Positions 1-64,000 of a DNA stretch of 64,000 nt are shown piece by piece; the first letter of the stretch is position 1; every line of letters starts with the position of its first letter. This stretch comes from Paramecium tetraurelia (lineage: Eukaryota): NCBI GenBank assembly GCA_000165425.1, contig CT868033.1, positions 62,001-126,000 on the forward strand. Direction: 5' to 3'. A program made the translations under genes and the position numbers. The notes beneath the pieces were generated by a model, which searched no databases, was not told the origin of the DNA, and saw only the letters and a program-made list of their open reading frames with translations.

Positions 1-1304
1 GAAATCATCAATAATAAGTGGCTAGTCTAATTGGCCTTCTCCTCTTTTAAACAACTTAATTATTTTACTGAAGTTTTCATCAATGTCCTCTTTGGAAGTG
101 CCGTACCTTCTCAATTCGTCTAAAACCTTCTATTCCTCTATATCAAGTCTCTACAGTTCTTTGCTCATCGATTTAGGATCACTGGCCTTGAATTGATTGA
201 TATTTAAAGAGGAAGGAAATTCAAATGAGGCATTGTTTTTGCAGGGTAATTTCTATTTGGGATCGTAATAGACTCTGTTGATGTAGAATTACAATATCTT
301 TGGAGGTTGGAGTATGATTTAATCAACTTTGGCTTTGACCTTCTCTTTTGAATTGGTTTCGTATTCGTCAATGATTAGTATTCTAGAGTTGAGGAATCCT
401 TTCTCTAAGTCTTTGTCTTGAGCATCGATGCTGATGGATCCAAAAGCGGTTGTGGTGAATTTGATTACTTCTTATTCTTTTTCCTTGTATGTGAGTATTT
501 CTTTGGATTCTCCATAGAACATTTAGCAAAACTATTTCTTCAATTCCTCATCTCCAATATCTTTGAGGGCTTGTTCAATGGCATCCAAAAAGGCATTTTG
601 TAATTCATTAAAATCATTCTATACTCCCTTTATCAACATGCCATCAGGCTTGTACTTTTAAAAAGCTTCGAACAATTTGATGGGATTTGTAAATGAGCTG
701 TTGCTTTCCTACAATTGAACAAATAAATATTATAATTGTAATAGAAAAAGAGCAGCCTTAGTTTGGTTTTGCTTTGAATCTATTGAAAAAATCAATTATC
801 TAAAAGGAAGTGAATTGAAGAGACTCTGTAACATAGCATTCATGTAGCAAGCTATAAATATATTATTGATGCTGATTACTATTTCCTAGATTCTTCAATC
901 CGACCGGTACGCTCTTATTTGTTCTATCCTGTTGCTCGATTTGGGGTTATCTAAAACTGGTTATAAATGGTACTAATTTTGATCATCAATTGAAAGTTAG
1001 ATAGCGTGTTTTAAATCCTTTTCTTCTAGATCTTTGAGTTGTTTCTTTAATTGCATCTAGGAATTCATTAGGTCTTCTTCACTAAGGTTTTGGTTCTCTT
1101 CTTGACTTCGAATAGTGAATTCGATTTTTACCTAATTCTAATTAGTTCTTCATGGAATGTTAGGGTGTTGAACCCACACAGTTGCCAAGCCTTCAGTATC
1201 TAGTGTTTCTAAAAACCAAACGAATGGTATTGCCGCATCAGTTAATCAAATGTGGAAGGACTGTGCTTAAAGCTCTTATTTAAATGCTAGTGATTATTTG
1301 ACAT
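1..1304 (-). CDS. Ubiquitin carboxyl-terminal hydrolase (USP / peptidase C19), UIM-like motif; 3' end outside window
   Basis: ATG at 1304. Removing the 26-nt (1106-1131) and 28-nt (852-879) GT-AG introns gives the Cys box PVGLKNLGNTCYMNAMLQSLF, a QNDFNE motif and an upstream UIM-like EEKDLKHAIQLS. Confidence 0.88.
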
Positions 1305-1355
1305 TTTGTGTAATTATTTTTTTCTTTAAAATATTAATTAATTAAATAAATCATA

Positions 1356-1538
1356 ATGGACTCATACAATGCAGTGAATGATCTGAATGAAGGAGTTGAA
1401 TATACCTAGAACGTTGAGTATAGATAAGGGCTAAAATCAAACACGTCCGATGGTTCAGCCTAATAAACCCATGAAATATATATGAAAAGAGATTAACAAT
1501 CATTTTCAGTTGATGATGACGACTTTTACTCGCAGTGA
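1356..1538 (+). CDS. Small 60-aa acidic hypothetical protein
   Basis: Clean ATG..TGA frame in the ciliate code (MDSYNAVNDLNEGVEYTQNVEYRQGLKS...SVDDDDFYSQ). AT-rich start context, head-to-head with the USP gene 51 bp away. No recognisable domain. Confidence 0.4.
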
Positions 1539-2065
1539 AAACCTACTCACTCAAAAAAGAGTGATTGGATCTCTTGATTACTATTTATATCTTTATTTAT
1601 ATGTAAAACAAACAATATTTCGATCAAATTTGATTCAAGTTAAATCTTTTAGAGGATCTATTAGAACTACATATTTATTTAGATATTTTTTAAATTCTTT
1701 CATTTATACTTAAATAAAATATGAAAACTTTATAGATAGTTAAAATTTATAGAAAAAACAGATATCTTTTTGAATAAAGTTGTTGTAATGAGTTTAATGA
1801 TGCCTTTGAACACAAGGTAGATTTAAAAGATATGTAATAAAAGGTATTAAATCAATTATTTTTTGTATTTATTTATTAATGGGTAAATCCAATCTAATTG
1901 ATATGTGTTAATTAAAATTGCATGAAGTGCAAAAAATAAAAATCAATGATTTGAATTAAATATTTGCAAATACAATATATAAATGTTCAATTGACATATA
2001 GACCCTGTTATTTCAGATCTATTCCAATATGTTATTGGAACTTTGATACTAGCAATTATATTATA

Positions 2066-2425
2066 ATGACATAATTCTAATTTTCCGTTTAAACGAGTTT
2101 ATGACAAAGAAAAACAAACGATAATTTGACTCATATTAGGTGGATCTCTATTCAAAAAGTAGTTCTCTTCTTGCTATATTAATCCAGCTTTTAAATTCAG
2201 TAGGAGGCGAACAATATTCTTCTTTGTTCTCAAATCAAGTCTTGTAATAAGAGAAAAGAGAAAATGGCGGGACTAATCGTTCCAGTAAGAAGAGGTAATT
2301 AGAAGCGAAGTAAATTTTAAGTTCCAGTTTTGCAAGTGAGAAAGAATGACAAGAGTCGGAAGAGAAATAGGAGAACCTAAACAAGAGCATAAGATTTAAG
2401 TCTGCTTTGAATTTGTAATTACCAT
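2066..2425. pseudogene. Probable decayed gene fragment
   Basis: Coding-like composition. The + frame 2066-2410 is broken by a TGA at codon 13, and the - strand has an ATG at 2425 followed by an intron-like segment. Neither gives a convincing intact gene. Confidence 0.25.
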
Positions 2426-2440
2426 ATTCAAATTATTAAA

Positions 2441-3873
<1,433 letters not shown>

Positions 3874-4427
3874 TCATAAGCATATATATATATATATTTA
3901 AATATCTTTTCATAATAAATTCTTAAATTGAACTTAGCTTCATATATGCTTTGATTTTAGTTAATGTAGATATAAGTAAAACGGATTATCAATGAATATT
4001 TAAGTACCTTAAATTAACGATAATCTTTTTTTGATGCCATTATTTACTGGTTTTTTTTTCATATCTGTGTGGGGTACATATATAATAAATTAACCTATTT
4101 TATTGATTTCCTCAAGATATCTAAACATTTTTCGCTTCTTCATACCTAGAATTCCTCTATTTTCAATTAAAAATTCTAATTTTAAAAATACAGGAAAATT
4201 GAGAGAAATCTAGTGATTTATCATTAGATATACCTTATTAAAAATAGTTAATTCCATTTTCATGTGATTCAAAATTAAAATCAAGTAAGATAATTATTTA
4301 AATAAAATAGGTTAAAGAAAGAATTATTATAAACAAATATTTGAGATATAATGTGGGTTTAAGAAAATTAGAATAATTTATAATAATATATAATTCTTTC
4401 ATAAATTAGTAAATTAAGATTTAAGTT

Positions 4428-5473
4428 TCATTACACTAATAGATATCCTGAGGCTACTATGTATTAAAATGCCTATCCAAGTTATCCTTCATTAGATTGT
4501 TTGAAATCTAAGATGAAAACTGATAGAGTAGAAACAATTTAGGTTTCGTGATTGTAGAATTTCAATTCAATTTGTGTTTCGTCTTTAAGATCTATCAATG
4601 CAACAACTCCTTAATTTTTTTCAAAGATGCAATAGCCAAACTTGAATTGCTCTCTTGTTGAATATTATTTAGCAACTAACTTGTACTCTGGCATATTGGT
4701 TCTCAGAACACTTTTGTTGGAGATATCCTTAACTTCATTGGTACTTATGAGAATCACTTTGGCCATTTTGGTATAATTCTTTTCAATACCAATTTTGATG
4801 ACTTTGATGATGCCTTGGAAATCAGGTTACAATGGCACTTACAAATCGCGTCGTTGTATTAATTGTTAATTCTAGCGTATCCTATTCCAAAAGAAACTCA
4901 TGATATCAGTTGCATATGTTTTCTCCTCTTGGGAAGCAATATTAATGACTTTCTAACTCAATTCATGGCTTATTTCATAGATCTTGGCAATTTGCACTTC
5001 ATAAAATTTCTACTTCTCGTAAGTATTGGGAGGCAAGTACTTTTTGACAAGTCCCAAGAATTCCAATACCTTTTTTTTAAACTCTTTATTTTTTTTTGAA
5101 AGACACCCTTTAATGTAGTTGCAATTTTAAAGTTTAATTTAACTGTTGGATGTTTTCATGAAGAGTAAATCAATCCATTGTTCTGGATTGGGACAATCTA
5201 TAATTTAAAAATGGATTAATTACGCCCATCAGTTTCGTATCCAATAAAGGGCAATTCGACCTATTTGGCTTGGGAGAGAGAAATGTTTTAGATGGAACTG
5301 CCAAAGTATAGCCTTTGGAGTGATTAAATGAATCCTGATTATTAGACAATGTTGTTTGCCTTTTTGTTCAATCGAGCAATGCGTTTATAAATATCTCTAA
5401 TGGGTAGAAAGGAGAGTATTTTGAATAATGTATTAATGGGGAGGCTTAAAAAAGTTGTCTTATTCTATTGCAT
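4428..5473 (-). CDS. F-box domain protein
   Basis: N-terminal FLSLPINTLFKILSFLPIRDIYKRIARLNKKANNIV fits the F-box consensus. One short intron near 5198-5223, then open to the TGA at 4428. Confidence 0.72.
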
Positions 5474-5683
5474 GGGGACTTGTAATTTTAGATTCTTATC
5501 ACTAATTATAATTAATTAATTGTAATTAGAATATTTTCGAGTTATATAAATTTCTTTAATAAATTTAAATCGTCTCTTCATACAATATCGGTATATTAAA
5601 ATGACTGTATATGTGGAAGTATTTTATGTCAATATCACATTTGTGATTTTATAATTAATCATTAAAAACAAATAGAAATATAC

Positions 5684-6216
5684 ATGAGTCAGATTAGACT
5701 GCGTCCTTGTGAGCAGGACTGCAATAGAACATAGGAAAGCCGATTGGTAAAGGGCATTTCTGAGATTTTGGAATAGTTAATAGAATTAGCTGAGGGTTTG
5801 GATATTAAGGACTCTTTGTTTCATTCTTAAAAAGTACCAAGCATTACTTTGGAGAATTATATGAGCCGAATCGTGAGATATACAAAGTGCAGTGAGGAAT
5901 GCCTCGTAATTGCTTTCATTTACTTAAGTAGAATTTAAGAGTTAAATTAAGAATTATAATTAAACAGGTAAAGTGCACATAGGTATTTAAAATATTGAAA
6001 TTTAGATTGTTATTTATTGCTATTGTTTTGGCGATCAAATACCAGGACGATGACATTTTTAAGAATGATTACTATGCTAAGGTTGGAGGGATCACAATGT
6101 GGGAATTGAATGATATGGAGGAGGTATTCTTGGAATTGTTGGACTATAAATTGTTTGTCCAACAGGATCTTTACTACTTGAATTTAAAAAAAATAAAATA
6201 GTCTTCTAGAAAATGA
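5684..6216 (+). CDS. Cyclin, PHO80/PCL (P/U-type) family
   Basis: FHSQKVPSITLENYMSRIVRYTKCSEECLVIAFIYL...HR|LLFIAIVLAIKYQDDDIFKNDYYAKVGGI..ELNDME. One intron. Confidence 0.92.
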
Positions 6217-6336
6217 GTTCTTTTTTTAGTGTATTTATACTGCTATACATATATTAATTTTATGATTGGTTTGATACGATAGATACATTTAGATGGAATA
6301 TTAATATTTAGTTTTGTAAAAATTTAATTTTTTATA

Positions 6337-6937
6337 ATGCAAAAACAAATAATTGGCTTTTTAATTAATAAAATTATAAGCAAGCTTTCTTAAAGGGGAA
6401 AAAGTTATGATGTAGGAGAACAGTAATTTAATGCCTGTCGATGAGATCTGGAGACAATTGAGTAAAGTGACGACAACTGTAAACAGGAATGTGGAAAGGA
6501 TGTCTCAGTTATTGGATCAACTCATTACTCATGCTCTTTCAAATGAATGTGATTACATAGAGATTCCTCAGAGGAAGGATGATCATGTGAAGGAAAGAGA
6601 AAAATATGCGAATGATTATAAAAAATGTATACTTCGTGAGTTGAATGAGAAATTGAATTGGACCATTAGGGGTTCTAAGAACGTTTGCAACAAATGCCAA
6701 ATGATTTGCAAAACTAGAAAAGGTTATTTGCTTCATTTGTTACAGAAACATTGTGAGTACAAATTCTATTTGTGTGTAAAGTGTTATGATAAATTTGATA
6801 ATTTTAATAAATTTAAATAACATTTATGCAATAACCACGATGAAATAATGATATTTTAAGTGACCGAATAAATACAACAATTGATAGATCATGGAGCCAG
6901 AGAAATGTCAAAGAATGATCTATAAAATATCATTTGA
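6337..6937 (+). CDS. C2H2 zinc-finger protein (two fingers); start at 6337 (needs a GC-AG intron) or 6407
   Basis: CNKCQMICKTRKGYLLHLLQKH and CVKCYDKFDNFNKFKQHLCNNH. The frame 6407-6937 is open in the ciliate code. Confidence 0.72.
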
Positions 6938-7010
6938 TTTAGAGTATTTTAATAATTAAATTGTTATAGAAGAAACTACCTATTTCCAATATGTTTCAAC
7001 AATCATTTAA

Positions 7011-10000
7011 TCATGTTTTTCTTAATTCAACATTAACATTTGGCCCCTTCAGAATGTGCTCCTTCTCCTGTTCCTGCATTTTCTCGTAATCCACCCCATC
7101 AAGAGTCTCCCTCAACCTCCCCTTGTAATAGGATTTGGTATTATCCCTCATTCCCCTCTGGACCCTGTCCACAGCAAACTTGTGACGAGTCAGAATCAAG
7201 GAAGCCTTCTCAGGAATAGGCGATATGATGAATGATGAGAAGTATTTAAGTCCCAAAAACACAATAACGAATATAGCATACGAAGATGACTAAGAATCTG
7301 GAGGTACGACTCCTGATGTAAACACTATTAATCCTGCATTGCAAAAGACAGATAGGAATGCTATAATATCCATGATGAAACTCCAATTTGCGATATCGGA
7401 AGCTGAGGATGGAATGGGTCTTTGGATAAAGTGAATTAGCTTGAGTTTGTCGACCTGAATCTAAGTGATATTAGTAAGGAAAGCTATAAAGTAACTGAGA
7501 GGGAATGCCAATCCAAATAGTTAGAGGAAGGCAAATTGGACTACCAATTCCATGTAGTCATTCATTAAGCCATCCACTTCGGCATTGGATACATAGGGTT
7601 CTAGATTTGCTTGGGTTTCAATGAATTCATCAATCTAATTGAACTCGTGAGTCACGAGATTCTCATCTACCTACTTGGTTTTCCCTCTAATAAATGCCTT
7701 TATACATGGAGTAATGAGTTGGGGCAATGTTTTGGCAAAGTTCACCATGAAAATGGTTACCATCTAATCTTTCAATGCTCTGTAGCAGTTGATTCCTTCT
7801 GATGTCTTACAGAGAGATAGGGAGGGAAATTGTTCATTCAAAAATGCTATGATTGCCAAACAATTGAAGGTGTTGATAAAAGTAAATATGTAGGTTTTCA
7901 ATATTAAACTGTCCTCATAGGATTATTCGTATTTGTGATTCTCAAAATCATTTAGATTATTTGAAACATTAAAGTAAATAAGATTGAATAATTAAATTAC
8001 AATTGCATTTATCATCGACGGTACAAATGATACCAAAAACTGATTGTCTGGATACTCCTCTATTAAATAACTACTTTAATATTATAACTTACTTCTTCAA
8101 AATGAACACTCCAATGACACTTGCTACAACCATTGTTATGATTATCAAAGTAATCAAACTAGAATAACACAATTTAAATTATTTCTTCCAAGTAGGATAG
8201 AACTCCTCATTAAGTTGATCTGTTATCAATGACCTAACAAAATCACCTTCAAATGCTGGTCTCTCAATTTCCCCTCCCTCACTTTTGTTGTTCTAACCAA
8301 ATTGAATCTAGAACATTGTTTGCTGTCTCTTCCAATGGCAAATAAAATAACTCGACCAAGAAATCAATATCACTGAAAATATAACAATAAACGCCTTTTT
8401 CGCATCCCCTGTCGTATTGTCAATCACTCCCTCGCAAATTATAGCCAATATCACCACTTACCACAATTACTGAGAGTAGAACTGTAGGAATCTAAAATAC
8501 AAACCTATTTTCTCTCCAAAGTAATCTCTCATACTGTCTATTGGCAATGTCCAAGGAGGACACCAATGGAACTTGCATTCCTCAACCAGACAATCATTAT
8601 CAAAATCTGCTCTCTCAGCCTCATCCTTCAATGAAACAAATAAGTTATTTAATTTCAATTCTCCAGGGGATTTTTGGACTTCTCCAACCAATTGCAAATC
8701 AATCAAAGGCTTAATCATGGGGGCCTTTGACAACCCCATCAATTGATAAGGGTCATGCAATGCAAAGTAACAGGCAATGTATTAATTCTCTATCAATTTT
8801 TTTACATTTAAAAATCTGCTAATTGTGGCATAAGCTATTTTGATCTTTTCCATATTCATAAATTCAGATCTATGTCCCTTCTCACTTACTTCATACTATC
8901 TCCACAATCCTTCACTAGGTTTAGTTACAAAATATTCCTGATAAGGTGCGATTGGATCAAGTCCTTGTCTATCCCATAGGTTTGCCAGAATCAATTTTTC
9001 CTTAAACCAAGAATTATTGAAAGCTGAATATAATTCATTTGGATCGCCAATTGCCTTTCGAAAGATCAGCTTAAACAGAAACCCCTTATTAGCAGCAACC
9101 TCCTTCTCTTTGTAACCATCCTTCACTCTTTTCAAATAATCAATCAGATATAACTGATAGATGTAATAGGCTTCCCAAACATCCCTCGCCAAAGGCTAAT
9201 CATCTGCAATCTAGGTCTTCTCTGAACTCAAGTTAATCTTTAATTCTTTGGCCATCCACTAAATCAAAGGGTCTAATTCTATTTGCTTTTGAACACATTT
9301 TGCCCTCAACTCTTAATCACCCCATTTCAAAACTCCCTAGTAGATCTTCTAAGCCTCACTGTCGATTCTGGCTAGTTTCTTCTTCTGATTGGAATCCTCC
9401 TTCTTCTCCTCAATATAATTGGGAGCCTCCTTAATGAAATCGGGATCTCTGAGGTAATTCTTTAATCTCAAAGGCCGAAGCAATTTATCACAAGGCTCAA
9501 GCGATAGAATGTCAGCATACCCTAATTCGTATTACTTTTGCATTCTCTACAACTCTGCCTAGTATTTGACATACTCTATTTTGCTCTTCAGAACAACAAA
9601 TATGAATTGATCATCACTGCTGATAAATTATCTACAATGAAAATGAGCATCTCTACATAATTTGGTAATAACAGTCATCCTTATCAGAGAGAGAAAATCC
9701 TAAGGAGTTTATCCAACTTGAATCCAGTCATAATCACTTTTATCCTCTGTCCACTTCTTATAGAGGAATCCCCCCTTGCAATATTTCTTGGCCACAGTTG
9801 AGAAGATGTCCAAATTCTCATTGGGCTTCAAATGAATTAAATTCAGCATTTAAATAACCTCCTGATTGATTTCCTCACTGGGAGTTCTTTGTAAGGGTTC
9901 GTCCTTCCTCAACAACTCCTCTACACTCTAATCATTGATCTATCGATATTATTCGTAGAAGGCGACATAATTTATATAATCTGGATTCTCCTTCAGAGAT

Positions 10001-10745
10001 GCTCCCATCTGAGTTTTCCTCAATGACTCCTTAAGTTTCTTTTTGTCAGTCTCCACATAATCAGTCAATTATAAAAAGGAAGAAAGGAACACCTATCGTT
10101 GGAGTGTCAACTGAGATTGAGGGACTCCGCCTTCTGCCGATATTGCTAATTAACTACTGAATACTCTAAGGTTGTAAGGGTAATTATATACTTTTCAGCC
10201 TCCTTGATATCCACAGGACGATCGACCATCTTTTCCCAATCGGGATTTGGAAATTTCAATACAAGTTCTCCAATGTTGTAATCCGAATACACATCTTTAA
10301 GTTCTTAATATTCAGCTGTCGAAAGGAAATCAGTTCTGTCGATCCTCTCTTCCTATTCCTCCTATTCAGGATCTAAAGTGAAGTCCTGCTTCTTTTTAAT
10401 TACTGGTTTAGCTTCTGTGTATTCGGCAGGGTCAGCCAAGTTCAAAACTAGTTTAGCGAATTCTAAAGCCCTTTATTGCTCAGTGCTCAATTTATGTAAT
10501 CCTTTTTGATCATTCTACGGCTTCTATAAATGATCTGTCAATTATTATTCCTACTCATGAATCTATGACATTTCCTATTAAGGAATTGTCGGCAATTTCT
10601 CATCCTGCTTTTCTATCCCAGATTATGGTTATTTTTTTTCTTCGTTCTTCTACTTTTTCTTTGATGATATTCTCATGTCCATCCCTTTTGTTCTCAAAAT
10701 CTATTGCCTCTTCTATTCTGGTTTATTGAACTCAATATTAATCAT
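7011..10745 (-). CDS. Anoctamin/TMEM16 family channel or scramblase
   Basis: Signature motifs PIDSMRDYFGEKIGLYFRFLQFY and DYMELVVQFAFLQLFGLAFPL...QIQVDKLK..RPIP..ASDIANW, plus many hydrophobic segments. Start is uncertain (10745 or 10682, see findings). Confidence 0.92.
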
Positions 10746-11049
10746 TGCAATTTAAATTATATTCTTTTGTTTGGTTATAATTTATATTTACTATTGTTCA
10801 TAAATCAACCTTATTCAAACTTATCCAAAATCAATATAATACACTCTAACAATTAGAAAAACCGCTTAATTTTAAAAGAATGAAATTCAATAACACATAT
10901 AAATAAAAGAATTTAAAATGTTGTTAAAATTATTTCTAATAATTACTTCTATCAAAAGAACTTTAAAACCTTCTTTAAATCGAAACATGCTTTTATGACT
11001 TTTAATAGACAAACTATTGATATACTTGACTACATATATAAAATAAGAA

Positions 11050-11493
11050 TCACTTTTTGGCTAAAGCATATAAAAATATTCCAAAAGAAATTAAACTGGC
11101 CACTGTTCTAACTGCATGCAATTAACCCCATTTAGTAAGTAATTGTACTTTTTCATCTTACTGGATATCCTATTTTTCTAACAATATTTTATTTGTAGGC
11201 ATAATCGCTATGAATGTGAATGGTATCACTGAAAGTAGTAATACACTAGCTTTTAAGGCTAGCTTGTTTTTATTTTTGGCATAGTTAATAACTCCGACTA
11301 AACCACCAAGTAAGGCTAAAGATGCTTACCATTTGGCTGCTTTTCTGTATGATGGTGCCCATTGAGCATGTGCTATATCAGCTCCACAACTCAATCTTGC
11401 AGGATGCTCAACTACATTTACGTAGATGGCAGCACCACTGAACAATCCAGAGAAAGCAGCACCTAAGAGAGTTAGTTTAGTTTAGCAATCCAT
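11050..11493 (-). CDS. DUF1772 / anthrone-oxygenase-like small membrane protein, 147 aa, intronless
   Basis: GLFSGAAIYVNVVEHPARLSCG..QWAPSYRKA...VIPFTFIAIMPTNKILL...LLTKWGQLHAVRT matches DUF1772 motifs. Confidence 0.85.
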
Positions 11494-11613
11494 TTATTTT
11501 AATTATCTTTGTTGAATTAAATTTATTTACGGCTTAAATATTTGCCAAAATTATAAAAACTTATGAAATCTGGTAACATTTAAATTATAATTTTGTTGTT
11601 ATTATACTTCATC

Positions 11614-12691
11614 TCACTCCTAAATATTTTATTCCTCCGAATCCCTAGGGTTACTACTCTCTTTCTCCTATGAAAATGCTGAACTCATTTATGGTACTTC
11701 CTATTTGAGAATGTCTTAGGAATATTAATTAGCGTTATCCTTACTATCAACATTCTCAGAAGGCTCTTTTTCATTTTCCTATGTTTAGCATGATTCTTCC
11801 ACTTATTGCTTCTATTAACTTCCACCCCTTTCCTTAAATAATTTAGACCAAGATTGTTTCTCTTTTGAGTAGGCTACCTTCAGATGTTCTTTCACTTTTT
11901 AGAGTTCCTCAATAACTGCTGTATTTTAAGGATCCAAATTATAAGCGGATTTCAGATCTGCCAATGCTTTCTCCTATTCTCCTATTTATTGCAATGCAAT
12001 CGCTCTTCTATAATAAGCCTTTACATTTTATTAATTATTTGAACTAGTTTCTAAGGCTGCTTTAGCATAATCGATAGATTCCTTGTATTCTTGTTACAAA
12101 AAACAACAGATTGATAAGTTTAATTGCAAACTGGCTTTTAATTCTTTGCCTTCTTTTGTGTCCAAAGCACAATAAGTCAATGCATCTTTGTATTTTTCTT
12201 TGGCTTCAAAGTAATTCTAATTCTTGAATTATTTTGTTCCTTTTCCTCTGATTTTAAGTGCTTCTTCGTATTTCTCTAATGGATTCATTTGCCTTGATAG
12301 AACTGATATTTTACCATCTTTTCTTTTTCTCCAATTTGAAACTCAATAGTTCGATCTCATATTTCAGATTAGCATTTTTTGGAACATTCTTAAAGATGCA
12401 TCCTTCTTCTCCATATCCATATTATGGACTTATTTTGAATTAAGACTTTTCTCCAGGTTTCATAGATTGCAATGCAATTTCAAATCCTTTGCATCGGTCT
12501 CCTCTCTTTAGAATGTGTTTGTGTGGCTTACTTTATCCTTAATTGGAATCAAATGGCTTTTCATCTTCCAAAGTGCCCAAGAAATATATTTTACAAGTTG
12601 AGTTGGTCTGAGGAGAGTCTCCCTGTCCTGCTGTCAGAATTCTCTTTTAGACTCCTCCATCAGGTGTAACATCAACAAAATCACTTTCCAT
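11614..12691 (-). CDS. FKBP-type PPIase domain plus TPR co-chaperone (FKBP4/FKBP35-like)
   Basis: DVTPDGGVQKRILTAGQG..GTLEDEKPFDS..SMKPGEKSQFKISPQYGYGEEG..VPKNANLKYEIELL, then TPR repeats (NVKAYYRRAIA). One 22-nt intron. Confidence 0.9.
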
Positions 12692-12914
12692 TCTATTCTT
12701 TTTTTATTTATCTCTATTTCAGATTGTAACTCTCAATTATATTTTAATAATAGTACAATAATATTAAATTTTGCTAATCCTGCTAGTCCAGACTTTTAAA
12801 AACATTCAATAATATGAGTATGATATTTAATGAATATAACTGTTGCTAAATGATTTTATTAATATATTCATATGTAGTTAATAAGTGAAAATGATAAACA
12901 TAATTATAATGAAT

Positions 12915-13640
12915 TCATTTTTTATCTTCAAGTGGTGGAAGCTTAACTTCTTTTCTTGTTTATTCAGCCTCTTTCCTTCTTTAGAAATCTCTAATTCTAG
13001 TTTTCTCATAATAATCAGTAAAACTTAATGTTTTTTCAGTTCCATCACTGTTTTTCTCTTCCCTGCCAAATATGGTTTAGATCTCCTCATCTAATCCTCC
13101 TCTTCCGTGGCGGACAAACAATAGTTCTAATGTATCTTCTACTGTTATCTTGCCATGCTTAGCCTTATCATACATAAAGAACTAAACAATATTGAATAGA
13201 TTTCTAATTAGTTTTATATGTACATACCTTGGTTCCAACAAAGTGGGATCAAAGATGCATCTTTTATACATCATTTGAAATTCGTAATAATTAATTCTCT
13301 TGTCTCCATCATCATCTAATTCCCATATGAATAATTCTGCTTCTTTTATTGGTAATAGGTAATCTACTTTTTCAAGTGCATCCATTAAGATCTCTGCAGT
13401 TATTCCTGGTTCAAGTGGTTTGATCTTTTCATTACTAAAAGTCATCAAGTAATTGAAAACAGAATATAGTCTCTGCTATTCTACATTTGATAGTTATTTT
13501 TCTGCTGTGATCTCCTCATAAGATCTTTCAACTTTTTTTTATTACTAACTGAGTTTTTAGGTGGTAGCAGCAGAAAATGACTTAGAGTGTTATCTCATTT
13601 AATTAGGCAATGTGTTTGACTGTTATGAGGTTGAATTCAT
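12915..13640 (-). CDS. EF-hand calcium-binding protein
   Basis: Canonical loop LDDDGDKRINYYEF and a second loop YDKAKHGKITVED. One intron after LEPR. Confidence 0.8.
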
Positions 13641-14119
13641 TAAAATTATAAATTAAATAGCTAATATAATCAATAGACTTTTTTTTTAAACTCTTTATTA
13701 TTCATTGAGTCCTTATCTTTGATAATCAATGAAGATGTGAAATTATAATCATCCATGTAATCTTTAACTTATAGTTCATTCTTTAATTTGAGATTTATTT
13801 AAGAAGTAAATCTTGAATTTGTGAATATATCATGCAAAAATCCTCCATCTTTATAACTGAATTCAAAATATACAATTTAATGATTTGTTTTTCTATAAAT
13901 AAGTAATATTAGAGCGATGTGTATGTAAATTACTAAATTGATATTGAATTAAAATGCAGTTACTAAATTTAAGCAGGTATTTAATTGAATGAATGTTAAA
14001 GTAAAGTGATAACTAGAGTAAATAAATTTGATAAAGTTTTATAGATTCAACATTTATAAAATATTATTAATCTTTCTTCAATTTAATATATTAATTTCGA
14101 AAAGAGCGTAAAATTTGGA

Positions 14120-15678
14120 ATGAATAAAATTTATAGTTAGTACAATTTAGAACGATTACGACTCTCATAATCTTAATCTGATTCCATCAAACTAGAGAGT
14201 AAGTATCTATGATATATCTAAGGAACTGATTTAAAAAGAGGAGTTGGGAAAAACGCAATAAGAAAAGTTTTTGGAATTGATGAATCAGGCAAACATGAGT
14301 ATGACATTTACGAGAAACAATAACTAGATGCATTCAAAAAATACTTAGAGGATGAAAACGAAATGTAGTCAGATGAGCTTTCTCTGAGATTCTTATATGC
14401 TAATCAATTCGATTTTGATCAGACCATCAAAGTATATAAACCTATAATTAACTAAGCATCTACACTCACATCAGTAATGGGTTAAAAATGCAAATAATTT
14501 TAAGTGGACATTGAACACAGAAGAAATAATAGTAAAGAATTAATTAATAATTTTAAGAAATAAGGAGCTATTTACATAAGTGGTAGAGGATAAGGTTACA
14601 AACCAATTATTGTTGTAAACGCTGATAAATTGGATATTTCAATCTATCCTATTGAAGATATGATGAGAGCCATCTCTATTGTGTTTATGGTTGTAAAGGA
14701 TTATATGCTAGTTTCAGGCAAGGTTGAAAGTTGGTTTGTAATTGTTGAAGCCAAGAACACTACAGCTTATAAGATCCCCTTTAATGTATTTGTATTTCTA
14801 TTGATTGATAGCATTTGAATTAGATTTTCGAAACATTGAAACAAAATTTTCCATGTTATTTAGAACGAATATTCATTTTATAACCTTAGACATCGATTTA
14901 AATCACTTGGCAAATCGTAGAATAGTTTATTCCTTATAATTCTCGACACAAGGTGGAATTCATACATAATGATTATTCTCTATTATTCAATTACATCAAA
15001 CAAAAATAATTAGAGTTTCGACACGGTGGCAGGGCTCCAAATGTATATGACTATTGGCCTCCTCATATTGATGAATTTAATGAAGTCGAATATATGTAGA
15101 AGTAGAAAATGGAAACACAAAAGATTAAAGAGTAAATTAACCTGCTTTAAAAAGTGATGCCTTTTACTTCTGTTATTGATTCTGAGGTTTCCAATTTATT
15201 AAGAAAGCAGTTCAAACCGAAAACCAAGATTTATTAAGAGGAAACCCATTTAAATACAGCAGAATACTTTGCAAATAAAACAGTATCGAAAACAGTCTTA
15301 TTAAATGGGCCTAAAACTGATCGTATGAACTATAATGAGAGTTAAACATCATTGAACTATTAATTGCAATAAAAAGAACTGAATTTATCTCTAGAGTAGA
15401 ATCAAAGATTTATGAATCATAACAATTAATTAAGTACTAACTTTAATGCTCAGTCCTAATAATAGCCAAATGGTATTCCTTTCTAAACTCGATTTGTGAG
15501 TTCTAAAACAAAAATTAATGAGTCTATGGGTTCGCTATTGAATGCAGCTAATCATAATCCCTTATTTTAATCGAGATTTGTTGGAGTAAAGACTTAAAAT
15601 ATAGCATCTAACAAAGATGTTAGTCTCATACTGAACAAGGAAGAATATGTATCAAACCACCACTCTCAATTAATGTGA
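14120..15678 (+). CDS. CRAL-TRIO / Sec14-like lipid-binding protein
   Basis: SDELSLRFLYANQFDFDQT, GAIYISGRGQGYKPIIVVN, QNFPCYLERIFIL, QLEFRHGGRAP. Several short introns and a low-complexity tail. Confidence 0.85.
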
Positions 15679-15859
15679 GATTTGAAAAAGTTAGGAGAAT
15701 ATATTTTAGATTTCTTATTAAATCTTTATTATAAATATGTATATTCTATCAACCTAATAAATAAAGTTAGATGTTTCTACAGCTCCTTATTTGAGGATTC
15801 ATTAAATTCTATTTGTAATTTCGACTTTTATTTTCATATTTATCAATATAAAAAGAAGC

Positions 15860-16343
15860 AGACCTAAATAATTATTTCGATTCATTCTTCGCTTGCCAAT
15901 CCAAATCTGTAGACTTCTTTAATCTAGGACTCCTATATATGGAATTAATATACTAGCTTTAAAGGCTTGGATGAGATGATTGCTGAAGTCTTGAAGTAGC
16001 TTTTTATTGTACAACCCAATTTTATCAATTATTTGTTTTCAATTACTAAAGGGAATCTTTACACAATTCAATGTATTAATAGGAGTTTTCAATAGTTTTC
16101 ATTACTTATAATGGCAGGATTTAATTCATTTGTGATATTGAAGACCTTATTTTCCTTGAACAATTAGTTCTGCAGGATTTCAATCTTTCAATCTAGCATG
16201 CTTGTGTTCTCTAAAATGTATTTCAATACATTCACACATATTAATACATGGTTCTTGATGTATTTGGCAGAGTTCATTTGAATTATAAGTAAATTATTAA
16301 CTCATTTATTAATAATTTCAGGGTATGTTACTTTAATACTCAT
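15860..16343 (-). pseudogene. Probable pseudogene
   Basis: ATG at 16343 with a coding-like stretch (MNSAKYIKNHVLICVNVLKYILEN) and an intron-like GT..AG, but several in-frame TGA codons. Confidence 0.35.
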
Positions 16344-16472
16344 TTTCTAATTGGAGGACAAATAAAAACTGGCTGAATTGGATAACCAAACCTAAATAAA
16401 CTTTTTGTGAGTTCAAATTTGGTTGCTCGAAGATAATTTTAGTATAAGTTTTATAAAATTATAAATTAAATA

Positions 16473-18145
16473 ATGAATTTCAGCTTACCTGATGCTCTTG
16501 CCTTAATTAAAGAGGGGCGGGCCAATGAGGCGGTTGATTAGTTGAATAAATTTATTGAATGCTTGTAGCCTCTGAGTCCTTAGACCTAATTGTTGGGATA
16601 GCAACTTGGAATTGATTGTGACTTTTTCAGGATTGTTAAATTTCAGGATTTTTATGATCCTGATCCGTAGGTTTAGGCTTTACGATTTAAATACTATGCA
16701 TACAAAGTAGCAAGTAATTGTGACAATTTGATACAATAGAATGGGGATATTAGATAATTTAATAAAAAAGAAAAGTGAAACGAAGACATGATTTAATTGA
16801 GAAATCAGAATCGTTAGGTATCTAGAATGAAATAGGAAGAACATTTGGGGTCGATGCGGAGTCAAAGCAATTGGCTGAGTCTCGTTTGCAATCAATATCC
16901 GAGAAATTATAGAAGAAGAAACAGATATTCTAAAAGTAATTGCTCTGCTAATTGGATATTGAAAAGAAACGAACTGACTACAAACTTCAATAGGAGGATA
17001 AGATAGAGAAAGTAAGAAAAGCTTTAAAAACAGATTATGATAACAAAATTGTTGCTGTAAAAGATCATCTAGAGAAAGTCAATGAGAAATTAAAAAATAA
17101 TCACAGAATGAAGAAGAAGATGGAGGATGAATTGATAAACAAAAGAGGTGAATTACTAAAAAATGCTTCCTTGATGTATTATCTTTAATATGATGCATTA
17201 GAGATGAAAAAATAAATAAATTGGAGGAAATGAGGAAGGAATAGATTGAACATATGAAATAGGCAAGATCAATTAAAAAATAAAGGTAGCATTCTTTTCA
17301 AGAGAAATAGAATTAGAAATATGAGGAATATTTGGAGAGGATGAAATAGAAGCTAGATTAGAAAAGTAAGTTGTATCATCTATTTATAAAGGGGTTGTTG
17401 AATTTCATTCTGAAAGTCATAAAGATTTTGGTAAAAGACAAGTTTATGATAATTATGAAAAGAATCTTGAAAATATAATCGTTAAATATTAGAAATCATA
17501 ACCAATAATAAATAGTTTACTCGCCAAATCAATTGAGTAAGTTCAATAAAAAAAGTAAATTGAGATTGAAAAATTTTAAAAAGTGAAATCTAATTAAAAA
17601 TTGCATTTGAGTACTCCAAGAATAGAACCTAGGAAAGCGGATGATGTCTTAGAAAGGAAGGAGAGAAAATTGTAGGAGGAAACTATTTTGAGAAGAGAAA
17701 CTTATTAATAAAGAGTTTTGAATTTTCTTTAAAATCGTTAACAATTATAGAGATTACAATCTCAATAGATTGAGAGATATAATGAATTTTATACTAGATA
17801 GAGTGCGAGATTGAAAAATATGAGGAATTCTCATGAATAAATGAAATCTACTGTAAAGTAAGTATTTCTAATATCTATTTAAGTTTTGCCTTAATGCAAG
17901 CCAATAGGATTGAAGAGTAAACAGCATTAAAGATATCGAGGGCAATTTAATTAATTAATGATCCTGATTTACAGATGTAGTTTAAACCAAATGAAAAATT
18001 AAATACTCAATAGAAGGTAGCAAAGAAAAAATAAGAAGAAATGTAATAATTACTAAAATCATTTGTGACAAGTGAAGTTGATTTGTTAAGATTTTCTAAA
18101 TCTGTAACTGAAGTTAAAAATGAAGAAAATTAATAATAAAAATGA
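16473..18145 (+). CDS. Coiled-coil protein of unknown function
   Basis: Long E/K/Q-rich reading frame in the ciliate code with short GT-AG introns. ATG at 16473, TGA at 18143-18145. Confidence 0.72.
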
Positions 18146-18191
18146 TATCATATTTTATCATTATGATATATATATATTTATTTATTCTACA

Positions 18192-20308
18192 TCATTATTA
18201 TTATTTCTTTAATGTCTCTAAATATTGGTTATGAATCTTGTTTTATTTATCCCATAAATCTTAGACAACCTTTTTCTATTTTTTGGATAATTCATTTCCA
18301 TCCTTATCTTTCACAGGTATACCTTTTTCATCAAACTCAGAGTATTTATCTAATTAAGATATGAACAGATCTTTGGGAGGAACCTTTGCCTTTTCTAATT
18401 TCTCCAACTCCTCTTATTTCTTTTTCTCTTCTTCTTTCTTCTTTAACAATTCCTTTTATTAAATCAATTTTAATTATTGTTCTCTCTCCAATTTCAATTC
18501 CTTAGGATCATATTACTTCCAAATGGATGCCTTATTATAATGCAATCTTATACTTATTCTTTATCTTCAATCTTAATTCCTAACTCAAATAACTCTTCAT
18601 CTCTCAATCTGTCACATAATTAAAACAATTGCTGTTTATTTTTTTCTTAAGAAGCAGCCAACACTAATTATTAGAATTGGTTGATGCAATCTACGATTCC
18701 ATTTGATAAGTTCTTCTCATATTAGAATTGCTTCTAAGAGACAATATTTGAAATTGCCTCAAACTCCCCTTTTCTTGCAGCCAATTTAACTTAATCTCTT
18801 ATGGAGCATACTTCAGCCATTATTGACTTGATGTCTGACGAATTACTATTTTAGGCTTAATAATTGAGTCCAATTAACTATTGTTTTAACTTAAATATTT
18901 ACTCCCAAAATAAAATTGACATATTGAACAACACTAGAAACCAGAGGAGCTCTAACGGTTTTGCCAGCAATTTGTACATTAACTTGGTTAATTAATTTAT
19001 CAATTGCATCAATAACAGTTGGAAAATCAAAATTCTTAAGCAATGCTGCATGGATCACTTATTTTGTATTTCTAAGCAAATTGCTGATTTAAAAGTCGTT
19101 TTATGTCCACTTCTAAGGACCTGTGACCTATGATTCTCTCAAATAAATCTTAGTATTTTAGAAGAATTCTTGATAAGCCTTATCTTTTGATATTGCTTAT
19201 TCAACTTGCTCTTCAGAGTAGTTCATAACTGCATCATATTAATGGATAGCAAAATTTAATCTGATCTATCGTGGAGTATATCTCTTGAGAACTTCATCAA
19301 TGGTGAGGAAGTTCTTAAGAGATTTGGACATCTTACGATCAGCAATATTGAGATGACCAAGATGAATGAAATAATTGATCCATTGATCACAATTGAAACA
19401 TGCTTCAGCTTATGCAAGAGAGTTATCATGATGAGGGAATATTAAATCAATGCCTCCTGCATGTAAATCAATGGGATTTCCCAAAATAGCACTAGCCATC
19501 ACAGAGCATTCAATATGCCATCCTGGTCTACCTTCTCCCCAAGGACTAGGCCATTTAGGTTCTTCTGGCTTGCTTGCCTTCCAAAGGGCAAAATCATTAG
19601 GACTCTTTTTTTCTGATTATTTATTTGCCTATGATTCTCCTTCTCCTTCTTATAATAAATCTGCATTCGTTTCTGGTCTCATTTTAGGATATGTATGCTA
19701 CAGTTTAATTTAAAATTAAAAATACTCCATCAGCCAAATATTTTTGTACATCAAAATACACACTTCCGTTGCTATCATAGGCATATCCATTGGCGATGAT
19801 CTTTTCAATGAATGTAACAATCTCAGGGACATAATCACTGACTCTGGTAATAACATCAGGTAATTCGATATTGAGTGCTTCCATGGCGGAAAAGAAATCT
19901 TTCTCCCAAACCTTTGTAAATTCAAGAAAGTCTTAATTGGCTGATTTTGCTCCATTAATGATCTTGTCATCTATGTCGGTGATATTCATAACACTTAATA
20001 GATCATAATTAAAATAATCTCTTAATGTTCTTCTTATTACATCAATGCCCAAATATGTTCTAAACACATAATTACAATAACATTACCTAGCATGACCCAA
20101 ATGAGAGTTACTGTATACTGTTGGACCACAATAGTAAAAGCTTGCAAATAAAATTGATATCATACTTCACTTATCTTCCATTTATAGGGATGAAGGGGAC
20201 CAATTCACTTCCCTTTAAAGAATTAGCCAATTTCAAGCCGGTCACATATGAGTCTTCTTTAATTGATGGCTGCTTGTAGTGAGCAAATAAATCTTTTTAT
20301 TGTTGCAT
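18192..20308 (-). CDS. CARS: Cysteinyl-tRNA synthetase (cytosolic type)
   Basis: [15 protein letters not shown] (HIGH-like), [42 protein letters not shown] and KMSKSLKNF. Short introns. Confidence 0.97.
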
Positions 20309-20416
20309 AAATTAATTAATGGTTCTTGTTGCAAATTTAATCATTAATCAAAGAATTTAAATTCAATAATAAGAACTTAGTATAATTCATCGATATTTAT
20401 AATATAAGTATTTATA

Positions 20417-20780
20417 ATGAGTCCTCTTTAGGAATAAACATTCTTTGTATAAAATGAAATGGTTTTCCACTTAATCTGGTAGGAACAATACAAAAATCTT
20501 AACTCATGATATCATTATAAAATACTCATGTGATAATAATTCATTTTATTAATTTTATATATTTTTCATCAAGATACAACCTTAATATTGTTAGGGAAAA
20601 ATTGAAAATCAAATAGAATACAAAAGATATTGATGCTTAAATCTTTTTGTTCTACCAGATAACCTCATTTTTGAATGAACTCTACAACAAAGAAATTTTT
20701 GAAAAAAAATTCACATTTCTAATTTGCATTCAAAATAACTATCTCCAATTTGGTTAGCGATGTTCGAGTTTATAAAACGA
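20417..20780 (+). pseudogene. Possible gene remnant
   Basis: A 30-codon ATG-initiated ORF (MSPLQEQTFFVQNEMVFHLIW...) followed by broken coding-like sequence. Confidence 0.2.
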
Positions 20781-20847
20781 ATTTTCTAGACTTAATCAGT
20801 GTTTTATATTTGATATATATATAATATTTATTTATCATAATATTAAA

Positions 20848-22191
20848 ATGTAGAACAGGGATGGCAAAAGGAGATAGTTATCGTTAGCTGTATTCATAGA
20901 GAAACAGCTACGTTTGAATGATACAAAAATAAATTTAAATGGATTTGAACTCTAGAGAAACAATCAGAGAACGTAAGACTTCTTCAAGAATTACATACAG
21001 AAAAGAGATAATGAATTACTTCCCTTTCAAATTAAGAGATATACAGATGAAAGAAAACCTTAAATAATGTAATAGAATTCACAAGACTTTATTGTTGTTG
21101 AATATGTTGAAGGTGGAAAGTTTTTGGATGAAATCGATAGAATAACTATTCACACATTTCGAAAAATATTTTAGCAGTTGATTCACTCTGTTTTTTACCT
21201 CCATGAACGATAAATTTTAGCAAGATGTATCTCATCCTAAAACATTTACATTGATCAATTTGAAGATAAAATATTTTTGTTTGAATTTGGATTCAGCCCA
21301 GCTTGTCCCTGTAATTCAATTTACAAACCAAATCATGATATTAAATTGATAATTGATATTATGAATGATCTCTATTAAAAACGTTCGGGTTCAAATCATG
21401 AGTTTCTTGAGTTCAAAAATAAAATGGATAATTTATAAAGGTAGCTTCCAACAATAAATATAATTGAAAGTTATTTCTAATTATATCAACTTGTTGAAGG
21501 TAGTCCTTCAAATGAAAAATTAAGATAGGTATACACAGAGTAATGGGTTTTTGATATGACAGAAAAAATCAGAAATATCGACTTTGTATAACCAATTCCC
21601 TTAGCCGTATAAGACAATGGTCTTGACTCTGAATTAACAGATGGAGAATAGAAAACTCGACCAGAATTATAAGAACTTGCTATTACAATTTTTGAACAAT
21701 AGTATCCTAATGAACACACTCAAGTAGGATTAATGCTGTTACTTTAGTCTATATTATATTAACAAACTTACCCAATCTAACAAGTTAATCAATCATAAAT
21801 TCAAAAGTAACATTAAAAAATGAATGAAATAAATGATAGAAGAACAAAGATATCTAATAATTATCAAAGTATTTCAGAAGAATTTCGTTATATTATTTAA
21901 CCTAACTTAGAGGAGAAGTAACTTGAACGCTAAAAGGAATTAATAAAGTCTTACTGTTATTATACTTATTATTCAACATATAAATAATTATTTAAAGCTA
22001 AAATGAAAGAATATAAGAATAAAAAAATAATATTATTCACCCTTGAAGAAGCAAGAATATGCTTACTGCTGATTGCGAGCATAGAAAGGTTTAAATCAAT
22101 GGATATAGAAAATATATATAAATCTATGGAAATCTAAGATAAAATCATAAAGAGTTTGGCAATTTTAGAAAAATATAAACCACAAAAATGA
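20848..22191 (+). CDS. Kinase-fold protein, predicted pseudokinase, 447 aa, intronless
   Basis: IVVEYVEGGKF, FQQLIHSVFYLHERQILARCISSQNIYI (HRD replaced by ARC) and LFEFGF (DFG replaced by EFG). Confidence 0.75.
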
Positions 22192-22206
22192 TAGAATGAA
22201 GTTTGA

Positions 22207-22828
22207 TCATTATTAAACTTTCTTATATTATATCTCATTTTTCACAAATACAGGCGTAGGGTCATTCTTTGGATTAAAACTGATTCCATCCAATAAAAAT
22301 AGAAGTGAAATTCCAATAAGCACATTCAATGTTCTTTTTAAATAAAAATTATACGAACCTTCTACTGTCACCTCACATTAAGGATCAGAATCTCTTAATT
22401 TCTGGATAATGTATAAGCTTTATTAATTCATCACATATCCAAGAATCAGACCCTGGCATTATGAGCTATCCCTTGTTAAATGCAATTTGAGTCTATTTTT
22501 TTGAGTGTCATAAGCCAATAAACCTAATTAAGTCCAATCTCTTACCTGATTCAGAATGATAAGACAAATCTTGATCTACAGAATTTAATGGGGTGAAATC
22601 TCCTTCGAAATACATGCATTGCTCTTCTTTGGTCAAAGTGAAATGTTTTTTTTGAAATAAATCTGCTAATAACATATTAGGAATCTAATTTTGTTTGTTG
22701 AGATGAATTGAAATGTTCCCCAAAACCATTTTGTTTTGCATCACTTAAACTCTGTAATTCAATCCTGACTTAGCCGATTCGTGGGTTAATCGTACTGTCT
22801 TTTCGAATTGCTATAAAGCTCTTTTCAT
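22207..22828 (-). CDS. Hypothetical protein with a possible degenerate cyclophilin-like fold
   Basis: Open frame with one 22-nt intron. The pattern LGNISIHL..LSYHSESGLLAY..LILGYV..LYIIQKL..EVTVEGS loosely follows cyclophilin topology without the catalytic motifs. Confidence 0.55.
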
Positions 22829-22846
22829 AAATAAATTATAATATAA

Positions 22847-24905
22847 TCATTTTTTTCTTTAAGAGTCTATAAGAGTAATGGACTTTTTATATGGTATTGC
22901 CAACTTGTCTTACGGTTTCTGATTCGTATGAGAGCTTCTCTAAGTTTCAATGTGATCACCAGCATTTTTAATAAAGATTTTGGGTCGCATAAGCCAAATC
23001 TTATAGACCCAGTTGAAACATTAATCTAAGGAAGACTAATCTTAAGATTTGGAATTCTTATACTTGAGATTCACAAATTACCATACCTAAACATAAAATG
23101 AATTAATTACAAGAAAACCATCCATATTTTAAAATGATTCCTATTAATCCCAACGAGATTCAATTTTCAAAGTGCCTTATTACCATAAATAACAACAACT
23201 CTACCATTTACCATATTCTTTTTCAGCATAATATTTAATAGCAATATGCATCATTTTGCTGAGTTTAATTGTTGTTGTACTGGTTTGAAGAACTTACTCG
23301 TATAATTATTAACCTAAAGTAATTTCAGATCTAAATCTAAAATTTATACACATACCCTGCAACTGAGAACTCGTAATTCAAATCAATATTGTGAGTGATT
23401 GACTTTTCTTAACTTAAAATAAGACTTGTCCTTTTGTTAAGGCTTGCTGTTTGAGATTATTCCAAGCTTTTGTATTAATTTTCAATAGCTCTACACAATT
23501 TAATGGTCTCCAGAATTACGAGATGACTCACTGGGTTTTTGTTGCCTATTCCTAAAATTAATTTTGTTATATTGATTATATCATCATCAGTAGATTTGAT
23601 TAGATCCTTTAGAAAATGGGCTTTATTAAAATCAATCTCTATGTATTGCATAAACAGTTCTGGTCCTGACATATTGGGGTATTGGTATATGTTTTACACT
23701 AGGAATGATAAAAAATCATTAGGAGTAGTCTTCTGGTCTTTGGCTCTAATTTACAAGAGAAATATTAAAGGATTGATAAGTAGATAGTCGTCATTAAATC
23801 CTGGATAATCAAATAGATTTAGTTCTTCATATGAAAATTCACTAAAGGACTTTTAGTCTTTTCGTTTCAGAAGAGTTGCCAAATTCTTTACAGTAGTGCA
23901 AACTGATTTTTGTGAATCCATCATATTTTTTTAAAAGACATTGAATTGGAAATCCATTTCTTTTAAATCCAAGTTAATCTTTCTAATTTCCCCCTACGCT
24001 TTTTCTAAACTATTTAACTCCTCTAGTTTGGTCTCCAATTCAATATACATCTAAAGCCATTTCAAATTCTCTTCCTTGAGATGAAGGTTCTTCTTCTACT
24101 CTACTGCAACTCTCAGTTGATGTCCCTTTACCTTTTGAATGTACTTCTCTCTTAAAGCATCCAAACTAAACTAACAATCCTTTAATTAGGATTCTACAGC
24201 TCCCACTTGAATATCCAGTAAGGCTTTATATCTAGTTTATGACCATTGAGTATTGATATCGAGTAGTATAACCCAAAACTTCCATAATTATTCAATGAAG
24301 ACCGCCAAAGTTTTATCATCTATAATTTTAATTAATGTGATTATAAAGTCATCCATTATATTGATTGCTTTGATGAAAAAATCAAATCTAAAATTATCTG
24401 TAATGTTTCTCTCCTTCTTTTCCTTCATTCCAATTTAATCTTTATCAGCCAAGGATTCATATAAGAACAATTCTTGCATCACATTTTTATCGAGATTTAT
24501 CAGTGTTTCATACATTTTAAAGAGCAAATTGGGATGCTTGTCATAAAGACTCATTCCATGATTCAATTGTTGAGTTTCATAAAAGTTGATGTTGAGATGA
24601 TTAATTACAGTAGGCTCCACTAATTTAATTTCCTTTACGATTTTATCATGGTTGTTGGACATGAAAGATTCTTCTATGTATCTTTAATATATTTGCAAAG
24701 GAATTTTAGATGCAGTCTAGGATTCAATGATTCTACTAGTATTTGTATAGCATTTTCTAGATGAGGATCCGATTTAGGCACTCTTGATCCTCGAACTGGT
24801 TTCTGTGTTTATACGAAGTACGGGCTTTTTGGTTCTATAAACTCTCTCTGTGTATTAACTGGCTAAATTTGTACTCAATGAATATGCTGATTTGGCAGAT
24901 TTCAT
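22847..24905 (-). CDS. Coiled-coil protein of unknown function
   Basis: Long frame from ATG 24905 to TGA 22847 with a central coiled coil and short introns in the 3' part. Confidence 0.7.
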
Positions 24906-25052
24906 ATTATATTTTATATATAAATAATAAGTAACATGCAATAAGAAGGCAGAACACATAATTTAGATACAAAATGAGATCTCCAAATAATAGCCTAAAT
25001 GCAACTAGAAGCCATTTAAATTATTAATATAGTAAACTATTAATAATAAAAA

Positions 25053-28000
25053 ATGAACCCAAAGTTGTCTATGGTATTACCTTTGCCGTAACTAAAACCT
25101 GAAAACAACGATGAATACGAGAATAGAATCACTTTCAGATTGTATATAGAGAAGCTGTTAAATTAAAAAGTGGGGAGGTATGATTGATGTAAAATAGATA
25201 TCTGGAGATAATTTCAGGTATTGCAAGTTTGGCTAGTGTAGGAATATATATAGTCTCAACTTACTTTGATTCAGTGGAATGGCTGGCTACATTAGATATA
25301 GTAGTTTGTTCTTTATATTTGACAGAGTATTTATTGAAATTGTTTGCTGCTCAACACAGATTGCAATACATATTTTCTGACTTCGCCATAATTGAATTGT
25401 TGACTGTGTTTCCTCTTTTCACAATTCAATCTGTAGGAAGTTGGAATTATTTGCAAAGACTGATCAATATATCTCGAATTTTAAGAGTTTTTAGGATTGT
25501 AAGGATGATCAACAAAATATAATCGTTATCAGACACTGAAAATGGAGGAGTGATGAGATAAATATACGTGATATTTTCAACTGTTACAACAATAATCACA
25601 GTGACAGCTGGAGTGTTGTATGCATTCGAATCTCCAAAGAGACAAGAACTAATAGCCAATGATCCAAATAAAGGTTGTTCAAATCAAGTTGACAGATGCA
25701 ACTTTCATGAAATGATATACTTCACTATAGTGACATTGTCGACAGTCGGTTATGGAGATGTAATTCCCTAAAGTGAAGAAGGTCGTGTATGTGTTATAGT
25801 TCTAATTATTATTGTGCTGGTGGTCATACCTAAACAGATGAATGAATTGATTAGATTAATGGGGTTGCAAAGTGTATATGCCAGATCATTCTACAAGCCA
25901 AACCATGAGATTCCTCATATCATAATTTGCGGCTATGTGAGTGTAGCATCTTTGAAGAACTTTTGCAATGAATTGTTCCATCAGGATCACGGAGGCTAAG
26001 ACAAAAATGCTATCATCTTGAAACCCTCAATTCCCAATACAGAGATGGAGGACTTCTTGCACAATGAACGTTACGAAATGTTCCTGATCTATCTGCAAGG
26101 GAATCCTATGATCGAGAGAGACTTGAGAAGAGCTGCTGTGACTTAAGCTAAGGCTTGTGTTATTCTGACCAATAAACAGATTGTTGATAGTCATTCAGCT
26201 GATCACAAGAACATTCTGATTGGGTTGTTGATTAAGAAATTTGTGAATCATCTAACTGGATGCAATATTAGATTGTGTATGCAATTGATCAAACCGGAAA
26301 GTAAGATGCACTATAAATAATCATTGGGAGTTAAATAGATAACTGATTAAATCATAGTAGTCGAAGAATTCAAAATGAATCTGTTGGCCAAATCTTGTTT
26401 TTGTCCTGGCATCATTACCCTATTAGGCAATTTAGTTACATCTGCTGGGGAACAGAAGGAGAGTTTAGATTCCGAATGGCTCACTCAATACACAGATGGC
26501 ATGGGACATGAAATCTATAGGACTGATTTGAGTTCCAAATTTCAAGGCAAAACATTTAGTGAAGTAGCTGCCATTGTATACAATGAATTCTCTGGCATAC
26601 TTTTCGGATTGGAATTAGACTTTGGAAAACAAGCCATCATAACACTCAATCCCGGAGTCTTCGTCATACAAAATCAATACAAAGTTCATGCGTACATCAT
26701 CTGCTAAGATAAGAAAGTGGCAGATCTCGTGGCTACTTATGATATGACAACGGAAGAAATTGCAAACTACCATTTCTCTTTGTCTTAACCCAATTCGGAC
26801 AAGGACAAACTGAATGAAGAAGAAGAGAACTAAGTTGAAGATCTTCTGTTGTCTGGAAAAGATCAATTGGATGATCAATACATCATCGAGTAAGATTACC
26901 TCCTTCTTAATGAACCTGTTTCTTTAATGGATGCCACTTCAATATTCTTATTGGAATAACCTGAGATCAACAATCATATTGTCGTTTGTGGCATCCACCC
27001 TTCAATCTATTATTTTTTGCTCCCCTTAAGAGCCAAGTACTTGAAGGAAATTCAATACGTTGTTATCTTAGCACCTGAAAAACCTACTGATATTTGGGAG
27101 TACATCAATAAATTCCCAAAGGTGAAATTCGTGTAGGGATCTCCCCTGATTTCTGAGGATTTGCAAAGAGCCAGCATTCATTGTGCAGATAAGGCTGTTA
27201 TATTCGCTCAAAGTTCTGATGCTAATAAAACTGAGTCTGAAGATTTCTTAGACTAAATGCATGATGCAGAGAGCATTTTCATTTACAAAGCCATTAAGAA
27301 AATCAATCCTTCAATTCAGATCATGATTGAATTGGTTTCCAGTTCCAATATTTAATTTCTGCTCGACAAGGATTATAAATATCAAAATGATTTCAAATAT
27401 GAATTGGTAAGCATTGTGTTAATTAGACACCTCTATAAGCCTCAGGAGAAGTCTATATTTCTGCCATGATCGACACACTCACCTGCCAGGCTTATTACAA
27501 TCCGCATATCGTCACCATCCTGCAATAAATTCTCACAGGCATGAGACAGTCAAATCCGATAACCAAAGAAATTGTTAAGAACTTAGAAATCAAGGATTCA
27601 AACCTATATCAGGTCCCTGTTCCTGAAGATTATCTAGTAATTAAAGATGTTATTTAGAACAAAACCTTTGGAGAATTATTTAATTACTTATCAATTGAGA
27701 GACACTTGATTCCATTGGGCTTATATCGGTTGGCTAAGGCAGTCGATAATAAGCACCCTTACGTTTACACGAACCCTCCAGCAGAAACGACTCTCACTCC
27801 CAGGGACAAGGTCTTTGTATTAGCACATTAATTACCCGCAGATTTGAGTGGAATACCATTCGATGCCAATTTTGATCAAAAACAGGTCAACAACAAAGAA
27901 GTGGAAAACAACAAGGCTTTGAACTTCCTCCTTGAAAAGTTGAAACAATAAACTTCTTCCTAAAATGGTGCCAATAGAGTAGGTGAGTATTTATACTATA

Positions 28001-28281
28001 TGTGTAGTGAAACAGAAGAATGACAAGACTGTGATATTTCAAGGTCAGCAAATTAAATAAACTAAAAACATAGAAGCAGAAAACATGAATCTAAGTAATA
28101 ATTCAAACGATCTAATTTAGATGCGGCAGCTATGTAGGTATTGGATTAAGTGAATGAATAAATTTCTATAGTTAAAGATTAAATTAATGATATTAAATCT
28201 AGCTTGGCTTAAAAGGAAGATGAGATAGTGGAAAAGTGTAGGAGAGCCATTAGATATGAATTGGGAACAGTGATTTATTGA
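25053..28281 (+). CDS. Slo/BK-family K+ channel (6TM plus two RCK domains)
   Basis: S4 RILRVFRIVR, pore TIVTLSTVGYGDV, RCK1 PHIIICG..FCNELFHQDH, LLAKSCFCPG, RCK2 NHIVVCG..PLRAKY, LTCQAYYNPH, IPLGLYR..PYVYTNPP. The first intron (25178-25197) is only 20 nt. The upstream ATG at 24936 is closed by an in-frame TGA. Confidence 0.95.
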
Positions 28282-28879
28282 TGGTGAACAGAATATTTCG
28301 CTAAATTTTATATATATATATATAGTAATTAATTAATTTTAGTACCAGCAGAAACTATTAAACAATTATCTCACATATAAATGATATATGTATATTTGTA
28401 TAAAAAATGAGAGTAGAAAAGGGGAGAGCAGTGAAGATTAGAGCTAAATTCAAAATTTCTAATTTTGTTATATGACGCAGTTTTAATAAGTATTGTAGTA
28501 TGTTGTGATATTAATATATTTTTTACCCGATATTTCTTATTTCTTTGACTGTTAGAGTGCAAGTAAGAGTTTTTCGAAATACAATAAAGGGTCTAATTAT
28601 TAGTATTACAAATGAGGCTTTATTTGAAATTATTTTTGATAATTCTAACTTTTACTTTCAAACATGTATTTGTTTGTTACAGTTAAGAAAAGTATTTTAT
28701 TTTTGAGTCGAGGAAGATCTAGGTTTGTCTTTCGGGCCAAAATGGATACGAATTTCATGATTTAAAAGTTGGAAATATAAAAATTGAAATATGTGGCAAT
28801 AATATCTAAATTAGAGCAATTATGAAAATAGTCGTTTTTTAAGGAATTTGTGAAAACAAATATTTCAATATTATTTTTT

Positions 28880-30940
28880 ATGTAAAACAGAACTCTAGTT
28901 TTGGTGCTGTTAGTTTGCGCTGCAGTGCAAGTATTTGGAGAACCAGTTGTTGTCTCCTAATCCTTCACAGGAAATGATTTTGCAGATGCTGATGGTAAAA
29001 ATATTAATTAATGAATTAGGTTGGGTTACTGCTGGAGGACCAGCTCACGTTACAGAATGCAGTGGCACAAAGATGTTCGGAGGTTTCAATAAATTCGGTG
29101 CTAAGGCTGTTGCAAGTAAAGTTTTTGAACTTCCCCCACATTCATTGATTAATTTGAAGCTTCAATTTTGGAAGTATGATACATCAATAAACGTTTAGGA
29201 TTGACTCATGGGACAATGAAGAAGGATATATCTTTGTTGATGATTAATTAGTTTGGTCAAGAAAGTTCTAATACAATGAAGGTGATGGACAAAAATGTGG
29301 TCAAGGTGGTGATTGGAAGGAAATGCTCGTCAATCTCAATTTGAACATTAAGCACACCGGTCCAACAGCCGTTGTTGTTATCACATCCAACTTGAATGAA
29401 GCTGCCGATAATGTAAGATAATAAATGTGACATTTTTATAGGAATCATGGGCCTTCAGAGACTTTGTGATTGCAGTTGAAAAATGTCCAAATGGATGTTC
29501 TGCTTGTTAAGTTGACGAAAAGGCAGAGAGCTGCAGTTTCTGGTAATCCTTTTCTTCCAGTTGGGGAGCCTTAGATGCTAACTAACTCGGAGCTGATGGT
29601 TGGGATGTTGCTGGTGGAGCCTCATCTGCTACACAATGCGGTGCTGCTGCTTTGTTCGGTGGTTTTGATAAGACAGGTGCTAGAGCAGTCGTCAGTAAGG
29701 TTCTTAAGGTCAAGCCCCATTACAAGCTTAAGATTAAGGTTCTTTGGGCTAAGATTGACTCTTGGGACAATGAAGCTGCTTAAATCAAGGTCGACGGAAA
29801 ATTAGTTTGGGAAAGAAGATTCTAATGGCATGAGGGTTACTTCGGTAAGATCTGCGGTTGCCCAGTCTTCGAATGGAAATCAATGTTTGCAAGAACAGAA
29901 GTCGATATTGATCACACTGGTGAATAAGCCAAGATCGAATTCACATCCACTCTTGATGAAGCACCAAACAATGAATCTTTCGGTTTGAGAGATTTGTACA
30001 TCTACTTGGCTGCTTGTTCTGACAACTGTGCTGAATGTACAGGACCAAAGGATACTGATTGCAAGAGTATTATTACAATATATTCTAAATAGAATGCTCC
30101 AACAACTGGGCTTTAGTCGGAGGTAAATGCCAAGCCTTACCAAACTTCATTCTCTTGGAATAATCCTTCTTGGAAGACAAATTCACAGGAGTCAACGGTT
30201 GGGTTCTCACAGGAAACAAGGCAGGAAGAACAGTTGCTGAATGCAATGGTAAATCAATGGTTGGAGGTTTTGATATTATGGGTGCTGGTGGTAAGGCTAC
30301 CAAAACATTTGAAATCCCACCACACAAGAGACTTAGATTATAAACAACCATCTATAAGATCGACTCCTGGGATGGAGAGTTCATGATGATCAAGGTCGAC
30401 GGAACTGATGTTTGGAAGACATCTTGGAATCTTTAAACCGGAGGTGCCAATATTTGCGGACAAGGTGTTTGGTGGGACGGTTTCACCGGTGTTGATGAAA
30501 TCTTCAATCATCAATCTCCAAAGGCTGAAATCATCTTCACATCTACTTTAGATCAAGATGCTGCCGATGGTATTGTTATCTTTAATTGCTTTAGAATCAT
30601 GGGGTTTCAGAGACTTCAAATTATGGTATGAACCAAAGGAAGCCTGCGCTGTCTTCTACAGTGAATGCGACTTCAAGGGAGCTTCATTCGAATTCTGCTC
30701 TAAATCACCAAACTTCTAGAATGACAACATTCCTCCTTAAATTAGATCCATCAAGGTCCCACCTTAAGGAAGAGTCACCCTTTACGAGAGCACCGATTAT
30801 AACGGAAAGAAGGTCACCTATTCATCAGATCAAGCTTGCATCCAAAGCTTTGATGTAAATTATTTTAATTAATAAATTAGTTTGCCCTTATCCAAATGAG
30901 CGGACACGTTGAAGGTGGCTGGGTTGAAGTTGAATAATGA
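28880..30940 (+). CDS. Secreted protein with three repeated KIDSWD domains and a C-terminal beta/gamma-crystallin domain (ciliate secretory-granule/cortical family)
   Basis: Signal peptide MQNRTLVLVLLVCAAVQVFG. Three repeats of GW..C..GGF..PH..KIDSWD.E..VD..VW..CG..H..S.LD..ES[WF].RD, Cys-rich linkers, and crystallin motifs AVFYSECDFKG and IRSIKVPP..VTLYESTDYNG. Six short introns. Confidence 0.85.
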
Positions 30941-31003
30941 TCTAATATATACATATCATAGGGATCTAAAAATAACATCATTTTTAAATATATAATAGCA
31001 ATA

Positions 31004-33249
31004 TCATTTAATTTGTGATAATAGTCCAAATTGTTCAAATAATTGATCACAATAATAAAATTGGTGGCTAAATAACTCCTATAGAAACTAATCGATTGCC
31101 TTCATCTGCTTTTTTACTGTCTCATGATCCTACAATGAAACCCTTAGGTTTCTTTCCTACTATATGATCTTGGTGGCCTCTTTTATCTCCTCGATTGTCT
31201 TCTTGCACTCTGTCACAATTGTTCTTTTCTCTGTCTAAATTGTGAATCTCAAACTATAGTAAACAATTTGTGCAAATGCCTCTGACACTTCCGAATTAAA
31301 GCAATCCACCTTGATTTATTTGATCTACAAAAAGTACTCCTTCTAAATAGAATTCATGAACTTATTGCTATGTCTTTGTATTCTGGTCTCCTCTTCTATC
31401 TTCTTAACCAAACCATACTTATTCATAATGGCTTCTGGAACATTGAAAAACTCTAGTATTTCTTTCCTCATCAGAATGGGATTCTAACTCATCCCATCCA
31501 ACCATTGTTGAATGTAAAACAATTTCTTCTCAAGTTCAGCATCCCCATAGGATGGTTTAGGTAAATGTCCATTTGCCAATTGATATAACTCTACATATTG
31601 GCAATTCTAGACCCATTGATCATTCTTCACTTTTATGGTTATGGGAATCAGAGTTTTATGTTAATAGTTAATCAATTTTTTAACCACTTGCCTTCCAACA
31701 ATGAATTACACCTTTTCCATCTTCTATTAAACATAAACGCCACTCTCACTCTCATCTTCGGATAAATTGGCTGAACTCAATTCATCCTTATACCTTTCAT
31801 AATCACTTTTCTTGTCATCATATAAGTCACTATTTTAGGATTTGTTGTCATCATTTTTATCTTAAAATTCTTCGAAACTTTTAATTCTCTTAATCATTCT
31901 GTTCCTCTTTGCAATAAGTCCTTCATCTTTTTATTTCTTTTTCTTCTGTTACTTTTTCTTGTTTAATTCTTATTGAATCTGCTAAGGAATCACAATCAAT
32001 TTATCAGGATATTCATTATCTTCAACAAATGGAAATTTTTATTGAATTTAAGGAATAGGTTCTTACTTTAATGGACTCTCAATCCCACCTAATTTATCGA
32101 TATCAACAATTTATTATTATTATTGAACTTCAGGTTAGATCTCGTTGGATGATTAATGTTCATAGCATTTCAACTCTTCCAATTGATCCTCTTCAACGTT
32201 CCTTGTACCTCCCTTATTTATTTTATCAATCTCATCGTCAGAACGAATCCCTTATTGTTGCTCTTACTTTTGCTCATGATCTTATTTAATTTCTCTTTGA
32301 GAGAGGGATCTCTTTTCAGAAGCTTGACTTCTTCGAACGAAGTGTGTTTTTGGGATATCCTCCTTAAATGAAGGGTAGGAGATTTCTTCTGATTGGGAGT
32401 TCTCTTCAATAATAATTTAGGATGATCTAACTTTTAGTTTGTTTTTGTGTTTTGGCGAATCAACAACTTCAATTTGCTTATCCCAGATGTCATCTTCATC
32501 TTTAGAAAATACAATGTCCATGATGGCTGGTTCAGGATTTTTAACATCTAATTTGTTTGATTATCTCGTTTGATTAATGAGGAATTAAGCCACTTAAGAA
32601 GTAGGGTGTTGTTATTGATGACCTTATCCTTATAGCTATTGATGATTTTAAACTTATTGAGTCACCAACAGAGGATCTTGGACTGTGGATTCATTCAATT
32701 CATGTAATTCGATCTCTTCAAAATAAGTGTTTGGTTGAAACTTCAATAGGATCAAGTACTAAGCTACAAAACTGTCTTATTATTCGAAGAATTCACAAAA
32801 AGGGTCTAAAAAACGCAATGATATGAATAGTTACTGTATTCCAATGGGTCATCTCCTCTGTATCGTTAGTAGATCACCAGGAGGGATGAGAGCACTAAGC
32901 TGAGTAGGTCAAATAATTTGAGAATGGCTTCGTTGCAAATTAAATTGAATAGAAAAATGAAGGGCAAGAAGTTTAGGAGTGATTCTTGATGAAAGATTAC
33001 TGTGATTCCAAATGAGTAAAATAATCCAATGATTAAGAAGAGACAACATAAAGCAGATAGTAAGTCTTTGCTTAGGAGTGCTATAAATAATTCAATGATT
33101 TGAACGATGGCGATTTGGAGTTGAAAGCCAATCTTGACCTTTAAGGCAATGGTTTCTGGTTTATTTCTAACTTACTTGTATCCTTTGATTTTCATTTGCG
33201 CATAGCCAGCATACACCAGAGGAAATAGTCCAATAGCAAATTAATCCAT
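31004..33249 (-). CDS. Membrane protein with N-terminal TM helices, low-complexity linker and possible degenerate C-terminal PX-like domains
   Basis: Hydrophobic N-terminal ~125 aa and a 28-nt intron. The C-terminus has LPKPSYGDAELEKKLFYIQQWLDGMSQNPILMRKEILEFF, resembling PX helices. Confidence 0.6.
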
Positions 33250-33276
33250 AATAATTAATAAAGTAATATTATTATA

Positions 33277-33555
33277 TCACTATGCGAAGGTCACTAATTT
33301 GTCAGGACAGTGGGGTTGCTGCGGTTCTGAATGGGAAATCTCAATTGATTACCCCTCCAAAGTAGTGTTGCTTTCCTTCTTCGTATAGGCCATTTCAGAA
33401 TAGCGAACACGCTGATGCAATCTTCTATGTTCTCTTTGAATGAGTATGATTATAGCAATTACCAGTAACACAACAACAGCAAAAACTCCAATAAATACAT
33501 ATATCGCTATGGAATTAGAGTGATGAGATTATCTAGTAGAATTAGATGAGTTCAT
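33277..33555 (-). CDS. Small single-pass membrane protein, 92 aa
   Basis: MNSSNSTRQSHHSNS, then the TM segment IAIYVFIGVFAVVVLLVIAIIILI, a basic stop-transfer QREHRR, and TGA. Intronless. Confidence 0.72.
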
Positions 33556-33681
33556 CGATAAAATTGATAATTATTTATTTATTAAATCTATTTTCAATTT
33601 ATTATGTGCTTTTACTCGATTTCGATCTTTGCATAATATTCACTTACCCTAATTTAGATAATTAAAATATTATATAATTTA

Positions 33682-35005
33682 ATGAATAAGAGATCTGTAA
33701 CTTAGACTGAGAGAGCAAACAGTGCAGCAGCAGGCAAGACCCAAATTAGTACATAGCACAAATAAACTTTTATGACATAAGCATAGAAAACTGAGCATTT
33801 GTATAATCCCATTGATATATTTAAGAATCAATGAAATAGTTGAACAGGAGTGTCCTATCTACACGCAATATAAATAGAAGAACACTAAGTATCCAATCAT
33901 GAAGATTAAGGAATTTAAGAAGCCGAAAGCAGACCCTGTCGATCATACTGATTATATTAAGTTTAAGACTATGAAGAATAACTTTGTGAAAGAGTACAAG
34001 GAGAAATTAGATAATTATTTTGAAAACAATACGAAATATGAAAGAAGATTCTTCAAAATATATCACAGGAAAGATCAGATTTATTTTAAGCATCAGCAAT
34101 CCTCCTAAAAACACATTGAAAATCCAGAAGTTACTGACATGAGAACATACAATTAGATCCTGTAGATGAATCAGCAATAGACTCAACGAGCCAATTACAA
34201 TAAACAACAAGAAAAGAGGAGAAGAGAATTGAAGTTGGAAGAGAAGGAAGAAAAGGAGTATATTAAACTCATTATGGACAAGTTCTTGAAAGAAGAATAG
34301 AAGTATTTTGACAAATTGAGCAATTTGGAGGAGCAAGGCCAATAGATGTTTCAAGAAAAAGTACAATTGAGAAATAAATATACTCATGATTACATTAAGA
34401 ATCCATAAAGGGAATTCGTAGAGAAGAAGGATCTCATCATAAGCAAGGCTATACAAGTTCCAGATTACATGAATTCATCAGTTATAAGCAATGCTGGATC
34501 GCAAATGTAATCATAACCAACTCTAGGTTAAGCCAACATGCCTTTCTCTAGTGCATTCTCGAGTTTCCAATAACTCCCATCTTTTAAAAATGTGCTACAT
34601 CGAATGAATTCAAATGCTCTATATCAGTTGCCAGTACCATAGATTCAGGAATACGACTTAAAACCAGGAGAGCAAATCAAAAAGCCATCTACTTATCAGA
34701 CACAATAGATTTTAGATCTCTAGAGATTGATTACATTAAATGAAAAGATTGAATTCACATTTAGAATCGTCAGTGATCCTGCATTGTTAAGATTGGTGGA
34801 TACCAATGGCTGCACACTCTTGCATTAAGCAGCCTTGAAGGAAAGAAATGGGATTGCCAAGTTTCTGTTGATTAAGGGGATTGATTACAAGAAGACAGAT
34901 AACAAGGGAAGAACTGCTTTGGACATAGCGATTTCATAAAAAAACCAAAAACTTATAGATTACATCAATTAAATTAAGAAAAAAGGACTCAAAGATATAA
35001 ACTGA
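33682..35005 (+). CDS. Coiled-coil protein with C-terminal ankyrin repeats
   Basis: DTNGCTLLHQAALKERNGIAKFLLIKGIDYKKTDNKGRTALDIA. One intron near 33801-33825. Confidence 0.82.
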
Positions 35006-35068
35006 AATCATTTTGTATTTATTCTCAGAATTCTCAATTCAATTTCATAAAATAATAATAATACCAAT

Positions 35069-35858
35069 ATGTAAGTCGATCAACCTCTTCACACTCCAGC
35101 CAAAAAAAACTGCACCTTCAAAGTCGATGGCAGACCAGATGGAGAAGGGTATTACTTTAAGTCATATACAAGTTATTTGAACAAGAACGATTCCACATAT
35201 GGCATCATCGTCATCTAGGAATGGTGGGGTTTGAATGAATCAATGGTCAAAACCACTGACAAACTTGCTCAGAAAGGATTCCAATGCATCTCTCCAGACA
35301 TATACAGAGGAAAGGTTGCCCAAAATAGAGAAGTATCATTTCTTTGTTCTAGAATAATCCCAGGAAGCTGGCCATCTTCTAAGTGGATTAGATTGGGAAG
35401 GAGCAGTAAGAGACATTGAAGGAGCAGCAAAACATTTAAAAGAGCTTGGATGCACAAAGGTCGGTGTTACAGGGTTCTGCATGGGAGGAGCATTAGCCAT
35501 AGCATCCATCTCATTCTCCAATTCAATTGATGCATCAGCTCCTTTCTATGGAGTGTGTGATTTGAACACTTTCAAATTGGATAACATCCAAGGACCTATC
35601 TATGGTCATTTTGGAGAGAAGGACGAAATGAAAGGATTTTCATCGCCAGACGATGGTCAAAGATTAGTTGATGCTGGAAAGAAGGCAGGAAAAGATGTCA
35701 CAGTCAAGTAACTATGAATTGCTATTTCAAATAGAATTTGGCCAGGTGTAGGACACGCCTTCATGAATCAAGATAGACCAGAGGCTTATAATGTGGAAAC
35801 AGCACAATAAGCCTTAGACGAAGTGACAGCTTGGTTTAGAAAGGTATTCACATAATGA
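35069..35858 (+). CDS. Dienelactone hydrolase family (carboxymethylenebutenolidase-like)
   Basis: GIIVIQEWWGLN, SPDIYRG, nucleophile VGVTGFCMGG, GHFGEKD and GVGHAFMN (Cys-Asp-His triad). Three introns. Confidence 0.94.
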
Positions 35859-35993
35859 TATATTTATTATTAACAGAGTCATTATTTGTTTATCAATCTA
35901 TTTTATACAAAAGTGAATTGAAATCTTTCTAAACTTAACTAACTCCCTCACAGAATTCCCACTAAATATAATACTATAATTTTATAAATTTTT

Positions 35994-37841
35994 TCAATCA
36001 GAGACTATAAACTCTTCATACTCTTCGATTAATTAGTGAACATAATTCAAGATTTTGTATTCTTACAAAGCAATTTTAAAACATTGTGAAAAGTCGTAGT
36101 ATTGTGAAGAAGTGATTTTGAATCGTTTGTGAATGATTTGCAAGTCTTATTTCTTGAAAAACCTAACTCCGTAGAGCAATAAGTTTAATTTGCAAAGTAT
36201 GCTTTTGCCCATCTCCGCCTCTTCAGTTTCATATATTTTATTCAAATGCCTTTAAAAAAACTCGTACTCTAAAATTTAAACCAATTTGGGTATTAGATAT
36301 TCTTGGCCTAAACTAAGAATCTGTTGTTCTCGAGTTTCCCCTAAAATGATTGGCTTGATCTCATCCCAATCTTCAATAAAGTCTTAGATCACTAAATTAT
36401 CATCAGTCAGATCTTTGACAGACTCAACAGCCTTCTGTTTGAACCTATCAAAAATCTTCTCGTTTATTATGGCTTTTTTTGAATGAATTAAATATAAGTC
36501 TTCTCTCGTTACAGCCTTTATGTTGTAACGAAAAAAGTAATGGAAAATATTGCAGCAATGTGAAATAAATCGTTGTCGTCCTCTGCGTTGGATTAATTCA
36601 GATAACATTGCATCTTATGAACAACTGTTCACAAAATTCTCAATGAATTAATTGAAACCTAACTAATTCACATAATGTTGGAGATCATCTTTATTTATTA
36701 TTGCATATTTGTAGATGTCCATTCTTCTTAAGAGTTGTCTGATATTCTTCCAAGGTATACCTGTCTATTACAAAGTTAAAGACAAGTAATATTTAAAATT
36801 TGTAAGCTGCACATTTGTCAAAGCATACTTGACATGTCGTTCTCTCAGCACTTAACAAGAGTAATTGGGTGAATCCAAATGATATATTAATTAAAAGAAG
36901 AGTCTAGCAAATTTCAATTCCTAAGTGGCGACGTCAATATTCTCAAAATAAGGTGATAATGTGACATCTGATAGGATTTTTTTATACATGAGTTTGGTGA
37001 TGGCTTTGATGCCTTCTTCTCCTCCATAAATTTCAAATTCCAGTATTTCATTAAGTATGTAAGGCCGGACATTTTCGATCCTTTCACAACAATTGAACAT
37101 TTTTTCTGTAGAGATGTTCAATTGCATGTACTTATTAAGAAAGTGGTACTTAAACTTGAAAAAGTGAGCATGTGTTAATTACATGCCTAAATGTATGACT
37201 CTTAGACGAGGCAAGTCTAAAAACATTTATTGATCATACGCAGTAGCTAGAAGATTTCTAAATACTTATTTCACTCCAGGTTGATTTTTATTAGGAAACT
37301 TAACACTCAACATGTTATCTTTTCTTGTAATATCCAAATATATTTGGTCCACTTCAAAATTCAGTAACTCATCTGTCCCTTGAGGCTTCGGTGCTACTTT
37401 CCGCTTTCGAGACAGGTCCATCAAGTATCCCTTAATTATTTAATCCTACGATTTGATTGGTACCAATTACTATTAACTGTGAAACTTAGTTGATTTTCGA
37501 ATAACATCATTGAATAATTCGGAGTTTCGAATTAAGCAATAGTTTTTATCCTTTTATTTCCACTCGTTTTTACGGAATTGTGATAGACCTGACATGTTGC
37601 TCTTTTCACTTTCTAATGTTTTAAATCGCAAACTCAACGGAGGATCAATATGTGTGGTCTTAGATGTGGTGATGGCATAACTAAAATTTTATTCAATTTG
37701 AATGGAATTCTTCTGAGGTTGATATTTAGTAAGTAGGAACACTGGATTCTGTTTGGGCAGTCTTCTTTTTTCAGGCTGCTTTTGTCTGATAGTATACGTT
37801 TCCAAAAAATCCTTAAACGATTTCTGAGTGTCTTATATCAT
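35994..37841 (-). CDS. Protein with four tandem truncated (2/2) haemoglobin-like domains, paralog A, 615 aa, intronless
   Basis: Domain 2 reads YGGEEGIKAITKLMYKKILSDVTLSPYFENIDVATQELKF..LRERHVKYALTNVQL. The other three repeats keep the F8-His motif (LRVIHLGMQLT, LYLIHSKKAII, LQIIHKRFKIT). Confidence 0.85.
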
Positions 37842-37862
37842 AAAAACAAATAAAAATTTAAA

Positions 37863-39924
37863 TCAATCAAAAACAATATGTTTCTTGTAGTCATCAATAA
37901 CATCGAGGACCCATTATAGTTTAGATGGTTCATCCTGCATGACAGCCTTCATGGCCTAAAATAAATAGGGAATGTTAACTTATTAAAATTCAAAATACGC
38001 TTGTTCACGAATTCGTAATCTCTTGTGAAGTACTTCAATGTCTGTACGTTTGTAGAAATGCAATCCGTACAGAATCAAATTTAATTTGCATTTCAAATTG
38101 GGACCAACTTGAGATTCATTGTCCTTTGATAAAATGATAAAACTATTTTACTTCAAATACTTTGTACAGCAGTGGTCGTTGCATGATTTCATTTTCTAAT
38201 TTAGATGCAATCCGATTGACAACCGCCTAGCCTCCAAGCAATTTAATAGTAGTCTTTTTAGGTTTATTCATTAAGATGGGTGTAATTTCCTCCCAATCCT
38301 CTTCGAAATCACTTAATAAAATTGGATCATTTGTTACTTTGCTGACTGCTTGCATAGCTTTTTCCTTGAATTTCCTATAGACCTTCTCTGAAATTATGGT
38401 TTTGTTTTTATGAATAGATTCGATGTCATCATCAGTGATTGATTTCACATTGTCTCTGAAAAAATAGTGAAAGACATTTTCACAATGCGCAGTAAATCTT
38501 TACTTCCCTCTCTTCTAAACTAGATCATAGAGAATGGGTTCACTCGAGCACAGACGCACAAAACTCTCAATAAATTCTCTGTATCCTCCAGGAGCATTAT
38601 TGATGCATTCCTAAAGCGATGGCTTATTCAATATAGCAAACTTATAGGTGTCCATCTTCCTTAGCAATATTCTCAAATTTTTGTAGCTTATACCTAACTT
38701 TTGTAGAGCAGTAGATAGATAGAATTTGAAATTAGCCAATTGAACATGTGTCAATTTATACTTGACATGTCTTTCTCTGAGCACTTCAAGTGTATAGTTC
38801 GGAGACTCAGTATGATCTATTAATTATGCGAAGAGCTTAGCAAATTTAGTGGCCTACTCTTCCAATTCAATTGCCTTGAAATACGGACTTAATGTGTAAT
38901 CTTTGAATATCTTCTCGTACATGTTCTTAGCCACTTCATTAATTCCTTATTCTCCTCCGAATATTTCGAAATCACTCCTCTGATTAAGAATCAAAGGTTT
39001 AAAATTTTCCAATTTGTAACAACCCTTAAAAAGCAGCTCTACAGGAGTCTCCATCTCCATATATTGATTGATGAACAGATATTTGAATCTAATGAACTAT
39101 TCTTTCTTTATAAAGAGTGGAGCATGAATACTCCTCATCCTGAATTGATCAAGTAGTATTTCCTAAGTGTATCCTATTCCCAAAATACTTTTATATATAT
39201 CCTTCAGGTATTTGAGGTGTTTTCCATAGTACTTATTTTTTAACTGCCGATCTAAAATGACTCTATTATAAAGAGACTCAGAATGCTAATCAAGGAGCTC
39301 GTTGCTACCATATTATTTGATTTGGGTCTTAATTATCTTTTAGAATTTAGTCTCAAAAAATTTGCTTATGATTTCCGTTTATGTCTTTGGAAGTTGCTTT
39401 AATTCACGGTGTTGCTGCTACACTTTAGGTCTTCTAAGCTACTCAAGTTGCTCATGGACATTTCTAAGACTGTTGCTATGGGGATTCCTAATCTTATGTT
39501 AAAAGGGAGTAAATTTGAAATGAACCGGAGTATTGGGTAGAACAACATCGCAGATCTAGGAATCACTAATCATTGGTAAATGATAGAGCGTTTTGGTTGG
39601 TGACTACTCTTGACTTCTAAAACTCTTCACTTTATTTACAAACTCATTAATTGTGACCTGACTTTGTGAGCCATGCTTAATTATGAACTGATTCCGAGGT
39701 TCCTAGTGTAGTAAAGAACTTAACTATTTTTCAGATCTTTATTTCTTTGACACTGTTGGAGAAGTCTAAAGTGAAGATAATTATCCTGTGCATTAGAATT
39801 TTTGATCGTCCTTCATCTATTGCTATTGCATGAAATCTCTAAATGTCATGCTTTTATTATCATTCTTGAGATTCTCAGTTGGAAATTTGAATGGACATCT
39901 AGAAGAAGAGGTGACATTACTCAT
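37863..39924 (-). CDS. Protein with four tandem truncated (2/2) haemoglobin-like domains, paralog B, about 669 aa
   Basis: FGGEQGINEVAKNMYEKIFKDYTLSPYFKAIELEEQATKF..LRERHVKY, plus MRSIHAPLFI, IESIHKNKTII and LLGGQAVVNRIA..IEVLHKRLRI. Introns at 38124-38151 and probably 37956-37979. Confidence 0.85.
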
Positions 39925-41499
39925 AATAATTATAATTTATATTTATCCTGATATTTAGAAATATAGTTAATAATCTATTTGTAAGATCAGAATATCATAT
40001 TATGACATTAATTCCATAGAGAATAGAGAAGATTAATTTTTATTTTATTTTTCCTAGACCTTCTTGGTTTGGGCAAGGTTCAACTCAATATACATATTTC
40101 AACTAAATGGAACTATCATTATTGACTCCCTTATGAAAATTGTTATTTCAATACTACTCAACTAATTAATTACGACATCATAATTGATATGCTTAATTAT
40201 AACTGAACAAACTATCTAAAGTAAAGAATTTATGCTTTTTGTTAATCCAAAAGTAAAATTTGAATATAGTCATAAACGTAAACTATAACATTTATGAATA
40301 TCAAAATGGGAATTGTAAGAATTATTCTCTGTTTTCAGTCTATTTTATAACAATTAAATAGTTATTTAGCACATCTTGATATTTATTTAGTCATACAAAT
40401 CAACACTTCTAGTTTTAAATGAAATATTAGCTATGAACACCAAATTTTTCAAAGTTTCATCAGTATCTAACTGGTTATTCAATTACAATATCACCATCCA
40501 TTTTAAAGTATCAGCAACATGTATAATTTCACTTTAAAATTTGTCAAAGCCACTTACTCTTAAATATGTTCTCATTTACAATTCAAGTAATCAAATATTG
40601 TTATCTTAAAATTTATTATCCCAATATTTACAAATAAATTACTTAAGATTATTTCAATATTCTAGTAGACAACATCTAATTGATCAGATTAGAACTAACT
40701 GAAAAAAATAAACTCGATTATTTTAGTTAAACCATTAAAAACAGTCCAATAAAATGACTATACTACTAATTTTATTCTCCTGAAATGTTCAATATTATTG
40801 TTAGATTAATAATCATAATTAAGCCTTATATGGGTTAAATATAGTAATAAATTTTAGAACAATTTATGAGGTATTAATAATGGATTATCTTATGTGAAAT
40901 ATGGAGTGACTAAATAATTAAACATTTAGGTAATTTAGTCACTTTTGTATGAGACTCCTATAATAATCAAAATACAAGTTTAACTTTGTTGGTTTGAAAG
41001 GTTTTGGATTATATGTCATTATTTTTCACATATTACCAAATATGTTTATACTTTTAAGATATTGGAGTTTCTATTGTTAATAAATTATTGTATAATCAAG
41101 TGTATTTAGGCTTCTTTCATTTCATTAAATAGAGAAATTAGCAAGTATGATAATCTGAGAATTCATATGAGTAGATAATTTATTCAAAGTAAAATATAAT
41201 TGAAATTAGGGATTTAGAAAATACTCCTGAATTTATTGGAATATTTTCTATTTGTATTGATTGGCCGAAATAGAGAAGTAGTAATTAGGGTTTCTGTAAA
41301 AAAGTCTTATTTTATAAATATATTAAATATAAAAATTTAGCTTAATTACGAATAATTTCATTGTAATTAAAATCGAAAATAATTATTAAGATTTTTATTT
41401 TAAAATTCCTTATAAAGTAATTAATGTAAAATAATTTTAATTTTCAAAATAATTAGTTTATAATAAGTCATAATATATATAAAACTATTCACAGTAGTG

Positions 41500-42819
41500 T
41501 CAATTTAGTCTAAAGGGGTTCACATTTTAATTTGAAACGAAATCTGTTGCAGGAGTGTGAACTTATAACTTGGCTTATTTTGGGGATAGATAAAAAAACA
41601 ATTAAGCTCTAAATTAGTAAGATTTATATACTTCTAAGACAATTGGTCGGTTTCATCAGTGAAGAAAGGGTGACCAATGCAGTCTTGAGCATTGTATCTT
41701 AGTTTAGGGTCTAGACTTAGCATTTGATGCAATAAATCTTAGGCATTTTTATTCTAAATGTGAGAACTGATTCTAATGTCAGCTGCTTAATTTTGCCAAT
41801 AATCCTCATAGATCGGTCTACCAACAAGTAATTTGTGGAATACAGCTCCGGCACTGAAAATGTCTATTTTTTCAGTGACTCTAGATGAGGAAAATACTTC
41901 TGGAGCCATGTATCCGACGGTGCCAGCCCTGGAGTTGGAAGTGTTGTTGATTGCCGAGAGTCCTAGATCGATGATTTTGATTTGTAGAGGGTTAAAAGAA
42001 GCAATCATTATGTTGTCATATTTAATATCTCGATGTATAATTTTTAATTGATGCAAGTGATTTAAACCTATTTTTTGAAATATTCAATATGTTATACCTT
42101 CTAAAATTTGTTGCATCACTTCTTAGATGATGCTCATCGGTATTTTAAAATTGTACCTCTTCTGAAGGTCTAATAGCGTGCCATGGGATAGATAATCCAT
42201 TGCAATGTAGCAATGCATATTGTCAATGTAATATGAGTTGAAGCCAAGTACGTTCGGGTGAGGATTCTCCCGAAGAAGCTTAAGGGCTAGTAATTCATCA
42301 GAAGACTAAATAGTAATGGTTACTTACAACTGGATAATCAATGCGCTTTAGAACTTAAAACTAATTTTCTTGTTTACCAAGGATTACCTAAAAATGGATT
42401 TTTAAACAGTGATACCTAACTTTTCGAGTTGTCTCTGATGTGTTTAATATATTTGTAATCCGATTCCCAGTTTGCAAAACCAATAGACCCGCTTAATATA
42501 CTTTTTAGCTGGCTGAGCTGGTCATTGCTGGCACTGAAAGTGTACTTCTTGGCATTCTGTTTGCATAGGCTGAAACTTTCAATGTCTCTAGAATGACTAT
42601 GTCGAATGAAGATAAAATTTACTGAGAGTAATCCCAATGTACAACATATTGTGTAGTTTAAAAATCGAATTCTTTGTCGATTTTTTCACTTTTGCTGGTT
42701 TTTCTCAATCCTGTCAAAGAGAGTCGGTCTTGATAAACCGTTATTGTAACAGTACATCCGTTTCTAATGATTTACGATAGCTTTGTAGAAAATATATAAG
42801 ACTGAGAACAATTTTTCAT
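41500..42819 (-). CDS. Ser/Thr protein kinase (CAMK-like) with N-terminal extension
   Basis: HPNVLGF, IIHRDIKYDNIM, IIDLGLS, GTVGYMAPE, DIFSAG, DPKLRYNAQDCIGHPFF. Several introns. Confidence 0.9.
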
Positions 42820-42876
42820 AAGATTATAATTACAAGCGGTTTTACTCTCTATTATTCGAATATATAAACTTTATAA

Positions 42877-44937
42877 ATGAATATGCATCATGGACATTAA
42901 GATTCTATCCTCAACACTTCTTTGGCCATCGTTGTAATCAGTTATCATAGAACTAGAACCAACACCACAACACTTTTGACATTCTGGTCGACGATGAATC
43001 AGAGCACAAGTTCTGGACCAATAAAAGGAAATATCAATTCAAATGTCTGTTGAGAAGAATAGTTCTAATGGTCTACAACTCTGGCCCAGTTTATTTTAGT
43101 TACATGCTTGTGAGTCTCTACATTTTTAAACTACTGCGCAAGGTTGATACAGACAAAGCTTTTCGATAATAATACATGAAGTAATCCATATCAATCTATA
43201 TCGCAATCAAGGTAATACTTCTATGATTATATGCTGTGTATATGCATAGCCTGTATTTATACGATATTTTTGTATGGTCTGTTTAATCATTCAGGTAAAT
43301 TCAAATCTTCAATATTAAAGAATTGTCGGAAGTGAATCGTGAATATTTCCATTGGTCAGTCAATTGTGTGATGTTTATTATGCTGTATGCTATATTCATT
43401 ACTCAAAAGGAGTTGGTTAAAATAGAAGAAGTGGAAATCGAGAAAGCTGTAAGCAAGTCTTCATATTATTGTCTAGCAATAAATTAGAACTCAGAAAGAT
43501 AAGGAACAAAGATACGTATTTAATTTCAATTTCTCCTTCCTATTCAGCCAACAGAACTTCTACAATATTGGACTAGGAAGAGCTCACATGGATTTCATCA
43601 AAGCTCAGGATTCTCAAGACAAAGATAATCTCAACACTATTCAACAATTCTCAAAATAAGTTGATCACATCATTGACAAAGAAAATCTAGATCCAACCAT
43701 GATTTACTTTAGCATGTGCTCAGATTTCATTAATAGCGAAATATAGGCATCGCCAATGGTTAAGAGAAGAAAATCGAAATTGATTAAGGAAGTCGAGAAA
43801 GCAAAATCTGTTTTGGATTATCTTTAGGATTTGGGATTCAATGGAAATCGTAGTGTTTTCTAGCATTTTCTACTGCCACATTATATCTACACCAGAAAGT
43901 TCTTAATTCCTGATAGAAATTTACAGATATTTGTTGTGATAACCTTAATCACACTCAAAGTCTTAATACCCATATTCTTCTTATTTTGGCCTATTCATCC
44001 TTACACTCTCATATATTCAGTTATATTTATGGGTTTCTATATGCATTTTTTATCCATTATATTCTAATTGGTGTTGAATGATGATCTGAAGACTCGAAAC
44101 TATATCTTGTAAGCCTTGAATAAGATTATTACGATAGATATGGACCAGGAAAATGCTCTACATGAATTGATTGACATCACTTGTTCACTCAGTCTTCAGA
44201 GTTGGAATCTGATGCGAACAGTCGTCATCTACATTGAGAAGAAGAAGAAAATAGAATATAATTATGTTTATGGATTTCTGGCTCTTTATGGGGCCATTTG
44301 TTTTGGTGGATTTACATTGTGCAATTTCGAATTACCTTTTATGCAAGCCATAAATTATTGTGATGATGACGTTCTATTGTATAACATTCATGCAGACATC
44401 GTGTTGTCATTTATAATTTGTATGGGCAGGATCTACCAAGGGTCTAATTTCAATCAGACCTTCAGTGAGATTGATGCAGTAAACATTGATAATTACATTA
44501 GAACATCCACAAACTCACTGCAATATATGAAGACTTGTACACTTTGTTCGATTACTATTTTAAGAATAGGAATATAGTGCAAAATAGAATCTATTATCAA
44601 GTGATTGAATTGATTTACATCTATTAAAGAAAGAGAATGCAAAATCCATTGCAAAGGAATGTCAAGAACAAGGTAGATATAATAGAGACTGATGAAATGG
44701 TAATCATGCGAGAGAAGGTATCAGAAATGAAAAGTTGTCTGGAAAAGATATAGAGCAATGTGGAAAGAGATGTTAAGAAATGTCATGATAAATTCATAGG
44801 CATTTTTGATGCCAATTTCAAAAAACAAATGAGAATCATGATTTTTGTTATAATTACATTTGTACCATCCTTATCAACCAAGTAATATTATACTTATTTC
44901 TAATAGAGTGTACAAATATCTTAGTTAGATGATGTGA
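42877..44937 (+). CDS. Multi-pass membrane protein of unknown function
   Basis: Coding frame with multiple hydrophobic segments and several short introns. TGA at 44935-44937. Exact exon boundaries are uncertain. Confidence 0.68.
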
Positions 44938-44965
44938 TTTCTAAATATAATGTCTTTTTATAGAA

Positions 44966-45946
44966 TCAATATTTGATAATATTCCAAAACTCACTTAATT
45001 TAGCATCAGCTGGTAGTTTCTAAATAGCCAATCCCAATTCTGGAGAATATGCTATATCATTTTGAATGTCATTATTTTCATTCGCTTGATATCTAGCTGC
45101 TTGATTGTAGATACTCTAAACCACTTATACCTTTTCATCAAATCTCTGAACAGTGGGTTGTTGTTTCTCTTGGATTTCAATTCCATAAATTGGATTTTCA
45201 GTATGAAATGCATGCAATTTATTACATTCTTTGATCATGCTATCCATATCTATGTTCCTGTAACCTACATAATATCCTCCAAATTCTTGATAGGTTTCAA
45301 TTATCATAGTGTATAAACCTTTGGTAGTTTTCTTGCTTATTTTCTTTACTGCAATCCAAGGAATACTAATGTTAAACAGGTCATTCGTGGCAGAATACCA
45401 AACAAATCTAACGTTGGTAAAGATAAGAGTTCCAGACACATCCTATTGATCATTAGCAACACTGATCGTATTGGCATATTGATTGATTATTTATTCTTTT
45501 TCAGAGGTATTGAGTTTCTTTTGGGAAATCATAGCGAATTGCACCTTGATTTCACGATGTAACATAGTTTGAGTGTAAAGTCTTTGGATATTGATCAAGG
45601 ATTCATATAGTTTTTTGTCTTGACTAGAGAAATGGAATTCGTATTTTTATCCGGTAGCTAGTTTGGTTCGAAAGAGAGTTCCAAAGGTACGGTTATTATT
45701 GGTGACTTTCTGCTCAATGTGAAATATTGTGCCTAAGCCAATACTGAGATTGACACTGTTATTACGTTCACTCCACCATAGGATCCTTGTGTTGCTGATT
45801 ACTAAGCTACCAAGTTGATCTGGGTTTCCTTTGATGTCTTCAACATCTTTCCAGAGGAACAGGGTTTTTTCTCCTTTTTGCATGTTCAATTTAGCAGCTG
45901 CGATGTCGAAATGGATGCAGCGATCGTACAGAAATTCTTCACACAT
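44966..45946 (-). CDS. BBS5: BBSome subunit BBS5, 326 aa, intronless
   Basis: VEDIKGNPDQLGSLVISNTRILW..NLSIGL, KYEFHF, GTLIFTNVRFVW..FNISIPW, GGYYVGYR, NPIYGI and YSPELGLAIQKL. Confidence 0.95.
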
Positions 45947-45956
45947 AATAAATATT

Positions 45957-48094
45957 TCATATTTAAATATTCACAAATTTAGGATGTACTCTCTTATACA
46001 ATTGGAGACTGATGACATCGTTGGGTTTGACGAAGTTATTGAACATGCATTTCATTAGACCATGTGTGCCTAAGGGTTCCAGAATGTTTCCCTATGGAAT
46101 AGATATGAATGAAATACTCTCAATCCCAATTTTGTGGAGAGTTCAATAGGTTTGAAGAATTTGATGTCAAGTGGATTGAAGAACATCATTCTGATGACTG
46201 CCTTTCTCTTGTTAATTTTGACTGGATATCCAGTAAGTACAATTCTCTTGAGGATCACTTGGAAGGTGTCACATCTATGAATATCTCCTACTCCCATGAT
46301 TTCGCTGCTTCTGAAATCAAAGTCATTTTGCCAAAAGATGACAGGTTGTTGCGGGAATGAATTGTAGAAGTAGAAGGATGCCAGATAGAATGTGTCATCC
46401 TTAATCTCCTTGACATATTTGGTTTTGCTGCAATTCTAAATATAGGATGAGTATACTTACATTAAGAATACGAGAATAGATTGGATTTATGTGAGCTCTC
46501 CTGAATCCAATTTAAGCAAACACTTAATGTTTGGATTTGAGAACACAATTATGCATCTAATGTCTGTGGAATCTCACATGCATTTGTGTCATCTTCCTTT
46601 CATGTTTCAACAACCCAGAAATAACATATATCTTATTTGGTTGAGTGAGTCTTTGCACTATCAATTCAGGTACATTTTTCAATGTAATTTTGATTCTCTA
46701 TCCAGGCTTAATCTATTCCCTCTGTTTCATCTCCTCCATAACATCTGACTTAATCTTTTTCAGGAATCTGAAATTGTAGATTTTCTCAGCCTCATCTGGT
46801 AAAAAAGTGAGAGGATCGAATTCACTCGTCCTGATGTTCTTCAAACCCTAATATTGGTCATATCGTTCTCTCAATTTAACTTCCACTCCATATTCAACCT
46901 CATCTTCATAGTCTAAATCCTCAGTGTCTCTATGTACAATCTCGAACTATTCTCGTTTCTTTTGAGCCTCGTCCTCAAACTCCTTATCAAGATCTTCATA
47001 ACTAACATCGCTTTCTTATTCAATCATTTATTCCTCCTCTTCTTGCAATTGCATCCCTGCTATGTCTTTCAACAAATCATCACAATCTCCAATATCATGT
47101 TGTTTGTCTCTGCATATGGGATCCAGGGATTCTGGTTAGGTTGATTCGAATACTTACTCAATCATCCCCAGCAACTCAATGCGTGCAATTTAGAAATCAT
47201 CGACTCCTGTGATATGCACCAATTAATCTGCACTTAAACCATTCTACCCTCTCCATGTACCTGTAATACTTAACTCTCCATTCACATAAGCTAAGTCATC
47301 AGGCAACATATAACCACGACTGTCTCTCCATTCCACTGCTTGTTCATGCAACACAACCACACTCCTCATCAAAGTTGAACAATCATCGACTATGTGAGCT
47401 CCAGGAAATTCACTCTCAAAGTATCTTGCGAACAACTTCTTAACTACGTTCCTCTTGCTCTGACTTATTTCATCCAAATCCTATATGTAACACACCTATT
47501 GAACTAATCCCTGGGCTCTCAAACTACTAAGCAACTTATAACCCTGCTCATCAAATGCATTCGCATTGCTATGAGGATCCAAACTTATTGTGTTTGTATT
47601 GCAATCTCTGCAAGACAGCACTGGACACACGATGTCTGCCACTTTACATGCATCTAGTATTTACTCGGGATTTCTATCCAGGAATATAAATCTTAAAGGC
47701 TATTTTATTAATTTCCCATTTGCCTCCACATTTAAAAAACAATCTTGAGTGCTGTAGGAACTTATCCCCACTGATTATATATTGAGATGCTACATTAATC
47801 GAAATCTAATGATAATCACATCCAATACTTTAATGCGGCTATGTTGGCTTATTAATTCATTGGAAACATGGCGATGATCTTTGTGTTTACTGCTTTCACC
47901 ACTCTCTCTCTCTACTCCTAATCCTTCACTTTCCTCTCTATCTGAATTTCCTATTGAGGATCTTTACTTTTCGTTTGTTTGATCTCTTGCTTCTTTATTT
48001 TCTTCTTCAATTTGCCCTCACTCCTCTACTTTGCTCTCCGCTTCGATTCCCCCTTAAATGCCTTATTTCTCTACTATGGATGACCCTTCGGCAT
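45957..48094 (-). CDS. TSR1: 40S ribosome assembly factor TSR1
   Basis: LDACKVAD, WRDSRGYML, RERYDQYQGLKNIRTSEFDP, ILKRIVLTGYPVKINKR.AVIRMMFFNP.DI.FFKPIEL, GTHGLMKCMF and LYKRVHP. Confidence 0.93.
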
Positions 48095-48179
48095 AATTAA
48101 AATGATTTAAAAATAATTAAATATTTAAACAATCAAATATGAAAATATATCTACATTCAATGAGATTATCAATTATAAT

Positions 48180-50477
48180 TCAATAAACTAATTTGTTGTC
48201 CACCCATCTCCCCTCCATCATCTTCCCATCCATCCTGTAAAACACTCCCTTCCCATTTATCAAATCCCTCTCAAAACAGCCGACAAATCTCTCCCCATTC
48301 GTTAAATGCAAACTTCCCTGACCCTCCTTATTGTCCAACCTAAAATTTCCACTGTACTTCATCCAATAGCTATAATAATCTCTGCAACTCTTACTCCTCC
48401 ACATTATCAAAGTCCCGATAATCAAAACCCTCCTCCGACATCTAAGGATGCTCATTATACAAAGTCCCGAAACCGTGAAATTGATCCTCACTCCACTCTC
48501 CCTCATAAGCTGGCTGCCCTGTTCCATAATACAAGGTTCCTACCTCATAAGGCTCAACAATTACCTTCCCCATGCATTTTATTCTCCTTCCATTCTCCAT
48601 CATACAAACCACCATCCTAATAAAAGAATCTTCCCTATCCATGTCTCATGCCATTCCATTTCATACCTTCATAACGAGATCCATTTCCATAATGTTCCAC
48701 TACAAATTCAGGTTCATTAACTTTTCTCTCTTTGATTTTTGAAATCTCATATGGCAAACTAAACTCTTTAGTTAAAGTGCTCTTAAACTATTAAGGCAGA
48801 TTTGTAGAATCACATAAAATCTAGGAGTATTCACAAACTCCCTATCTTTAAGTATTGACGTCCTCATTCACTTAGGAATCCAGGTTCTCATCAAATTACG
48901 AATGCACGCTACACACTTCTGAGGGATGAAATTTTGACAAAGTATCGCATTGATCTTGTTGCAATTAAAATACTAAGCTGGGCAATATTTTAGACTCAGG
49001 GGGTTGATTAATCTAGTGGAATTTAGAATTCGTTTAATTCATTGAGTGAATCGACAACTTAGGAGTAAGATTAATTTATTAGAGCATACTCTTATTGCTT
49101 AAAATAGATTGATCGGTTATTGTAGTAACTGTTGCAATGTTTTAGATAGAATTCTGTGAATAGTTATTCTTATTTATGTACTCATGACTTATCTATCTGG
49201 AACTTGTATTCTGAATTTGACTTGATTGCTTAGGCACAGAACAATCTCTCACTTATGATTGGACCTGTTGAGCTGGAATCATAACCTTACTAATGGGCGT
49301 TGAACTTCGTTATGATTAGGTTGTTTTAATTGTGTATTGATGAGCGTATTTCATAGGTGATATATTTTAAACTTGGCTTACTCTCTTCGATTAATTAATT
49401 TAAGCATTGTATTGACATTATTCCAATTGCAATGAGCTTGTGCTTGGTTGATGAATTGTATCTATCAATCCAATAGGTTAAACTGGTATGATTTATTTAG
49501 GTATCACATTTGGGATTTGTTATTGTTATTTTTATTGTTATTATTGTTATTATTATTGTTATTATTATTATTATTGTTATTATTTGTAATAGGTTGTCTT
49601 CCCTGTTAATTATTTATAACTAATGATTTATTCCATTTATATAAAATCGGGTCTTTAATCTTCTTAAGTAATAAGCATCATTTAGATAAAATCACAAAAC
49701 AATTATCCATATCGAGTTCTTAATTTCTACAGCTTAATAGTCAGGTGTTCTTCCAAGAATTTACCTTGGATGTAATTGTAACAATCACTGTTTACTTAAT
49801 TCAATCCCAAATGTAGAAACAGCATTCCTAAAGTAAATACATCACTTTTATATTAATTGTGCTTAGGTTACCAATTATTTTTCCTAATTGTATTAACCAA
49901 ATTAGGAGATAAATAAATTGATTCCACACAATTAGGATTTTGTAATATTTGTAAATAATTTGTATTCTGTTGGAAGTACTGAGGATCGCATACTTTTACC
50001 GTGCCATCCATTAAGTATAAATACTTAAGTTATAATGTATTATGTGGAATTTCATTTCTTTACATGCATGCTAATCCGGATATTGTTTGTTTGAGATATT
50101 CAATTAATTGATTTTCATTCAGAATCTGTACTCTGTCTAAATTGCTTTACGGGTATTCGAATAATAAATTCACCTTGTAAAATTACCCACATAGTTATTG
50201 TTCAAATTCATAAAAGTAATTGCTGAGACTCAGGATATTTGGATGATTGATCTTTTATCTAATTTAGTATTGTTGAACCGTCTTTTTGAAATGCCCCTCG
50301 TCTGTCATACTGATAGTACGTAAGATCAATTGCTGATTAGGATCACGTTTATGTTATAAGATCTGGCAGTCAGGGAAGTCTGAATATGATGTTATGGAAC
50401 TTACCATTATTGCGGACATTGATCTATTTAAAATGCTCATAGAGTTTGTAAATCGGCTTTGAATCGCTAGCTCCCAT
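48180..50477 (-). CDS. Predicted N-myristoylated pseudokinase with Q-rich linker and C-terminal MORN repeats
   Basis: N-terminus MGASDSK. Kinase fold HPNILSL..HNTLQLKYLYL..VKVCDP..KSDVFTLG..RPDF lacks HRD and DFG. MORN repeats include YEGEWSEDQFHGFGTLY and FVGCFERDLINGKGVFY. Confidence 0.82.
49517..49582 (-). repeat. (TAA/CAA)n trinucleotide tract encoding poly-Gln (Q17-K-Q4)
   Basis: (tta/ttg)n on the + strand, in frame within the kinase-MORN gene. Confidence 0.9.
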
Positions 50478-50516
50478 TTGATTTTCAAAATATAATTAAC
50501 TGCCTGTATATATTAA

Positions 50517-51102
50517 TCACTCATTCTAAGCAAGTTTATCTTGTGCTATCCTGAACAGTCTTTGGGCTAACTCAAAGTTTGTTGCCTCTTCGTCTGGCAT
50601 GGTACGTAGACGCTACTCGAAATAAATAGAGTCAGCATCAAGTTGTGGACGATCATAGTATTCCATTTCCTTTTCACTTAATTTTCTATCCAATTCACTT
50701 TTCAAGATGTATGGTAAATTGTTCACTTCCTTTTGCACAGTCGTCATGAATTCAGCATGTTTACCAAGCCAATATTTTTCTTAGAGCATTCTCAAATACT
50801 TTAATGAATAATCTCATCCTTACGTGTAATTCTGCATAGTTTAGCATAACATCATTGAGTTTCTTTTTATCATCTGGGGAGAGTTTGAATGTGAAACGAT
50901 GTTTATTGCGATGATCTTCGTAGAATTTGGTGAACAATTTTATTCTCTTTGCATCCAGCCAAGGATGAATAGACCCTTCTCCTGTAAACTCAGGGACATA
51001 AACATTTAATCCTCTGAAACGTCTCTTTTCCTTTCTAGCCAACAACTTTTGTTTGAAGGTTTTGTGCACCACAAAGGAGAATTTAGGTGTAAAAAATTAC
51101 AT
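50517..51102 (-). CDS. Basic protein, possibly a mitochondrial ribosomal protein (mL40-like)
   Basis: Basic, presequence-like N-terminus and one 25-nt intron. The helical segment LSPDDKKKLNDVMLNYAELHYLRMLQEK...VQKEVNNLPYILK loosely resembles mL40. The gene model is solid but the function is tentative. Confidence 0.5.
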
Positions 51103-51277
51103 AATTAATTTTTATAAATATTTTGTTTGCGAATAGATTTTAACTTGATTGGGATTCAATATAGAAATAGTATAGACATCCTGGTTATTTACATAATTTA
51201 AGTATTTCTTCAAAAGGAATTATTAATAAACATCTTTTTGTTCATAATTTCATAGATATTCATATTATATTAATATT

Positions 51278-53682
51278 TCATTTTTTGATACTTGGAAGCT
51301 TGAATTACTTTTTAATATCACAAATACTCTTTGTAGTAGGAGTTTTAGATTTCAAGACTGGCTTTTTTGTCATCGAAGAACTTTCTATTAAGGGACTCTT
51401 GCTGGAATCAAGATCAACAGATTTTTTTATGATTAAGGTCGAAGCTCCATTTTGCATCTATTGTTTTTTGAACAAATTAGTTTGACTTTAATTGGTACTC
51501 TTGATCTTACAGAGAGGATACTTTTTTTTGTATTTATTCAAGTAATCATTCAAATCTATTTTATTAATTTCCAAATCATCCCTCTCTTGATCCAATATGA
51601 ATTGTCTCTATTTTTAGTCATTCTTAAATATGATTTCCTCCTTTTCCATCATTTCTTGGTCTCTCTTATTCAATAAATTCTCGTCATTTGGTTTCAGCAA
51701 TTCCTCTTTGGTTTGATGAATCATAAATTGAAAAGATCGAGATCCACTCAGAATGCAATCCTAAACAGCTTCATTAAACATATTTAAGATGGATAGATCA
51801 TCGTTGTCTATTTTTTTATATAACAATGGTAGGATCTACAATGATTACAAAAGATACCTTTATTAATCTCATCCTGACATTCACAACAGGATCTTTTGAA
51901 AATATCAGAATATCGAAGAACTCATATTATTTGAATAGTTTCTTCGATATGAATTCAGAAAATGATTGCACAATGTTGATGAAAGTGATTCGATTATGGT
52001 AGATGTCAGACTTGAAATAAAGATCGAACAATTGTATTATCCAATCTTTCCTCTTCCTCAAGTCTCCATACTGACTCAAGTATTAAGCGATGTTATCACA
52101 ACACTGTTGCTTAGTCTTTGGAATGCCCTTCCCAATTGTAGTAACCATTGCATTCATGAACGTATTCACATCACTAAAAATCTACTGGCATTTTTTGAAT
52201 TGATCAAGTAATTCAATTTAGAAATCCCACAAGTTCCTTGCTATTAGACTATTCAATAATTCAATGGCTGGTTGACCAAATTGCGGTTGTTACTGACTAA
52301 GCATATTATGAACATAATACTTGTTTCTAAAAAGAGTTGATGATGGAGGCAAATCTGAAGATCAGAATTTCCAACAGTGTTAAACTCTTTGATTTCATGA
52401 GGTTCATGAAAACCTAAAACAGAATCTCAGTGTTCTCGGAAAGCAGTACAACTTCATGGAAGCAATTGATGATGGCTCTGACAACGACTTCATTGCTGTC
52501 ATTACAACACTGTAAATAAGACTCTTGGAAGTATTCGAATTTCTTGGATGCCAAGGATAAGAGAGCAGGAAAATTGCATACGAAATTGACTCTAATGTCA
52601 ACGTTCTTGCTTTTCACATAGGACATGTATATGTTGATGAAAAGGGTGACTTGGATTTAATTGAGATGATCTTTTATCTAATCATAAATAAAGATATTTA
52701 AGTACAAGGTGAAAGACTCTTCCACACATCTTGGACATGACTAACTTGCTCTCCTCATTTTGGCTTTGTATTGTATCAATAAATTGTTTAGTGCACCTGT
52801 TTTTAATTTCATCAGCTGACAAATTATTCGCAATCGTAAAAAATAACTTCACTCCTGCACTTCTCACAATTGGATCAGTGTCATAGTAGAGTTCCATTAT
52901 CTTCTCCATTAAATAACACTCGATTAAATCACTGGAAATTGATTAGCAAACTTTGATCAAAACGTTGTCAGCCATTATCAAACGAGTCTCTTTATCGTGA
53001 TCCGAACACAAACTCCTGGCTCTATCAAGAATTGGACCTTTAATCTCATTCCCGAGAAGCTTAGGATTATGAGGGAGATCCTTACCTACGCTAAAGTGCC
53101 GATGAGTTTGGCAGCACTCTATCGTGATATAGCTGGTTAGGAACTATCGGTTAATAGTAGTATCAATTGTTGGATTGGAAGAAGAATATTCCTGAGACCT
53201 ATTGTTCTAAGGAGAAGATCCATAGTTTGGACCCATTCATTCAGCACAGGGAGTGACCAAATCTTTAATATTTGGGTTGTCAAATCATAGAGTTGTAATA
53301 ATTCTTGCATGGAAAGCGAATTGTCTTTGAGCAACCTCTGAATTGATTTAGCTGCAATGATTTAATTGTCTTCTTCTTGTTACTGGATTTCTTCACTTGT
53401 AATTGTAGTATAAATGGCATTACATTATGACTTAGAATAGGAATTCAAAGGCACTAGGTTCCTTCAAAATCCTGTGGAGATTAGAGTAAATCTAGAGATA
53501 ATTTACAAATAATGTACGGCTTTCTTTTGCAGTTATTGCCCCTTGGTCAAAATATAAATGGATCTTTGACATTCACTTAAATCTTCTTCCAGGGTCAACT
53601 TCTTCAATTCATCTTCACTCTAGGATAAATATAGGATGTCTACTTTGGTACTGGTTTTATATTCCTGCTCAGGGAAAAACAT
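51278..53682 (-). CDS. PPP4R4: HEAT-repeat protein, PP4 regulatory subunit 4-like
   Basis: N-terminus EDELKKLTLEEDLSECQRSIYILTKG resembles PP4R4, followed by HEAT repeats (LYYDTDPIVRSAG, DIRVNFVCNFPAL, SKDPVVNVR). Confidence 0.72.
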
Positions 53683-53748
53683 GCGTATGCAAATATAATT
53701 AATAAAAAAAGGTAAAAAGGTTATAAATGTATATATATTTATCGATAT

Positions 53749-56421
53749 TCATTTAATTAATTATTCCCCCTACAAATTATTTCTGTCCTTTAGAATTTCC
53801 GCATTCAAGTCGATCACCTCAAGCCTATCCTTCCCCACCAGTCTTTGTATCTCTTCAACGATATTGTAAAATTTGACACCCAATTCAGGTCTCTCAAACT
53901 TATAGATAATCTTGGGTTTCTCAAAACATTTCCTAACAAATTCTCCATTCTCGTTCCACAATTGGAACTGGGTGACTGAGAGTTTCCATTGCTCACTTTT
54001 TCTCATGGGCATCTTCTCCAAGTACTTTAAAGTCTGCTGTACAGTGGGACTGAAATAGACACTCTCATTTCCGTATTGTTTAATTATTCTCCATTCTCTA
54101 CCAAATTAGGCCAGATCGATCCTGTGTTTCAATGGTCGGTCTACTGGATGAACTATAATAGAATGAGCATAGCAATTGTACTTGTTTTTAAGGATTCCTG
54201 ATTGATGATTTTGGCCAAAAGGGGAGCAAACTTTTGATCTGGTTGACCCTGATAAAGTAATCTTCCTAGATGATCAATGACCAAAATAGGAGAGATGGAA
54301 TCTAATCCATAGAGATCAGATAATATTTTATAAAAGTTGACTCCAAGAAACGATTGTTCAAGTGGAAACCATGCTTCAAAGATGCCTCTTTTCATTTCTT
54401 ATTCTAATCTATTCATTTACTTCTGAAATTGATCCTCGGATCTCCTCCTTTCCAATCCAATCACTCTAACATTTGAGCTATTCCATTGGTTACCCTTGAT
54501 GAACTCCAGCAACTGATGCAACAGTTCAATGTGTTTATCAAGAGTATAATCAATTAAAAATATAATGAGCACTTCACTATTAATTTGATGGATTGAGTGA
54601 ATCTAATCGTAATTCAAATCCACTTTATTATCGCCATCCCATCCTTAACTTAAATCAAATTGACTTTAATTGCTTTTGATTTATTCTGTTATTCCAAAAT
54701 GCTGATTCTGATCATCAACCGATTGATTCATTGATTGGACTAATTTGCTATCAAAAATTCCTTTGTTTGTAGGTCTAATGATAGATTGCATGATTTGACT
54801 ACTCCCAGAAAAGTCATTGTGTTGCATCTTATACGTGTTGGGGATTGGTGAGAAGAGAGTGCCAACATTGAACGAGGTTCTGATGATAAACGATAAATTG
54901 ATACTTCAAAGAATAGGGATTCCCAAAGAATTCTTTCATCAATTCCAATTCCTTGTGAGTGTAATTGTCAGATTAAGCAAATATGGATTTACCCAACTTC
55001 TGTAAGGCTTCTTTCCTGGAGTAGACACAACTTACAGATTGGGGAGCATTGTGGATTGAGGTTATATCTCTTTTCATTTCGAAACGTTTAGAAGTCTCTT
55101 CATACTAGATCTCGATGTTCTTCTCTAAGATGAATCTGATGTCCTCATATCCTATATTTCTATATAAATATCAGTAATACATTAGTTTTCGACTCAACTT
55201 TTCAAAGAATAGCTTTTTATTCACAGAATGATGTTGTTTGAAATCAGTTTCCATATGAGCAATAGGAGTGAAATCCTTTACATACTTAATCAAATCATCG
55301 CAATTTTATTGATATTTCTTGGATCCAGCAGCTTAGAAAATTGGATTGAAATATGTGGCTCCAACTTTGGAATAATCTCTAAAGTACGTGTGTTTTTTTA
55401 TGGATAGACTAAACGTATCTCCAATTGGCAATTTGTGTTTATTAGGTAATTCCTCGACTATTAGTTTCTTGACCTTCTGATAATCATCTTTTCTTATCTT
55501 CTACTTAATATTCGCGAGCTGATAGGCATCTTTTGGTTTGATCTCACCATCTATGATATCATTTATTTCATGGATGAATGAGTGATCTCCAAAGTTCTCC
55601 TTCAAACAACCTACAAAGACTCCCTTCGAATTTACTATGAAAATGGATTACTCCAACTACCGTGTCTAATAGTTGGGATCCTCTGCATACTTAAACACCT
55701 AGGCTGATTAATCATTCTCGTTTATCCATATGTGAGTGTCCTCCTGTGATATCACCTGCTCATACAGAGGTTTCCTGTCCTGACTATCCAAACAGATACC
55801 AACCAAGTGAAGTGGTCGCTTGATCGACTTCTTGGCTCTTATAAATGCAGTCTCCAAATAAGATTGGGATTCGTCATCAGCTCGAAACCGATTGCTAATG
55901 TTCCGAGTTTTGACCTATGACATCCTCCCTATCTTGATTTCCTCCTCCAATCTCCAGAACACAAATATTGTTACAACATTTTACTGAATTTAAAAACTTG
56001 TAATTTGATTACTTCCCAACTTCTCAGCTCTGAAGCTTGGGAATTGATCTCCCAAACTCAATAACATCCTTAAATGATTTAATCGTTTATACATACCCTA
56101 AATTTTTGGGGAAATCCTTGAACTCCTCTGGGTACAATTGTTTGAAATTGGTCAACCCCGATATCAAATTATCAAAATTATCAGGCAAACAAGGAGATAA
56201 CAGTACTGGATTCTACTCATTGAAAATTGATTTCGAATAATTCGATTGCCAACTCTTACTTCCCCTGCAATATTGAAATTCGTATTCAGTTATTTTCACA
56301 ACCTTACATTCTTTTATTTTCTTACCTGCGATCTCTTAAAACCATAATACTGACACTAATCGAAAAAACTCTTCATCCTTGGATTCTTTATTGTCCCATT
56401 TGTTATCTAAGTGCAACCCAT
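53749..56421 (-). CDS. Predicted acylated protein with two degenerate thioredoxin/redoxin-like domains
   Basis: N-terminus MGC. Domain 1: LGDQFPSF..VVTIFVFW..HLVGICLD..SIFIVNSKG. Domain 2: VLIIFLID..VRVIGL..LYGLDSISPILVIDHLGRLLYQG. Neither has CxxC. Confidence 0.6.
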
Positions 56422-56468
56422 TGTAATATTTAAATAATATATTAATATATATATATATATGAAACAAA

Positions 56469-57466
56469 TCACACATTAAGTAAAGATTTCATTCTCTTCC
56501 CCATCTCCTCATAGACATCCTAAACATTCATAGACACTCCTTCAGACCACATCGAATTCTTCACCTCCTCCATACTGAATCGCTTATCCGGGTTCGGATT
56601 GACCATTCTCAGGAAGAGTTCCCTCGCCTTAAATTACTTAATACTTGAAATCAAAGTGAAATTCAATCTTCTTCTAAGAATGAATCTCCCAAAATTATTT
56701 GTAGTCCTCCTGAATTATCAAATTGAATAGAGCATCCTATTAATTAGCTTTCAAAAAAGGGGGTTAACCCTTATACATGATGAACAATATCACTCCCAAA
56801 GAAAACACATCTGCCTTCACTCCATTGTATACTGCACCATACAACACTTCAGGTGCCTAGTAATCTTCATATGCATTTATTAATTATACTCTCAGTTCCC
56901 ACTTTGGTCTTCAATTTACCGTCCTTATATTTATTCTGATGTTGCGCACAAGAGAAATTGCATAATTTTAGATTAAATTTTCTATCTAATAATATTGACT
57001 CTAATTTTAAATTCCGATGAACAAATCCATTCTTATGTATAAAATCAACCACCTAAACCAATTACCGAAAGTAATAGCGACACAGACTCTCCCCAAAATG
57101 ACCAGACTTAGCTATGAATTCAAATAAATCGCCCTTTTCCAAATATTCCAAAATCAAACTATTCATTTCTCCTTGATCCCCCTATCAATAGGAACCTCAA
57201 CTAACCTGTAACTTTATTTGCTGGTTCCTTTTTATTGTTATTATGTTTGGATGGCTCAACTTTTCAAGGATGATGGCCTCATTGTGACATCTAATATCAC
57301 TATTAAGACAAGTATAAACTTTAGCCACATAATTGAGTTGTGAGGTCTTGTCCTACACAAGATAGATGCTTTTAAATAATTGAGATTGTTACTCAGCCAT
57401 AGATCCAGTTCCCAATTGCTTTATGAATTAGTAGCCATTCACCGTTGTACCAATTAATTGATCCAT
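56469..57466 (-). CDS. CAMK-family kinase, predicted catalytically inactive
   Basis: LGTGSMA, YVAK, LSHPN, VHRNLKLESILL (HRD to HRN), LCNFSCA (DFG to NFS), APE and DVFSLGV. Confidence 0.85.
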
Positions 57467-57570
57467 TAATATAAATATAAATTTTTGCTTACACATAATA
57501 TCATTTTTTAAATACTTAGGGAAAAAAACACAACAAGTGCTATCAATATTTTATTATAATTAAAATAAAA

Positions 57571-58218
57571 ATGAATAGTCAGACTAAGGATGATGAAAAA
57601 TACAAATAGTTTTAATGCAAAATATGTCTGGACCTAGCCACTGAGCCAGTTATCACTCCCTGTGGACATCTCTATTGTTGGCAGTGTCTCTATACTGTAA
57701 TTCATTAACTATATTATTAGTGGGCTTAAAAGAAGAATCCATTGCAATGTCCATATTGTTCAAATGTTTTCGAATTGGACAAAGTCACAACCATCTTCAC
57801 CGGAGACTCAAAAGAATCAAAGCAATCAGAAATCCCCAAAAGACCCACAAACCCAAGACAAGAATAGAACAATTCATCATAACAACAACAACAGAATTAG
57901 CCATTCGGAAACTTTTAATTTGGTTTTGGTTTTGGCATGCCGTTCATGATGATGTCCAATTTCAATTTCGGATAAGGACAACAAGGTAATGCAAGAAGTT
58001 TTATGATCGTTTTCTTTATTGGATTTTTCTTGATGAATTTCTTGCCCTTTATCACCTCCTCCATCCAAGAAATTCCACAACAGACCCAAAGACCGTCAAG
58101 GAGACACCAAGAAATATACGAAGACGACTAACTAACCAATTTTGGAATCAGCTTTTTGGCAATTATTCTTGGTTTTGCTGGCCTCAACTATTTGGCTAAC
58201 AAGATTTTGAACAAATGA
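57571..58218 (+). CDS. RING-HC E3 ubiquitin ligase, RNF5/RNF185/RMA-like membrane-anchored
   Basis: [45 protein letters not shown] and two C-terminal hydrophobic segments. Confidence 0.92.
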
Positions 58219-58895
58219 TAAACGTGTATATTTATGTTATGCAATCTCAATTTAAATTCAATTATACTATTTAAGTCTAAATAATTTATTTAATCAAAAA
58301 TATCATACAGAATTATTATAATATATTGTATTATTCAAATTTTATAACAATCTCATTAATATTCTAAAGTGCCTTATAAAATATTAATTGTATTGTTGTT
58401 TGACTACCTTATAAATTCAGATCATATTCACCATCACTACGGCTGCTTATCGTCTTTGAGAGTGTTTCCTTTAAAATTTTAGGTTCCAAGAGTTTTTTTC
58501 AAAATTCATAACTCTAAAAAGTGAAAGAAAAATTCAAAATGTTATCATATAAGTTTCATTCATTGAGAAGGATGTATAAATAATCAAAGTCTTTATATAA
58601 ATGTATAAATATGAATATCATAAATTCAAATATGGTTAGGGATCTAATGATCTCATTAAATCAAGTGTTTTATTAGTAAGTGTAGTTAGTCTTTTTCTAT
58701 ACGTATTATAGTTTATTTTTTTGTTCTTTTGTATTTTCTTTTACATAACTTCTATATTTTTCTATATCTCTTTTAAAAGTTTATCTTTCATAAATTCAAA
58801 TTAATAAAATATGAAAATACTTATAATTTATTCAGGTTAAATATCTAGATTGCATTATATTTTTATAATATGGAATATTATTGATTAATTAAATT

Positions 58896-60041
58896 ATGTA
58901 AATTCTGTTTACGCCAGGACCTCTCTTGACAACCAAAACTGTCAAAGAAGCTGCTCTAGTAGATATGGGTTCAAGAGATCCCAAATTTGTTTAGATTATT
59001 CAAAACATACGATCCACCTTGTTGAAATTATCGAATGTAGAGGAAAAGGATTACACAGCAGTAATTCTCTAAGGAAGTGGTACCTATGCTATTGAAGCTA
59101 CATTTCACACTGTCTTAAAAAGAGAAACCGATAAGTAATTCATATCCTCATAGTAGAGTACTTGTAGTCTCCAATGGAGCATACGGGGAGAGATAAGCCA
59201 AGATCTTGACTGCAATAAATAAGAAATTCGTCAAGCTCACCTATGACGAAAACCAAAAATGCGTAGTAGAAGATATCATTAAAGCCATCGAAGAGGATCC
59301 AACCATTACTCATTTGAGTATGGTACACTCTGAAACAACTTCAGGAATCATCAATGACATCGACTTTGTTCATAGATTAAGTAGAAGAGTCGTATTCATT
59401 TTGGATGCTGTCAGTTCATTTGGAGCTTATGAAATTCCAGTTTCCAAATTAAATATAGATTTCTTGATCTCCACAAGCAACAAAAATATTCAAGGATTAC
59501 CTGGCTTTGCCTTTGTCATCGCAAATAAATCAATCCTGACTTAATGCAAAGGCAATGCTGCTTCTTTGGTGCTCGATCTCTATGATCAAGAAGAATATAT
59601 GCTTAAAACCTAATAGTTCAGATTTACACCTCCTACACATGTATTGAGATGTTTTGAATGTGCACTTAAAGAATTTGAGGAGGAAGGCAGTATCAAAGGA
59701 AGATAAAAGAGATATACAGAATTATAATAATATTTATCCTAATAGATGCAAAGCTTAGGTTTTAAGTTATTTGTCGACCCAAAAGACTAAGGCTGCATTA
59801 TAACTACATTCCTCTTTCCGAAGGATCCTAATTTTAATTTTAACTGTATTAGATAATTCATTATGAATAGAATTTTATGATTACTTGGCAGCTAAAAATC
59901 TAATTATTTATCCAGGCAAAATGACTAAGGCAGAAACATTTAGAGTTGGATCTATCGGTGCCTTAACTATGGAGAATATGCATTAACTAATTGAAAGCCA
60001 TTAAAGCATTTATTGCAGAAACAAATTTATAAGTTTAATGA
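58896..60041 (+). CDS. phnW: 2-aminoethylphosphonate:pyruvate transaminase (PhnW-like, PLP class V)
   Basis: [68 protein letters not shown] (PLP Lys), FRFTPPTHV and [13 protein letters not shown]. Two introns and an apparent +1 frameshift near the end. Confidence 0.92.
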
Positions 60042-60403
60042 GAAATAAAAAGAGTTTTATTTTATTAAATTTTTATTATTATAATTATACCAATTATTAG
60101 AAATGACTTAGGATTTTAATGATAATAATTATTATAAATAGAAACTATTTTATTTCTAAAATTTAACTAACTCTTAATTCCAAAATAATGGTTTTCTTTT
60201 AATTTTTTGATATGAAAAAAAGAAAATATATATAAACATTAAGTCTCAACTAAATAAAGCAACATAAACCTATCACATAATAGGGTCTACTTCAATGACT
60301 TCTTTTTTTGATTTCAGAGTGAATATGAAATGGATATTCTATCTAGAGTTATTTCAAAGAAATTTGGTTAACATTGGGTTTGAATAAATAATTATTAAAT
60401 TTA

Positions 60404-63149
60404 ATGGAACCAGATCCCAAATTATTGTCTCTTTTAGAGAAGGTTAATAATCCAATAGAGTTGTTTAAAATACATATAACTGTGAAAGTAAAGTGGCAAT
60501 ACAATAATTATTAAAGGGAGTGTATGGATTTAGTGAAGATTGGAAATTAACAGATGAAACGAATCCAGGAATATTTGCAAATGTAGTTCGTTACTAAGGG
60601 GAAGATTTGTTTGGCAAGATCAAGGGTCGAGAATAGACAGAGAGAGAGAAGTTTGAGGAGTATTAGAAAAATAGTAAAAAGAATAAAAAGGACACTAAGA
60701 GTCCAGAAGAAGAAGAATAAATGAAGAAGGCATTGGCATTGGAGGAAGAGGAAGAGTAGAAAAAATAACAGCATTTGGGGACTCTATCAGAGCAAGATAA
60801 ATTATTTTTTATTTCAGAAGACAAATTCAAAACTATTAGCATTTAGTATGAGGAAACTCATACAGTCGAGGTGACTAATGTGCGTTAGTTGGAAGAAGAG
60901 ATTCTTGAAAGCAGAAATTACATTTATTTTATTCGATAGCCTGCAATCACAGAAGAAGAATTAGTTAAATTAAAGAAGGGTAAGACCAAGAATTTAAATA
61001 ATGCTGAATTAACTCAAATAATATTTAAGGGGGTTTTTGATTTGTCAGAATTATTAGAGCCTGGATGCACTCGTACAACAGTGAGGGCACTCTTAAAATA
61101 AGAAGAAAATGCAGATTGTCCTAAATATAATTGTGATAAGATGTATGTCAAAGTAGAAATTGAGACTGAACCTGCATTAACTCCCTTGGTTGAAGACATT
61201 CCAGTTTTGAATATCGAACCAATAGTAGTATAAAGAATACCAAGCAAATTCGAGTGTGTTGGCTAATTTCAAAGTAATCCTTAAGTTTTATTATTTCATA
61301 GGCGACATCAAAGAAGCCATGAAGGCATTGGATGAAGAATATTCTAAACTCTATCCAAGTGATCAAAAGGCTAAAGTAAGTGTGAATTTGACAGTCTAAA
61401 AAAGACAGGAGTTACAAAAGAAGAAAGAATCCTTCCTTAATGAAATTAATTAATCAGGAAAATACAAGATCCTTTAAGATAGATTAAGATCATCTATTAT
61501 TAGAGTCTGTATTGATAAATTTGCTAAGGAAGGACTGTTTGTTGGAGTTAACAAGGATGAATAAGACAGGTTGTTTGCAGAGCTTTATGTTTTTATGATG
61601 GAAGAAATGTAGACTACACTTGGAGAATATGTACTTAATAATAAGGAAGATATTCATGAAGACTTATACTCAACCTACGATTAAAATTAAAGAGATAGAG
61701 ACGTAGTATTCCAATCTTTGAAAGAATCGGCTTTTAAGAAATTCAAGAGATTTGCAGAGTAATATGAAACCATTAATCAAGTCGATTAGGCTTTAAAATA
61801 TTACACCAATATGGTCTTGGTGGATCCTAAATCAGCAACTATATTTGCTAAATATTGCTTCAAAATCCAGAGATTCAAAGCAGCCGAACAATTAATCTAA
61901 ATGGTTAGAGATATAGAATGGAATAAAGAAAATGAATTGTTGATGGCCTGTCTTTACATCAGAAGAGAACGGTACAAAGAAGCCACTAACATAGTTCAAT
62001 CTTTACTTCAAAAAGAGCCTATAAATACACTTTTCAATTTACTCATGGCCTTCATATACAAGCAGCAAGGGAATCAGAATATGGCTGACAAATATTCGAG
62101 ATGCACTCAAAGAATATTTATGAGAACCATGGGCTTGCTAACAAAAGGGTATGACTGTCTATATTTCTTTAAGATTTCCAAAACAATAACCAGATCCTCA
62201 CTTATTGCCAAATTTCAAATAACAAATGATTGAACAATAAGAAAAAGCCAAAAAGGCTCCAGTCTTGACTCCAGAATAGACAGATCAAATTCAATTAGAA
62301 TTAATTGAGTATTTCGCATCTCGCAGTTTATTTGATCTAGCAGAGAAAGCACTTATTAATATTAAAGACAAAACCACTCAAAAGATTAACATAATAAAGG
62401 CCTAGATTCATATCTTCAATGAAAACTATACAGATGCTTTGAGTTTAATTCAAAAAATCTTAAATCAAAATCCAAAAAATTATGAAGTCTACTTAATAAA
62501 AGGAGCTTTGTGTTATTAAACTGAGCAGTTTTATGAAGCAGAAGAGACTTTCTTAAAAGCTTTATCTATATAACAAAGGAAATCCTTTGATATCCTACTG
62601 AGATTGGGTTATTTGTATCTTAAACGTAAGTCTTGGCAAGACGCTAAGGCTATTTTTGAAAGGGCCTTAGATTAGTAAAATCCTTCAAATAGTTCCTTAA
62701 CTTGGTTAGGACTTGGAATTTCAAATCTAAGGTTAAAGGACCCAATAGCTGAGGAGTGCCTTTGTTAAGCAAGCATTCACGAACCGTTTAATGGTGAGGT
62801 TTGGGGATATTAGGCTCTAAACTGTTTATAATAGAAGAGAGGGTAATAGGCCAAACAATGCTTATTAAGAATGGAATAAACAGAAGTAAATGATTTAGAT
62901 TTATTGATTGAATTGGCAGAGGAGATGTACAAATGCCAAGATTATGAGAGTTGTCGATAAATATTAATGAGAGTCTATAATTCAAAAGTTAAGATACCTA
63001 ATATGGGTTTACTGTTAAAGAATCTGGGGTAAGTGCATGCAGAATTAAGAAGAAAAGAGGAAGCCAAATAATATTACGAAGAGTCATTAATATATTTAGA
63101 GAGTGCTAACGAAATAGAAAAAGTAAATTAAGAAATAAAGTTTTTATGA
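60404..63149 (+). CDS. CFAP70: Cilia- and flagella-associated protein 70-like TPR protein
   Basis: N-terminal beta-rich region, LKRLRSSIIRVCIDKF..LFAELYVFMMEEM motif and many C-terminal TPRs (LRLGYLYLKRKSWQDAK, TWLGLGIS, EVWGYQAL). Confidence 0.72.
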
Positions 63150-63607
63150 AGTTTTGCAACTTCATATATATATTTATCTATAAATGTAAATATTTTGTTA
63201 TCAAATAAAATCTAATAATCTCTTCTAAAATCGTATTTACAAACTCATTGTAATAAGAATAGAATGAAAAAGAATAGTATCAATTTGAATATTAAATTCT
63301 GTGACTAGCATATTACAGATTTATTTGAATTCAAAACATAAAATATAATCTATGAAAATAATTCTAATATGAAATCTAGAATGTCTTAGTGAATATTCAT
63401 AAGAACCAACTTAAACCTACATAAAGCTTATAGAAATTTGAAGAACATATAATTAATATAATAGAGTTATTTTCAATTGTAGATTATAATTTATTTTTAT
63501 GGATTTGAATTCTTAAATAGCTTGCATCAATAGAGAATAAAATTAATGACTAAATAATTATGGTTATCAGATGATTAGTTTAATTGGTATCATTCAATAT
63601 ATTAAAT

Positions 63608-64000
63608 TCATAAATCCCTGGCATCTTCGAAACTCAAGATAAATACAGTGTGAGGATAATAGCTGACACCTCTTTCGTCAGTCTTAAATTAATAAGAGAC
63701 TTGGCATGTAAAGCCAGAAGCATTCAAGACTCCCTTACCGAATTTTAATTATTTCATACTTTCAGAATTCCACACATAAATTATGCAGGTGAAATGTGCC
63801 CTTCTTCTGAGATGTACTTAAGAAGTAAGGGATTTTCATCTCTAATTAGATAATCATTGGGTCTGTCCTTTAATTTTTCAATGGACTCTGCTTGTCTCCC
63901 AAAGAGATGCTTCCAAAACTACGAATGCAGATGTAATATACAATTCCTTATATGAATCTCAATTGTTCCACTAATTTTGTTTCCCTCTTGTTTCTTTCTC
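63608..64000 (-). CDS. TRAPPC5: TRAPP complex subunit 5 (Trs31), 5' end outside window
   Basis: KRETKLVEQLRFIQGI|FWKHLFGRQAESIEK..YLIRDENPLLLKYIS..PAQFMCGILK|GVLNASGFTCQV. Two introns, TGA at 63608. Confidence 0.9.

What the first reader, a model, noticed from the sequence alone, without database searches (positions are those of the whole stretch)
35994..39924. Tandem pair of four-domain truncated-haemoglobin genes: candidate multi-haem gas/redox system
Seen in the sequence: each gene has a long low-complexity N-terminus followed by four ~115-aa repeats. Domain 2 follows the group I 2/2 globin pattern known from single-domain ciliate haemoglobin: GG motif, Tyr B10, Phe CD1 in SPYF, Gln E7, Lys E10 and proximal His F8 in LRERH. 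The other domains are diverged but keep a His at the F8-like position with similar spacing. Each domain resembles its counterpart in the other gene more than its neighbours, so the four-domain design predates the gene duplication. The ciliate globins I know are ~120-aa single domains. Inference: a tetra-globin with four different distal pockets could be an O2/NO sensor, a store or a redox scaffold. I cannot confirm it is undescribed.
Basis: partly seen in the sequence, partly recalled or inferred. Interest (0 to 1): 0.85.

Follow-up and report, generated by a model that had tools for sequence, protein, structure and literature searches.

The report
Tandem four-domain truncated haemoglobin genes
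Two neighbouring Paramecium genes each encode a protein with a floppy front end followed by four truncated-haemoglobin domains, three of them too diverged for routine annotation to see; proteins built from several such domains have been noted before in protists but never studied at the bench.

Summary
The window is Paramecium (aurelia complex) DNA. Gene 1 (35994-37841, minus strand, 615 aa) and gene 2 (37863-39924, minus strand, two introns, 669 aa) each have a low-complexity N-terminus and four 110-120-aa domains.

- **Domain 2:** a canonical group I truncated haemoglobin (Pfam PF01152, E about 6e-8; VIA Z 14.2).
- **Domains 1, 3 and 4:** invisible to Pfam and to single-sequence searches. Profiles built from four Paramecium paralogue groups match a truncated-haemoglobin profile at E 1.3e-18, 5.4e-8 and 1.1e-9, against 0.26-0.68 for reversed controls.
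- **Domain 3 alone:** folds confidently (pLDDT 90.6), and its best matches among 48,161 solved chains are group I truncated haemoglobins (Z 12.7).
- **Histidines:** the proximal His F8 of each domain is invariant in 21 of 21 relatives. Domain 3 has a second invariant His at E10, the position of the distal iron ligand of cyanobacterial GlbN.
- **Order of events:** the four-domain design predates the gene duplication.

Haem binding and function are untested. Multi-unit truncated haemoglobins are already in print (Chlamydomonas THB5; an in-silico survey that covers ciliates), so this is a new member of a known kind. Two side observations: only 21 in-frame bases separate the two genes, and a P. 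sonneborni paralogue is annotated as one eight-domain protein.

The parts
35994..37841 (-). Gene 1, complete CDS without introns, 615 aa (stop TGA at 35994-35996)
   Evidence: ORF and translation under code 6. Orthologues of 615-616 aa at 79-95% identity in P. pentaurelia, P. primaurelia and P. sonneborni. Thin poly(A) RNA cover.
37380..37841 (-). Gene 1 N-terminal low-complexity region (residues 1-154; K 14%, Q 11%, S 9%)
   Evidence: No family match.
37047..37379 (-). Gene 1 domain 1 (residues 155-265): diverged truncated-haemoglobin domain with Tyr B10, Phe CD1, Val E7 and His F8 (H217, 37191-37193)
   Evidence: hhalign against a truncated-haemoglobin profile: probability 99.1, E 1.3e-18, 110 columns. 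Own HMM: 1.1e-8 at Z = 1e5. Pfam and phmmer on this domain alone are negative.
36687..37046 (-). Gene 1 domain 2 (residues 266-385): canonical group I truncated haemoglobin with GG, Tyr B10, Phe CD1, Gln E7, Lys E10 and His F8 (H336, 36834-36836)
   Evidence: Pfam PF01152, E 5.5e-8. PDB phmmer: 1uvx and 1dlw at about 1.5e-5. VIA Z 14.2 to 6cii over model residues 111-235.
36342..36686 (-). Gene 1 domain 3 (residues 386-500): diverged truncated-haemoglobin domain with Val B10, Ile CD1, Phe E7, invariant His E10 (H428, 36558-36560) and His F8 (H453, 36483-36485)
   Evidence: AF2 pLDDT 90.6. VIA wide search: top hit 6bme_B, Z 12.7, rmsd 2.9, 114 residues aligned. hhalign E 5.4e-8. Domain-3-only profile against PDB: 3aq7 at 3.5e-6, GlbN 1mwb at 4.4e-5, with H428 aligned to E10.
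35997..36341 (-). Gene 1 domain 4 (residues 501-615): diverged truncated-haemoglobin-like domain with Glu B10, Tyr CD1 and His F8 (H571, 36129-36131), about 3 residues shorter around helix E
   Evidence: hhalign probability 96.4, E 1.1e-9, 108 columns. Own HMM on domain 4 of paralogues: 3e-7 (P0021) and 4.5e-4 (P0012). Fold not verified: pLDDT about 40 in the 466-residue model.
37842..37862 (-). 21-nt A+T-rich spacer between the gene 2 stop and the gene 1 ATG; the two ORFs are in the same frame
37863..39924 (-). Gene 2, 669 aa. Exons 38152-39924, 37980-38123 and 37863-37955; introns 38124-38151 (28 nt) and 37956-37979 (24 nt)
   Evidence: The spliced product is 96% identical over its full length to P0012. 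RNA cover stops between 39931 and 39932, which favours the ATG at 39924 over the one at 40095.
39310..39924 (-). Gene 2 N-terminal low-complexity region (residues 1-205), with a Cys-Pro-Phe motif at residues 10-12 (39889-39897)
38980..39309 (-). Gene 2 domain 1 (residues 206-315)
   Evidence: Own HMM on the 96%-identical P0012: 3.8e-3.
38620..38979 (-). Gene 2 domain 2 (residues 316-435), canonical group I truncated haemoglobin
   Evidence: Pfam PF01152, E 6.4e-8, residues 319-432.
38269..38619 (-). Gene 2 domain 3 (residues 436-552), with the same two invariant histidines
37866..38268 (-). Gene 2 domain 4 (residues 553-669), interrupted by both introns; keeps the LGG motif

Best explanation
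SHOWN. The two genes are ancient tandem paralogues in a Paramecium aurelia-complex genome. Each encodes a soluble protein with a disordered, K/Q/S-rich N-terminus and four consecutive group I (N-type) truncated-haemoglobin domains. Domain 2 keeps the classical O2-stabilising pocket (Tyr B10, Gln E7, Lys E10). Domains 1, 3 and 4 have diverged pockets, but each keeps the proximal His F8. Domain 3 also keeps an invariant His at E10. Both genes are transcribed at a low level.

INFERRED. Each domain binds one haem b through its F8 His, giving four chemically different haems per chain.
- Domain 2 binds O2 and can oxidise NO to nitrate, as single-domain ciliate and mycobacterial truncated haemoglobins do.
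- Domain 3 is an endogenously six-coordinate bis-histidyl haem like cyanobacterial GlbN. This state favours electron transfer over gas binding, so it may help return the ferric domain-2 haem to the ferrous state.
- The roles of domains 1 and 4 are open.

Overall I read the proteins as multi-haem NO/O2 redox proteins, not oxygen carriers. My confidence that they are four-domain truncated haemoglobins is about 0.9. My confidence that all four domains bind haem is about 0.5, and in the redox-relay mechanism about 0.2-0.3. The figure given is a blend of these.
For: Organism. All 14 close homologues are from Paramecium. The genes use code 6 and have 24-28-nt introns.

Domain 2. Pfam PF01152 above its cut-off in both genes. 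PDB phmmer hits to ciliate and algal group I haemoglobins. Foldseek: 1dly at 7.6e-4. VIA Z 14.2.

Domains 1, 3 and 4. hhalign of 17-sequence Paramecium domain profiles against a profile of 17 single-domain truncated haemoglobins gives E 1.3e-18, 5.4e-8 and 1.1e-9 over 108-112 columns. Reversed controls give 0.26-0.68.

Paralogues and unnamed relatives. Domain 1 of P0021 reaches Pfam by itself at residues 159-239, E 1.5e-10. All four domains of the unnamed collinear proteins P0091, P0101 and P0056 score 1e-6 to 1e-20 with my HMM.

Domain 3 fold. pLDDT 90.6, pTM 0.83. In a search of 48,161 chains the seven best truncated-haemoglobin rows score Z 12.7-10.8, and all 50 listed rows are globin-fold proteins.

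Domain-3-only profile against PDB. 26 of 27 hits are globins, and 8 of them have E <= 1e-3.

Haem ligands. Of 16 invariant non-Met columns in 21 sequences, 5 are His: the four F8 positions plus H428. H428 aligns to Q49 (E10) of T. pyriformis haemoglobin and to the conserved His of Synechocystis GlbN.

Literature. E10 can ligate iron and give a six-coordinate complex that facilitates electron transfer. GlbN uses a distal His and THB1 a distal Lys (PMC11904497 passages; PMC7082302 passages).

Transcription. Three poly(A) RNA runs cover 36044-39931 in one orientation only.
Against: - No haem-binding data exist.
- Pfam at E <= 1 finds no globin in isolated domains 1, 3 or 4 of gene 1 (0 of 3). phmmer against PDB finds none either (0 of 3).
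- Shallow profiles from gene-1 and gene-2 types alone gave only D1-D2 at E 0.0019. The other five pairs gave 0.065-0.65.
- Foldseek on the domain-3 model has no match at E <= 0.001; the best is 0.16.
- The tool warns that helical models can reach Z about 13 by chance.
- Domain 4 was modelled at pLDDT about 40. It has Glu at B10 and a 3-residue deletion near helix E.
- Domains 3 and 4 lack Tyr B10, and domain 3 lacks Phe CD1.
- The register of H428 could be off by one, E10 versus E11.
- My single-domain reference set was drawn from hits of the family profile, chiefly to domain 2. It is independent of domains 1, 3 and 4 but was not curated.
- RNA cover is thin (depth about 0-6), so neither intron is confirmed by reads.
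Confidence: 0.6

Rival explanations
1. Only domain 2 is a working haemoglobin. Domains 1, 3 and 4 are haem-free relics of the globin fold that serve as scaffold, oligomerisation or regulatory modules.
For: Canonical distal residues are lost in domains 3 and 4. Pfam and phmmer do not see these domains. Domain 4 is poorly modelled. Haem-less globin folds exist, for example the RsbR N-domain among the structural neighbours.
Against: The F8 His is invariant in all four domains in 21 of 21 and 17 of 17 sequences, while only 16 non-Met columns in all are invariant. Domain 3 keeps a second invariant His at a known ligand position.
Confidence: 0.25
2. The protein is a gas or redox sensor, not an enzyme. 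The ligand or redox state of the haems changes the conformation of the chain, and the signal passes through the disordered N-terminus (with its Cys-Pro motif in gene 2) or through partner proteins.
For: Both genes have a long conserved disordered N-terminus. A Cys-Pro(-Phe) motif is kept in most family members. Six-coordinate globins undergo large ligand-linked changes (PMC11904497 passage). A metagenomic relative carries ankyrin repeats after three globin domains (P0041).
Against: No output domain is present in either gene. Gene 1 lacks the Cys-Pro motif. No partner is known, and the neighbouring genes are unrelated.
Confidence: 0.12
3. The two ORFs form one expression unit. Read-through of the single TGA, or a shared transcript, gives some eight-domain product of about 1290 aa.
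For: Only 21 nt separate the stop from the ATG, and the ORFs are in frame. That leaves no room for a separate 3' end and promoter. A P. sonneborni paralogue is annotated as one 1307-aa protein with a gene-2-like half and a gene-1-like half. RNA depth does not drop at the junction.
Against: Being in frame has a one-in-three chance. Orthologues in four species are annotated as separate proteins of 615 aa and 667-669 aa. I saw no intron that would remove the stop while keeping the frame (reading). The fused model may be an annotation artefact. Gene 1 depth is about half that of gene 2.
Confidence: 0.07
4. Domains 3 and 4 are unrelated helical segments that resemble globins by chance.
For: Single-sequence searches fail. 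Shallow profiles fail. The Foldseek E-value is weak.
Against: hhalign gives 5.4e-8 and 1.1e-9 against 0.26-0.27 for reversed controls. The domain-3 profile hits 26 globins among 27 PDB hits. The unbiased structure search lists only globin-fold proteins. The His F8 and Asp B16 positions are conserved.
Confidence: 0.03

Closest known systems
Single-domain group I (N-type) truncated haemoglobins of ciliates: Paramecium caudatum (PDB 1dlw) and Tetrahymena pyriformis (3aq5)
   Same: Domain 2 aligns over its whole length with GG, Tyr B10, Phe CD1, Gln E7, Lys E10 and His F8 and shares the 2/2 fold (Z 12.9-14.0). Domain 3 shares the fold (Z 11.4 to 3aq5).
   Different: Those proteins have 116-121 aa and one domain. 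Here four domains are joined behind a disordered head of 154-205 aa, and three of the four pockets lack the Tyr B10 / Gln E7 network.
[quoted passage not shown] 2017 (IUBMB Life 69:479)
   Same: They have tandem truncated-haemoglobin domains in one chain, are eukaryotic and group I, and are uncharacterised biochemically. My search found many more: 12 Pfam repeats in Lacrimia lanifica, 10 in Perkinsus olseni, 5 in Astrephomene and 3 in the chytrid Globomyces.
   Different: In those proteins every repeat is seen by Pfam. Here only one of four is, and each position has its own conserved pocket. I could not read Hade et al.; I saw only its title in reference lists and one describing sentence in PMC7475203. 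I therefore cannot say whether these Paramecium proteins are on its list. For THB5 I saw only one sentence in PMC7082302.
Endogenously six-coordinate truncated haemoglobins: cyanobacterial GlbN (His E10 / His F8; PDB 1mwb, 2hz1, 2ksc) and Chlamydomonas THB1 (Lys E10)
   Same: The invariant H428 of domain 3 aligns with the distal His of Synechocystis GlbN. The domain-3 profile hits GlbN at 4.4e-5. Domain 2 has Lys at E10, as THB1 does.
   Different: Coordination is not measured here. Domain 3 lacks Tyr B10. That the GlbN ligand pair is His46/His70 is recalled; PMC11904497 gives only 'distal histidine (GlbN)' and the role of E10.
Unnamed four-domain truncated-haemoglobin proteins from environmental assemblies (P0056, P0091, P0101 and ten further clusters)
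   Same: They have the same layout: a disordered head with a Cys-Pro-Phe motif, then four domains, collinear in full-length alignment, with all five His columns conserved.
   Different: All four of their domains are recognisable truncated haemoglobins, and their most canonical domain is the fourth, not the second. Neither the domain tree nor the hhalign matrix shows position-by-position orthology with Paramecium. A shared four-domain ancestor is therefore not shown.

Membership tests
Group I truncated haemoglobin (Pfam PF01152 Bac_globin) | Sequence match to the family model above the curated cut-off | tested here: met
   Met for domain 2 of both genes: 33.5 and 33.3 bits against a cut-off of 21. 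Isolated domains 1, 3 and 4 of gene 1 give no PF01152 hit at E <= 1. They are linked to the family only by profile-profile comparison (E 1.3e-18, 5.4e-8, 1.1e-9). For domain 3 there is also a six-sequence profile against PDB (3.5e-6).
Group I truncated haemoglobin | 2-on-2 alpha-helical globin fold | tested here: met
   Domain 2: Z 14.2, rmsd 2.9, 120 residues aligned to 6cii. Domain 3 folded alone: pLDDT 90.6, Z 12.7, rmsd 2.9, 114 residues aligned to 6bme_B, with group I truncated haemoglobins at the top of 48,161 chains. These are predicted structures, not solved ones.
Group I truncated haemoglobin | 2-on-2 fold for domains 1 and 4 specifically | tested here: inconclusive
In the 466-residue model domain 1 has pLDDT 60-87 and a matching helix pattern, while domain 4 has about 40. 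The structure searches on that model tested only residues 114-236.
Group I truncated haemoglobin | Proximal His at F8 | tested here: met
   H217, H336, H453 and H571 are invariant in 21 of 21 sequences and 17 of 17. They align to the F8 His of the reference profile.
Group I truncated haemoglobin | Distal hydrogen-bond network (Tyr B10 with Gln E7 and/or E11) and GG motifs | tested here: met
   Met in domain 2 only. Domain 1 keeps Tyr B10 and Phe CD1 but has Val at E7. Domain 3 has Val B10, Ile CD1 and Phe E7. Domain 4 has Glu B10. This network varies within the family, so its absence does not exclude membership.
Group I truncated haemoglobin | Binds haem b | not testable with these tools
   No experiment was possible. 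This is inferred from the conserved ligands only.
Multi-unit truncated haemoglobins (THB5 type; Hade et al. 2017) | Two or more truncated-haemoglobin domains in tandem in one polypeptide | tested here: met
   Four collinear domains per gene.
Endogenously six-coordinate truncated haemoglobin (GlbN type), for domain 3 | An iron-ligating side chain (His) at E10 | tested here: met
   H428 aligns to E10 of 3aq5 (Q49; E7 = Q46 and E11 = Q50 follow from the PDB mutant titles and the paper title seen). It also aligns to the GlbN His. H428 lies 25 residues before F8, against 24 for E10 in 3aq5 and in the GlbN sequence. A one-residue register error cannot be excluded.
Endogenously six-coordinate truncated haemoglobin (GlbN type), for domain 3 | Bis-histidyl coordination seen by spectroscopy or in a structure | not testable with these tools
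   Needs UV-visible, EPR or NMR spectra of the recombinant domain.

The most novel reading that the evidence does not exclude
The chain is a self-contained haem relay. The bis-histidyl haem of domain 3, and perhaps the haems of domains 1 and 4, pass electrons to the O2/NO-reactive haem of domain 2, so the protein acts as an NO dioxygenase that carries part of its own reductase path. This would be a solution distinct from the flavohaemoglobin fusion. In addition, the tandem pair may at times be made as one eight-haem chain, either by read-through of the single in-frame TGA or as a true fusion like the 1307-aa P. sonneborni paralogue.
Probability: 0.12. Interest if true: 0.7.

Novelty: new member of a known kind. 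Interest (0 to 1): 0.45.

Why it matters
As far as my searches show, no multi-unit truncated haemoglobin has been characterised biochemically. The papers I saw describe them only as in-silico findings.

This Paramecium family is a tractable case. Each of the four positions has its own pocket, conserved through several rounds of gene and genome duplication, which argues that each has its own job. One position carries the ligand pair of a six-coordinate, electron-transfer-prone globin.

There is also a practical point for annotation. Three of the four globin domains, and all four in paralogue P0016, are invisible to Pfam. Globin counts in ciliate genomes are therefore underestimates.

If the domains cooperate in redox chemistry, the family would show how a globin can be kept reduced without a fused flavin reductase.

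Tried and rejected
- **Shallow profiles.** Domain profiles built from gene-1 and gene-2 types only gave no significant link except D1-D2 at 0.0019. Adding paralogue groups P0016 and P0021 made the links significant.
- **Single-sequence searches.** Pfam and phmmer on isolated domains 1, 3 and 4 found no globin. Domain 4 of paralogue P0021 against PDB put five ciliate truncated haemoglobins on top, but only at E 0.2-0.45.
- **Searches on the 466-residue model.** Foldseek and VIA tested only domain 2.
- **Positional orthology with the environmental four-domain clade.** The hhalign matrix has no dominant diagonal. The FastTree domain tree, whose support values were not printed, does not pair like positions. 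I leave this open.
- **ESM Atlas.** The look-up of domain 4 was not accepted for a protein read under code 6. Nothing was learned and I did not pursue it.
- **Whole genome.** None is held for this window, so I could not count globin genes.
- **RNA evidence.** No RNA holder was listed in the run index. The three raw poly(A) runs I laid gave too few reads to list splice joints or transcript ends, so the introns and the 21-nt junction remain unconfirmed by RNA.
- **Earlier notes of this scan.** Nothing near this place or like this sequence. A word search returned only bacterial truncated-globin oddities.
- **Literature.** Hade et al. 2017 is not held. A search for the GlbN His46/His70 ligands found no open paper stating them.
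- **A stop-removing intron.** I looked by eye at the gene 2 / gene 1 junction for an intron that would remove the TGA while keeping the frame and found none (sequence).


Full report
**What is there**

The window has low G+C (0.26-0.37). Long ORFs appear only under the ciliate code.

- **Gene 1:** 35994-37841 on the minus strand, 615 codons, with 25 in-frame TAA/TAG read as Gln.
- **Gene 2:** ends at 37863, 21 nt upstream of the gene 1 ATG. It starts most likely at 39924. Two small introns interrupt it, at 38124-38151 (28 nt) and 37956-37979 (24 nt). I inferred them from the sequence and from alignment with orthologues. The check: the spliced 669-aa product is 96% identical over residues 1-669 to a P. 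primaurelia protein.
- **Organism:** all 14 close homologues are unnamed or uncharacterised proteins of P. pentaurelia, P. primaurelia, P. sonneborni, P. tetraurelia and P. octaurelia. The gene-1 type is 79-95% identical and the gene-2 type 44-47% identical to gene 1.
- **Transcription:** three poly(A) RNA runs give thin, single-orientation cover from 36044 to 39931 and none beyond. Both genes are therefore transcribed at a low level. The upstream in-frame ATG at 40095 is unlikely to be used.

**Domain 2**

Pfam sees exactly one Bac_globin (PF01152) domain in each protein, at E 5.5e-8 and 6.4e-8 and above the cut-off. phmmer against solved structures aligns residues 269-371 of gene 1 to the group I truncated haemoglobins of Chlamydomonas, Paramecium caudatum and Tetrahymena at E about 1.5e-5 to 1.4e-4.

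In a 466-residue AlphaFold model (pLDDT 62.9) this domain matches truncated haemoglobins at Z 14.2-12.5.

**Domains 1, 3 and 4**

Routine tools do not see these domains.
- Pfam at E <= 1 finds no globin family on any of the three isolated domains.
- phmmer against PDB finds no globin on any of them.
- Profiles built only from the two gene types gave D1-D2 at E 0.0019 and nothing else.

A profile search of 1.84 billion representatives changed the picture. It returned 96 proteins with E <= 0.001, in three groups.
- **Further Paramecium paralogue groups:** P0016 (644 aa), P0021 (630 aa) and P0045 (494 aa).
- **Unnamed collinear four-domain proteins:** P0091, P0101 and P0056.
- **Many-repeat proteins from other protists:** 12 Pfam globin repeats in the diplonemid Lacrimia, 10 in Perkinsus olseni, 5 in the alga Astrephomene and 3 in a chytrid.

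Domain profiles built from 17 Paramecium sequences of four paralogue groups were compared by hhalign with a profile of 17 single-domain truncated haemoglobins.

| Domain | Probability | E-value |
|---|---|---|
| 1 | 99.1 | 1.3e-18 |
| 2 | 99.7 | 1.5e-26 |
| 3 | 94.8 | 5.4e-8 |
| 4 | 96.4 | 1.1e-9 |

Each match runs over 108-115 columns. The same profiles reversed give E 0.26-0.68.

An HMM of the single-domain set, with Z set to 1e5, scores as follows.
- Domain 1 of gene 1: 1.1e-8.
- Domain 4 of P0021: 3e-7.
- All four domains of P0016: between 2.4e-4 and 5.8e-12.
- Domains 3 and 4 of gene 1 alone: only 0.76 and 0.36.

Pfam itself detects domain 1 in P0021 at residues 159-239, E 1.5e-10.

**Domain 3**

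I folded domain 3, the weakest by sequence, on its own with a 21-row alignment. The model has pLDDT 90.6 and pTM 0.83.

An alignment of this model to each of 48,161 representative solved chains put group I truncated haemoglobins on top.
- THB4 (6bme_B): Z 12.7, rmsd 2.9, 114 residues aligned.
- C. eugametos (1dly): Z 11.8.
- T. pyriformis (3aq5): Z 11.4.

All 50 listed rows are globin-fold proteins. Foldseek ranks the same proteins first with TM 0.69-0.74, but its E-values are weak; the best is 0.16.

A six-sequence profile of domain 3 alone was then searched against PDB sequences. Of 27 hits, 26 are globins, and 8 of them have E <= 1e-3. The best are T. pyriformis haemoglobin at 3.5e-6 and Synechocystis cyanoglobin at 4.4e-5.

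Domain 4 was poorly modelled in the long model, at pLDDT about 40. Its fold therefore rests on sequence profiles only.

**Haem ligands**

In a 21-sequence full-length alignment only 16 non-Met columns are invariant. Five of them are histidines.
- Four are the F8 position of each domain: H217, H336, H453 and H571.
- The fifth is H428 in helix E of domain 3.

The same five columns are His in 17 of 17 sequences of a second alignment that includes more unnamed relatives.

The alignment places H428 opposite Q49 of T. pyriformis haemoglobin. In that protein E7 is Q46 and E11 is Q50. I take this from the PDB mutant titles and from the title of the Igarashi et al. paper seen. H428 is therefore at E10. 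It also lies opposite a conserved His of Synechocystis GlbN.

Passages of PMC11904497 state that the E10 residue may coordinate the iron and give a six-coordinate complex that facilitates electron transfer. They also state that GlbN uses a distal histidine and THB1 a distal lysine. That the GlbN pair is His46/His70 is my recollection.

Pockets read from the hhalign alignments:

| Domain | B10 | CD1 | E7 | E10 |
|---|---|---|---|---|
| 1 | Tyr | Phe | Val | Val |
| 2 | Tyr | Phe | Gln | Lys |
| 3 | Val | Ile | Phe | His |
| 4 | Glu | Tyr | uncertain | uncertain |

Domain 4 also has a 3-residue deletion near helix E.

**History**

Same-position identity between gene 1 and the gene-2 type is 32.7, 60.0, 48.7 and 36.5% for domains 1 to 4. 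Off-diagonal values are 18.6-31.9%. In a domain tree each position forms one clade across four Paramecium paralogue groups.

The unnamed four-domain clade comprises 13 clusters, none of them named. It is collinear with the Paramecium proteins. Neither the hhalign matrix nor the tree pairs like positions between the two clades, so a common four-domain ancestor is not shown.

**How it probably works**

The shown parts are the architecture, the ligand residues, the domain-3 fold and transcription.

The inferred parts are these.
- There is one haem b per domain.
- Domain 2 is the O2- and NO-reactive site.
- Domain 3 is a bis-histidyl, electron-transfer-prone haem.

The main rival is that only domain 2 binds haem. 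The invariant F8 histidines argue against that rival. Sensor and single-expression-unit readings remain possible.

**Comparison with what is known**

Passages of PMC7475203 say that multi-unit T globins were identified in silico (Hade et al. 2017) and that T1 chimeric and multi-unit sequences were detected in ciliated protozoa. [quoted passage not shown]

I could not read Hade et al.. I cannot say whether these Paramecium accessions are listed there. Its supplementary material, if any, might bear on that.

My searches found no bench study of any multi-unit truncated haemoglobin. I therefore rate this as a new member of a known kind. Three features seem undescribed in what I could read: cryptic domains that annotation misses, position-specific pockets, and a GlbN-like ligand pair in domain 3.

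**Verdict**

Function is open, novelty is moderate, and I score interest at 0.45.

Noticed in passing
window 37839-37865 (-): The TGA stop of gene 2 and the ATG of gene 1 are only 21 nt apart, and the two ORFs are in the same frame. This leaves no room for a separate 3' end and promoter. RNA depth does not drop across the junction, but cover is too thin to decide.
   Followed up: partly
P0148 (P. sonneborni, 1307 aa), not in the window: A third, older paralogous locus is annotated as a single protein. It has a gene-2-like half (residues 1-652, 53% identical), a linker of about 115 aa and a gene-1-like half (residues 768-1307, 55% identical), which makes eight globin domains. It could be a real fusion or a merged gene model.
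   Followed up: partly
window 39889-39897 (-), gene 2 residues 10-12: A Cys-Pro-Phe motif lies in the disordered N-terminus. The same CPF also occurs, at varying positions before domain 1, in P0008, P0012, P0016, P0091, P0101, P0056 and P0148, and P0021 has CPI. Gene-1-type proteins and P0045 lack it. It resembles the Cys-Pro haem-regulatory motif (recalled, not tested).
   Followed up: partly
P0008 and P0011 (P. tetraurelia orthologues of gene 2): UniRef names them 'HECT domain-containing protein'. The Pfam scan of gene 2 finds only Bac_globin and no HECT domain, so the name looks like an annotation error.
   Followed up: partly
P0016, P0045 (Paramecium paralogues): Two further paralogue groups get no Pfam family at all at E <= 0.01. 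With my truncated-haemoglobin HMM, all four domains of P0016 score 2.4e-4 to 5.8e-12. Globin counts for Paramecium that rest on Pfam are therefore too low.
   Followed up: partly
window 33899-35005 (+), 35069-35717 (+), 41520-42008 (-): The neighbours are an ankyrin-repeat protein, a dienelactone hydrolase (split by a small intron or frame change near 35240-35420) and a protein kinase fragment. None has an evident link to the globin genes.
   Followed up: no
P0041 (unnamed, 673 aa): A metagenomic relative joins three truncated-haemoglobin domains to C-terminal ankyrin repeats. This is a chimeric multi-unit form.
   Followed up: no
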